Origin: Podarcis liolepis
Taxonomy: Eukaryota
DNA length: 64,000 nucleotides
Strand: one strand, 5' to 3'
Assembly: GCA_965112155.1 (NCBI GenBank)
Contig: OZ218100.1
The notes under the pieces are model-generated. The model saw only the letters and a list, made by a program, of their open reading frames with translations, did no database searches and was not told where the DNA came from. The position numbers were made by a program, and so were the translations under genes. Below, piece after piece: positions 1-64,000 of the stretch. Positions within the stretch are counted from its first letter, which is position 1; each line of letters begins with the position of its first letter.

Positions 1-342
1 GGACCCCCTAACCTCTCACACTATCAATATAAATAAACAAAGGACCTACCTACATGATGCTGACACAAACCTCTAAACTAATAAAAGATGATAGTGCAAA
101 AGAACAATACCCCATCTCTCTCTCTCCACCTCCCTCCCCTACTCTGAAATATGATGATGCTTCTTGCTTAGCCGGATGAAGGGTGAAGGGATGTGCATGA
201 GGTGTGAATATATGCAAAAACGTCACAACTTCTGTGTAGCTGTACAAAGGGAAGTGTCACGCCTGTTGCTCCACCCATCTTTGCTGCTGGCAAGTGGCCC
301 CTGGAACGCTGTCCACAAGCAAACACAGCATTTTACGCTCAC

Positions 343-584
343 CTTTTGTCTTTCTTGCGCTTGACTTAACTCTTCACCTTTGGGGACCTGCGCTTCGTAC
401 GACTGTAATTCCACCTCAACTTTATCCAGCCAAGTGCAGAGTTTCTCATGAGCTGACTGCAGCTGACCAGAAAGCTGTAGAGCCTGTTCTAAAGTCTTGG
501 ACACATCAGAACTCAGCTTAGTTATGTCCTTGTACCTTGTTTTAATGCCTTCCAATTTATCCTGAATTATGACAACTTCATCAC
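343..584 (-). CDS. DST: Dystonin exon ([13 protein letters not shown]...AQERQK), 242 nt; the gene continues left of the window
   Basis: ORF 223..657; phase 1-0; donor AAG|GTGAGC. Confidence 0.95.
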
Positions 585-821
585 CTGCAATGCGAAAGGG
601 GTATTTAACACACAAATCATCTAAAGCGACCAGGATATTTTTAGTGTTTAAGTCCACGGGTGAAAATAGAACAAATATTTCATCCTGATTAAGCTAGTTT
701 TTCTTCTAAGCATGGAAGCTTCGCTGTGCACATGCAACTTTAGCCCACCCCATCTTATTTTAGATTGGGCTCCACCAAAATAAATCCAGGTCAAGCCTCA
801 GCCAATCAGGATTCTCTAGGT

Positions 822-934
822 CAGGGACGAGGAACCTGTGGCCATCCAGATGTTGTTGGACTACAACTCCCATCTTTGCATGATTATTGGTCGGCTCTGA
901 TGGGAGTCCAACAACATCTGGACTCCCTATCCCT
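822..934. mobile_element. Palindromic non-autonomous hAT-like MITE; related copies at ~22846-22981, ~39539-39670, ~42368-42497, ~54277-54370 and ~55140-55291
   Basis: CAGGG...CCCTG ends, internal inverted arms (ccagatgttgttggact / agtccaacaacatctgg), CTCTAG-like flank. Confidence 0.65.
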
Positions 935-1944
935 GTTCTATGCACTGGCTCACGCCAATTAAGTCATCAGTACAAGCTAGGAGCCCTAATGACCTCTGAG
1001 TAGGTGACAGGCAGTATGGTAGGCAGAGCTCACTATTCATGGCTCAGGGTGTTTCCTGCTCTGAAGTTCAGAATTGGTCTCTCTGAATATGGGAATAACG
1101 TGATAGCATTCCAGACTAAGGAGCAGATGGATGGCCTTTCCTTCTAACACCGCATGGCAACTTTATTTGACTATATCTTTAAAACAACCAACTATGTCTT
1201 TTCTCCAATATACATGAAATTACACAAATATTGAGATTTTGTGGTATGTGCAGTAATTAAATTTAATCCATTAAAATAAGGCAGGTAATGAATCAACTGA
1301 CAGCGCTAATTACAATTAAGAACATTTTCCTCTTTGAGTGGCTATGTCCATGCAATTGCTGTTCTACAGAGAGTAAAAGTCAGAATTGAAACTGCACTGT
1401 TCGTTATACCATATGTTTACCTTTCAGTGAACAATTCAGGTTCTAATTCTGTAATTCATCTCCTTCTCTCCTCCCTCCCTCCTTCCCAGCCCCAAACTAT
1501 GTATATCTTGGAGAGTTCATGGAGTTAGAGACTGGAAAATTTAGAAGATGTTGGTCTACAAGCCAGACATGCTGTGTGCAATTGGAATGCAACTTTCCCA
1601 CAGTACTAGGTCCACTGTGGGGGAAGCAGCCTCTCTCACAGCAATAGGTAGACTGATTACTCAGTCCATTTTTTAAAAAACAACACTCTTTTTTAACATT
1701 TACTACAACATTCTTCTATATAGCTGTTTAAGCAGTCTATTTACTCCTTCCTTACATCTACTGGCTGAGATCCAAATGGACATGCATCATGATACCACAT
1801 ATTACAAACTGCTTTAAAATGCTTAAGTGCTACTCAAAAAAAAAAGGGAACTATTCAAACTATAATCAAATTCTTCCAGAACCATGCATATTCAAGTTAG
1901 GGGTGAGTGATCACACTCTTGTTTTCAAGAGTTTCAACTGAATA

Positions 1945-2298
1945 GGTAAAGGTAAAGGCACCCCTGACCATTAGGTACAGTCGTGACCGACTCTGGGGTT
2001 GCGGCGCTCATCTTGCTTTATTGGCCGAGGGAGCCAGCGTACAGCTTCCGGGTCATGTGGCCAGCATGACTAAGCCGCTTCTGGGGAACCAGAGCAGCGC
2101 ATGGAAACGTCGTTTACCTTCCTGCCAGAGCGGTACCTATTTATCTACTTGCACTTTGATGTGCTTTCGAACTGCTAGGCTGGCAGGAGCAGGGACCGAG
2201 AAACGGGAGCTCACCCCATCGCAGGGATTCGAACCACAGACCTTCTGATCAGCAAGTCCTAGGCTCTGTGGTTTAACCCACAGCGCCACCCGCGTCCC
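1945..2298 (-). mobile_element. Full-length Sauria SINE
   Basis: tRNA-like head with A/B boxes at the right end, (ACCTTT)n tail at the left end, 12-bp target site duplication TTCAACTGAATA at 1933-1944 and 2299-2310. Confidence 0.92.
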
Positions 2299-3192
2299 TT
2301 CAACTGAATACTGTACTATTTAAGAAGCTTCTTTACCACCCTCCACTGTACTTCATTTACAAATCCCTGAACCCTAAGACTCCCCAAAATTTGGGGGTCT
2401 TGTCCCTAGCAGAACAACATTTCGTGATGAGACCTGGAATGCGAATAAGAGAAATTATTTCCAGAGGCAAAGAAATGATCTATATGCTATTTCCATAAAG
2501 GATAAGGCCTTCCCTCTCCCCGACAGAAACGACACATGGAACTAATGGAGTAAGAGAGGAGAATGGGAAGGAGTAGAGGCCAAGTCTATTGCTCCCCGCA
2601 ACAATATTAAAACTGGATCCAGTGTGTGCTCAAAATTCAAAGAGGATGAAATCTGGAAGGCTATTTCACCATATATTCCCCAGCAGTAGAGTGAAATTCT
2701 CCAACTGTTCAAACATCTGTTAAGAAATTCTCTTCTGAGAAATTTCCTATCAGCCCTAAATTTTCCCAATAGCTCTGCACAGTAGACCAGTAGAATATTA
2801 CAGCAGGAAGGCTGAGACTGAGTTAATGGTTTGCCTAATGTCACCTAGGAAGTTCATGGCTGTGGTTAAATTTGAACTGAGGACTCCCAGCTCATGCTCT
2901 CAACCACTATGCTACACCAACTCTCATTACTGCTTTCTTTTCACATACCTGGGAGTAAGCTCTGCTGAGCTCAGTCATGCTTACCTTTGAGCGGACAGGT
3001 ATAGTATTACACTGTGAAACTTTATTAGACACTGCACCCATAATTTTAAACTTATCCCATTACTTATGAACAAAAAAGGTTTTTTTAAATGAGCTTTAAA
3101 AAGGTTCCAGTAGGAGTCAATGAGCCCCCAAAAGTTTCTACTTTACTTGTCTTTGTTGTCATAAATCATTAATTTCCTCATGGCTTTCTCAC

Positions 3193-3277
3193 CTGTTGTT
3201 TGTTTGAGAAGCTCCAAACCATTTTGAATAGCCTGATCAACATTTTGCTTTCTGAGCAGAATCTCTTCTTGGAGAGC
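3193..3277 (-). CDS. DST: Dystonin exon ([28 protein letters not shown]), 85 nt
   Basis: Manual translation; TAG acceptor, G|GTGAGA donor, phase 0-1. Confidence 0.94.
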
Positions 3278-3522
3278 CTAGAAAATTTCAGAAGCTTTTA
3301 CATCAGAGAAGTCATCATTTAAAATCTATAAAGCTGAAAGTCTATAAGCACCCACTTATTCTCTCAGAGTGAGAATTGGAGCAGGGTGCGGGGAGGATAA
3401 AGGCTTAAAAATAAATGATCAGGATACAGAATTAAACGACTATAACAATAAAAAAATGAGAAGTAATATGAAATAGTGCTTAAAATGGTAAAATAAAATC
3501 AACAGAAAATAAATGGAAATAC

Positions 3523-3849
3523 CAGCATTTCAGTTTGTTGTTTCACAAGCAAGTCAGTATTGTAGTCTTGGACTGCCAGTTTGCTCAGTTTCTCATGTAC
3601 TTCATTCAGCCAATTCATCAATTCAACTTCATCCTCTCCAAAAATCTGAGCATTGCAATAGGCTTGCTGTAGAAGCTGAGCCCTACTGCCACTTTTCTCT
3701 CGAATCTCAGTGTACTGGGCTTCTGAAGAATCTAGTTTCTCCTGCACCATTTCCTTGTCTTCCTTGGAGCTCAATGCCTTTAAAGCCTGACCAATATTAA
3801 TAGCTTGCTCCAAATTTTTGTTGCGAGTGGCGATGTCTTCCTCAAAGGC
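3523..3849 (-). CDS. DST: Dystonin exon (AFEEDIATRNK...KQQTEML), 327 nt
   Basis: IFGEDEVELMNWLNEVH; phase 0-0. Confidence 0.94.
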
Positions 3850-4078
3850 CTAAATGAAGTTTTCAAAGTAGTAAGAAAAAGAAAAGAAAAACAAGCAAAC
3901 AAAAGAAAACATAAAACCAAATATGAAAACAACTCAAGAACAACCAAAAGAATATAACTTTGATGGTAAAAGAAGAATATAAACAAAGTAATAAAAAAAT
4001 GTGTTGGGGGGAATACTCCACTTTTGATTTACAAATCATAAAATAATTGCCGCAATGAAAGGCACATTAAGATCTTAC

Positions 4079-4238
4079 TTTATGTTGAGAAATCTGCTGT
4101 TGTAGTTTGGAAGCCTGTGTTCCAATGGGTTCTGAATTTGAAAGCCTCTTTTCAGTGATGGTTAGCCACTCAACCAGTGGTTCTAAAGTTTCATGGAATT
4201 GCTGTGCTACAGCTGAGATACCTTCCAACTGACGATTC
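4079..4238 (-). CDS. DST: Dystonin exon ([15 protein letters not shown]...ISQHK), 160 nt
   Basis: ORF 4067..4264; phase 2-0. Confidence 0.95.
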
Positions 4239-4651
4239 CTACAATATGTGAAAACAAAGCACATTTTGTGGGATGAGGGATGTATGAAATACTAAAAAGT
4301 TAAAATCAGCGCTTGGAAAGAACTACTTCGGTTTAGTTACGTTCACTGAATTACTTCGAAAATCTCTGAACTACACCTAAAAGTAGTTCCCATAATTGGA
4401 AGATTATGGGAGACATCCACTTTACTACAAGAATGGGTGATTATGTGATACTGATTTCCCCATATTATTTCACAGAAATTTCTAAAAATAGAACTTGTAA
4501 TATACTCAGAGCCATTTTCTCATTTAGCTTCAAATGTGAATCTTACAGTTAACTGGATGAAAATGTTGCTATAGTTTCAAATTAGTTTCTAATGCTGTAT
4601 CAAGGAGTACACCCTGCTGTACCCCTATGTGAATGCAAACATTTCAGGTAC

Positions 4652-4818
4652 CTTGTTTCTGCTTTATCAAGCAGTGCATCCCATCTGCTATCCAGGAGGC
4701 TCAGCTGTTTCAAGATCTTCTCTTTATCAGCGGGCTCTGCTGACTCTGCAATTTTCTCCCCTTCACGCTTGATTAGTTCAACAGTGGGTCTGCGGTCATC
4801 CAGCAATCTCTGGAGAAG
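4652..4818 (-). CDS. DST: Dystonin exon ([13 protein letters not shown]...LDKAET), 167 nt
   Basis: ORF 4600..4806; phase 0-2. Confidence 0.95.
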
Positions 4819-7265
4819 CTGGAGACAAAATAATCAAAAATCAAATTGCCAGGAAATGACTGTTCACTACAAGGCTGTAAAAAGATTAAGAGGCAGATTC
4901 TTCAAGGTCTTGTTTACTGGCAAAAAGAGGCAGGCTTAAGGGAACAATTTTCTGAGGTGGCAGGAAATTGTGAGGGTGCCAGCAGTCTTACAATGCAAGT
5001 GCCATAAATTGCATAAATAAGTAATTTCATTATGAGAGCGAGCAAAATGTGCCAATCTTAGCATCGGTTGTAAAGGTCTAGCATCCTTCCAAATGTTTTC
5101 ATTCAGATTTCTTTTCAATGCTATCCTGGAAGCCTCTGGAAGGGCTACAGATATATATGCCTTATATGAGGTATGATGTTGACATGTGCAGGAAGAGGGG
5201 GGAATCACAGTGGGACATTTTATAACACATGACAGTGCTGGGAACTTTTGGGGAAGCTTTTCCATTTTGGAAAAAGAAAAGATAGGAAATTTTCCGCTTC
5301 ACATAAGAACCCTCCCCATCTTTTCATACACTGTTGATGTTTGCAACTATCCACTGCAATCCAGAGAAATATCTGTTTGTTTATATAGTGCTCACCTTTC
5401 AAAACACTTGTGGCCGCATTCAATAAGATGAACACAATTCAGGGCTTAATGATGTTCCTAAGACCAAATTATTTTAATGGGGAATCAAACATGTTATAAC
5501 TTTCTCTGGATTGTGTCCCAAATTTTCAGTACAAACATATGATCATTTCGGAGATTATTATGTTGCGAGCAGCTGCAACTTTGGATACTCACTTTGGCCA
5601 GACAACCTGAGGACTTGATTCACTAAGCTTCATGCAGTGCTCTTCCCTGAGGGTTGCCTTCTATGTTTCAGCCAAAAATCCCCCCTCCTCTCTCCTACTG
5701 CCTTTTGTTAAGACTGCTCAGAGAGCACAACTTCTCTCTGATGCTGTGCATGCTGTGACCTGCTCTTTCCTTGCTCATACATTTATTTTGAACAGGAAAG
5801 TAATTATGGATCTGGTTACAGAGTTTGATGTGCTGTATTTACTCCACAACTGCCAATTCAATATTTAATATGAACCTTCTTTCCCCACCCCTTTTAAGTG
5901 AGGGTCCATCAGCAACTGTGTTATAAACAATTGTTGAACAATCTGAAGCAGGGGTGTTTGACATTATTAACTGAAGATACAGGCACAACAAGATGTTACC
6001 CTAAATCAAAACAGACTCTACAAAACTCTATAGAGACAGAAGTCAGGAAGTAAGGGGTGGAGCAGAAGCTGACACCAGGCACAGATTTCATCCCTTACTA
6101 ACCCATATGTATAGGCAGCTCGTATATGTCCACACTGAATGGCATATATGGGAAAAAGAGATTAGCTGAGAAGGGGTGGGGTGGAGGGTTGTCAAAATGA
6201 TGAAGGAGGATTGAAGCCCTGACAAAATTTTGAACTTTATTTCAACTTAAGGGAGTAGCTCTACAATGTTCTTCCCCCTGCCCCTTTTCACAGTATCAGT
6301 GATGTCTTTTCAAACATCAGATTACTTTTGATCCTCGAAATAATTGTTTTTGATGTGCATCCAGTGAAATGTACACGTGCATGAAATGATGCCAAGAACC
6401 AGCACAGATATTCCAGAGTTTTACTTGCAATATATACAGAAAGCTGGTCCAATGAAATGATTGTTTACTCTGTGCTATACATGGCCTCTGCCCCCCCCCC
6501 CAGTCTGCACCAGCTCCCCACATTTCCCAAAGAAGTGAAGAAAACCACATTTCCCCGGACAAAGGATGCAATCAATGCCTGGATGGGAGGCTGCCTGGGA
6601 ACTCCATTGAGTTCCATGGTGAAAGAAGAGATGGATATAAATTTACATACCAACTATTTGTTATATTTCTTGGTCACTTTTCTCACTGAATGAACCAAAG
6701 CAATTTAGGGCTCATCCCACACTTCCGCTTGCCTAGCCACTTTCCCCCAGGAAAACCCGCTGTCTACCACTGAATCTGAGCCATACAAGTAAAAGGCAGG
6801 ACTAATAGATCCTGTGCCACTAATATGCTACAGTCTGGATGCCTCTGTTAAAATGAGTGGAGAATTCAAAAATGAAAGTAGGAAAGGGCAAATCTTTAAA
6901 GAGAATTTCACAGATTGGGTTGAGAAAATTTGCCCTTCCCCTGAAAAAAGCCAAACACATCCCCCCACAGGAGCATCCATGACAACCATCCTAAGTGATG
7001 GGATCACAGAGACTATGGAGATGTATTTTTTCCAAGTTCTTTTGCAACTGCACCTCTTATAGCGCATGTCTAATACATACTCAGCCACACTGTTATCCAG
7101 GCCACCACATGTTATTACTGTTATTAATTACCCACTATTCATCCTAAGGCCCCGGGTGGGTTACAACATTAAAACACAGCTTTAAAAACAGTTTAAAATA
7201 CCCCACTGAGCAGGTGACAGAGAAAATATAATTAATCTAAAGATAGATAAATAACTTCCACTCAC

Positions 7266-7436
7266 TTTCTGTTCCTGTATTTGGGCCTTCACAACTTTGA
7301 ACTCAGCAGATGGAGGCTTCTGATTAGCCACAAGGTCTTCTGTGTCAATAAGCCAGCTAAGGATAGATTCGACAGCATCTTGAAACCTCCCACAGTGGAG
7401 CAGTGCCTCTTGCAACTGAGCAGCTCTTTGAGCAAC
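7266..7436 (-). CDS. DST: Dystonin exon ([21 protein letters not shown]...QIQEQK), 171 nt
   Basis: [20 protein letters not shown]; phase 0-0; donor GTGAGT. Confidence 0.96.
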
Positions 7437-7772
7437 CTAACAAACAAACAAACAAAAAAACATTGTAAATATTATCCTCTTCCCACAATACCTCTTTCCA
7501 TCTTTCCAGTCAATCAAACAACCCCTAGGGAAAATAAGAACAATTTAAGGCTAGCAACTCCCAAACTATGAAGCTCTTCACTGACTTGAGTGACATTCTG
7601 TGCACTTCAGCAAATATTTAAAATTGTCTTAATACAGGTATGAACAATACAACATTTTGTACCAGCAGGTCATAGGTGCACAAAGTGTGAGGTAGACCTG
7701 CCTAGGGATAATCCCCAGGGAAGCCTAAGTACTTCATGTGCCTCTTGAATGCATGCATCTTTATTTGGACAT

Positions 7773-7820
7773 TAATATAATATAATATAATATAATATAA
7801 TATAATATAATATAATATAA
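7773..7820. repeat. (TATAA)n microsatellite, abutting a probable LINE 3'-end fragment (~7821-7940, minus)
   Basis: Direct inspection. Confidence 0.9.
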
Positions 7821-8290
7821 ATTTTTTATTTATACCCCGCCCATCTGGCTGGGTTTCCCCAGCCACTCTGGGCAGCTCCCAACAAAAGATTAAAAATACA
7901 TTAAAGCATCAGTTATTAAAAACTTCCCTAAATAGGGCTGAAGACAGTTGAGTAGGCATTCTGCTTCAATCAGCATGACACAGAAAGCACCATGAATTAT
8001 GTTTTGCAATCCTCTATTTCCTTTAGGCTTTTGACTTTCTACAGGTTTCTTTCCATGGACATTAAAATGACAGGGTACCCATGTGACAAAGGGTAGTCTG
8101 CTTCTCTAGGAGCTCTACATAAGCACCAGAGCACACATGGAGTTCTGGACTGGGGATTTTGTGCATTTTATTGTGCAGTCTACTACAATAATGTATAGTA
8201 CTACTTTGTAGTGAAAATCAGAAATAAGAGCAAAACAAAAACAACAGCAGACTAGAAAGGTAAACAACAGTGCAAATACAACTAACGTAC

Positions 8291-8452
8291 CTTTTTGTTG
8301 AGAGTTTTCCATCTTGTGTTAACATCCTCAAGATCACGCTCAAGGTTATCAGTACTAGCATTTTTAGCAGCACTCTGAATAAGGCCTTGACCCAACCAAT
8401 TTACCTCCTGTTGCTTAACCTGCAGTGGTTCAATCTTTTCCTTCTCGAATAC
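8291..8452 (-). CDS. DST: Dystonin exon ([11 protein letters not shown]...WKTLNKK), 162 nt
   Basis: [14 protein letters not shown]; pyrimidine tract then AAG acceptor; phase 0-0. Confidence 0.95.
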
Positions 8453-8969
8453 CTTCAGATCAAAAGGAAAAGAAAGAAAGAAAGGCAAAGGCACATTTAG
8501 ATTATTAAGTCTGGAACATGCTGAGCATAAGTGATGACCAGAGCAGGTATCAGTAGTAAAATCACACAGCATGTCATGAACATAGTGTGGAAAGACAGTA
8601 TTTAGCTACAGAGTGTACATGTCAAATTGCTCTTAATGTTGTAAACACAAAACAACTCAGAGTAAATTATATACACATTAACCCAAACAGGAGTTAAGAA
8701 ACTGCTATTACATAAAAAAACAAACACTGTATTTAAAAGGAAGAGACAAACATAGTGCTCCATACTGAATCTTCCTAATATAGATGCTCAAACAATATTT
8801 AAAGCATAAGGTACACGTTGTGGACACCTATGTCAAACTGAAGAGGATGACATATTGTGGATAGTAATTGTTCAGATATCTGTTCACAATAGCCCATTCT
8901 TCTTGGGGCCATGCAACTCTGTGCAAACAGTTATCCTTTGCATATGGCCAGCAGACACAAGTAGCCCAT

Positions 8970-9195
8970 AAATACATAAGAGCCCTGATGGAGCATGCCA
9001 AATGCCCATCTAGACCAACATATTGTTCTCACAGTGGCCAACCAGATGCCTGTGGGAAGCTTGAAAGCAGGACTTGAGTGCAAAAAGGACTTGTGACTCT
9101 GGCGTACAGAAGCATACTTCTTCCAACAGAGAGAGCATAGCCATCATAGCTAGCAGCCATTGACAGCTCTATCTTCAATCAATTTGTCTAATGCT
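8970..9195 (-). mobile_element. CR1 LINE 3'-end fragment
   Basis: Resembles squamate CR1 3' UTR (cccatctagaccaac...cagtggccaaccagatgcc); recalled similarity. Confidence 0.55.
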
Positions 9196-12006
9196 TAAAG
9201 TTTGGTGAGGAAATTAATCAATCATCTGAATATGCTCAGCATATGTTTCTGTGGTGCATAATGATTTGCATAGTCATTTAAAAATGATGCAGTGCTCTTA
9301 ATTCTAATGGGAGGAGCTGGTATTGGACAGTGTGGCTCCTACAGACCAAGTGAGCAGTGAGATGCTGGGCACGTGCAGGAAGGGACCGTCCCCAGTCCTA
9401 AGTGCACAGTGGAGAAATGCAAGCGCTATCCAACGATTTGGGGGCCACTATAGCATGGTGAGCCTGGACCTCAGGAATGGCCTGGGAGAATGAGCTGATC
9501 ATATGACTAAGGAACTACACCAGCATTCACCTTCTAGATAAGACTAGTAATGGTTATATTGTTTTAGAAGATACTGAAAAACAGTGGGGACCATGTCCCT
9601 TTATTTCCCAGGTGGTCTTCATTGGCAAGAAATTCAAGCATGCTTCACATAATGATATCATAATGCAGGCTAACTCAACCCACCAACCTAAGTGATGTTC
9701 ATTTGAGAACTTGCAAAGGCTAGTGACAGAAAATATTCCACAGGCATCAAATGCTGTTGGTGGGTTATGAACCCAGGCTATACAAACTGTGGTCTTAAAG
9801 CTTCTTACCTTTTAAGTACTCCCTCCCCTCCCCCCCCAAAAAAAATCTTCTTTTTCTTCTTCTACTGCTACTACAGACACTGTCCCTTGGCAGCAATTTC
9901 ACTATAGTCAGCAAAATATTGTGAAGCCATTGTACTGCAATACTGTACTGAACTTTATTATTATAGCTTTACTAGCAAATATGGCTCACATCCTGAATAT
10001 CTATTTCAGCTGCCACTAGTAACATCATTCCCTTAATACAAGCAATGTTATGGGGATACTACAAGTGTACCTCAGTATGGCTAAAGTTATTCCTCAGAAC
10101 CTAGACACTCAAGTAGCCCAGGACACCCAAATTCCTAGAACAGTCTGAAAATAAAGCATGTTTATAGTTGATGTACCTCAATATCAGCCCTAAGTAATTT
10201 TTATGCTCACATAATTGAAAACAAAAATGATAAGAAGCCTCCCCAAGATGGGATACATAAATTGTACACCAAAATGGCCAAGCACAACACTAGTAGGAAA
10301 AAAGAAACTTGCTATGCACATTGTGTAAGAAACCCAGATTTTCTAGGATAGTCTGCAAACAGCACATTTTCACACCTAGGTTTACGTCATAACAGCAGCC
10401 AGCACTTCAACACACAGCAAGCACATTTGACACACAGGACAGTGTGTGACCCATCTCTCCTCGAGGCCTTAAATCCACACGAATAACCAGGAGAAGGGGG
10501 TTTTGCAGAGGCAGTGAGGAACTTAAGTCCGAACATGGACAGCTCACACACATTTGAGACTACATGCAATAATCCTCAGACACAGTGGTGTGTTACATAG
10601 TAGCAACCAGGAACACACAAACACACACACACGTATAATGCTGTTTTTTCTGTACTCAATAGCACTACCTATTTGCAGGACATTGTGGGATTTGTTAAGG
10701 GGGGGGGGCAATATAAAGCAGAGTTCTGAGGAACCAAGTAGTTGAAAACAGCAAACAGGTCTTACCTTTCCCACAAAATAATATATAATATGGGCAAGTT
10801 CTCTTTACTTTAGAGAAATAAACAAGGGCTGGGATGCAAAAGCTAATTTACACATACCCAAGTGTTAGCTCAGTAGTATCTTTGGCAATCAAACAGGCAG
10901 GCACATGTACACACCCCAGGTTCCATAAACTACTTTTGAAATTCCCCTCTCTTTCAAAAGAAGCTTCCTGTGTTTGAGGTTGCTGTGTGAGAAACACAAG
11001 TCCTGCTCCAGTTTAGGCCCATGGAACTAGTAACGCAGTCCTTCAATCCAACTCTCCTCTATTTCAGATGTTCATATATTTTTAAGACAATTCCATAGCA
11101 ATCCAAACCGAGTTGTTCCCCTTGATTTGTTGTTTAGATACACATACCCACTCAAAAAAGTAGGAATTGAGGCTAGAGTTTGCCAGAACAGCTTAGCAAC
11201 AAGTCCTAAAATAACTCAAGACACAACCAGATCAGAGTGACCAAAAACAAAAAGAACAAAATTAAATTAAAGACTTCACAAGCTCCCCATGCTTATTACA
11301 AAGCTGTTTTCTACTTCCTTACTTCATTCACCGCTCAGTAAATGTTACAAGATCTCTTGTAAAAAATCCCCTACAACTTTAGGACTACTTTTTGGCATGA
11401 AGATGCAAGGAAATAATTTCAGTACGTGCAACAAGCCTTTAATCTGTGTACTTTGGAAACCGCAGCAATCTGAGCATCGTTGTGTATACCTTTATGATGA
11501 ACAGTGCAATCCTATACTTGTCAGCTCAGAAGAAGCATGCCCATTGGGTTTAATGGGCCTTACTCCCATGAAAGTGTGTACAGTATATGGCTGCAGCTGA
11601 AATCTGGTTAAATCTGAATAGGGAAGGCCTATCTGCCCTTGAATGGCATTGGCTGCTTGAAACATAATTTGAGGGGAGGGATGGAGGGGGTGCTGAAGAT
11701 CAATGCCCAGTGGAAGCATTCCAAATAAAGGGTAACAGGCACCATCTGGACAATAAATAGCCATGCAACCAAACAGCTGGAAGCAATCAACCCTGTCACA
11801 AACTGCCCTTAATCAATTTACTGAAGTGACCATCTCGCCAATTTCTGCCTTCTAATAACTTGTTGGGCAAATGATTCTAAAGGAGCTCTTTGGGTAGATT
11901 AGCAAAATCTAAACATAAGCATTCATGATGCAATTACAGAAGAAAAAATAAATAAAAAATAACCCACCCTGCAGCATGAAAAGAATGCATTTAAGTTTGG
12001 AATTAC

Positions 12007-13299
12007 CTTATAAGACAACATGCCATTGCACACTGTATCCAAGGTTTGTTCTATTTGCATGCCTGTAGTCCAAAAGCTGAATTCAGCGCTGATTGGATTT
12101 GCTTTTTGACAGCATGTGGTATTATTAGCCTCTAAAGCCTGACAGGACAATTCTATTGCACTTGTATGGGCCATATTAATTTCCTCAGTTTCATGCAAAA
12201 TCACATATTTTACTAAGTCCGTATCACTAGCATGTAAAGCTGCATCATCATCATCATCATAAATATCTATATCCTGAGTTGCAATATCCAGGAGGTCCTT
12301 TTCAATCATCCTGTCTTGGGTGTCTAATGGCTCATTAACTTCAGCGCTGTTCCTCACTTCCTCTTTGTCTAAAGTGAAATCATGTTCCCTCTCACCATCC
12401 TGAAGCCATGCTGGATGTGCTAAGAGGTCTTCTTTCAAATATGTCAGTGGACTGCAATGTCCATCTCCTTCCCCTTGGTTGCCCTCATAGTTCCAGAAAG
12501 ATTCTTGCTCTATATGTGAAGCATTCTGCAATTTTACTCGACAGTGTCCACTGGTAGGAGCACTTCTGGAGGTAAGCAATGAAATTTGATGTTCACTACT
12601 AGAAATGGTAGGAGAAAATGATCCAAATTTACCTACAAACTGATTATCGTCTATGGAAGATATGCTCCTAAATTGAGTTTGTTCCCCTTCTAGCACATCT
12701 TGTTTTTCTTCTCTTTCTGCTGGAGGACTGCACAGACCAGAGTCATCTTCTTCGGAAGTTAGAGAACTAGTCCCACATTTGACCTGGCCTGTTGCTGCTA
12801 AGTCGGACACATCAACAGTCCCAGCAAGTGAGCACTCACTTTTATTTGCATAGTCTGCAAAATTTGGTGGGACAAGCATCCTCCAGGATCTCCTATGTTC
12901 TTTCTTTTCTGTGTGATACTTTGCTTTGGGCAGGCCAGCTGTTCGAATGATGTCACTGTTCAGCTTAAGGGCATCAAAGATCATTTTTTCATCTAGCTTA
13001 TTAGCTTCCCGTCCTCTGAGTTCAAAGACACTAGAGGAGGAGAGGGCACCATTGGAGCACAATGTACTAAGGTCCAGTGTTCTATGACTATACGGCAAAG
13101 TCCGATCTGAGAAATGCCTGGAGGAGAGGCTGCCTTTAGAACCTGAGTCAATCTGTTCATTCAGCCGCACTGTGTCATAGATTGACCTCTGGGGAACATA
13201 ACAGTCCTCAATATTTATATCCTCTTCTTCTTCATCACCTTTTCCTACACAAGGAGGATTCTGGCGTAAACAGTCTGGCCTGCTCAGCGGCTTCCCCAT
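12007..13299 (-). CDS. KIAA0754-like coding exon nested in a DST intron; putative alternative first coding exon of a short dystonin isoform (431 codons)
   Basis: ORF 11923..13326; first ATG at 13299 in GAAATGG context with in-frame TAA at 13342-13344 upstream; starts MGKPLSRPDCLRQNP...IEDCYVPQRSIYDT, recalled as near-identical to the KIAA0754 N-terminus; phase-0 donor AAG|GTAATT after 12007. Confidence 0.85.
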
Positions 13300-13349
13300 T
13301 TCTGCAGGAATTAACAGATCTAGCACTGCTGCTAGGCTATCTTATTGGA

Positions 13350-14900
13350 GACATGCAACACACATAAAGTAAAAATTAAAATAAAGTAATAGAAAAGCAG
13401 TTTTTAAAAAGTACAGTAAACTTGCCCTCAGCAGAAAGATGCTTACATACTAAAACACAGGAAATAATTTATGAGGCGGTTAAGGTCGTAATCAGTGCAT
13501 CTGTGTAAGTTTACCTGGCTGTGATTTAAAACATTTCTCTCCCTGCCCCTAAAATATAAAGTGCTTGAGCTTAAGGGGGTGGGTGGGGAGAGGGGAAACA
13601 AAAAAAACCCCACACCTTTTAATATTTTAAAATACTAACTCAATGCACAAAGACACCAACAAAATGTACAAACCCCCAAACCCCAGGAAAATCTTTAAGT
13701 GGCTCAAAAGACTCAGAACTTCCCACATAGCATTCCATTTCAATTTTTAGGTCAAAATGTGTGTCTTAAATCTCCAGATTAAGTCTTCAAAATGAATCAG
13801 CATTATCGCAGGCAGCACGCTATATTCAGGAGGTGACAGATTAACTGTAATCCATTTAAATGGCTTGCAGAATTCCATCTCCTTTATAAATAAGCCATGT
13901 TGTGGACGCTTTTGAAGAAAAACAAACCAGAAGAGCTGTGGACTGTGGAGACCAAGGCACAGAGAAAGGCTTCAGGAAAAACAAACGTACATCCAGAGTT
14001 GTAATAATAATAATAAAAGAAGAAGCTTTCCCCCTTTTTTGGCAGCAGCTATAAATAACCTCGATTCCAAAGGCAGTTTATTCCTTGCTTCCTCAAAGCT
14101 TCTCTGTGGCGCGTTCAGAAGTTCCATGGGAAACACAACAGTTTTCTGAGGAGCCAGACCAATGAAATAATAATAATACAAAAAAGCAACGGAAGGGAAT
14201 TAGTAGGAAAAGAAACTTTTCCCCCAGTTTCACTCGCAGAACACATTCCTTGAAAGTTGTTGTCCTGTTTTAAGGCAACACAGCAGGAAACTAAAGCATT
14301 TCTTTCTCCACTCCGGCACAAAGGCACAACAGATTCACATTCTGTTTAAATTCAGCAGGACTTTTTTTTTTTTTTTTGCATAAACGGTGGCTAAAAGAGC
14401 GTGGTCACTGTTTTCATCTCCGTCTTGAAGCGCAGCTGTAGCGAAGAAGGCATTAAAAAGAGCTCACAACAATAAACGCTCACATGTCCTGCCCAGCGCA
14501 GCTGATAAGCTTTCCGGCTCTCCCTGGTTTCTTATGGTCTGACAGGCATCCCTCCCAATAGTGAGCTTAAAAGAAACGCCCTTTGCTATTCTTTAGGCAA
14601 CATCTGCTCCTATCGCATTCGTTCCCTGAGTATTATTCCAACCGAGCATTAGGAGGTGCCTGACCTCTTAGCTCTTCCCCCTTACGCTTCCTGCCCCACA
14701 TGACTTTACTTAGCCATCTTTCACTTTTACTGTTTGTCTTGTCTCTGAACGCGGCTGAGCCTTTTCAGGGGGAGGTGCACAAAGGAGCAAGTTCCTGTCT
14801 GCAGCACTCCTGCATCTCGGAGTCTGTGCTCTCTAATTCTGGAGGAAAAGAGGGTGGGTGGGTGGTGGCTCACAAGCAGAATGGAAAAACCGGTGCTAAT
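13350..14900 (-). promoter_or_regulatory. Putative internal promoter/5'UTR for the KIAA0754-like exon
   Basis: No recognisable transposon here; local CpG enrichment ~14380-14760; MEF2-type YTA(A/T)4TAR at 13884-13893 and 14049-14058; CAGCTG E-boxes at 14433-14438 and 14499-14504. Motif-level inference only. Confidence 0.5.
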
Positions 14901-17900
14901 TAGTTCAAAATGTCAAAAATTTAGTACATATTGCTTAACCGGGTAACCTGACACCATACAAATATGGACCAGACTGCCCAGGACCCTTCTAAAACACTGA
15001 CAAACTGCACTTATTCTGCTTCATAACAAAAATAATAATCCAGTACTTACAAATTATGCAGATTAACAGGAATCTGAATATAGTGGATGGTCACTTTTAA
15101 TGGTATGTAGCATTATAAACTAAACTAACCAGCTGTATAATAAGAATTCAATCAAATTGAATTACTTTCCACCATCACCATAAATCAATTTTAATTAACA
15201 GCCAGATCTTACTTCTGAGCAAGCCCCGTGAAAAATCTCCATAGGATTGCATCCTTCGCTCTATATTTGTAACACATGTACATTATATTCTATAATTAGG
15301 GATTTAGCCAGCAAATTGGTCTCTCTGAATGACTACAGAATGCATTCTTCATTCACAATCCAGTTAATCCAATGAAAAGGGATTTGCTTGATATTTTTTT
15401 TACACTTCCTGGCTCTCAGACAACTGCAAATCCCAACATGCAAAGAAGTGCTGCAACTTTTCAAAAATCTCACCCAATACAGTACTCCTAAAAACCACAC
15501 TATATTGAGGTAATAGCATGAGTAGTTTTACTTATTTGTTTCTGGATCTATTCAGATGGAAGGCATATTATATTTTTAATAAAATAAATAGCTAAAGCAC
15601 TAAAAAGAGTAAAAATAATACAGAGCAAGGAGAGCAGCTCATTTCTAAAAGCTGTTGGATTGTTAATTTATTTGCCATATATATACCAGCATATCTACAT
15701 ATAAAAATGCCCACATTGCTAACAACAATCATGTCCCACTAAAAATACAATGTTTCACACCACCAGCTGCAGTCACAACAAACCATATACAAAAACTACA
15801 GCAGAAAAAGTTCCCCTCCCTTGGGAAGGCAGCACTATAAGAAGGGATAGTCGAAGACAGGAGTGAAGTTTCTGGCAGTCCATTGCCATGCATATTCACT
15901 ACTCCAGATTCACTACTCTTATTGTGTGCCACAAAGGATATTCCCAAATAAAGTGCAGCAAGTGTTTTCAAAGAAGTGGCCCTAGATGGGGGGCAGGAGA
16001 CAGTATCTGGGCTCTGCTTCAAGCAGCAAAATGGGTCAGTACTGGAATGACAATGAACCTTAAGACCCTCCTTTGAAGGAAGTCTGTCACTCCCAACCCA
16101 GAATGTATTTATAGTCAGCTGAGCATGGATTTGTTGAACAGGCACTGTACATGTCCAAGGCAGCACCTGAACTGACACACGCAGCTACTCCTTCCATTTA
16201 AATGAATGGGGAAGACCATCTGGAAAGGAGCTCCATGTGAGCATTAGAATACACAGAGGGCTCTGGACAAATGATAAGGTCTGTATGCAGACAGCCACCC
16301 CAAATGTATGTCGAGTTTTTTCTTTAATGTAGTGATAGTAAATTATTATTCTTTCTTCATTTTATATTTAAGCTGCAAAACAGATGCAAATATTGAAGTT
16401 GGTGCAGCGACAAAATATAATTTTACTTTTGAAGGCGCCTGTGAAAAGAAACCACATACTTCAGGGAAGAGTTAACACATTGCACTGATTCAATCAACAA
16501 GGTAAGAGGCCACCATCTAGGACACTGACCTAAACCAATTTAAATATTAGTTCAAGCTCATCAACTGGCATATTCATCCGGGCCCAGATCTCCTATGAAG
16601 CGCAATTAGAAGGCACCTCTTGACATATATCTGAACACTGGAAATATACTGAAACGACCCTTTCCGCATCTAGTAATGGTCTAAATGGGGGAGGGGATTT
16701 AATGAGCCATTCAGTGATAGAAACTGACATAAATTCCATGTGCTTTAATAAATAAAAGAATAAATAAAGAGTGTGGCAGGTTTATGGCTGAAATATTTTG
16801 CAGACATTTCAAGGATTGTAATTACGTGGCAGAGATTGAACGCTGCTTCCCCACAACCCCACCCTAGAATGAAGTAGCTCATTAAAATGTTCAGCAAAAT
16901 ACAAACTAAACAAGGGCTTTTGTTTTTCAGGATCATCTTAGCTGGTTGGCTCTTTGTGAGGAAATGGGCATGGTGTAACCCAAGTAAAGCAAGTTCATCT
17001 GCTGATTTTTTCTTTTGCCCACGTTCATTCAATGCGTACTTTCTTTAAAGCACAAAGGTCTACAATAAAACTGAATGAAAGTGAGAGAATGAAAGAGAAA
17101 CACCATGAAATACAATATGCCAGCTACTGTAAGTAACTGAAAATGGAGCTTTGATTGGAAACACTGGAAGATTTGTTCTTGGGTAGGATTTCTGAATACA
17201 AAACAAAATCCTCTTTTCTCTATGTAAATACCGATAGATAAGATATAAGAACTACAAGCAGACAATCTTCTTCTCAACTACCCAAAAGCAATACTCGTTA
17301 AAAGTGGACTGACTACTGTTAACTGTAAAAATATATGCCTATGGACCATCGTTCTTGGTAATGATTTCAAAGGAGAGTCACTAGTCGCAATTCCAATTTG
17401 CTATTCCCTTCCTCCAATGAGCTTGGGACTACCACTTGAACTTTATTACTTTACTGTTACTTAGTGGTCTGCTTTGCACATCATGTATATCCGTTTGTTT
17501 ACTTCACAACATTTATATACCGTTGATTATAATAAAACCTCAAAGCGGTTTACAAAAAGAATAAACCAGTAACAATAACAGTATTTTTTTTTTACTAAAA
17601 ACAAGTATTTAAAACATTCAAAACAAGTAAAAACAACAATAAGCTAAAACTGGGTCCAGGCACTGTTCCAAGGCATGCAAAATTGCTCCTAATTCAGATG
17701 TTATGGCTGAGTGACACCAGCATACTTATGGTACCTGGCCACAAAACTTCTAATGGCAGCTCCCAGTCAGGAAATTGTTGCTACCAATCTAAACTATACC
17801 AGGAAATGATCGGACCATGACAAAGCAGTGCACTTCCACACCCAACCTCAGTCCATCCCTCATGTCATTTGGGGCAAAGACTACATCAAGGGTGTCTCTC

Positions 17901-19444
17901 AAATGACCATTTGAGAGAGCTGCATGGTTGTAATGAAGGCCTTAAGTCTTGAGCTCAGCCAATACAGTGGCAGCCTCTAATGGATATTGAAGTAGTCCAG
18001 AGACTACCTTGACCAGCTTGATCAAACATGCTGCTGCGAAACAGGGTAGTTGATAGACCAGCAGCATCCCCAGTCTGCTTCTTTGACCAAGCACCAGGTG
18101 CAGACCCTCTGATAGCCTGTCCCAGGATCAAGAGATTTGCTGGTAAAGGAGATGGTGCAGTTATGGACAATAGCAATACACATACCCTCAACCCCTCACC
18201 GTAGCCTACTGCTAAAACAAGGAACGGAGACCAAAAAGCTAGGTCTCTGCCTCAAATGGTGGTCGTCCACAGGAAACACGTTGGTTACAGATCATGATTA
18301 TGCTGGAGAGAGACATGCCACAAGCCCAAGTTAAGATGACAGGCTAAGTCAAACCATGGCTTAGCTCAGTCTGGTGTAGCAGCAAAACAACTGAGGAGCA
18401 GCAAGATGACCATTATCTCCTCTCTGGGAGCAGCACACTTGCACTAAGAGATGGTTTGTCTTAGTGTGGCATGAAAACCACGTCACTGTCTGAAAGAAGC
18501 CCACACCATCATCTCAAAAGGCATATACTGTGAGAAAAATCTACAATTTTGCGGTTGACTGTTGAGTTATTACTGGATAAAGTGGATAATGTGAACCACT
18601 TTTCATATTCCTATTTGTAAATGAAGCGTGGTTTAAAATGCATTTAAATATATAAAAATAGATCATACGGATTATCAGGAATAATATAATATAATTAATT
18701 AATTAATATACCGCCCTATACCCACAGGTCTCAGGGTGGTTAACAGGATAAAATCACAATATAAAAACACAAGATACATAATCAAAATAAGAACAACCCA
18801 ATAACACCCCCCCCCAAAATAATCAGAGAGGGAAAACAAAATTTAAAACACACAGTATTTGTAATAAAACATATAAAAATACCCATCAGGTATTGTCAAG
18901 GAGTATATTAAAAGATCAATTTAACTGTCTTTCAGATCAAAACATTTTAGCCATTGGTTTCCACCCCCCAATTGTAACCATTCATAGAATGGTTCATAGA
19001 AATAATAATACAAAGCTCTATATTTCTTCTTCTTGCAAACATGGGTACATATCTTCAAGAAAAAGAGAGGTCCTTCCGAAAGGACCTTCAGAAGTGTGCT
19101 ATTAAACCCATTCAAGTTGCCCTCACATAACCTGAATCGGATGCTAAAGACAAAGAAAAAGACTAATCTTTGTAGTCCAACAACAGGGATTTGTGAAGCT
19201 CTGTGTGCGACTGTTGCCAAAATGCATTGTTGCATGTGATGAACACATTCTGCCAAGCAAATTGGATCCAGACTTAGTCGTGCTTAGAGTAGATCCATTG
19301 AAATCAACAGCGCTTTAGAAATGATTTAACTTCTGTTAGTTTCCAGTGGGACTACTCTAAGCATGACTACGTGAATACAACCCAAATATGTTCTAGATAA
19401 AATGTACATGGAATGAACATGCTGAGTGTTTTCATAAATAAATA

Positions 19445-20035
19445 AATCAGAGTGTCATGCTAGGTCATGGGAGAACAAGCTTCAAATCCCCACTTGGTCA
19501 TGAAGCTCACTGGGTGACCTTGGGCTCGTCACCAATTCTCAGCCTAGCCTACAGGACTGTTGTGAGGTTAATGGAGAAGGGGGAAGCTTTATGCTGCCTT
19601 GATCTCTTTGGAGGCAAGGTGGGATATAAAGGTAAAGGTAAAGGTACCCCTGCCCGTACGGGCCAGTCTTGACAGACTCTAGGGTTGTGCGCTCATCTCA
19701 CTCTAGAGGCCAGGAGGCAGCGCTGTCCGCAGACACTTCCGGGTCACGTGGCCAGCGTGACGAAGCTGCTCTGGCGAACCGGCAACAGAGCAGCACACGG
19801 AAACGCCGTTTACCTTCCTGCTATAAAGCGGTACCTATTTATCCACTTGCACTTAAGGGTGCTTTCAAACTGCTAGGTGGGCAGGAGCTGGGACCGAACG
19901 ACGGGAGCTCACCCCACCGCGGGGATTCGAACCGCCGACCATGCGATCGGTAAGTCCTAGGCGCTGAGGTTTAACCCACAGCGCCACCCGCATCCCAAGG
20001 TGGGATATACAATGTAATAAATAATAAATAAATAT
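19445..20035 (+). mobile_element. Older tRNA-derived (MIR/CORE-like) squamate SINE interrupted by a Sauria SINE; related copies at ~47170-47370 and ~57400-57560
   Basis: ttcaaatcccc...gaagctcactgggtgaccttgggc...ttgtgagg motifs and an (AAT/AAAT)n tail at ~20015-20035. Confidence 0.6.
19629..19996 (-). mobile_element. Full-length Sauria SINE
   Basis: Same architecture as 1945-2298; 13-bp TSD AAGGTGGGATATA at 19616-19628 and 19997-20009. Confidence 0.92.
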
Positions 20036-20189
20036 ACAGTACCCCAATACACACACACGTATTGAAACACCAGTTCTCCAAGTCAGAAGTTCCCAAAACA
20101 CAATCAGACACAGAAAGAGCTTGTTGCAGTCTAAACCAAAAAAGTGCAGCGTTTACTTGTGACATTAAGAAAAAATTGTGAAAACTGTC

Positions 20190-21070
20190 AGAGAGAAAGA
20201 AGGCTTAACTTAACACAAACTGGATTTATTTTAATTAAATCCATAGTTTTATTTTTAAAAGAACATGTAAAAACACAAGCTCTAAGACCCTTAACACCTT
20301 CTGAAAAATTATTAAGCACAATGGGTAGAGCGGAGAAAGGATTAGTTTCTAAACTGTACTCTACATTGCTCAATGTAACTTATGGATCTATGCCACCCCT
20401 TAAAAAGATATGGGAACTGGATATTGGCACACAAATTATTCCCAAGGACTGGAATTAAACTTGGGCATCATGACCCTAAAAATCTGTTTCTGGTTTCCTT
20501 AGGGAAAACTTAAAAATGTTACACAGATGGTGTTGCAAGCCTTTGCAAATGTCAAAAATATTTTATTCTGTATCACCTGACTGTTAGAGGGTTTGCAATA
20601 AACTTGGCACATATTATCATTTATAGCGGGAATGTCAGTTGGTGCAAAATTTAATTTAATTTTGAGAGAAATGATAAATATCACTAAAGAAAATATTGTT
20701 TGTTGTCCAAAATTAATGTTACTGAATATTTTTTTATGATACCAAAGTAAATATATATTGTCAAAAGAACTAGTCTTATATATGATATTGACAGCATGAA
20801 TAGTAATTGCAACTCAATAGAAAACAGCCCAAATCTTACACTTTTGATATGATTTGGCATTGCTTTATGACATATACAGCGGTACCATAATTTTCAAGAC
20901 AACCTTTGTCACAAGCCTGGCAAATCTGCAACTATAGATGATCTGGTAAAGTTGAAAGTCTTTACTCTGTTATTTTAACTCATTCTACGTGCCTGTTTTA
21001 TAGTTTTGTTTTTCATCTTTTATTTTTTGTCTCTTGTTCTGTTTCATATACATTATAAAATGAAGTAATA
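20190..21070 (+). mobile_element. Degenerate L1-clade LINE fragment (ORF2 C-terminus and 3'UTR)
   Basis: Translated remnants KGLVSKLYSTLL, LKKIWELDIG...KDW and LTA*IVIATQ*K; T-rich 3'UTR. Confidence 0.6.
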
Positions 21071-21399
21071 ATTACAAACTTTACCCAAAGAGGTAACAAA
21101 ACTGTTACAATTCTTACTGCAAATTACAAAAAGAAAGCCTGAACAGGCCAGTAGATTGCTTAGACTTCAGCTCCTTAGGGATATCATTGATCCCCTTTCA
21201 AGGATGTGGTGGAGAAAGACAGGGGAAATTCTCAAACGTCTGTTCATCCCATATTTATCTGGGGGATACCTTGCAATGTTATATGGCAAGGAAAGCCTGT
21301 CACATTTCTTTTAAGAAAGAAAAGCCAGTAAAACAATACAGAAAAACAAATGGTAGTAGCACAACCACTATCATCACAGTAGGAGAGAGATCTGTTAAC

Positions 21400-21620
21400 A
21401 GCCATCAGCTACCCTCAGTCAAAGGGTTTGCAAAAGAGCTCTTAAAGAGCTTGTGAAATGTACACAATGGTGGGTCCAGACATGCTTTTCTGGGGAGGGC
21501 AGTCCAGAGCACTGGTGCCGTAACTGATATTGCCCTGTTCATTGTTCTCACCCACTGCATATCTGCCGTTGAGGAGATGCAAAGCAAGACCTCTGACTTT
21601 GCTTGGTCACACTGAATCTT
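21400..21620 (-). mobile_element. L2 LINE 3' fragment; similar plus-strand remnants at ~21770-21880 and ~33270-33400
   Basis: NRAISVTAPVLWTALP...TFHKLFKS matches the L2 ORF2 C-terminal RAFS..AP.LWN.LP motif. Confidence 0.65.
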
Positions 21621-23806
21621 AGAAATACATAGGAAAAAGCAATCCTTTAAGTACTTTTTATGACTTTCAAGTTTAAAAAACCCATCTTGGAAGCAAGTGT
21701 ACGTTAAAAAGCGGTTGCTTCCACTGCCCACTGTTATATCTCTTCAGATCCTATTGTCTGATAACCTGAAACAGGGCCTTTTCATCAGGGGAGCCCTATC
21801 TTTAGCTCAGAAGGGCTCCTTCTGTTATTTTTTTGTATGCCAGGTAAACAATGTTTCATTTGCTCAGGCCTTTATATGCCTTTATTCTACTGATTCTGGT
21901 GTTTAGCAGGCAAGAGGACCTAGTGCTGTGCTTCCCTTCTGTGCCATCTTAGGAAATGAAAGTTCATTATGGCATGGAAGTTTCTTTTGCTTTCAGCCAC
22001 TGAGTTTATCTTAGGCACACTGGATATTAAAATAAATTCTGCCAGGCAGCTTTCTTGGATGAGGGCCGGGGTTACAAGACAGAAACCAGAACTATGCTTC
22101 AGCAGAACAAATGCACAGCCAGTGGCCTGTTGCCTTTGCCTTAGCTCACCTCCACACTTCTTTGTTTTGCCCTGACTGATTAATCAGTACTTTTCTTGAT
22201 CCTGGGAACCAGGTTTGGATGAAACCTCTTGGCTGCATAATGCCTGGCATGATCCCAGGTCATGACTCTTGGGACAACCCCCTGGAATGAATGCTAATCT
22301 CAGCCTTTTTGGACCTCGCCCAGGACTCTGCTTGACCTCACCTTCACTCTGTCACAGGAGGGCTGGCTCTTCATATGGTGCACGTAGTAAATGAAATAAA
22401 TATCTGCCGCTAATACATATGTAAGCAACAGCTGTCAGAGAGGACAGTTGAATTGCAGCTTCTTCAGTTCCTCTCCCCATTGTCTTTTATTTGGAAATGT
22501 TTGATATGAACACACTACTCAGAGCAGGATCTATTTCTTCCTGCATGCCTGTGCAATGCCTCTGGGGCGTGGGATGCTGTGTTCATTGTGCTTTGTCTTG
22601 CTCTCAGGGAAAGATTATGGCTATATTCTGAATGGGTGTGGAGGTGGGGAAAGTTCAGGGCTGCTTCTGCCCTCATTCTATCCCATCATTCAGCAATCTG
22701 TTCATGAGAAGGCTCTCTTGACACAGAAGCACTGAGCCTTCTCAGCCAGGCAGTATAGTAACAATGGGAACCAAAGGAAATATAAAGATTCTTAAATAAT
22801 CCCAACTTTTTAAGTAAATTGAACGGTGTTAGTTAAGCTCTAGGGCAGTGTTTCCCAAACTTAGGTCTCTAGCTGTTGTTGGACTATAATTCCCATCATC
22901 TCTAGCTAGCAGGACTGGTGGTCAGGGATGATAGGAATTGTAGTTTAACAATAGCTGAAGATCCAAGTTTGGGAAAGTTTGCTCTGAATAACAAAAGCTG
23001 CAGTTGACAACCCTTCTGCGTGCTTGAATGGAAGCATGATTTAGTGTATTTGCACTAAATTACCATTTAAAAATTACCATTAATCATGACAGCTGTGGGA
23101 GAGGAGAGGGGAGGAGAACCCAAGAAGCTCAGCTTTGCTGGAGATCTTCAAAGCAAAATGCAGGACATTCTGTTTTAAAACAACTTAAGAATGCTTCTCT
23201 AATAACTTTTGACCAAAGAGAAGACCGTCTTCTCAGTTTCTAAATTGCTTCATGAGAACACTGAGCTGAGAACACTTCATACAACTTCAGACCACAACCC
23301 GCAAATTACTTGTAAATTCCAAGGACCCCAAACCAAAGGAGCATGTGATATCACTTCCTGTTGGACAACTCAAGTCTTATTCATTACAAGGCAAATAAAA
23401 ATGTTATGATGTAACTATTTTGCAGCAATTCCGTTTCTCCGTTGAAATTAGAGGAGGCATTTGAATTCATAAACAAACAAACAAACAAACAAAACTTGCT
23501 TATTAATAAAGCTTTAGATCTCAAGACGGGAATGCATTGGGTGGAATGTATGTTATGTTAGATCTCACTCGTCTTAAAATAGGCAAAAAGCACCCTCTGT
23601 TGGGAAACATGAAAAATGACTTTGAACACAATTCTTAAGAAACTGACTGGCTTACAAGACATGATCTATAAGCTGAAAAAGGAGGGCCAACCCAATCACT
23701 TTTCCTTGGGGGTTTAGACTAGTAAGGAGCTCACGTCACAATATTCTTACAGTTAGTTTTCATTTTACAATACAGAATTCTAAAAATTCAGAAAGGTCCT
23801 TCTTAC

Positions 23807-25281
23807 CTTAAATACGTTCAGCTGCTGATTTATCGTCTCAATTTCCATTCCAACAGAACCCTGGGACTCTTCATGCTCTTCAACTTCCCCAAGCAGTTTA
23901 GAAAACCCCTTTAGTTTACTGTAGAACTCTTCAACGCGGCTAATAGTCCCTTCAATCTGTTCATCTCTGGCTTTTGCTCTGTCTAGCAACTTGTTGCACT
24001 GCTTATTTAAAGCCTCCAAGTCCCGTTTTATACCTGCAAGATCTGGAGAAGCTTCAGCTTCATTTGCGAGCATCATTTTGCAGGTATTATTTGCATTTTC
24101 ATTACTGGTTATGAGTTCCTCCAACTTTTTCAGGAAAGTTTTTATATCCTTTCGCTGTGACTGCAGTGTGACAAGATCCCTACCCACGGAATCCATACTG
24201 TCCAATTCATCGTCGAACTCTGCAAACTGAGAAAACATCTCTCGAATGCTATTTTGGAAATGGCCAATTCCCTGGAGTTTAGTCTCCAGGAATGAACATT
24301 TATCTTCAACCTGCTGACTGATGGTGTTGAATTCTTCTTCTAATGTTTCTGCCTGCAACAAGAGGTCAGAGACACCTGATGAATCTGAAGCATCTGCCAC
24401 CAGTTCTTGGGCAAGCTTTTTTGTAAGGTCCACTTGAGCCTTCATGGCCTGGAGTGTTTTCTGCTGAGCCTGCATAATCGTCAAGTGTTTGTTACTGTAA
24501 GTCTGGGGTTTGAGAGAATCGTGTGTTTCCAGCTGCTCTCTGGCATTCTTCAGCTGCTCTTCAACATCCTTTGATGACTCTTGAAACTCTTTCAGTCTCT
24601 GAGACATCTTTTCCAGACCATCTCTCTTAGCATGCAGTTGTTCTGTGACTATATCCATGTTCTGGATCAGCAGTGTCTTCTCCTCTTCAATAATGTCTTT
24701 GTCTGTCTGACAGGCACTGAGTAATGTTTCAGCTGCATTACTTAATAGCTCCACCAACCCTTGGTGTTTGTCTAGGTCCTTCTGCCAGCTCTTCACCTGA
24801 GCGATGGAATTCTCTAGCCGAGCAGGATCTATGCTCATTTCTATTTGAGAGATATTGCTTTGGCATTTCGCTATCCAGGGTTGTAGGTTTTCTACATGCT
24901 CTCTGTATCTAAGGGCTTTTTCCAAACAATCATTTAATTTATCTTGCCTTTCTTTAACTTGCTTGTTCATTTCATCCCAGTTACCTCTGAGCAAGTTCAG
25001 TTGGGCCTGCAGCTCGGCCTTCTCCGCACCCTGAGTCTTCTGGAGTAAACTTTCACCTTCTGCAATGATTTTTTCATAAGAGCCAGTCTGGTCAGACAAG
25101 GCAGCCTTGAACTCTTTCTGATCATCAATTAATGTCCACAGAGACTCCAGCTTGGTAGAGATGGGGCAAGGCTGATTCTGTTCTTCCTTCTTTTTGTCCA
25201 ACCAGGCCTGAAAGTCCTTAGACATTTGCTGGAACTGATGAGAACTAACGTAAGTTGACTGAAGTTGCTCAATGTGATTGC
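23807..25281 (-). CDS. DST: Dystonin large spectrin-repeat exon (GNHIEQLQS...QQLNVFK), 1475 nt
   Basis: ORF 23780..25369; [33 protein letters not shown]; phase 1-0; donor AAG|GTAAGA. Confidence 0.96.
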
Positions 25282-26424
25282 CTGCAGAAGACAAACAAAC
25301 AAAAGTTCTTAAAATCTGTGTCTCTGAGTGGCTTCTAACTAGGATTTTGGTTGATGTTATTTCAATCAAGGAGAAGCATTATGTTATAGGAAAATGCACC
25401 CTATTGCCATTTTAGATTGGAGCATGTTAGCTGAAGTGTTTATTGCAGACCACCAGCTTGGAAAATAATAGTATTGCAGCCTAAAATAATAACCCCTTGA
25501 TAATAATAATAATCCCTTGACAACAAGGGATTCTTGAGGGTGGGGAACTAATCAGGTAACCAGGATAGTATGATCACTAGTGCCACTATAAACATCATAA
25601 ACATAAACAACATGCACTATGAACAGTAAAGCTTGCAGTAATCCCTCAACAGTCATTGAGATAAAATGCTTCCAAAGATCACTGCCAGTCCTGTTACAAC
25701 TTTACAGAACTCCTGTTGGGACTCCCTTGTTGAGTCTAAAACACCCCCACCCCCAAAGTAAGGGCTCATCCATTCTTGTCCTGTGCCTAGAAAGCACGGG
25801 TCCAAGCAGTGTTCTGCTTGCCTAGCTAATTCAGTTTCCAGGCCTGGAAAGCATGGATCCAAGCAGCTTTGCCCTGTCACTTTCCCCTGGAAAACCCGCC
25901 CTTTAGTGCTAAACGGAACAAATGGCAATCAGGTTTTGCCGTGTGTTCTGATTCAGCACTAAACCGCCAACTTCTCCAGGGGAAAGAGGCAGGGCATATA
26001 GAAGTGTGGATGAACCCTAAGACTGTCTGAAACTGTAGCATGGTCAAGACAAATACATAAATGTTGGAGAAATACATGTATTTTCCCTACATAAATTTCA
26101 CATAGAAGCATTAATTTACAATGTGTGAATCCCTCACTGGTAAACACATATACAATCTACTGTCAATCATATGTCATTTGATATCTTAAAAGATTCAAAC
26201 AACTGGCACAGTCTAGAAATATGCAGCTATTCTCACCCACCCATTCATAGAAGCTAGGCCATCAATATCATTTCATCTCATTTGATGTGGTTTATTTATT
26301 TGTTTATGACTTTTGTAATTATGTAAATCTTGTCATGCTGTAAGCCACCTTGAGCATTGTTTTTTTTAACTGTGGAAAGGTGGCATACAAATAAAAAATG
26401 ATGGTGATGATGATGTTAACAAAC

Positions 26425-26920
26425 CTGCTTTTTGTTCCATATCGTGAAAGGGTTTTAAGATGCCATCCAATTGCCTAGCTAGCTCAGCTTTCAAGTAATC
26501 TTCTGCCACCAGTGCAGACAATTCCTCGCATAGAGCTTGAGCAGCCTTTCTCTTTGGCATTTCCCGTTCAATTTCTTCTTTCACTTCTCTGGCCACTTCC
26601 AGCTGCCGCTTCACAGAATCAGGGTCTGTACTTATAGCCAGGCTGCTGTTGAGTTTATCATCCAAGACACTAAGCTTCTCAGAAAGGCTTTTCAGGCAGC
26701 TTTGATATTCTGTGCTTTTGACAATGGCTTGGTCGATTCGGTTGCATCGGTCACTCAGCTGTCCGGTTAAGCCATCCCATTTCTGCGCCACAGCGGCCAG
26801 TTGCTGCTTCACCATTTCGTGAGAAGGTGGGTGTTCACCTGGTCTCTTCATTATCGCTTGTCCTGCTGTATTCAGCTGCTCATATTGGGGTTTTCGAGTG
26901 TCAAACTCATTGAGCAGAAT
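26425..26920 (-). CDS. DST: Dystonin exon ([16 protein letters not shown]...DMEQKA), 496 nt
   Basis: ORF 26366..26986; phase 0-1. Confidence 0.95.
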
Positions 26921-28270
26921 CTGATGAGAGAAAGTAATTTCAGGGAAGTGTAAGGAAACACAGATAACACAAACTGGACTAGCCATTTACCTAGTGTAGC
27001 ATCCTAGGCTGATGAGTACATGAAATAGCTCTTGGTCGAAAAAATAAAAGGCATTCTGCCAGTATCGCTTTAAGGTAGGTTAATATATTCATATTTATCC
27101 CTTACGTCTGGTTCAGACAACCTGCTGATCCAGTATTGCAACCCATGATGTGGAAGAGCAGGTGCACCGTGCGTCAACTCCACCATGCATATACTATCAC
27201 TAAGGATAAAGAGGAACCTTGGAAAACACCTGATTTGCATGACCTAGTCTCCTGCTTTGAGACACGTGTTAAATGAATCAACCTGAGCATTGACACGTGT
27301 GGATGAAGCAGTCGCCACAGATCAAATACTGTGGTTTTTATCTCATCGGACATCACCTCAAACAAAACTTCTCAATTAAAGTGCACCTTTGTTTCACTGC
27401 AATTTATGGAACCATGAATGTTGAGGGCCAAACAAGCCCCTACAGCCCACTGCTCCAAGGGTTTACTATGTCTAGTCATTAGCTTTCCTGCTTGACTTCT
27501 AAAAGCAGAAGAAAACTGCTTAGAAGGCAGTTCTAAGAGCAGAAAACCATCAAATGAATGCTTCCAGTTCCATGTCTGTCAAAATAATGGGAAGTGGGAA
27601 GGGGTGGGTACTTGGTGGGGAGGAATGGTGGGTAGGGGTGCTCAAACTCTCCCACATGTCCTCATTCTCCCCTGCAAAAAGCAAACAAATCCAGGTTGTT
27701 TTTCCCCCCAGTCAAAGCTCACTCCTGATTTTGGAAGCCAGTGTGTGTGTGCTGAAGGGGGAAATTATACACTTACGTGGGAGTATTTGGAAGGAAGAAT
27801 CAGTGAGTGAGCAAAAGATTAAGCACCTCCTACTGCACTTCCAAGTGTCATCACATACCATGCAACACCATTAGGAGGGAAAGATGACAGTGAGACCCCA
27901 TATTTCCTTTCCAATATCTATACTAGTCGTGAGTGTGGAATATTTTGTAATTCACGTGTGATTGATACTTGTTTATATATGCACAGGGTCATAGAAGAAA
28001 GGCGCTGCCATTCATTTTCCCCTGCTCAAAACTTTAACCTCTAGCTGCACTTCTCTCGCCACATAGAAGCCCTTTTTTGTCATTATTAGTTCCATATTTT
28101 TTTTTTAGAAAACTGATTGTTGTTTGGTGCCTTCATATTTGTTTTCAGAACTACACTTCGCCAAAAAAAGGATAAACCACATTGGTGATGGGGCCACAAT
28201 AGCAGTGTTTTCAATCCAGGAAGCGCAAGCATCTTTCTACAAATAATATGCAATGGGACCAAATGCTCAC

Positions 28271-28470
28271 CTGAACTTGCTGCTTCTGCGTGTTCAACAT
28301 ATTTGGATCAATTGACAGTGGTCCAAGCACGCTGACCATTAATTCTTTTTCTACCAGCCACTGTTTTAACTGAGCCTCGGTTGCCTGGAACTGGGTCAGG
28401 TAATTTGATGACTCTTCCAGTTTTTTCTGTCTGTCAGCTGTTACCTGGCTGAGTTCCCTCCATTTGGAAT
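28271..28470 (-). CDS. DST: Dystonin exon (DSKWRELSQ...NTQKQQVQ), 200 nt
   Basis: [22 protein letters not shown]; phase 1-0. Confidence 0.95.
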
Positions 28471-29220
28471 CTGTGAAAAAATGAATGGAATATTTTGTAA
28501 AATTGCATGATAATCGTAGTAATTTCACATGAAATAGTCAAACAAATAAACAATGGCAGTGGTTTGCTGTGGACATGCAGATGGTTCCCGCTGTACTTCT
28601 CTACTAGAACAAGGGGGAGGAACAAACCATGATCCCTGGGCTTAGCTTTACACCCAACCTGGGGGTCTTGGTTTGGTTTGCTCACACAGGCCACAATCAA
28701 GAAACCGAGAACAAGCTTTGGCAAACGAACAGCGGGGCTTGTTTTCAAATGCCAAGCTGGGGATTCTGATTTCGCAAGTGGGAGGAACAAACCACAAGCC
28801 CTGGCTTAATATTATATAAAAACCAGGGATGGTACGTTTGTTTCAGTCCAAACAAACCACAATTAAAAGCCAAGGTTTATGCTTAACTTCCGAACTGTGG
28901 TTTGTTTGAGTTAAGCAAACCAAAATCCCTGACTTGGATGCAACGTTAAGCCATGGATGATAGTTCCCATGAGCTGTTTTATCCTGACATGTGGCTGTGG
29001 CCAATGCCTTTTAAAATATAAGATCTGATAGGATAGACCAAACCTCATAAGCCAGTAGTCATGTATGAACAAAAGCATGTCCAGAAGAGTTTTCTAGTAT
29101 GTCATGTGGATGAGGTGCAATCCTTCTCTCCAAAGCTCACAGACATTCAATCTATGGTTTGTTTTGCCAAATGTTAGATCATTGACCCTCTCCTACACTG
29201 CAAAATAAAACCTGCCATAC

Positions 29221-29350
29221 CTATTTTATCCAACATCTGTTTCCATTTCGGTGCCTCAGGAGAGTCTGGGTTCTTCTCCAATAGCTCTGTCACTCTATCC
29301 TTCAGTTCTTGCACTTTATTCTCATTCTGTTTCAATTCTGTTTCAAATAG
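29221..29350 (-). CDS. DST: Dystonin exon ([18 protein letters not shown]...KWKQMLDKI), 130 nt
   Basis: Manual translation; TAG acceptor, G|GTATGG donor, phase 0-1. Confidence 0.93.
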
Positions 29351-29677
29351 CTATGAAGAATGAACATGTTAGGCTTGAGAATACATAAAAACCAAAGTGC
29401 TTGGCAGAAGCGGTGATTCATTGAGATGATCTCTTAATCTGTTTAGGCAGCTCTGATACATTTTATCACAGGTATGCAATCTGACTTCTGAATCTATGCC
29501 TGATAAAACATTTTTTATGGTATTTCCATAAGGCGTCAGTACAAAGTGCTAATATATGGTTGTACTGTTACATAAATTATTAAACAGACCCTGCCCATTA
29601 ATATGAACAGGAAGCTCACTTTAAAAATTAATTATGCTTAATTGATAGTTTTGAACAGAGGGGGAGACAGAAACTAC

Positions 29678-29913
29678 CTTGTGTTGATCGACTTGCTCTT
29701 TAACAGCCTCGCTGTCAATAAGAGTTGCTTCCCATTTGGCTGCAGCAGTGTCCATATTCTGTAACCATTCCATCATTGAATTTGATTCTCTTTGAATGTT
29801 TTGCATATTTGAAAGAGTGGATTCCAGTTCTGATCTTTTTTCCTTCAGTACAGCTCCCAAATCATCATAACTATGGCTTACAGTTGACATGTTGTGTTGG
29901 ACAGTGGTCACTT
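29678..29913 (-). CDS. DST: Dystonin exon (EVTTVQHNM...EQVDQHK), 236 nt
   Basis: ORF 29621..29932; phase 1-0. Confidence 0.92.
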
Positions 29914-31167
29914 CTGCAAGAGAGGTGGGCATACATTATTATTTTGATTCTAGTCATGACAGCAAGAAAAGATGCAAATATTATACATTAAAAGTTTTTA
30001 ATCCTTCCATGAAATAATAACTAGAATAATTGGTTACAGTCATTTCTTTCCTACAAAGTTGATACCCCAATATTAGTAGATTAAGAAAGAATGAACCAGT
30101 CACCAGGCTGATGACAGTGGATTTATTTATTTTTTTGTACAGAAATACTGTATTGTATAAGGACTTCTGAAAGAAAATCCTGCATGAAGACAAGCATTAT
30201 TTTGGTTTCTAATTTAAGGGTTTTGGAACACAGCTAGTTATCACCACCCTAATTTCAACATCTGATTTCTTAGGAAAACCGAGGTGTTCCAGAGCCTGTT
30301 ATAGTACAATGTGTGCATGTTAATTTTTATTAAAACACACCTTAAAAACCATGCCTGTTAATTTTAAATATATACTTCCGTTGTTTTCTGTTAACACATG
30401 CAAAAGATTCAAGAATGAGGCTCAGGATGATAACAGCTAGGCAGGCCAAACACAATAATATAAGAGGTTAGTCTGTTTGGGGCCTTTCTGAATTCCACCC
30501 CTATTTGGATGGTTCCAATGTTCTCACTCAAGGCCAAAGTAGAGGCAAAATGGGAGATACATGGAGTGTCTTCTGATTATATTTTCCCCTTGAGGGCAGC
30601 TGTGGAACTCCAAATTGGACTGGAATAGTTAGTGGGAAAGGGGGAATCCGTCCTTTTTCAATGAACATCACCCCCCCCCCGCCCCAGTTGCTGAAGTAAA
30701 GTTCAAATGAATGGTGTGAGAGACTCCACATATCTCCAATGTCACATCTACTTTGGCTCTCCAGCATAAGCAGCTTCTTATATTCATATGTTATCTTGGG
30801 TCACTTGATAGTCAAGTCACTTCTTAAAAACAATGAACTCCACCTGCTAGAGATAACAACCTTGCTACTGTTGCTACTCATGATTACTTCTTAATGGATT
30901 AAAAAGCCAGGAAATAACTCCTTATCTTGTCTTGGCTCTCAATTAACCACAATCATTGGTTCACCCACTGAAACCAGACAGAAGTTGAATTAACCGGATG
31001 CATGCATATACATAGACATATACATATATATGTCAAAGTGTAGAAGACCCCAGCTGAATAGGGGGTCTTGACTGTTATTTATAAAATTCTATTAAAATGG
31101 GACAAATTATAAACATCTTATGCTTGCTTATAAGATTTATGTATTTAAGTGAGCCATTATTAGTCAC

Positions 31168-31236
31168 CTTTGTTTGTTAGGAATCCCTGGGTACCTGTAG
31201 CTGCTCCTTCACCATTTAATACTGTTCCACTTACAG
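31168..31236 (-). CDS. DST: Dystonin 69-nt linker exon (AVSGTVLNGEGAATGTQGFLTNK)
   Basis: CAG acceptor, AAG|GTGACT donor, phase 1-1; VLNGEG matches the recalled DST linker. Confidence 0.85.
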
Positions 31237-33799
31237 CTGAAAGAGAGATTAGAGATTTAGAGCAAGATTCAACTAATGAATGCAGTCAGCAGAAGCCCTG
31301 AGCAAGGACTTCCACTTGTACTATGGAGTCTCCCCTACACATGTTCCCCAACTGGCTCAGGGCAGGTCAAGAGTACCCCTGGAACAGCAAGCAGGGGAGA
31401 GGAGGGATCATTCCATCTGGCAAGCTTGCCCTGATGGAACAATCATCATAATGCAATGTTGGGTTCTTCCCTCATTGTTCAGACACTATGGAAGTATTTG
31501 ATCCCTTTTCAAACCAATTTAAGGGCCAAACTAGATGTGGCATAGGCAGGTGAACAGCTCTCCCACTGCATTTTAGAAGAACAGCCTTGGAGATGTGTGT
31601 GTCTGACTGGAATCATGGTGCTACGAAGTAATGGTTTAACCCTTTTCCCAGTGCCATTTCCCCCATGAAAATCACCCCCATCGAAGCTGCTATTTGCTCC
31701 ATGGGGGGTAATGTTTAGATACCATCACCCATAGTTAATGCTAACCAAATGTTTCGGTCCAGACAATACAATAAATCGTGGGGAAAGGGGAGCATGTGAG
31801 AACAAGGCTCACCTAGGCTCATTTATGTTATGGTAAATTATGGTTTAGTGTGACATGTGAATGCAGTCATAGCATGACTTGCCTAAAGCACCCAGTGAGT
31901 CAATGGATGAGCAGTGTGTTGAAGCCAATTCTTTCTTTTATTCTTATTTATAAAAATATTTGTATACTGCATATTGAGAGAGAGAGATTTTCAACAATAA
32001 TGTAAAACCAAGGTCTAAGACTATTATGTGTGTCACACTGGTCTTAGTGGTTTAAGAGTAGACTAGTTGTAAGTGGGATCTTCATAACAACCAAATTTTT
32101 AGGATATTTTCACAAAATCAGTCCCAAATCAGCTCAGCCCAAGTGCTGTCATAACTGTAAACATAAAGATACATGCTAATATCATCATGACATTATAACT
32201 TTGGCAGAAATACTTGTGTACAAAGCTTTCTGTGAGAAGCTGCCCTAAGCATAAAATAACACTGCTGCAGACTAACTATGAAAGGCACATGTATCCATTA
32301 TTTGCAGCTTGGAATTTGGAGCCCAATCACTCTCTGATTGCAGATTGCCCGTTCTAAACATTTTAAAGCAAAATATAATGCATATTTGTGCCCAGCATAA
32401 CTGAATTGGTATACACAGAACTTGTTCTGAGCTGTTATCAGTACCTATGTCTAAAATCTTGAATGAAACATGCCTTAAGTCAGCAGCTCAAAATATTCCA
32501 TGTAGTTGCAGTTCTGTGATTCCATGCTTTGTGGAACAAAGACCCCAAAACATTTGCAGTACACTGATTTAGAACAGACAAAATGCAGAATGAGAGGGTT
32601 CCCAAAGTTAAATTTTGGTGTAAAACTTTGTTTTGTGTTTACAGATTTTCCACACTGTGAAATTAACTTCAGAAACCCTGCCCCCCTTTTAGCTGTTCCA
32701 CAGGAAATTTCATGAGTACCCATTATTTATGAAGGGAATAAGAGCGCTAAGTAGAATCTACTGTATGTCTATGTAAGTAGAGAGCCTGAAGATGATTATT
32801 TAATGGAGTAGAATTAATGGTTGCCTTGGAGAAGGCCAAGCATTCACCCCTCACCACCAGCTGGAAAGTGAGTGCTAGCCTAATGGCAGCTGGGAAATGG
32901 TGAGAGCAAGTAAGTCAGCCAAGTAAGTGAGATGTTCACATACTAAGATATTGAGACTTTTCTATATTTCCCATGAGGGAAACATTTATCATTGGCACAA
33001 AACTCAGGGTACTTGCACTCCCTCATAATGAAACCAATAAAGAAATGATTAACACATTTAGTAAGCAAATTCTGAACAGATATTTCACCCTTTTAAAATA
33101 ACATTATTTCAAGTACACAAAGTTCTGTTGGTACGAATACTAAAAATTATTGTCTGTGGCTTAACAACTTGGGACCAGTATACTTAAAGAATTGCCCTAC
33201 CCTAAATGTGCCTATTTGCTTACTTCACATTTACAAGTGCCACACAATGTTCATTTGACATTTGAGAGAAGTCATTCCTTTGGCACAGCAGCACCTGTCT
33301 TCTGAAACTCCCTGTCTGGTGGCATTAAGCAGGTTCCTTCACAGTACTGTTTTATATACCTACTGAAAACTGTTCTGTTGTAGCAAGGCTCTCCAGACAC
33401 ATGATTTGCTTTTTTATTTCTTTGAGCAAGCAGCATATAAATTTTCTAAATTAGAGCAGTACTTGCTCTGAAGTTACTTGCCCTTTACTGCTGGATTCAT
33501 TAGTCCATACTAAAAAATGGAAATTGCTCTGATTTAGGAGGATAAGCTACACTTCTTTTTGAAAAAGAGGATCTGATCTCCAAAGTGCACACAAACCGAG
33601 GTTTTCAGTCTACGCTGTTCCGATAACCCATACAGCTAGCAGGAAGTGGCACAACCTGCATGGGTCATATGGTACTCATGCTACCTGCGTTTTCACAGCA
33701 CACTGCCTGAACTCTGAACTGTGCATTGAGACCTGAGTCAGGAGCATGGAAAGCTAGAATCTGGGAACACTCCAAAAGGGACTGGAGGCAGAATTTTAA

Positions 33800-35110
33800 T
33801 CATAAGATGAAGAGGTTTGGAAATTCTCAGCCAGAGGAGCAAGTACAGTGGTTGCAGACCTCAGAACACACTGAGGTGGTAGTAGAAGTTACAGTGTACA
33901 AAACAATTCATGCTCCTCCCCAAAGAAGAGGGAGATGTGTGGTGGTAGCAGGTGACTCTCTACAGAGGACAGAGGCAGCAGTGTGCCAAAAAATGGCTCA
34001 TGGTTTCAGATGTCTCTATACAAATGCACAGAGTACGGAAACAAGCAAGAAAAACTTGAGCTCTGAATACAGGATGGCAAATATTATCTAATAGGCATTA
34101 CTGGAATCTGGTGGGATGAGACTAGAATGAGACTGGAATGAAGGAATTGAGGGGTATGACTCATTCAAAAGGAATAGATCGAACAGGAAGGGGGGAGAAA
34201 TAGCATTACATGTAAAAGATGTGTACACTTGTGAAGAGATCCATGAGATTATATGGGTAAAAATGGTAGGAGAAGGAACTACAGTGACCTTGGACTGAAG
34301 ACTTGGATGATGCCTTCCTAGAGCAGATTACCAAACATTCAAAAAGGAAAGATATAGTAGTCATGGGAGACTTCAACTACCCCAATATCTGTTGGAACTC
34401 AAACTCTGCCAAGAATTTAAGGTCCAACAAATCCCACAATTGGCTCTCTGGTAATTTCATTTCCCAAAAGGTAGAAGAAGCAACAAGGGGGTCATATATA
34501 TTGGACCTGGTCCTCACCAACAGGGAGGAACTGATCGACAAGGTGGAAATACTCAGAAACTTGAGAGGAAGTGATCATGCCCTCCTGGTTTCATGATACA
34601 GAGGAGAAGGGAAAGCTGAGTGTAGTCAAGAGATGCACTCTGGACTTTAAGAAGCTCAATTTCAAAAAGTTTAAGGAGCTACTGGGAGAAATCCCATGGT
34701 CAGAAATACTCAGAAGCTAAGTGAGCCCCAGATAGATGGGAGTTTATTATAGGTGAAATATTAAAGGCCCAAATGCCAACAATTCCAACAAGAAAGAAAA
34801 GCAGGAGGTAGCTAAAGAAACTGGTGTGGCTGCATAAGGAGCTGACGGATTAGCTAAGATGGAAGAAGGGAATGTATTATAAATGGAAGAGAGGAGAGAT
34901 CACAAAGGAAAGGTAGATACAAGTATCCAACAGTTGCAAGGAGAAGGTCAGGTAGGCCAAAGCTCAGAATGAAGTGAGGTTTGCAAGAGAGGTTAAAAAT
35001 AACTTTAAAAGCTTATTCAGCTATGTTCGAAGCAAGAAGCAAGAACAATCAAGTAATAGGGCCCTTGTGTGAAGAAGACAGAAAAATGCTACTGAGTGAC
35101 AGAGAGAAGT
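33800..35110 (+). mobile_element. Degenerate CR1 LINE fragment (ORF1 remnant plus ORF2 endonuclease)
   Basis: VVVAGDSL.RTEAAVC (ORF1 esterase), FRCLYTNAQS, VVMGDFNYPNICW, ILDLVLTNREELI, GSDH; multiple stops and frameshifts. Confidence 0.88.
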
Positions 35111-35127
35111 ATTTTTCTAAAGTGAAA

Positions 35128-35179
35128 TAGCTCAGTCGGTAGAGCATGAAACTCTGAATCTCAGGGTCATGGGTTCAAG
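35128..35179 (+). pseudogene. tRNA-Lys(CTT)-derived fragment (SINE head or tRNA pseudogene)
   Basis: TAGCTCAGTCGGTAGAGCATGAAACTCTGAATCTCAGGGTCATGGGTTCAAG; mutated anticodon loop and no acceptor stem. Confidence 0.75.
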
Positions 35180-35389
35180 TTGTGTACCAATGGCTCAGGC
35201 TTTTCTTATACCACCTGTGACCTAATGTACCTTAAAATTCATGTCTATCAAGGAATCTGGCATAAACTTTCCCCAACTATTGATCTAGGGAGCTAATAAA
35301 GACAGTGTGTGTGTGTGTGTATTCTGTGTTAGCTATTTAATTTCATTCACATGTACTTTTAAATATGTAGAAATGTCCATTGAACATAC

Positions 35390-35513
35390 CTGATTTTACT
35401 CCCCTTGATCTTGCAGGGGAAGTCACAGCACTAATTAGGTTGCATAATGCTGTTCCTTTGCTAATCATTTTCTGAATGTCAGGTGCCTTCGAACTCCATT
35501 CCTCCTCCAAATG
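35390..35513 (-). CDS. DST: Dystonin exon (HLEEEWSSKAPDIQK...LCNLISAVTSPARSRGVKS), 124 nt
   Basis: Manual translation; TAG acceptor, G|GTATGT donor, phase 0-1. Confidence 0.92.
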
Positions 35514-36292
35514 CTAAGAAATGAACAAGATGTTATTTTCAACTACTGACTATATTTGTAAGCGTGACAAAAAACATACCACTCTAGATGGGCTGGACAT
35601 AGCCAGAAATTATCTCATCATGTCACACATCCCACTTGCTCTATCATCAAACTGTGCCCTGCCATTTCTCATTTATGACCCAAAAACTGGAGTGAACATT
35701 TTTTTAAAAGTGAGATAGCAGAACTCTCAAACGAAATAGGGCTGGGAAGCTGTACTGGTACCAAAATACTGCAAGTACTTTACTCATATTTAAACCATGC
35801 CCAGTTTATTATTATAAAAATGAATCATATACAGCAATAGTTTGTGCTGAAACATAGCTAAAAAATGGGACGAAAGGTGTCTGTCTCAGTCTAGCAAATA
35901 GTTGCAAGCCAAGTTCTCTGCACTTGCAAAAATTTCCCTATTCACTAATGCATGCAGCTGCACACATACATCCTTCTGCACACACAGAGGTGTCTTTTGC
36001 TTTGAAATGAGTTGGTAAGTTCTTGCGAGTGCATCGTCTGTCCCTTGGAGCTGTGTCATTATGGTCAGTAGTCAACTAAGTCTTACTAAGTGTACACCCA
36101 TTGAAATAACGGACCTAACTTAGTCATTAATTTCCATGGATCTACACTGAGTAAAACCCAGTTGAATACCAACAAAAGAAATCGTTCCTCCTTAATTCTT
36201 TGAGACCAAAAGGACACAATCAGTTGACAAATCAACTGACATACAAATCCAATTAATGAAATTATTGTCAGAAATGATAAGAAGTCTCTCAC

Positions 36293-36449
36293 CTTTGTGT
36301 TCTGCAAATGTTTGTTTAAATTTTCCACGTTCAACGAGGGCTGGATAGCTGGAATTCTTTCCGTCATCTCATCTACCCATTTCTTCAAAGATTCTACATG
36401 AAGATTGAACTCATCCATCTGCTTTTGGCAAGAGGACACATCCTCTTCT
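36293..36449 (-). CDS. DST: Dystonin exon (EEDVSSCQKQM...HLQNTK), 157 nt
   Basis: CAG acceptor, AAG|GTGAGA donor, phase 2-0. Confidence 0.92.
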
Positions 36450-37257
36450 CTGCACAATTGAAAACAAGGAAGGGATATGGGAGAGATAGTCTCCTTGTTC
36501 TTGGGGTAATGTAGGCAAATCCTTCTTCTAGATAAAACTCTAATATGGGCTGTATTAACAACCAGTATGTATAGCCGGGACTAAAAGAACTCCTATCTAT
36601 GCACAGAAGGGTTGCAAGTGTTCCTTTCAGACTACAGGCCCTCATACCACATCTCACATTTCAAATGCTGCTCCAAAGTGAGAGTCTTGATGGACTAATT
36701 GTCACAATGTACATGCAAACCACCACACCCGGCCCTTTAGATCTCAGCCCAACTAGTGGCATTTCCTTATATATTATTACTGTATTTTTACTGTTGTCTG
36801 GTTGGTGCACACATGTTCCTGGAGATGAAATCCCAGCCACTTCACTCCTCCCTGTGCCAAGCTGAGCTAAGCCACATATTTGCTTATCATATCATCTAGA
36901 ATTGGACTCATGATTTAGTTTTCTCCAGAAAACATGCCGCACCAAACGATGGCTCAGCTCAGCATTTCTAGTTCTTTTGCTGCTTGCACCATGCTGAACC
37001 ACATATTTGCTTATCATACTGTGCAGACTCCTAGAGAAGAGAACCCATACACTTGCGCATCTATGCAAAGCTATGGTTTGGCTTAGCATGACGAGTGTTT
37101 CTTAATTCTGCAATATTGTTACAAGCCAGTAACTTCTCCTTCACTTTATGAAAGTGCAAAACACACCACAACCGTCTTATAGGTCTGTGCATCACATTAT
37201 TTGGAACTCTCACTCTTATAGTTGCAGCATTTAATATGTGTAATTGGTAACCCTTGA

Positions 37258-37293
37258 GTTGGTTGGTTGGTTGGTTGGTTGGTTGGTTGGTTG
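37258..37293. repeat. (TTGG)n microsatellite
   Basis: Direct inspection. Confidence 0.95.
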
Positions 37294-37618
37294 ACTGATG
37301 AACTGGCAAGATTACAAGTTCAAGGCATGCTTTGCTGAGCCTATTTTGATTCCGCTGTACACTATGGGGGGATATTAAAGATTAACTTTTAGTATTGAGT
37401 GGGATATTTTATTTATCAAATTCTAAGTTACCTCAAAAAGGCACCTATAATGAAGTGTTTGAAATATGCACATGGAAATTATTGTAATTAGGTAAAAATA
37501 AATCAGTCACAAGACAGCTAATCAGCAGAAATTATTTACTCATTGACAACCCTGATTATTTTCATCACCACCACCACCATAAGCACACACTATTCTAAAA
37601 TTTGATTATTGTACTCAC

Positions 37619-37785
37619 TTTTCTCGTATAGTCTCTTCCATTTCCTTGAATTTCTTTGACAAGGCATTTACTTTTTCTAACACTAATGACCTGTCTCCAG
37701 GAAGAGCATGAGGAGAGAGTTCTTCAATGAGGTGTTGCAAATTTTCAAGATCTTTTTTCTGCTCCATCAGTTCAGTGTTGGTTTC
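37619..37785 (-). CDS. DST: Dystonin exon (ETNTELMEQKK...EMEETIRE), 167 nt
   Basis: AAG acceptor, AA|GTGAGT donor, phase 0-2. Confidence 0.9.
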
Positions 37786-37961
37786 CTTTAAAATGGACAA
37801 GAAAGTAATTGCTTCACACCTGAACACACTGCACGGTGTTCAAAATTTATTCCTTGGACTCAGCAGGTTCTCTTATAATTGTGGGTGGCATAGTTACGCC
37901 AGCCATTGTACTGCTCAGTAAGGGGCAATGTAGGGCTCACAAAAGTAAAAATCTACAGTAC

Positions 37962-38279
37962 CTGCACATATAAGGACATCTCAGTAACGTCTTTTCCTGG
38001 GATGTCAGCCTCGCCAAGAGCCTGAGATTTCTTGTCCAAGAATGACTGGAGTTTATCAGTGAGACACTCAAACAGCTCCACTTTGGTCTTCAATCCCTCC
38101 AACTTTTCAAGTTTTTTCCTGTGTTTATTATTTGCTTCACAAAACCGCTGAGAAAGTTCGTTCATTTTAGCTTGTAAAGAGGATGCAGTGGATGGGTCTG
38201 TTGTTTCCATGAATTTGTTCAATTTTTCTTTCATGGCATTTAGGCTACTTTGCCGACCCACAATGTCTTGTTCTAGAGC
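37962..38279 (-). CDS. DST: Dystonin exon ([12 protein letters not shown]...SLYVQ), 318 nt
   Basis: [18 protein letters not shown] matches DST; phase 0-0. Confidence 0.94.
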
Positions 38280-39228
38280 CTGGGATAAATAGATAAGTCT
38301 GAGAAGACAGCCATACTCATGGGTGCATCTCTATGTGAATGAAGTGATTGCAAGCTGATGTAAATAACTGCACTTCCTGTAGTCAGTTTCTAAAGCAATG
38401 GAATCCACAAACAAGAAGTGGCAATGAGGAAGAACCCCAAAGATAAAGATGCGGAAGAAATTTGAATTGCATTTAAAGGTGAGCATGAAAGAATATGTGA
38501 AGCAAAAGCACAGCTATCCTTTGCACGTCTCCAAATTTACCAATGCAGTTCTCAAACTAAAAAAATCTATACACAACTGTGTATATTAGCATGAAATATT
38601 TATAAAAATTCAATGAATGTAGCACACAAAACTGCATAACAGGCAAAAATTGTTGCAAAAATGTGTATATCGGGCAAAATTGCACACATCTATGTGTACA
38701 TTTAGGAGAAAGGCACACAAAAATGCTAATGAATTGTTGTGGTGACTTCTTTAAAAAAAATTGAACTGATGCAGAAATGTGGCAAACAGAACTTAAGATT
38801 GGAAAAAGAAGAAACTAAAAGAGACAGATTTGTTTATTGCTACTCTTAGAAAAAGTAGTCATTACTCAATAGCTGCAGAAGTGACGACCAATGGTTTTGT
38901 GCAGCCCCCTGTGCCGACCCTGGTAGTATATTTGGATTTGTGGCAGTCTGCACAGAGACTGGGACAGCTGACATGCACTTTCAGGTTGTCTGGAACACTA
39001 ACATACAATATTAGCATGCATCTCACCCACAAATGCACTATGCGCACTAGAGAAAGTCACCGTTTAGATGCACTCTAATGAAACACTGTTTTAAGACTGA
39101 ATTTTCTTCAGATACCTGAATGTATTAATGAAAACTTATTTTCAGTATCTTGATTTCCCCCGCCCCCACTTTGAGCTTTAAGTTCCTGGCATTAGTAGGA
39201 AAATTTGCTCTGCTAAAAACTAACTCAC

Positions 39229-39437
39229 CATACTTTTACTAATGACATCCTGAATTACAGAAGAATTCAAAGGCACTTGACCTTGCTCCTCAAGACTCTT
39301 CTCAACACCATTCATCCAATCAAGCATTTCATCCAATCCATCCTGGACGCTTAATGAACGTGTCAGAGTGATCTGAAGTTTCTCATTCCGGTCATTCACT
39401 GCTTTGGATAAGTGGTTATACTTATCCACAATAGTAT
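39229..39437 (-). CDS. DST: Dystonin exon ([10 protein letters not shown]...DVISKSM), 209 nt
   Basis: [25 protein letters not shown]; phase 1-0; donor GTGAGT. Confidence 0.94.
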
Positions 39438-41984
39438 CTGAAAGAAACAAGTAGATAAAGGATAGTTTATAAGTTCACAACCATTTTAGAATACAAGCAA
39501 CTGCCTTTGGCAGAGTTATGCTAATAGTCCAGCTAAATAAGGGATGGGGAACCCATAGCCACCCAGATGTGGTTGGACAACAATTCCTATCACCCTGGTA
39601 CCATTGGCCACGGGGGCTGAAATTGGAATCGAACAACATCTGGAGGGCCATAGGTTCACTACCACAGGGCTATCACAACATAATTTACTGCAATTGGAAA
39701 CAGCACTTTGGGGTCTCAGGCACAAGTGTTTGCCAATTCTGCTCCCTAACACCCTATGACTGGGGTCGATGGAATTGAACCTCAAATTTTGTAATACATC
39801 AAAGATAGTTCCTGTACCTTAATCAAGTTATTGGGGAAGAAGAGAAGTTAATCCGTAAAGTGTAGCTTGCCTTGGCACACTGCGGCAGGAGTTTGAAAAG
39901 CTGCACCTGACAATATTCTCTTATCTACACAAGTGTCAATTTTACAAGAGCCTTAACGCTGAAAGGTTAGCCAAAAATATCAGCAAAGCAATACTTTGCA
40001 TGTAAAACACACATTCAAAGTATTGCTGGGTCGCTATTTTCGGCCAAGCTTATTTCAACCATGAACAAGATAGAGAGTTGAAAACATAATCCCTTTGAAA
40101 ACAGGCAGGAGAAATTTCCCCTAAGTTTTGGAGCAGGATAGGCAACTAGACAAAGTGGTGGGAGTGTCTTCCCCCCCTTTTCAACTTTTTTTTAAAAAAT
40201 CCCTGTAGCTGCCTGTATCCCACATATTCTGGAACACTCATGGGAAATAACACACACACTCTCCTCTTAAGGAACAGTCCCCACTCCCCAAAAAATTCTT
40301 CTAACTCACTTTCACAATCCATACCTAAAGATTTGCCTAAGAAGTATTCTTCAGAATTTAGTATTTGCAAACAGCTAGCCAATATGACCAATAACTAGCT
40401 GTGACAAGGAGCATAGCACATGATATAGGAAAGAGGCCAGTTAACACAAGCCGCACACAGTAGCGGACAATGCTTGGCTCTCAGAGTAGCCCCAGAAGGA
40501 TGCAGAATTTTCTACTTGAGGTTCTCTCAAGTGAAACTGAACCTTAGAAACAGAACCTTAAAAATTCACAGCATAGGGGACCCATAGATAAAAGTTATTT
40601 TTTTCTGAGAGCATACTATGGATTCTTCATCAGTACGCTGACTGGAGTCAGACATATTCGACTCTGAGAACAACAAAGGGTTGGGAACACGTGATTCCCT
40701 TTTACAAGGGAGCTGGGAACATGTGATTCCTTCTATGCCTGAAGTGCATGCCCACAGAAGATGGCCTTATGGATAAAACAGTTGGATAGAACAGTTAATC
40801 GATTCAGGTGGCTTGACACAGGTTTTAAAAAGGCAAATTGCAAAATATCTAAAAGAAAGAGGTTATATAAAAAGCAAATGTCCCCAAAGACTGCTGAGGC
40901 CCGAAGTCAAAGGGCAATATTCTACAAAAGAAGGATTTAATCTGTTCTTCCTGCTGATTGGTTTTAGCAACTGATATCACTGTCTCATAAAGGGGACAAT
41001 TCTATCAGTTGCTCAGAACTACCCTACATCTCCAAGCCAGGTAAATACAACCTGGCTTTTATTCTTTACAGCAGGAATGGGGAACCCTTTTCAGCCTGTG
41101 GGTAGCATTATTTTCTGGGCAAGTTTCCAGGGACAACATGCCAGTGGTGCGCTGTAACAGAGGCAAAAGCAAGCAGAGTTATGAATGTAAATTTTGTCTT
41201 TGTACAATAGGCTAGTCTCTACACACACTCCCATACTATCCTCAAGAAGGGTGCAAAGCGGAGAACGGGTGTAGCTGGTGAGGGGATCTGAAATGGGGGG
41301 GGGGGTTCCCCAGAAATTCTGTAGTGTCGGGTTTCCCACTTTTTTTGGGCACATTCTTCATTCATCAAATATCAAACACAAATAGCTAGAAAAGCAGCTA
41401 GAAAAATATCAGACGGAGCACTGAAAAACAAACCACCAAAAATTTAGCAGGTTAAGCAGTGCCAGGCATGAGTATGAAAAGAGGTATTGCAATATTTTAA
41501 TACATTAACTTGTAACAGCAGGATGTTAAACAGATGGGCTTCGCATACTTGACGGTTGGAACCAGGGAATTAAAGGCTTAAGTCTGCATAGCCAGCTTTC
41601 TCTTGCAGGCCTTTATACATATTCCAGTAATCTCATATGGCTGCTAGGGCAGAACAGTTATAATTTTAAAAGAAACCTCAATCAGCTCAGATATCCTCTT
41701 CTCCAGACTCTTAGGATGTGTGTCTTTTTAACTCACTGAAACCACAAGATCACCCCTGAATCCAAAGTTTAGTTTAACCCGTCATTACCTCTGCACTTCT
41801 TGGTAACAGTTTCTCTGTTTCAGCATATTTGATTATTATTACAAGTAGAAATATCACTGAACTGTGTGTCATTTCCCCTAATTCTTTTCCGGCTTGAAAT
41901 AGGAAAACAAATTCTGAACATGCACAGTTAATGCCTATGCTGGCCTTTGAATAATAGATAGTTGATGGCCTCTGATCTTAACTT

Positions 41985-41988
<4 letters not shown>

Positions 41989-42022
<34 letters not shown>
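41989..42022. repeat. (GT)n microsatellite
   Basis: Direct inspection. Confidence 0.95.
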
Positions 42023-42025
<3 letters not shown>

Positions 42026-42953
42026 GAGAGAGAGTAAACTAATCTGATTTTTTAAAAAATGGTATAGTGGTAAATAAATATTTGTATAAAGAAATATAGA
42101 TGTGATGAACTAGAAAGCGATACTACTCTTCTTAACTATAAATGTTTACATATGATTAGCGCTACGGTAGTTACGTTGAAACTTCTTTCCACAATAACTT
42201 TGGAGCTTCCATGTGCACAAGGTGACTTTTTGCCTTGGAGCAGCAGGACACGCTACCACCGACACCAACACTATGACTTGTCACTAATGGGTTTGGAAAG
42301 TTCTGCAAGTTTCAAAAGCCATTTGTCGTGTGGTCTGAGTTCTGATAAACCCAAGTGCTTCATAAACAGAGATGGGGAACCCGTGGTCCTCCAAATGTTG
42401 CTGGAACACAATGCCCATCATCCCTGACCACTGGGTGGGACTGATGGGAGCTGGAATTCGACAGCACCTGGAGGGCCCAGCTACCCCAATGCTGCCCTAG
42501 GATCACCTGAAGCTATTGAAGCTAAGCAGGTGGAAATCTGATCAGTGCCTCACGGAAAAGCTACTGGGAGTCTCACATAAGCAACTTCAACACATCTCCC
42601 CTCCACCCTTTTGCCCTTGAAAATGGCTCACTCATTCCATTTGTAACATGCGACTGCAGCAGACCTGCATTTAGACACGGGCCTGTCACTGTCACGTACG
42701 GTTTGGCGCTACATTGTAGGGACATGACCCAGCCAAACCTGAGCACTACTAAGTCCTGCTGATTTTCATGGGCTGAGAGCTAAACAACTGCTCCGCCTGA
42801 TTCAGTAAATTATGCCCTTTGCCTTAAAAAATAATAACGGTAAAAATAGCTTAGTTGTAGGAGGCGAGGAGGCAACCACCACTTAGTATCTTCTCCAGTC
42901 TACAAATATGAGCAATGGAAGAAGGAAATGGAGAAGACAGTTACTCATCTTAC

Positions 42954-43077
42954 CCAGGGTATTCTGGATTTCATCTTTGTCTGGCAGTAACTCCCCCCTG
43001 GTGTCAAAAAGCACTTCGGCAGCTTTTTTCAGTTTCTCTACAGCAACCTGGTGACCGGACACCTGCCCCTGAAGCAC
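42954..43077 (-). CDS. DST: Dystonin exon ([18 protein letters not shown]...IQNTL), 124 nt
   Basis: CAG acceptor, G|GTAAGA donor, phase 0-1. Confidence 0.93.
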
Positions 43078-43851
43078 CTGTAAAAATGTACAATTTTTCA
43101 ATTCTACTGCTTGCTAATTTGTGTGTGTATGTACACACACACAGGCACACAATAACCGTAAGATTGGTTTGGCAGACACCATTAAACATCTTACAGATGA
43201 CAATACACATCTTGCTCTGCTGGGGAACTTCTGAGCAGAATCCAGTTGGCTACTCGGGATGATAGAAAGCTACACTAAATGAAACCATGAGCTGATCCAA
43301 AATAGGCACTTCTTATCTTGACACGAGCAAACGCAATTTGCAGCCCAAGATATTTTGCTTATTGCCCTTTTTTTGCATAGCTCCCGCTTACTACAATGGG
43401 ACTTACGCAGTGACTATGCTTTTCATGCTATACATTAAAATTGCAACTTGGCTACCACTCTGATAAGCATTTCATTAAAAAAAAAAACAGGCTCTCCTAA
43501 CCAACTGCCATAAACAGAGCTTCCCTGTCACATAAAAGCAGTTACCCATCCATGGGAAGAGAGTTTTGTTATTAAAAACGCAATCTGTGATGTCAGTCGG
43601 CCTTTGGGGTGGTAAAGTGGGCAGGCTGCAGATGGAGAGCCCTCTCTGTTCTGCCTATAGCGCTACTTCTGCTTTATGTCACAAGAGATAACATTTGTCG
43701 GGAACCAGGAGGATTTGGAGGAAAGAACTCCAGATAAAGAGAATGTTTCATCTACCTTAATCCAGTTATCTTTTTAAAAAAAACAAACAAAAAAACTTCT
43801 TATGAAGAAGTGTCCATGTTGTTGTTGTTGTTTCCTCTCTCCACACAAATA

Positions 43852-44069
43852 TGGTGGTACCTCTGGTTAAGAACTCAATCGGTTCTGGAGGTCCATTCTT
43901 AACCTGAAACCGTTCTTAACCTGAGGTACCACTTTAGCTAATGGGGCCTCCTGCTGCTGCCACCGCACGATTTCTGTTCTCATCCTGAGGTAAAGTTCTT
44001 AACCTGAGGTACTACTTCTGGGTTAGTGGAGTCCGTAACCCAAAGTGTTTGTAAACCGAGGTACCACTG
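43852..44069. mobile_element. Tc1/mariner (Tigger/pogo-like) MITE
   Basis: TIRs ..GTGGTACCTC / GAGGTACCACTG with flanking TA at 43850-43851 and 44070-44071; internal ttcttaacctga repeats. Confidence 0.8.
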
Positions 44070-45192
44070 TACTTGAATTGTGATTTTTTTCCCCTGTTGC
44101 CAGCGTGATGCAGTGACTCCGAGTTGGAGTGCTGGGCTTGGACCGAGGAGCCCGAGGCCAAATCCTTGCTAAACTATGGCTTTTTTTCAGTCAGAACATT
44201 CTGGAACGCTGGTTACTCAATATAAACTGGAGTCATAGTTTAGCACAGTGCTTTTTTTCTAGACAAAAATGTGTCAGAATGCACCTCCCTCAGAAGGCCC
44301 ACCCCAGAGCCCCAAGAGGATCTCTTTGGACTTGTGGGGGGGGGTGTCTCCTCACGAGCCAAAGGCTTGTTGAGGACGCTTATCTGAGGTGAGTCTTACT
44401 CGCCTCAGGTGAGCAGCTTAATGAATCCCTGCCCCCACCTCCTTGGCTCTCATGAGCAATGGGGCTTGCTCAGCTGAGCAGCGGCATTCCCACGTGTTAG
44501 CTGGCAGGGTGTTATATTGAGTCACTCGTTATCTCTCAATATAATCTACCTTGCAGGGGTGTGGTGAGGATAAAAAGGAGTAAAAACATATACACTGTCC
44601 TGATTCTACTTCTGGTTCTCTTAGACAGACACTGTTGGTCCCTGATGAGGCCACTTGCCCTTTCAATGTCCTTTCTGAATTTACTGGGTTTTGTTTTGTT
44701 GAGAGGGTTTTTTGGGGGGTGGGGTATTGCTTACACTTTCTGTCCGTTTTATTTCCGTAGAAATATTTATGTCCGTAGAAAAAAAGCACGGATCAGATCC
44801 GAGTGTGAGTGGTGGGTCCGTCCGTCCCGGCACCATGTTTTGACACCATGAGATGGATGTTTTGGCCCACAACTGTTCCTTAGCTTTCCAAATGTGCACC
44901 CAGGCTCAAAAAGGTTCGGGACCCCTGTCATATAGCCACAATGTTCAATAAGCACTTGGGGTCCCATGAACAAGCCAAAGAGATAATGATCAAAAAAGTG
45001 TCATTGACAGGACACTTCCAGGTTTCCCTTGTAACAATCAGCATTATTTTTTTCTCTATCTGACATGTTCAACTAATGTCCCGTCCCCCCACCAAACACA
45101 CATACACCAAAGGGGAACATGCCCTTCCTTTATTATATAAAGTGCTTTTTCTTAAAATACAACAGCTCTGGATGTTTTTTCACTTGGTTTAC

Positions 45193-45369
45193 CTTGGTTT
45201 CTTCCAGTTGTCTCTGGAGATTTTTTGGATCTACAGCAACTGCCTCAGACAACTGTTTATTCACAGCTTCTTCAGAGGCCTGAAGTCCTGTCAGTAGCCC
45301 AGATGAGGTGTCCTCATAATTCTGATATTTATCTACCAGATCTTTGAGGTTATTTCCAAGGATACTGCA
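45193..45369 (-). CDS. DST: Dystonin exon ([15 protein letters not shown]...QRQLEETK), 177 nt
   Basis: Manual translation; TAG acceptor, AAG|GTAAAC donor, phase 0-0. Confidence 0.93.
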
Positions 45370-46550
45370 CTAGAAGTGCACAGAGAGAAAACGGTATTCA
45401 AGAATGGAAATATATTTTAAAGCATTTGTATATAATATTACTAGCTAAAAGCTTTAGGCAATTTGAAAACATCTTGTAACAGTAATTCAAATACTCTGCT
45501 TAGCTCGTACTGCAAGATATTTATGCAGTGATAACAATGCCTTTTCATACTGCTCCAGTATCGGCTGAACATGGAAAGCACACACAAGCCTGCATTGTCT
45601 GACACCCTAAACCAAACCCTTTTCCTGCTGCACTGCATCAAGCAAAGCGAAGGTTTGGCTTAGAGTGTGTTGTATGAACCAAGACTTTTGTTTAAACTTC
45701 CCTCCTCACTAACTTCTGACACTCATGTGAGAGGTTTTTATTGCAACTGGCTCCATCTAGTGGTCAAATTTGAATAGCCAGACAAGTCAGGTTTGCAGAC
45801 AAAATCATAACCTGGAAGTTTGTATATCCTGAGAAGACCTAAGTTTTAGAAGTTTGAGTTAAATGAACAAAATAAGAATTCCAGAATAAATTTATTTTGT
45901 GTGTTGGCTAATGTGTATCTCAGTTTTTATCTCTCTTCCATCACCGCATATGTACAATGGTGGTGTTTTAGCTAAAATATGAAGCCCAGCACAATGCAGA
46001 GCAGTAGTCAAAGTGGTACCTGCTGATGTCTGGCAGCCATATGAAGCTTCTAGTCGATTTCTAGATTATCATTTGTGGCAAAGGATGAATCTGTGGCTAC
46101 GTGGTAATCTTATGGCATCACCCAGATTTCTGCTTACCACACCACCACAGAATGTCACCTGAGTGGCAAAGCTTTGATCTGTGCTTTGGGCACATAGTGT
46201 AGCAATCAGACTGCTGCCTTAGGGGTGTTCAGGCATTCACCTGAACATGTGGACTGTTAAAAGTGTGGACAGGGGTGCACACACAAGCCCCACTCCCCAA
46301 TGTCCTCACATACATCACACTACTGCAGTCCCCAGCCTTCCACGTTGCACAGAGGAGTGTGCCAGGGGCTTCTACTTCTGCTCACTTGCACACAAAAAGA
46401 CTCCTCCATGCAACTGAGGACACTGCTTTATCAGAGTTCAACTCTTTATAAGAGTTCTACTTGGATTCTAGTGAACATGAGTAGAAGTCACCTGCAAAAT
46501 GCTTATTAGCACATCACAGGAAAGCTCAACAACTGAGGACATTGGGGATG

Positions 46551-46552
<2 letters not shown>

Positions 46553-46596
<44 letters not shown>
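46553..46596. repeat. (GT)n/(GC)n alternating purine-pyrimidine tract
   Basis: Direct inspection. Confidence 0.95.
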
Positions 46597-47648
46597 CCGT
46601 GTCCCTGCTCCCACCCACTTTCTGTATTCATGTGTTTAGGCACTTAAAGACACTCTTTTTAACGCACTAAAAGGGCTGTTTAAATAGCTACAGAGACCAA
46701 ATTCGGTTCTAAGTTGTCTCAGAGCACACGTTTAAAAGCCTCAGAGTAAATGGTAAGAAAACAAATGGGATTCCCTGAGAAGATCAAATATTGTGCAATA
46801 CAGAAAAATATACAGAATAGGGCAATTTAGTATTTCGCATAACACCACCCCCACCATATATCATTAAATAAAGCCAGTACACTAACATTAAAGCTGCAAT
46901 CCTAAGCAAACTTACTAGGGAGCAAGTTCCATTAAACACAGCGGGACTTACTTCTGAAGAAACATGCAATGAATTGAACTGCAGGATTTAAACATGGTTT
47001 AGGGATGATGAGGAATACTTCCAAGCCTAATTAACATGACAGCAGTTATGCTCACAAATTCACTGTGAGAACCCTGATTATATCCAGCTTTTGAATGTGA
47101 TTTTAGGATCATATCTGGTTCCACTGTAAATTGGTTTGGCAATGCTCACAAGTGATGCATGGGAATGTCAGGCTAGGACATGAGAGAATCTGGCTGAAAT
47201 CCCCGCTTAGCCATGAAGCTCAGTGGGTGACCCTGGGCCAGTCCCACTCACTCACACCGTAACCTACCTAACCTACTTTTCAACTTGTGAGAATAAACTG
47301 CGGTCGGGTGGGGGTGGAGACTATGCTTGCCACCCTGAGCTCACAGAGAAAGTGTAAGATAAAAATGAAGTGAGTAACGACAAAAAGTGGGAACAAGAGC
47401 CTGTAGAAACTCACAAACTGAGAGTGAAAGGGAGAAACCTAAACCCTAATCCTGCTTCCTCAATTCAGTTATACATTTTGCCTGATACAGGGAAAACATA
47501 AGATACAGAGAGATGCAGCAACAAAATACCCTTAGACAGGCTCATCCTCTACAGAAAGAATTCTGCTTTTAATTTCATGTAACAATTCAGTGAACTAAAA
47601 GGTTTATCTCATGGATACACATTCCACATGAATTCACATTCAATTTAC

Positions 47649-48194
47649 CTTAGAGTAGAGAGATTTGAAGCGACCAGTTGCACTATCCAGCTTATTCTGT
47701 ACCTCAATGTAAGTTGAAGAAGTATCAATACCTTCCTTGTCGTATTTGACACCTTCTCTTTTATTACACGATTTAGCAGCATCCAATACTCTCTGTCCAG
47801 AAATGGTGATGTACCGCAAGTCCCCTTTGTGAGAAATGACATCTTCCGAAAAACTCTTCTGCCTTTTCAGTTTGATGATAATCCCATTAAAGTCAGATGC
47901 ACCTGTTTCCAGATTATCAAGTTCCTGCTCTCCCTGCTGGAGCCAGCTTTCAAACTCGCCATAGTCCGCGTCAAACTTCTCAAGCTCCTCCTGCAAAGAG
48001 CGAGTCAACTTCAGCTTCTGCTCCGACTCTGCTAAGGCAGTTTCATACTGCACCTTCAGTTCCTTCATATTCCTTTGAATCTTCTCCTTTTCCTCTGGAG
48101 AAAGATGGTGTCCTTGCTTCTCAAGCAGGGCTTGGGTTGACTGTGTAGCTATTATGACAGCTTGCTGCTGGGAAATAATTTTCTCATGCTGAGC
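47649..48194 (-). CDS. DST: Dystonin exon ([11 protein letters not shown]...RFKSLYSK), 546 nt
   Basis: [24 protein letters not shown] motif; canonical boundaries, phase 0-0. Confidence 0.95.
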
Positions 48195-48978
48195 CTGGGT
48201 GGGGAAAGCGGCAGGGAATCAAAACGTACATATATAATTAGCAGTGCAATCTGTAATGTGTCCGATTCTTAGGAAATGTACTTAACGATGGTTCAGAAAC
48301 ATTAAACAAATCAAAATGCTGTGTGCTGCAGATGTACCAACCAACTACATTCCTACTTCCCAATCGCAAGAACAAACCACCAGCATTAAAATATCCCAAT
48401 ACACACACAAAGGCTTCTTCAATGGCTTCATGTTAGGGGTAGTTCCATTTATGCACGGACGTGCCTGGATGGAGCTATCCATAACACTGAGGCTTTTGAG
48501 AGAGACCTTGTGCTTAAAGAGAGCTGTGTGCAGCCACTGGCATTCCAATGGATGTAAGATGTGCTAAGGCTGGGCTGTTTGGGTGTGCTTGTCAATTCTT
48601 CCCACTTTGGCCTGCCTTTATTTTCCACAGCTTTGAGCACTTTCAACACAGAAGATAAAGATGAAAATGCTCTACTGGTTCATTAGATAAGAGCTAGGAA
48701 ATAAATATGCTCTGAGGCTTGTAGTGCAGTGAGAGGTGGTGAAATCACCTCCCACGAAATCATTCTAGAGATTCCTTGGCATGAAAAGCAGAGATCTAGG
48801 GGTGGACCAGATTATGTCTCCTGGCTGCACTTGGCTTTTGCTTTGTACGTTTCAAGGCCACCACAACAGCTGGCAATGCTGGCTCCACGGCACATGAGGT
48901 GAGTTTATATCAACCCTCATTTCTTTTCCAGGACAAGCGTGAATTGATAAAGCAATTAGTATTATACATGTGTAGTAC

Positions 48979-49263
48979 CTTGGCTTTCTGATATTGCATG
49001 TTGAGATTATCTTCTGAGGGCTTCAGTTGTCCATCCACGTGAGTTTCATTCTGTTGTTGGATTTCCATCAAGTTGCCATTGACTTCATCGTCTTCTCCAG
49101 CCAACTCTTCCACCTCTCCTTCTTGGAAATGGTTGCCATTCTGTTTAATTGCTGGCTTGCCTTTCTTGCCCCCATGTTCAGCATCCTTGTCGACCTTTGA
49201 CAACCAGTCCAGAAGGTTCTCTATTGTGCTTTTACTCTCCTCCAGCTGTTCTCTAGCTGCAAC
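48979..49263 (-). CDS. DST: Dystonin exon (VAAREQLEESK...QYQKAK), 285 nt
   Basis: ORF 48910..49269; canonical boundaries, phase 0-0. Confidence 0.93.
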
Positions 49264-49853
49264 CTGCACAATTAAAGTTCAAGCTCGAATCTTACGCAGT
49301 CATGAAAAGTTCAAATGCAGATATTCGTGATATTGCAAACAAGGGTATACTAATACATTTGGCGGGGATTAGTGGGACTTTTTCTCCTACTGGTCATGTG
49401 CAAACATCTGCAGAATGATGCAGTGTGCCTGCACTTCTGTATGCTTAGGAAAAATGAGGAAAAACTAAAATGAATTATTATTCCTATTGTTTAAAGGATC
49501 CTCCCTTGGGAGGAAAGACTTATGGAACCAGATGTTTACAGGCCACATTCACATTAGTGAAAGTCTGCACAAGGATTTTAGCTAGTGCAATGGGACTTTC
49601 CTTCTCTGCGCTCTGCCCCTCAAAAAGGAAAAAAATGGCTAGGGGCAGTTGGGAGAACCCTCAGAACAGAATACAGGGGGGGACATCTGGCAAGCAGAAC
49701 TGTTTATGCTGAAGCAACTATCTCCTGAGTGCTACACTGAATTGCTCTAAATGTTCCTTTCATTTGGGAAGCAAATACTGACAATTCCAGATGCATTTGG
49801 TGAATGTCTGAAAATAGATAGATGCATTTCCCTACATTTAATACACACAGTGA

Positions 49854-49892
49854 AATAATAATAATAATAATAGTAATAATAATAATAATAAT
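49854..49892. repeat. (AAT)n microsatellite
   Basis: Direct inspection. Confidence 0.9.
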
Positions 49893-50048
49893 ACTGACAA
49901 TCAATTCCTTGAGTTTTCAGACATTCACAAACATTGTCAGACATTGTTAGACATTCAGACATTGTCTGGGATGGTCAGCATTCACATGCAATGAAAAATT
50001 ATAGCAATGAACCATTTTTAAATAAATATTAAATGGTTGCCAAAGAAC

Positions 50049-50282
50049 CTTTTCTGTTTCTTGCTTAATAGCTGTTGTCACGGCTTTATCCAGCTGTTTC
50101 CTGGACTCCTCTGCCTTCTGGCTAAGCAGCAAACACTTGGTCTTGGCTTCATTAAGCTTCTTTTCAAGAGCAGTCTTGTCTTCTTGTCGCAGCTTTTCTC
50201 CATTTTCTTTCAAAAACATCTCCGTATTTTTCACAATTTCTGCCAGTGCCTGTGTATTTGCTTGCATATCTTTCTGTAGCTC
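50049..50282 (-). CDS. DST: Dystonin exon ([11 protein letters not shown]...KQETEK), 234 nt
   Basis: ORF 49947..50267; CAG acceptor, AAG|GTTCTT donor, phase 0-0. Confidence 0.92.
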
Positions 50283-50912
50283 CTGGAAAGGGGGGGGGGC
50301 GGGGAATCAACAATAAAAAAATCAGAAGGAAGAGTTATCCATTTATTTTTTCACTTCGAAAGCCCCTTTTCTAAGGTACACGCTGGATTTGCCTTCATGT
50401 TTCATGAAAATGGCAACAAGAGAGTAACAATTGCTAAATTTCTACAAGACTGAGATCGAGACCTTTGCTCCATACTGGAAAAGAGTGGAACTTCCTGAAA
50501 CATAATTTCTTCCCTGATAATTAGAGGCTAACTGACCCACCACTCAGGGGCCAACCCTACCATGAGGCAATGTGAGGCAGTCGCTTCAAGCAGCAGATAC
50601 AGAGGGTAGAGTTTTCATATTACACAGTATCATTCCATTGAGCCACTCGGGCATCCCCCTCTGTGGGAGGACAAGGTAGCATGTGCCACAGGGCCTGCCC
50701 TGTATCCCCAAGCTAGCCTGCTGACCTAAGGTATGGCGGAGATGTTAGGAAAACATTCTTAAAGAAACAAATAAAGGTTCCTGGAAGCTTTAAAGAGGGT
50801 TCCAGAATTTACTTTAGTGTGTAGGAGTGGCACTCTAGGCTTGACTGGTGTCAGCTGGAGGTGCAAATAAAGGGAGGAAGTTGCAGACTGCAATTTCAGC
50901 ATGACAAAAGCA

Positions 50913-50913
<1 letters not shown>

Positions 50914-50951
<38 letters not shown>
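50914..50951. repeat. (AC)n microsatellite
   Basis: Direct inspection. Confidence 0.95.
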
Positions 50952-50953
<2 letters not shown>

Positions 50954-51119
50954 TCAGCACGCAAGTTGACAATAAGGTTGGAAGTAAGACAATGAGTGCT
51001 GCTGATACTGTGAGTTTTGCTGTGTTGGGATTGTTAATTACTGGGCTGAGATTATACCATTCTGGAGAGATAAAGAAAGAATGTAAAAGACTCTCCTCCC
51101 TGGAAGAGAGGAGAGTGGT

Positions 51120-51844
51120 TGTGGGCGGGAGACCGAGCCCCGCCCCTGGTAGGGGGCATTAGCCCCCTCCCCTCCTACCTGGCTGGCGCCCACGCCCACC
51201 AGAGGTGGCCAACCAGGTGCCTCCGGGGGGCGTGTGTAGCAGCTTAATGCTGTGGTGCCAGCTCCGCCTCCTCCTCATTCGTCGTCGTCCCTCAGCGAGT
51301 CACCCACCCTCCACTCCCATTTAGCTCAGGGTATAGGTTTTTGGCCTTGCCATGGACCTTAGGTTGGTCGCCCTGGTTGGCTGGGGGGCCTGGTAGGAAT
51401 TTTTCCATTTGGCATTAGGCCTTTTGGTTTTTTCGCCTACCTCGTAGCAATTGTCACAACTTTTGTGGTATTGGTGGGTAGGTTAGGCATTGGATTCATG
51501 TGTTGTGCTGTGTCAAGGGCTAGGTCTGGCCATCGCCTATGCTATCTACCGTGGGTTATTCCCTTAAAGGAATCTGGTGGTCGTGTATTCCGTCCGATGC
51601 CTGCTTGGCGGGAGGCCATGGCACGACCCTCGGTGACATCAGGGGGTGAGCCTATAGTTGGATGAGCATCAACAGGCTCCACCTACTGTTGAATAAACCC
51701 ACCACCTATAGTCATCCAATGCCTAAGCCAATACCTTTTCACTGCTGTAATCAATAAAGTTGTGGCCTTTTCTTGCCCATTAACCTTATATCACGTGTCC
51801 TTGTGTATTTATTTCACATAGCGGGGTCGGGCCCTCGATCCACA
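51120..51844 (+). mobile_element. GC/CpG-rich 725-bp element with TG...CA ends (solo LTR or non-autonomous DIRS/Ngaro-like)
   Basis: TGTGG...CCACA termini, imperfect ~24-bp inverted ends, AATAAA at ~51693 and ~51753, sharp composition change against the flanks. Confidence 0.65.
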
Positions 51845-52123
51845 ATAGCTTGTATATAATAGTAACAGAAATGCTTGTGCAACCAGTCAAGCAATAAAAA
51901 GCTCTTGACTGTGAATTTGAGTATGATTCCTGTTCTTGTCCTCTGCCTCGGAGGAAAACTCTGCTACAAACAGTAAGAAGTCGTTTTACCGAGGTGCCAC
52001 TACACTAGCAGAAAAGCACAGTGCAAGTGTGTGAGCAGTAACCTCTAATAGGAGAATGCCATCTCACTGGCACAGTTGAAGTAAGATTCAACTGCTAATC
52101 TGGTTGGCATCTGTACATGGAAT

Positions 52124-52125
<2 letters not shown>

Positions 52126-52164
<39 letters not shown>
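52126..52164. repeat. (GT)n microsatellite
   Basis: Direct inspection. Confidence 0.95.
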
Positions 52165-52166
<2 letters not shown>

Positions 52167-53281
52167 ATGTTTGCCATCTTGTCCTTTGCCTCCAGCAGCC
52201 AAGAATACTAGATGGCCCTGCCACCACAGCACAAGCCGGCAACTTTAGCCTTTTGGAATTATTCAGAAATAATTTTGTTTACTAACATCTTGCACTGCAA
52301 AAAGCTAATATACACAATTCTCTGCATGTTTTAGAAATCAAATGGACCGGTCAAATTGACACATGCATTACAGCTAACTGCATGTGTCACGTGATCACAA
52401 GATGCCCTGGGAAGTCAAGGTAAACACACTCTGGCCTTTGCCACTGACCAGGGAACAAAAGGCTTCTGGAAGGCTTCCTCTCCTGCTCCCCCTCCCCCCC
52501 GCCACAGAAGGGACACCACCACAAGGGACATTATGCAAAAGCCTGAAATGGGGCAGCTGTGGGGCGTTTGCTTCTCCCTCTCCCTGAAAGAAAGAACACT
52601 TGGCTCCAACTGCTAATTATCCAGGAACTTCAGGTCAGAAAGGAAGCAAACTCTGACTCCATCCAAGGGACATGAAGCTGATGGGTTGTGTAAGGAATTG
52701 TTATTTCAATCACTTGCAAGCTTGCCGTGATGGTTGTTTAACTGAGAGGGCAAAAAAAAATTCCAAATAAATAAGTAAATAACTAAATGAATCAACTGAC
52801 TTAGCTCCTTGTATCACTTACACAGTGAACATTCGCCTGAACCGTTTACTGGAATAAAGAAAAAATTGCATGCACTGGAGCATTTGGAAGCCAAACGCAA
52901 AGAGGTACTTCTTTACAGAGGCTGAGAATATTGACTGAACTACTTGTTTACGTTTTTTAAGTATTCTTTTTTTAATACCCCAAAACTGTTTCACATCCTT
53001 CCGCTCCAAAAAGGATTCACTTAAAGCAGTTAATAAAATATATAGAAACAGACACAAAGGTTTAAAAAAGGGGCAATCCATGCATACTTGTTTTAAAGCT
53101 GCTGACTGTATTTTGATAAATTTGGTGTCAATTTGTTTTTAAAGTTTGATTTCGTCAGTATGTTTTAATTAATGTTTTTTTGTGAGCCACTTGGGAGATT
53201 TTTGCTCCAATGTGTAACTCCAATGTGATTTGTAAGGATTGCAGCCTGGCTGTGCTGCTGCCGATTAGTCAAGTATTGTAC

Positions 53282-53434
53282 CTCTTGTTTGATCTGGTAT
53301 TGCTGCAACTCTGCCTTGGTATCTTCAATAGCAAGTGCTTCTTTGTGGCCGATGAGCTGGTTTTCCGTCTGTGTGAGAAGGTCACATATATCCTGTAATT
53401 TTTCTGTGAAATCCTGGTGCTGGTCTGCCAAGTC
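53282..53434 (-). CDS. DST: Dystonin spectrin-repeat exon (DLADQHQDFTEKLQDICDLL...IKQE), 153 nt
   Basis: TAG acceptor, GAG|GTACAA donor, phase 0-0. Confidence 0.92.
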
Positions 53435-54019
53435 CTAATTTAGAATAAGAAGAAACCTGAATAGAAATGCTCAGAGGTTCTCATAGAGGTTAATGTTCAA
53501 ACAACCAAATTTCAAAGCTTTCATCAGACACTATTTATGAGAGTATGCTGTAAACATGATAGCAGCTGCACACAGTTTAAAGAAGCTGAATATAGAAGGT
53601 ATGAGATAAACCTCACAAATGCTGTAAGTAAAGAGACCAGGTTTTGGATGGAACCGCCCAGCAGAAGTCTGGCCATGCATTATGCGTGTGAAAATCCAAA
53701 TCTCTGAATGGCTTGAAACCTGTAACAGACAGGTATTAATTCTGAAAAGGGGATGGCAAAACAAAGGTTAGTCGAAAACTATGTGTTAGATCAGTTGGTA
53801 CATGTAATATTACCCGCATATAAAATGCTGTTGTGTTTTAAGCAATACAGAAGCAGACATGCAATGGCACTCATTGTTCTTAACGGTACTTTCATCCCTA
53901 TTAAGCATATTTTTTAAATCCTGCATTTCCTGGGCTGAAGACTCTCCCATCTCCCTCAACTGATTAAAAAAGAAATTGTCCTTCAAAGTTAATCTTGTTT
54001 GGTGCTTGCAGACTAATAA

Positions 54020-54192
54020 TCATAGAGGGACCACAAGGGTCATCTAGTCCAGCCCCCTGCAATGCAGGAATCTCAACTGAAGTGTCCAGGACAGATAGCC
54101 AATCAACCTCTGTTTAAAAACCTCCAAGGAAGGAGAGTCCACAACCTCTTGAGGGCGTTTGTTCCACTGTCAAACAGCTCTTACTATAGAAC
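54020..54192 (-). mobile_element. CR1 LINE 3'-end fragment
   Basis: gggtcatctagtccagccccctgcaatgcagg...aaaaacctccaaggaaggagagtccac...ttccactgtcaaacagctcttac, typical of a CR1 3' end (recalled). Confidence 0.7.
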
Positions 54193-54882
54193 TCTGCTTC
54201 TTTCTTTTTCCCTGTTATTCCCTACTGCTAACAAATTCCCAATGCTCTTGAGTATATTATCTTCCATACACTAGAGCAGATGTAGGGAACCTTTGGCCCT
54301 CCAGATGTTTCTGAACTCCAGCAGTTTTAGTTCATCAATATCTGGAGGCCAATGGTTCCCCACACCAGTGCTAGAGTGATCAGACCTCTTAGAAGGTCCT
54401 CGAGACGCAGAACAAGCACCTGTGGCTATTTCACCCACAAAAGGGCAGCACGCAAGTCGCAGAGTGATTTCCCCAAATCACAGAAGCATCCATTGTTGCT
54501 TCCTGGCACAGACTAGATGACAAAGCATCCTTCTTCAACAGATACCCAAAGTCTAACGTGCAGTCCTAGGTCTGCTATCTCAGCTTTATTTGTTTATTTA
54601 TGACTCAGCTTTAAAGTCAAAGTCAAATCATTACCCACTGTTGGGTAAAGCATTTTATCATTTCTATATATTGCTGTTGAAACAAAACTTGCTGTTGAAG
54701 GAAGCACACAACTGGTTCCCTCAAACATTTATCCTGTGCTTCTAGAATTCTGAAGGATAGGCACACTGTATTCTTTTGCTTTCGATCTCAGCTAGAGTAC
54801 AGTTTCTGCACTTCAACATTTTTTCACATCTCCACTTGGGTTCGGTGTCATGCTAAGCACAAAATCACACACAGAAGCAAAC

Positions 54883-55116
54883 CTTCTGGTCAACAAGAAC
54901 TTGTTCTGTCTGCAAGAGAGTTTCAAAATGGTCGACTTGGGATCTTATTGTCTCTTGCATTTCCTGGAAGCGCTTCTGTGTGGTATTCAAGAGCCTCAAG
55001 AGCTGCTTGCTCTGGTTTGGGGAAAGATCTTGGGCATGCTCAGAAATGAAGAACTGAATATCAAGTGCTGTGGATTCCAACTGCATTTTTGTACATTCAA
55101 ACTCTTTTTCCAGGTC
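54883..55116 (-). CDS. DST: Dystonin exon ([14 protein letters not shown]...VLVDQK), 234 nt
   Basis: ORF 54865..55122; [21 protein letters not shown] matches DST; CAG/GT boundaries, phase 0-0. Confidence 0.93.
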
Positions 55117-55951
55117 CTGCAAATTAAGTAATAAAAATAGTTAGCATAAAAACCCCTGTAACAGCTTTTCCCAACCTGGTGCTCTCAAGATGTTTTGGCA
55201 TGCAGCTTCCATAAGCCTCAATCAGCATGGTTATGGGCCAATAGGAATTGTTACAAATCATCTAGAGGCCACCAGATTGAGGAAGCCTGCCCTATCATTT
55301 GATAAAAGGTTAAGCTCACTCACTGTTTTTTTAAAAAATAATTCAAATATCTGATATGGAATTCACTCTATCAGTTCATAATCCAGAGTCTATTAAAGAA
55401 TACTACTAGACGTTTAGGTTTGTTGAGCCTTCCTCAAATTCACTGACTCGCAACATCAGATCTACATAATGTTAAGTGTAATGTTGGGGAGGAGAGGAGG
55501 AAAACTCCATTGTGTCAGCAGAAGTTGTTGTTCAAGTCTTCTGCTGAAACCACCATTTATTTTTGATCATTGCACTGAAGGGAATTACACTGAGGCTGTG
55601 TTTGCTACAGTCTTGGTGGCCATATGTGCAAAATATGTGACTGATAATGAGTTAAATCATAAACTTACTGACAGCATTTTCTGATGTTGAGCCTAGCACC
55701 AACCTCAAGGAAGAATTACTTTCTACTATTGATATTTAGAGCTTATGTAACCATTCTGTTAAAACTATATGAGTGTTACTTGCAGAAATCCTGACTGCCT
55801 ATCCGAACTAGCAATAATCACCCAAACTATCACTACTTTTGAACATGTAGGTTATCGGTAACTAGTACTGAATCAGAGTGGAGATCACCTACAAAACATC
55901 ATATCTAGAAGTTAACAGTCACTGACAGATTAGGTACCAAGTGATACATGC

Positions 55952-56098
55952 CTTGATTAACTGAAACCTTTGCTTCACATCTTCTATATCACTTGTATCC
56001 ACTTTGAGATTATTCATTATTTCACTCTTCTCCTCAATCCAACCTGTAAACTCCTGAAGCTTGACTAGATGTTTCTGATGAAGAACTGAAAGTTTAGC
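55952..56098 (-). CDS. DST: Dystonin exon (AKLSVLHQKHL...VKQRFQLIK), 147 nt, GC donor
   Basis: Acceptor TAG 56099-56101; the only in-frame donor before the stop is AAG|GCATGT. Confidence 0.82.
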
Positions 56099-56558
56099 CT
56101 AGAAAAGAAGTTCAAATAAGATATTTGTCCGACAACAGACCTAAACCAAACTAAAATGAAAACCAAACGAAAAGATTTCAGTTAGATGACAGTGAAACAA
56201 AGCTACTGACATAATTGGAAAAATGAGGAGATACTTTTTCCACTATATACGTGGCATATTTTAGATCTACAAGAACACTTTGCTGATGATACCATTTGCA
56301 TATGCAAAGTCTATTTAATTCTGACACTCCAACAAGGGGCAAAAGGGTTTATATCACTTATCTAACAAAAATTATTTAGGAGAGAGCAAATTCTTTCCAA
56401 TCCCAGTTACCATTTCACAATAATGGAACTCCTTTTCTTTCAAAACTCACTAAATAATGAGACTAAGAACAAATTCATGTACACACGCTTATCAATTTAG
56501 GTTGGTATTTTTGTAATGTCCTCTGAGACCATTTAGTGCAGGGTGGGTTATAAGTCGT

Positions 56559-56601
<43 letters not shown>

Positions 56602-56606
56602 CACCA
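56559..56606. repeat. Compound (CTA)n(CCA)n microsatellite
   Basis: Direct inspection. Confidence 0.9.
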
Positions 56607-57067
56607 CAATCAATGGATACACAACTGAACATGAAAACATTAAAATGAATTGTTTGAGAAAGCTCTTGTCTGCGGTGCTGATCTATGATCACTGAATCAC
56701 ACATGCACATCATCATTTTATGTTCAAGTAACCAAAGGATGCACAAGTTTTTGTATTCACTGTGATTCAGAAGGAATGCATCTGCAATCCTACACACACT
56801 TTCCTACAAATAAGCCCCAATGAACACAGAAGGCATGCACAGGATTGTGCTGCAAGTGATCATTCATTGTGAACAAACTTTTAGAGCATGGGTTCCAGCT
56901 AGCTAGTATCAGGCAATAAATTTGTCACCATGTATGCAAAACCATTTTACAATACTTATTTGCATTTTACACTTGGTTTTGTTTAAAATGGTTGAACTAA
57001 ATCTAAGTTTGGAGTTGGATAGATTAAAAATCTATAGAAGTAAAATAGATGTGGGCTATGAACCTAC

Positions 57068-57283
57068 CATTTCAGAGTCTACTGCCAAGACTATTTGCTT
57101 TGCTCGATTTGAAGACATTTCGCAGACCCCAAAGAAATCCTTCTCCAAACATTCATAGCTTTCTTTTAGATCCACAAGCTGTGCTCTGGGAACATCCTTG
57201 TGCTGAAATTTTAGAAACTCTTCTGCTAACTTCATATCTTTTCGTAGAGTAACAGCAAAGCCAGCAAGCCCTGATTCAAATGA
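57068..57283 (-). CDS. DST: Dystonin exon (SFESGLAGFAVTLRKDMKLAEEFLK...LAVDSEM), 216 nt
   Basis: Acceptor TAG, donor ATG|GTAGGT, phase 0-0; LRKDMKLAEEFLK matches recalled DST. Confidence 0.9.
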
Positions 57284-58214
57284 CTACAAAAAAATAAATA
57301 CAGATGAGGTGCATTAAGGTCTTGCCTAAAACTAGTAGCACTGCGTGCAAGACAGAAAAAGAAACTTCTGCATTTTAGGGAGAAGCACCATTAGTCCTAG
57401 AGATGGCTGGGAGACCTGAAATCCCCACCCAGCCATGCTGTTCATGGGCACTCAACAAGTCACTAGCCACCTCACAGGGCTGATGCAAGAATAAAATGGG
57501 GTCACCCCACCTAAAATTGCCCTGGGAAGCTTGGGAAATGGCCACACAAATGAGATAAATTAACCCTAGAACCCAACATACACATCTCTTTATTTTGCTA
57601 TCTCTCATTCCCCACTCACCTACCACACTGCTCATATCATTTTCTATACTATGGCAATAGCTCTTCCTCCAACCACTGCTGCACCACCCCTTTCCTTCAT
57701 CTCAGCATCCATCTATCCAGGGATACCTAAACTTTAGACATTGCCATGCTCAACATGCTCTCCTTTCTCTTCCTCCTATAAATTAGCAGGAAGGGACTAC
57801 AAAATGCACGCACTACAGAGAGAGAATCACCCATGCAGAGAGTGTAATGTGTAGCCCAGGCCTGTAAATGGGATCTGTGGGGAAAGGACTCAAGAGTGTG
57901 CCGTTCCATTGATTTGTATTAGATGACAAATGGGTGCACATTTCTGTGCCTTTGGGTGAGAGAATTGTGGGGTGATGATCACTGGCTAATGTTAAGTATA
58001 TTTTTTATGATTTGTCAAATAGATTTAGCATATTTATGAAAGATAATACATATTTAACTATACTCTTATTCTGATGACTTGTGTTTTGAGGGTCTTATGA
58101 GCTACCTTGAATATATTATTTTGCATGGAAGATCAGCATATAAAGAGACTTAGTACTAATGACATCTGACCTCACTATTTAACCTCGCTTTCTCTCTACA
58201 GATAAGAAGCTTAC

Positions 58215-58349
58215 CTCTAACTGCTCAAGTTGTATTTTTAGGTCTTCCAGGTCATTACTGATGGGCTGCAGGTCATCCAAGAGAAATTTCATATCTTGAA
58301 CCACTGTCAAATGTCTCCTCATATTCTCCAAGTACCAAGAGCATTGCTT
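58215..58349 (-). CDS. DST: Dystonin exon (KQCSWYLENMRRHL...KIQLEQLE), 135 nt
   Basis: Acceptor CAG 58350-58352, donor GAG|GTAAGC, phase 0-0; resembles recalled DST (..LKNQLRQLE); absent from the ORF track. Confidence 0.85.
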
Positions 58350-58670
58350 CTGAAAATATTATTGTCATTTTAGTATAACTAGAACTTATCAACACAGTAG
58401 CAGAAAAACACTTTTAAAAACAAAAAGGATGGTGTGTGTTTCTTTAAAAAAAATGCCTAGAGATGCAATTTAAATGTTCATCTGTGATTCTACTATGATG
58501 TTAACCAGAGGACATTCAATTCCTTGTGATAGGTGATTCAGTGCATACTGGTAATATAGGTGCCATGTTTTGATTATGCTAACAAGCACAAGCACCAAAA
58601 TGAACTAAATAAATTTTTCATTTGTTTTACGTGTCTTTACTTAAGACAAAAATTGTAAGTTGCTACTCAC

Positions 58671-61600
58671 CATGCTCTTTGAATCAGGTCTTGGTCCAGA
58701 GTCCTCTGTTTCCAAGGTTTCAGAGAAGCTTTTTGGTTGCTGGTATGGCTTCTCGGGCTGAGGGTATCCTTTCGAACCAAGAGCCTTACTGAATGCTTCA
58801 GTACTCTCTCCAGCAGTTTCTGCTTTTAATCCTGATGAACTTGTAGTTTCTCTTGAGATGGGAAAGGCATGGTCATACTGAGAAGCGTTTTTCTCCTGCT
58901 CTCTTTCTGTCTGGGCCTTCATGTCCCTTGTCTCACGGGTGCTCTCATTTCTTTGACTGCAGTGGTCTTGTTTCAGTATATCGAGGAGGAGATCAGGACT
59001 TCTATTATCAAGCCAAATAGGTGGGTTAGAATTAGGTTCGTTTGCATGTATGCACAACGAAGCAGCCATTGAGGCACTTCTAGTATCCTCACTTCTATGT
59101 TGGACAGCAGATTTGGCAGGGTCCTCATTTTCCCAGTGTGTGCTATCAACCATTTTAAGTAAATTTTGCATTAAAGCTTTTGTGCCAATATAACTTAAAG
59201 GTTCCTCTTCCTGCTTGCAGTAAACATCTTTTATATTTCCTTTAAGTATTTTTGTTAAGCTTTCAGGTAATGTGGGAGGCACTTCAGGAAAAACAACTTC
59301 CTGATCACTGACTGGGGCAGAATTAGAAAGCATCACATCTTTTAGTGATTGCTGCATTTTTATCTGGATGCCATTTTGAGAGTAAGTAGGCTCATGGTCT
59401 AGAATGTCATCTTCCGTAGGCTTCCCCAAACTACTATTTTGAGTGACCTCTGCTTCATGTGCTTTCTGCTCATAGCTATTCTGGCTTTCATCTCTGGTGT
59501 CTAAAGTACTAGAAGAAGATCCAATTACACATGTATCTTCTCCAGAAGCTGTTTCATCAGCCTTGCTCCCTACTTTTCCAATAGCTTCAACACGCTCCAT
59601 ATTGTTGAAATCACATTTGTAGCTTTCATTATGAGACACCTTGGAATGAGCACTAGCCTCTTTACTAACTTTATCTCTTGTAGGTTCTGATACAACTGAT
59701 GCAGGAAACAGCTGCTGTTTGGGGTGCAATTCTTTTAGGTGCTGTTTTCCCTCGCAGTTTCCACTTCCTGATACCACTAGTTCCTCTCTATTCTCTTCAC
59801 TGTCTCTTTCACCTTCCTTTAGGTAAGATGAACCATTCTCTCTCATTGCTAAGATATCCTTGGCCATTATATCTTTCACACTTTGCTTTAAATAAGTAGA
59901 GAGGTCAAACCCCTCTACATAGTGCACTGATTCATCTTTAGCAATGTCATTGGAGTCTGTAACCAATGTGGGCTTATTTGAAGTTTGAGCAATACTTATT
60001 TTTTCATCATATGAGGCAGTAATTTCATAACCATTTTTAATAACTGATGAATAAGGCTCCCTAAGGCTTCCACTTGATTCCCGGATATGATCTTCCTTCA
60101 GAATGCACACTCCATTTTTATATTGTTTCAGTGCACCAATTTCTACTTGACTATGTGGCACACTGGTAGATGCTTGTTTTCCATTATCTACTTCTTGTCT
60201 TTTCTCACAATTCAAACATGGCATTGATATATCATCAAGAATTTTAGCTTCCCTGTGTTCAGCATGTAAGTTTCTTTGAGAAGGTATATCAGACTTGGCA
60301 CTAATATTTTCTGTTCCAATTGCGTCTTCTGATGTTGCACCATTGCTTATGCTTAATTGGGAGGTTTGACTGTTCTGTAACGCAAGGTTGTCTTGCATGA
60401 AAGGGTCAGAAGCCTGTTCTGTTTCTTGCTGGCTTCCCTCTTTACTTTTACATGGTAGGTCCTGAATGTTTTCTTTAACAACATCAGCTAAATTTTGATA
60501 TTCATCAGCACTGTAGCTTTCAGGGCACCGTAAACCATTGTTTCCTGTTGCCTCTGAAAGTGCAGACACCTGGACCCCAATGTTTTTATCATGGCACTGA
60601 GAGTAATGCATTTCCAATACCTCTTCATCTTCATAATCTGTCTCTTCGTAAGTATCATAATCAAAATCCACATAATCATAACCTTCAAAATCATCCCCAC
60701 TGTCACTATCACCATTATCGCTACTGCCATTCTCATCACTATTGCCACTGCCATCATCATCACTGTCATTATCCATACATATGCTTTCATGTTCACTCTC
60801 AGAGTCATCTTCTTTTGTTTTAATGCCCTTGTGCTCACCCCTTTGCATTTTAGCTTCATCCAACTTTTCCAGGCAGCTGTCAATCTCTTTACTTTCTTCC
60901 CTTTCTTTTTTCTGACCATTATTTTCTATATCTCTACTGCTTTCTGCTTTGTCTTCTAGAATTGTGCCTAGTAGCCTTGCATTGAATGCTGCCATATTTA
61001 TAATTTCAAGTGTATCAGAGTCACTCGTTTCACTAAAGCACAGAATGCATTCTTCTTCCTTACTTAGGTTGCCCATGGAAGATTTTGCTTTTTCTTGCAA
61101 CTCGTCTGCTACTCCATTGATGGCTACTGCACTGTGGACGAGCTCTGGAGTAGCATCTTCTTTAACAACAGAGGATTCACCCTTGTTTATTCTGCCTGAG
61201 CTATAAACTGTACCACTGATATGATCAATTTGCGGAGCATCACAGGCTTCACTGCGATCTTTATGTTGAGTTGGATCACAAGGATCTTCTGACTGAGTAC
61301 TATGTTCTCTTTTATGCAACAGCTCAGATTGCTTGCTGTTATTGCCTTCCAGAACTAGCGAGCCACATTCAAATGTTGACTTGCTGTCATTCACAGGTGG
61401 TTCATCATGCTTCATACTAGCACTGACTTCCAGAGGTGATGTGGACTCACTATCAGTATTGTTTTTAATGGATGATCCATCAAGAGTGTCAGTAGTGACT
61501 TCTACTGGGAGCCCAGCATTTGTATCAATGGAATCCTTGAGTGGACATCCAGCATGAGTAATAGCACCGTTTCTCTGAATTGGTCCAATATATTTATCTA

Positions 61601-64000
61601 CAGTATGATATTCCAACAGTGCAATGCCATCAGAACTGGTATGGTCATCAAGCAAAGATACACTACATATATTAGCCTTATCTATGGGTTGTTCTCCATC
61701 ACTGATATTCATCTGATTTTCTACAGGTTGCCCACTTTCAGTCTGTTCTTCCTGTAATAATCCATGGATCAAATTTACAGTGTCTTCCAGGAGGGAATCA
61801 CCATTAGAAGTATTTTCTAGGACTGACATGCTATAGTTATTGGTGCAATCTTCCAGTAACTGACTGTCATGTGTATGCACTCTAGTTTCCAATGGTAATG
61901 CATCTTGTATGCTGGTGTAGTTTTCCAATAGACAGCCAGCAAATTTATTAGCATGGTCTTCCAATTGTGAATTGCCACAGCTATCTGTAATGTCTTCTCG
62001 TGGTGGCCTATCATTCATATGAAGACATGCACCATGCATTATGGAGTGGTCTTCTAATGGCAACTTGCCATTCCTATCATCATTGTTATGCAATATTGGG
62101 GTGACATTCGTTTCCGCTTGCAATACTCCACTCTCATTACAAGTCTCTAATTCTTTCTTAGTGCGTTCATTTAAACATTTTTGGTCAGGTTCTATACTAG
62201 TGTATAAACTATCCTGAAAGTCATCTTTTACCTCATCTTTCACCTCATTTTTCTTCATTAGCATAATGCCTTCTTCAATCTGCAAAACCTGAGGCATGCA
62301 TTTTTGCAGGCTGTTGTCCATGAGATGTGAAACGTTAGTGCTTGCTTGAGCTTTCTCATCTTTCTTAATAGCTGAAGAATAATTTGCATCCAAAACACTA
62401 CTGAAGATGCCTGGGGAGTCGTTTTCACTCCCCTTAATGTTCTCCCCCTCTACTATGCAAATGTTATCTTCATTTACTATTGGAGGAAGGTGTCCTTGTG
62501 AACAGTTTGAAACAGATGTTTTCATTTCAGCATTTTCAGCGTTTGCTTGGTCAGTTAAATTTTCATACACTTCCACTGGCATTTGTTCTGGAAGTTTCAG
62601 TAAACTTCCAAGTGCATTTTCTTTTTCAAGATTTTGACCTGGATTGATTTCCTTTCCAGATCTATTTGTGACACATTCTGACTGCTCTGAAGCACGAGCC
62701 ACAATATGAAAACCATTTCTCCCTGAGACTATGTCCTTCTGGTGATCTTTACAAAATGCCTCCCTCTTATTGCTGCTGGATATATTTTGAATACTTGTAT
62801 CTTGTTCTGAAACATTGCTAGTGATATCACTAAACATTGCCCCTTTGGGCTGTTGCTCAATATGTTGTGCTTTTGTGTTTAAACACAATTGCCCCTCAGT
62901 CTCATTTGTATTATTTTCAGAACGACTGCAACCCATTAACAGGCTGACTGTTTCATTTAAGTCACCACAATGCAACAAAAGCCTCTGTCCGGTGTTCGCA
63001 TCCATACAACTATTTATCATTAGGTAAGACATGAATAGCTTTTGAGTTTGTTCCGAGTGGCAAGGTATGGGCTCACTGGTGTCAGAAGTGTTTACATCCT
63101 TTCCATCAGCATGTTGGTTGGATGCCTGGAGTTCACAAGACGAGAGCCATCTTGCCGCTTTTTTCAAAGGCAATGGTATATCTTCCACATTAGGCATTTC
63201 ATCAGGTAGGGTAACACTATTCAAAATTGATGAAGTGTTGCTTTCTATGACTCCCTGCTGGGCTGCATCATCCAGGCTGATCACTTCACAAGTTTCTGGA
63301 ATATAGAGTGCTGCTATTTTTTGCCGCCCCTTTAGAATTTTGCAGGCCTGCTCATTAGTGATCATGCCTTGATGCAAAGATGTAGATACAGGAAATATTT
63401 CCCCACTATGTGGCCAGATGAGTCCAATGAAGCCTCGTTGTGCCTGTAGTACCAGCAAGGCACTACTAGAAGAGATCAGGTTGCACTGCACAGCTTCATC
63501 TACAGACAAACGTTTTGATGAATTTTGACACAGGATCCCACCTGTCTGAAGCTGATGAGTCAAAATAGCACAAGCAGCATCCTGGTCAATAACCCCTTCT
63601 CTCATTGCTTCTTCAACAGTCATTCTGTGTCCTGTATCAGGATGAATTATGCCGCCAGAAAGCAGCTGGGCACCTAATAGCCTGAACATGGTCTCCTTCT
63701 CTATGAGTCCTTCATGAGCTGCTCTCAAAATAGTTATCTTCCTTCCACATTTTAGTGTTATTTTGCCTCTTTCTTGAGGGGTCACAGGCAAGAGCCTCAA
63801 GCCTGTTTCTCTATGTACTACAGTTCTTTCAAGCAATTCCTCAAGGGTTATCTTCTCTGCAGTGTTGGGGTCAATAAGGTCTTTGCTCATGTCACGTCTT
63901 TCCAGGAGTTTAGTGTATAATGCTGCAGAGATCAGATTCTTCTGAAAAGCTCTGTGCAAAGTCAGCTGTTCTCCCGTGGCTGGTATCATTAGGTGTCCTC
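58671..64000 (-). CDS. DST: Dystonin giant central exon (BPAG1b-type: plakin repeat domain then long disordered region); 5' part lies beyond the window
   Basis: ORF 58641..63989 (1782 aa) with plakin repeat motifs ([40 protein letters not shown]); donor ATG|GTGAGT after 58671, phase 0. Confidence 0.93.

Follow-up and report, generated by a model that had tools for sequence, protein, structure and literature searches.

The 64,000-nucleotide window of Podarcis liolepis DNA analysed here (assembly GCA_965112155.1, contig OZ218100.1) covers part of a spectraplakin gene on its minus strand. The frames flanking the feature of interest are spectrin-repeat exons according to Pfam, and a turtle dystonin model aligns to the minus strand exon by exon, in 35 pieces (tblastn), with matches of about 73-98% and one HSP of 64%. 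The EF-hand and GAR exons were located by tblastn on the same strand, downstream, 43-52 kb beyond the left edge of the window. A second copy of the N-terminal module described below is present in the same genome on contig C7, 67% identical and upstream of the matching MACF1 exon. The exon-by-exon alignment together with this separate MACF1 copy identifies the gene in the window as dystonin (DST), and the exon under study as a paralogue, not an orthologue, of the MACF1 KIAA0754 exon. The nearest named matches of its protein are from Elgaria (80%) and Pogona (72%).

The exon lies inside a DST intron, where MGKPLSRPDCLRQNPPC opens a coding part of 431 codons (13299-12007, minus strand) with a phase-0 GT donor after 12007. 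On its 5' side, the previous spectrin-repeat exon is part of an open frame at 25378-23807 and has a phase-0 donor at 23807; on its 3' side follows the next spectrin-repeat exon (8452-8291, phase 0), which is common to short and long isoforms. Further upstream, a frame that stays open for at least 1666 codons (59000-63998, minus strand) is, judged by eye, likely the large plakin-repeat exon of DST-b. Spectrin exons and this large DST-b-like exon thus precede the nested start, which sits within the rod, and a product beginning here lacks the actin-binding and plakin domains of a full-length crosslinking spectraplakin.

The frame opened by the ATG at 13299-13297 comprises 458 codons, and an in-frame stop is found 14 codons upstream of it. 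Translation of the first 20 codons (13299-13240; MGKPLSRPDCLRQNPPCVGK) confirmed the N-terminus M-G-K-P-L-S-R reported in the first-pass annotation, with Gly2, Ser6, a basic residue (Arg) at position 7, Cys10 (13270-13272) and Cys17 (13249-13251); residues 2-20 carry a net charge of +3. Residues 2-12 (13264-13296) form the tryptic peptide GKPLSRPDCLR. The remainder of the 431-codon part is acidic and mostly predicted to be disordered, and its AlphaFold model is of low confidence (mean pLDDT 45.8). Three short stretches are set apart from this background. Residues 30-51 (13147-13212; IEDCYVPQRSIYDTVRLNEQID), including Cys33, Tyr34 and Tyr41, are invariant at most columns of a 24-sequence alignment, have a weak predicted helix at residues 43-51 and likely constitute a short binding motif. 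Even the fish copies that diverge most retain Y-[VI]-PQRSIY-[DE]-T in this block, and its two tyrosines could be phosphorylation sites. Residues 102-113 (12961-12996; LDEKMIFDALKL) are predicted to be helical and are the sole stretch with a pLDDT of about 70, while the RRSW motif at residues 136-139 (12883-12894) is invariant in the same alignment. A Pfam search of the exon, block 30-51 included, gave no family match, and a search of the ESM Atlas with residues 1-60 gave no usable one. A frame-preserving length variant of 9 nt was seen at 12242, among the Asp-repeat codons, in sequencing run X5.

The splicing of the exon was followed in 4 of 24 listed runs, two available as contigs and two as raw reads, which were aligned to positions 8400-12650. 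The RNA status of the contig runs is presumed; the run search listed none of the runs containing the exon as RNA on record. The joint 12007/8452, with GT-AG ends, is present in the contigs of both contig runs (X1 and X5, from studies P1 and P2) at depths of 17.5 and 12.2, and the intron has no depth except at repeats; one of these, at 9024-9060, is an interspersed repeat that draws many unrelated reads. The nested exon is therefore spliced in frame to spectrin repeats. In raw run X22, four reads connect the previous DST exon with the one starting at 8452 and represent the long form. The short-form joint is not listed in either raw-read run, where the depth on the exon is only 0.16-1.5; the few reads that fall there are oriented as expected for RNA from the minus strand.

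The first-pass annotation had regarded the ATG as a true start in a first exon, rather than as part of a cassette exon, and had taken the acylation motif as support for this, an argument that is circular on its own. Other evidence leads to much the same place. The ATG is the first in its frame, a stop lies upstream, and splicing from the previous exon, whose donor is in phase 0, to any of the 68 AGs within 1200 nt upstream would not leave the frame open, which excludes an in-frame cassette over this distance. Gly2 accordingly follows a true initiator Met, as in substrates of N-myristoyltransferase (NMT). What these data support is a first coding exon, and the transcript start upstream of it is a candidate only. 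A putative leader and promoter region can be placed, with approximate limits, at 13300-14900 (minus strand) from the extent of the contigs and a raised CpG content. The X1 and X5 contigs carry 1880 and 1582 nt, respectively, 5' of 12650 and would reach about 14530 and 14230 if unspliced. Judged from contig behaviour, X1, which continues without a break for about 1.2 kb past the ATG, looks like a leader rather than a short cassette. The CpG observed/expected ratio is 0.58-0.63 at 14001-14750, a mild enrichment over the 0.24 of the window. A separate CpG-rich interspersed repeat at 19500-20250 is probably a SINE rather than a promoter. The stretch 13300-14530 holds 21 ATGs (23 expected by chance), which argue against efficient translation from a contiguous 1.2-kb leader, so that the translated leader is probably shorter or spliced.

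Conservation of the exon was assessed in 240 listed homologues (the best 120 of 216 and the best 120 of 195 matches). Residues 1-11, and with them the Gly2, Ser6 and Cys10 whose conservation the acylation proposal called for, are invariant in all 240, and identity to the window protein drops to about 0.2 per column past residue 220. This invariance extends over all 11 residues, beyond the needs of NMT, and is thus not by itself diagnostic of acylation. At this Met begin 200 of the 240 homologues; the other 40 are all gene calls on Logan/ENA contigs with variable N-terminal extensions. These extensions, seen at the protein level, were considered as upstream starts and set aside as likely GTG/TTG start calls, because the same positions are V or G in relatives. 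Five NCBI gene models (P0259, P0260, P0263, P0264 and P0268) depart from this start and have the module in an internal position or with another beginning. A larger set of 289 motif-bearing sequences includes cluster members and is thus not one of independent sequences; within it, Arg occupies position 7 in 277 sequences and Lys in 12, and Cys10 is present in all 289. A second Cys, at position 17-20, is likewise common to all 289. The exon therefore has the conserved Cys near a myristoylated Gly that characterises dually acylated N-termini. Divergent fish copies have gained Cys at positions 9-16 and lost Cys33, a pattern of substitution that seems to fit acylation better than a fixed metal site. 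Models joined to the spectrin exons account for 18 of the 289, and three of these extend to GAR. A divergent teleost copy (P0265, P0269, P0272, P0274 and P0275; si:ch73-305o9.3 in salmonids) has extra N-terminal Cys and models without a spectrin join, and may be an acylated gene that stands alone. When 1.84 billion representatives were searched, 50 matches were returned, two of them apparently by chance; all named matches looked up were vertebrate, and no invertebrate homologue came up, which falls short of proving absence. The matches include a hagfish model with the module in the same intron, joined to the same downstream exon, and among the human sequences the cDNA protein Q6ZP91 has a DST-type start. 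On sequence comparison, the exon is conserved from hagfish to humans.

The MACF1 counterpart is known from isoforms 6 and 7 (KIAA0754; UniProt O94854, 3514 aa, PE=2 as listed, join at 1406). It is a paralogous exon in the same intron, its residues 1-12 are identical to those of the DST exon, and it is joined to the matching spectrin exon both in human MACF1 and in the paralogue of this genome. It differs in lying at a separate locus (contig C7), in its length of about 1,100-1,400 codons against 431 in DST, and in having a clear CpG island where the DST copy shows mild CpG enrichment only. In this genome, the MACF1 exon (C7:60158016 onward) has a 1120-codon frame with a likely phase-0 donor at nt 3318; the CpG island spans 60156016-60158015, and a second CpG-rich stretch (60169016-60170015) lies just before the next exon. 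In the 40 kb surrounding the MACF1 paralogue, nothing matches the previous DST exon significantly, and the claim of a shared intron therefore rests on the downstream exon. The regions upstream of the DST and MACF1 copies have no meaningful DNA similarity. Within 17 codons, the two paralogues show eight synonymous or conservative codon differences, which indicates constraint at the protein level.

The N-terminus had been proposed to fit the NMT consensus, and does so with two departures. The PROSITE-type N-myristoylation pattern bars Lys at residue 3, and the exon N-terminus fails it on this residue. The pattern is not defining, since Lys3 is also found in the NMT substrates ARF6 (MGKVLSK) and TMEM106B (MGKSLSH), both enriched, and in NCS1 (PMC4200515). 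For Lys3 substrates, GKXXSX with a hydrophobic residue 5 has been given as a deduced motif (10.1101/2021.06.22.449375), and G-K-P-L-S-R conforms to it. Pro4 is the second departure; proline at this position was proposed in the same preprint to disfavour myristoylation, and a start of the form MG[NQASCG]P does not occur in one substrate table. With Lys3 and Pro4, both unfavourable by published rules, the motif is an atypical one. The favourable residue at position 7 is Lys (found in 12 of the 289), where this exon has Arg; the identical human peptide was nonetheless detected in myristoylated form, as described below. Lys3 also bears on the G2A mutant suggested as a control. G2A peptides with Lys3 can become myristoylated on the lysine (10.1101/2021.06.22.449375), which may make the mutant a leaky control, and labelling left unchanged by G2A alone would not refute acylation. 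The motif M-G-x-x-x-S-[KR] within 20 open codons occurs at 2 of the 2581 ATGs on both strands of the window, and this one alone also has at least two Cys; over 224 kb, 5 of 9202 ATGs pass the same filter, one of them with at least two Cys. As the filter was set after the motif had been seen, conservation is the stronger test.

Direct chemical evidence comes from a proteomic data set of human cells, in which n[210.1984]GKPLSRPDC[676.4887]LR is listed for O94854 (PMC13386470, supplementary file 2, row 301; 2026). The two masses correspond to myristoyl at the N-terminus and to C18:0-DTB at Cys10. The doubly modified peptide was recorded in all three Alk-18 replicates from SH-SY5Y cells at 1% FDR, with MS/MS required in at least two of three, and the dual modification is absent with Alk-14, Alk-16 and Alk-18:1 (PMC13386470). 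The site labels in this row are swapped, but the modified sequence is clear; the main text makes no mention of MACF1. The lipid evidence consists of one peptide from one study with one probe, assigned by database mapping to MACF1 O94854. The peptide is identical in DST and MACF1 and is contained in the human DST-type cDNA protein P0177; it thus supports the chemistry for both genes and proves the expression of neither alone. Of the palmitoylation proposed for the two cysteines, this study shows S-acylation of Cys10 on the human peptide, with a C18:0 probe and not C16:0 as the lipid. For Cys17, neither a spanning peptide nor acylation was found in the supplements searched, and it stays a candidate second site. 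The peptide was not found in the supplements of PMC4200515, PMC10696250, PMC7048800 and PMC5498535, where older databases may have lacked this N-terminus, and no unique peptide was found among the rows listed in the supplement of PMC12955691.

These observations are probably best explained by a short dystonin isoform, of which the nested exon, joined to the rear DST spectrin exons, would be the first coding exon. Its N-terminus is likely myristoylated at Gly2 and S-acylated at Cys10, and its predicted EF-hand/GAR tail would attach microtubules to the membrane so reached. The transcript would arise from an internal promoter on the 5' side of 13299, and splicing would run on to the GAR exons, giving a protein of about 2,500 residues (431 from the nested exon and about 2,100 from the rest, the latter by analogy with human MACF1 isoform 6, O94854, of 3514 aa with its join at 1406) without an actin-binding or plakin domain. 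NMT would attach myristate to Gly2, while Cys10, and probably Cys17 as well, would be reversibly modified with a long-chain acyl group by a ZDHHC enzyme; this would trap this end of the protein in the bilayer. The disordered acidic spacer and the spectrin rod would set the GAR domain at a distance from the membrane, at which it could bind microtubules, and the conserved blocks 30-51, 102-113 and 136-139 may bind partners that choose the membrane.

The same N-terminus could serve other ends. The acylated isoform may act mainly as a membrane scaffold or regulator, which recruits rod partners such as CAMSAP and dynactin to Golgi or endosomes, or competes with full-length dystonin for microtubules, and bears no load as a tether. 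The retained rod contains reported MACF1/DST partners (CAMSAP3, ELMO and p150Glued; 10.1101/122010), the lipid site is followed by three conserved short motifs, and S-acylation is reversible. However, the GAR domain is encoded downstream, an alternative end was not found, and the roles of scaffold and tether do not exclude one another; a mainly scaffolding function is considered rather unlikely. A more pronounced departure would be a product that ends at the exon itself. Read-through of the donor keeps the frame open to a stop at 11923 (12006-11923), which would yield a stand-alone, disordered, lipid-anchored protein of 458 residues resembling UniProt MACF1 isoform 7, listed as stand-alone in mouse, with the GAR join as a minor form. 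The database entries look favourable to this product, as 271 of the 289 motif sequences are stand-alone without a spectrin join, and the acylated peptide is compatible with both the spliced and the stand-alone form. Yet in the X1 and X5 contigs the exon stops at its donor and continues into the next exon, and the intron side of the donor is uncovered, in assemblies that tend to lose rare variants. The read-through tails of different species are unrelated to one another, and both paralogues and hagfish share the phase-0 donor and its acceptor. A stand-alone main product thus appears improbable.

Least credible, and in our view very improbable, is that the DST exon is a cassette or poison exon, or that its N-terminus is a non-acylated protein-binding surface, with the detected peptide derived from MACF1 only. 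In its favour are a CAG two bases ahead of the ATG, the atypical Lys3 and Pro4, and a peptide that does not distinguish the two genes. Against this stand the lack of any open in-frame join from the previous exon, the unbranched sequence upstream of the ATG in the X1 contig, the identity between DST and MACF1 of residues 2-12, which the enzyme reads, and the protein-level constraint evident from the codon differences between the paralogues.

The nested exon is thus a real and deeply conserved feature, the chemistry first proposed for it is largely borne out, and a membrane-to-microtubule tether is a plausible function. In the usual description, it is through actin that spectraplakins reach the cortex. 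An isoform held by lipids and consisting of just the rear rod and GAR would, if confirmed, provide an actin-independent and acylation-regulated route for holding microtubules at membranes. More tentatively, one DST and one MACF1 product may form a class of short spectraplakins older than the hagfish split, in which two lipids take the place of the actin-binding domain as an anchor and reversible S-acylation switches the link between membrane and microtubule on and off. Knockouts at the 5' end and truncating alleles upstream would leave such isoforms intact, but disease variants of the GAR domain would be present in them; lesions upstream of the intron would spare the short isoform and those downstream would hit it. 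C-terminal truncations of DST and missense variants in the MACF1 GAR domain cause severe neurological disease. Antibodies, siRNAs and peptides from the C-terminal part would likewise be unable to separate short from long isoforms.

Parts of this arrangement have precedents. A figure legend in one review mentions an extra exon conserved between dystonin and MACF1, possibly with its own isoform or alternative start (10.1101/122010), which we take to be the nested exon; a functional study of this exon or of its acylation was not found in the literature searched, which included few subscription journals, and the peptide may be listed in supplements beyond it. Among spectraplakins, the type-3 N-terminus of dystonin-a3/BPAG1a3 is a known alternative start that has a myristoylation motif and may be palmitoylated (PMC3352950, 10.1101/122010). 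That start is encoded by another exon at the 5' end of the gene, and its product retains CH2, the plakin domain and the entire rod. The nested start lies deep in the rod, is followed by a spectrin exon instead of CH2, and drops CH2, the plakin domain and the front rod. Myristate on a C-terminal rod-plus-GAR piece has also been described for MACF1, in which a caspase-made fragment is myristoylated at Gly5087 (PMC4200515); by eye, the cut lies 192 residues before the join of the exon. This fragment differs in arising by proteolysis during apoptosis and in carrying one lipid. The matching DST stretch, 192 residues before 23807, reads DASD-S and not D-G, so that the caspase route to myristoylation looks specific to MACF1. 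Dually modified peptides have been recorded for YES1, GNAI3 and raftlin (PMC10696250). Like Src-family kinases, G-alpha-i and eNOS, the DST N-terminus would combine a Gly2 myristate with a nearby acylated Cys, but its Cys10 and Cys17 lie farther out and its Pro4 is unusual. Dually acylated N-termini usually have their Cys at positions 3-6, and eNOS, with Cys15 and Cys26, is a precedent for a more distal arrangement.

Follow-up and report, generated by a model that had tools for sequence, protein, structure and literature searches.

A KIAA0754-like exon in a dystonin intron of Podarcis liolepis, a probable alternative first exon of a short spectraplakin isoform

Dystonin Exons at the Locus and a Long Open Frame between Two of Them

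The window analyzed here, a 64,000-nt stretch of the Podarcis liolepis genome (GenBank assembly GCA_965112155.1, contig OZ218100.1), carries dystonin (DST) exons on its minus strand (Table 1). Six downstream spectrin exons are visible in the window; those for the EF-hands and for GAS2 fall outside it, past its start. The intron between the canonical upstream spectrin-repeat exon and the first of these six spans 15,354 nt and holds a 431-codon frame which opens with an ATG, ends at a splice donor, and is translated without a stop from the first residues MGKPLSRPDCLRQNPPCVGKG to the last residues LSYK. A sequence-only reading of the locus had described such a stop-free frame on the DST strand of a 15.4 kb intron, and re-translation reproduced it. 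The start codon (13299–13297) stands in the context gcagaaATGg, with G at both −3 and +4; as had also been claimed, this is a good Kozak context and an in-frame stop precedes it. The stop is a TAA (13344–13342), and it prevents coding sequence further upstream from reading into the frame of the exon.

To assess whether the frame could be open by chance, we determined the stop-codon frequency of the intron. At 0.0535 stops per codon, the probability of 431 consecutive open codons is about 5e-11, and the next-longest open runs on either strand of the 15,354-nt intron reach 106–151 codons. Based on these stop statistics, together with the homologues described below, a chance open reading frame was ruled out.

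A pyrimidine-rich tract followed by cag (ttcctgcag) ends at position 13302, two bases before the ATG, and resembles a splice acceptor. The exon could then be an internal cassette of full-length dystonin entered through this site, and a few models from other species do have different residues ahead of the exon (P0009, P0035, P0071, P0073, and P0080). Yet the upstream exon ends in phase 0, and entry at 13301 reads AAA TGG GGA AGC CGC TGA, meeting a stop after five codons, while the exon's own frame is shut upstream by the TAA. An in-frame cassette exon is thus ruled out by the reading frame, and we regard use of the exon inside full-length dystonin as barely conceivable. A non-coding 5′ exon might nonetheless use the acceptor-like site, and this would fit an alternative first exon as well. 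No CpG island was detected upstream of the exon (observed/expected ratio of at most 0.63) and no TATA box within 500 nt upstream; these absences are uninformative with regard to a promoter, rather than negative.

Table 1. Features of the dystonin locus in the window. Slashes mark exon–intron boundaries; aa, residues of the 431-codon exon; identities are to the Phrynosoma dystonin model P0087.
Feature	Position	Strand	Remarks
Upstream canonical dystonin spectrin-repeat exon	23807..25369	−	Ends TTT AAG/gtaaga, phase 0; Spectrin PF00435, E 1.5e-25
In-frame TAA	13342..13344	−	14 codons upstream of the ATG
Predicted 431-codon first coding exon (alternative) of dystonin, DST-type and KIAA0754-like	12007..13299	−	Sequence and homologues
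N-terminus MGKPLSRPDCLRQNPPC, candidate lipidation signal: Gly2 and Ser6 for N-myristoylation, Cys10 and Cys17 for palmitoylation	13249..13299	−	
Most conserved block IEDCYVPQRSIYDTVRLNEQIDSGSKGSL	13126..13212	−	aa 30–58; short predicted helix aa 40–51
Conserved block KLDEKMIFDALKL	12961..12999	−	aa 101–113; best-predicted helix 104–112; block pLDDT 77
Conserved block RRSWRMLVPPNF	12859..12894	−	aa 136–147; R136, R137, and S138 nearly invariant
Acidic SLTSEEDDSGLCSP with DSGxxS	12724..12765	−	aa 179–192; DST-type-specific
Donor gtaatt	12001..12006	−	After TCT TAT AAG; phase 0; exon end 12007
Next dystonin exon, spectrin repeat, predicted splice partner	8292..8452	−	Acceptor ctgaag/, phase 0; weak Spectrin match
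Downstream dystonin exon	7263..7436	−	P0087 residues 484–541, 98%
Downstream dystonin exon	4651..4788	−	P0087 residues 551–596, 98%
Downstream dystonin exon	4076..4240	−	P0087 residues 596–650, 95%
Downstream dystonin exon	3523..3849	−	P0087 residues 650–758, 85%
Downstream dystonin exon, last within the window	343..582	−	P0087 residues 768–847, 85%

Homologues of the Exon and a Conserved Splice Junction

To identify relatives of the exon, its translation was scanned with HMMER against 1.84 billion representative proteins. The scan gave 47 homologues, 43 of them below 1e-10. The best match was XP_062981115 (LOC134397954) of the lizard Elgaria multicarinata, with 81% identity over the whole exon (E 2e-226), followed by a whale-shark LOC and a sturgeon protein. 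Pfam assigned no family to the 431-aa exon. A protein annotated as "KIAA0754 homolog" (Hyaena hyaena XP_039100370, P0013) matched the N-terminus with 52% identity over 174 aa (E 1e-50). The blocks MGKPLSRPDCLR..DCYVPQRSIYDT..NEQID, KLDE..IFDALKL, and RRSW..PPNF are common to this protein and the window exon and recur across the whole family. All of the blocks named in the sequence-only reading as typical of KIAA0754, the frame nested within MACF1, align here, and the similarity it had proposed is thereby supported.

In a second search we used the N-terminus of long models, in order to reach proteins of 1,800–5,600 aa. Many proteins named dystonin, of approximately 2,100–2,750 aa, were found to begin with MGKPLSRPDCLR. 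They come from the squamates Phrynosoma platyrhinos and Pseudonaja textilis, the bird Haliaeetus, the turtles Pelusios and Gopherus, and many teleosts, as well as from mammals, namely bear (Ursus), meerkat (Suricata), titi monkey (Plecturocebus), bats (Rhinolophus, Pipistrellus), pig (Sus), blue whale (Balaenoptera), and beaver (Castor). A loss of the exon in mammals, suggested earlier as a possibility, is contradicted by these mammalian models.

Among the 141 proteins fetched, 29 dystonin models (from Phrynosoma, Pseudonaja, Haliaeetus, two turtles, nine mammalian models, teleosts, and three clusters of proteins from assembled public runs) have a first exon of 367–446 aa directly joined to VFQKEEIEPLQ, which is the junction predicted for the window, although most of these models are automated predictions, and some may have been transferred from homologues with no RNA behind them. 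On the window side, codons 8452–8420 of the next exon entered this comparison. In Phrynosoma the junction reads ..LDTVCNGMLSDK/VFEKEEIEPLQ; in the window the exon ends ..LDTVCNGMLSYK/ and is followed by the exon at 8452, which opens GTA TTC GAG AAG and closes AAAAAG/gtacgt at 8292. The orthologous first exons stop at the same residue, ..LDTVCNGxxSx followed by K or Q. It had been noted before that splicing from the phase-0 donor TATAAG/GTAATT to the exon at 8452, itself of phase 0, would preserve the frame, and both the sequence and the junction of the 29 models bear this out. When P0087 was aligned to the window by local tblastn (positions 8362–8398 masked with N), its residues 1–431 fell on 13299–12001 with 75% identity, and the model ran colinearly through 13299–12007, 8452–8292, 7436–7263, 4788–4651, 4240–4076, 3849–3523, and 582–343 and then past the window start.

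The three clusters from assembled runs (P0088, P0090, and P0101) consist of 2,636–2,690-aa open reading frames on contigs of 9,093–10,073 nt. As contigs of only this length hold the full frame, they must represent intron-less, spliced messengers. The short isoform is hence present as RNA in at least some, mammal-like, species. As to the public runs that contain the exon, none is on record as RNA; fourteen of them, with only 79–148 million letters each, contain 54–80% of the exon's words, which points to RNA or target capture.

We also considered that the exon might mainly form an unspliced transcript of its own, by intron retention or intronic polyadenylation, and code for a stand-alone protein of ~467 residues without the spectrin rod. 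A suitable frame runs from a GTG at 13326 through the 431 codons and a 27-codon read-through tail to a stop at 11923–11925, and ATTAAA hexamers occur at 11554 and 11443, 450–560 nt past the donor. In NCBI, the Elgaria protein (XP_062981115, 487 aa) and its whale-shark counterpart (XP_048452406, 430 aa) are separate single-exon loci reading into the intron, many mammalian "KIAA0754 homolog" entries are modelled likewise, and Voelzmann et al. (2017; bioRxiv 10.1101/122010) leave "its own isoform" open. The read-through tails of the window, Elgaria, and others are, however, unconserved, whereas the donor position and the LDTVCNG.. ending in K or Q are conserved; the 9–10 kb assembled-run contigs join the exon to the full rod and tail, and DST, MACF1, and the hagfish model all preserve the agreement in phase with the exon that follows. 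Since both transcripts could coexist, the stand-alone form competes with the spliced one only over the main product, and in that role we consider it unlikely.

Age and Orthology of the Exon

MACF1 models from wombat, crane, ptarmigan, Xenopus, two snakes, and teleosts contain a longer version of the exon, of ~1,090–1,150 residues, and a hagfish model contains one of 607 residues. In 11 models, MACF1 and hagfish taken together, the exon is joined to xFQKEQVDPLQ..GQGLIQSA, which is homologous to the exon at 8452. Since DST, MACF1, and the hagfish model all carry the exon in this one intron, the module is older than the DST/MACF1 split. This agrees with the earlier proposal that it predates the duplication, as does the separation of DST-type from MACF1-type sequences in the tree.

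For the tree, we used the first 200 residues and the maximum-likelihood method. The window exon groups with Elgaria, Phrynosoma, and Pseudonaja (support 100/99), and this squamate group is nested in a DST-type clade with shark, sturgeon, teleost, bird, turtle, and mammal sequences (100/98). Two further groups stand apart, one of MACF1-type sequences and one confined to teleosts (si:ch73-305o9.3). Hagfish forms a long branch of unsure placement. Judged from the tree, from the DSGxxS motif described below, and from the flanking exons (85–98% identity to Phrynosoma), the window exon is orthologous to the dystonin copy and not to the MACF1 copy. We find it highly probable, from these comparisons, that it is the dystonin orthologue of what human annotation once called KIAA0754 in MACF1.

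Conservation, Motifs and Predicted Structure of the Lead

The two halves of the exon differ in their rate of change. Residues 1–215 show 83–91% identity across amniotes (91% to both Elgaria and Phrynosoma, 83% to a bat), vs. 27–71% for residues 216–431 (62% to Phrynosoma, 37% to Pseudonaja). Despite the fast C-terminal half, the frame is open in every lineage compared. We asked whether the exon might be, in Podarcis liolepis, a decaying relic or an unused frame that is open only through recent common ancestry with species that use it. The rapid evolution of the C-terminal half and the absence of promoter-like features upstream would fit such a relic; on the other hand, 431 of 431 codons are open against a stop frequency of 5% per codon in the surrounding intron, the start codon, its Kozak context, and the donor are intact, and the first 215 residues retain the above identities along with every conserved motif. 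A relic is thus very improbable.

In 114 fetched proteins starting with MGKPLS, a start which served as the selection rule and fixes residues 1–6, P8 and C10 never vary and C17 is found in 107; one protein labelled Homo sapiens (P0136) was omitted from the motif counts. The arrangement of Gly2, Ser6, Cys10, and Cys17 fits co-translational N-myristoylation combined with palmitoylation, and is best regarded as a candidate signal. Its Lys3 is present also in known myristoylated neuronal calcium sensors. In the literature search, no paper was found that mentions KIAA0754 together with myristoyl. The MACF1 entry of Thinon et al. (2014) refers to post-translational myristoylation in apoptosis and does not concern the N-terminus of the exon.

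Within the most conserved block, in its stretch D32–I40 (DCYVPQRSI), D32, C33, Y34, P36, Q37, R38, S39, and I40 are invariant and V35 is nearly so. The acidic DSGxxS motif, in the window DSGLCS at aa 186–191 in a region of low pLDDT, occurs in 32 of the 34 DST-type orthologues, a set reaching from shark to mammals, vs. 0 of 21 MACF1-type proteins. It matches the consensus of the beta-TrCP phosphodegron, and a role as a degron is conceivable on the strength of this match.

AlphaFold2, run with an 18-row alignment, gave a mean pLDDT of 45 and a pTM of 0.21, with short helices only (40–51, 104–112, and 139–142). On account of these low values the exon was treated as disordered; as the lead is without a confident fold, any function has to be read from its motifs. 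In the ESM Atlas, the best score among look-alikes of residues 1–200 was 0.78, inside the range of shuffled controls.

Predicted Product and Implications

Taken together, we put at roughly 0.85 the probability that the frame serves dystonin as a functional, alternative first exon and is spliced to the exon at 8452. According to this model, transcription would start at a promoter inside the intron, skipping the canonical exon at 23807–25369, translation would begin at the ATG at 13299, and 12007 would be spliced to 8452. If the orthologous models are a guide, a short dystonin of ~2,600–2,700 residues would result, made up of a disordered lead of ~430 residues, 12–13 Pfam-detectable spectrin repeats, two EF-hands, and a GAS2/GAR microtubule-binding domain, and it would be devoid of both the calponin-homology actin-binding domain and the plakin domain. 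Three orthologous full-length models (P0089, P0097, and P0098) have such a composition in Pfam, with 12–13 Spectrin matches, EF-hands, and one GAS2 domain, and gave no CH or plakin match. The earlier expectation that the product would do without the actin-binding and plakin domains is consistent with these three models.

In the lead, conserved short motifs take the place of a fold: the lipidation-like N-terminus, the three blocks common to MACF1, and the DST-specific DSGxxS. A lipidated N-terminus would put the microtubule-binding tail at a membrane. Tentatively, then, the short dystonin may be a lipid-anchored membrane-to-microtubule tether (myristoyl on Gly2, palmitoyl on Cys10 and Cys17), its abundance set by the DSGxxS phosphodegron and its role apart from that of the a/b/e isoforms; we see this as a possible but doubtful extension of the sequence comparison.

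The exon itself is not new. It is already present in Ensembl/UniProt, in NCBI, and in other gene sets, where it appears either within dystonin or under an "uncharacterized LOC" of its own, and Voelzmann et al. (2017; Fig. 1 legend) mention an additional exon, conserved between dystonin and MACF1, at which an alternative isoform might begin. None of the six isoforms given in the MACF1 review of Hu et al. (2016) is the KIAA0754-type one. The description of the exon as hidden, which the sequence-only reading had offered, could therefore not be upheld, being at odds with the public vertebrate gene sets and with Voelzmann et al. (2017). The finding is real, but it is an orthologue of an already annotated feature and no discovery. 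What novelty remains is to be sought in how the isoform works, a matter still unstudied (the putative lipid anchor and degron), which would concern all vertebrates and is not specific to the window.

The value of the analysis is mainly one of annotation: the exon is to be assigned to dystonin, as one of its alternative first exons, and should neither go unannotated nor be named a separate "uncharacterized LOC", the form that NCBI gives it in Elgaria and the whale shark. The isoform, with its invariant lipidation-like N-terminus, is conserved from shark (probably hagfish) to mammals, and no functional study of the exon or its isoform was found in the literature searched. Mutations or gene traps upstream of the exon would spare the short isoform, whereas downstream ones would hit it. 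This distinction, again not specific to the window, could bear on differences among dystonin alleles.

Comparison with Known Systems

The closest counterparts are the orthologous short dystonins of Phrynosoma platyrhinos (JD844_023976, P0087), Pseudonaja textilis (A0A670YVC8, P0089), Haliaeetus albicilla ("dystonin-like", P0097), Rhinolophus ferrumequinum (P0098), and Sus scrofa (A0A480TTF5, P0100). They have the same first exon, the junction VF(E/Q)KE.IEPLQ, and colinear downstream exons, and we see no structural difference between them and the window. The loci LOC134397954 of Elgaria and LOC125483062 of Rhincodon typus contain the same exon, but it is modelled there as stand-alone and not joined to dystonin.

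The nested KIAA0754 exon of MACF1 resembles the window exon in its N-terminal module, in its position in the homologous intron, in being a first coding exon, and in its phase-0 donor. It is, however, a paralogue, with ~1,090–1,150 codons vs. 431, and the DSGxxS motif is absent from all 21 MACF1-type proteins. The MACF1 models with the exon are longer, ~3,100–3,400 aa vs. ~2,600–2,700 aa for dystonin.

Isoforms from internal promoters, in which a unique first exon within a rod-region intron is spliced in frame to common downstream exons, are known from dystrophin (Dp260, Dp140, Dp116, and Dp71) and from the short nesprins. Like the predicted short dystonin, the short forms of dystrophin and nesprin keep the C-terminal domains and lose the N-terminal actin-binding domain. 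The dystrophin forms belong to another gene family, and their unique exon comprises a few codons, whereas that of the window has 431, with conserved motifs of its own.

Within dystonin, Voelzmann et al. (2017) describe lead sequences of dystonin/BPAG1 isoform 3 with "potential myristoylation or palmitoylation sites". This is likewise an alternative dystonin lead with a lipidation signal, and the idea of membrane targeting is common to both. The isoform 3 lead lies at the 5′ end of the gene, ahead of CH2 and the plakin domain, whereas the window exon lies deep in the rod and its use would remove both; the two sequences are unrelated.

Age of the exon and related lead exons

The alternative first coding exon of dystonin (DST) has a counterpart in the hagfish Eptatretus burgeri, where a 1,899-AA protein model (P0029) begins with MGKPLSKPDCLG; its first exon contributes 607 residues and is spliced onto the homologous spectrin exon. 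The presence of both the exon and this junction in hagfish indicates that the exon dates to the base of the vertebrates or earlier. Every match for which the source was checked, including 20 of the 47 homologues from the profile search, came from a vertebrate. Four teleost proteins annotated as si:ch73-305o9.3 (P0040, P0043, P0044, and P0047; 660-990 AA, N-terminus MGKPLSRPGCFR) formed a separate clade with tree support of 100/100, that is, a third group restricted to teleosts. Judged from sequence, this group may be an additional lead-exon paralogue.

Start of the coding exon and possible transcript ends

Sequence features on the dystonin strand are listed in the table. The acceptor-like site ahead of the ATG may serve as the splice-in point for a non-coding 5′ exon. 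In some models from other species (P0009, P0035, P0071, P0073, and P0080) different residues precede or replace the first ~13 residues, so that the Gly2 signal, a candidate for N-myristoylation, would be lost. Several of the UniRef MACF1 models from birds, crocodile, and turtles (P0117-P0123) begin with MRINEQIDQGSK, equivalent to residue 44 of the exon; these starts look truncated, without the MGKPLS N-terminus, and are probably an annotation artefact. Two intronic hexamers could provide the poly(A) signals of a putative stand-alone transcript of the exon.

Candidate features in and around the exon
Feature	Window position	Strand	Remark
Acceptor-like ttcctgcag	13302-13320	(-)	3′ end two bases 5′ of ATG
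Acidic stretch SLTSEEDDSGLCSP with DSGxxS	12724-12765	(-)	AA 179-192; motif counted across homologues
ATTAAA hexamers (two)	11443 and 11554	(-)	intron, 450-560 nt 3′ of donor

Fourteen sequencing runs (X1-X14; three organisms, five studies), of 79-148 million letters each, contained 54-80% of the sampled words of the exon. As this share is far above that expected from shallow whole-genome sequencing, the runs would represent either RNA or target capture with this long exon among the targets.

A motif of DST-type exons

Among first exons of the DST type, ranging from shark to mammals, DSGxxS was retained in 32 of 34, and the same motif count found it missing in all 21 MACF1-type exons. DSGxxS is the consensus of the beta-TrCP phosphodegron.
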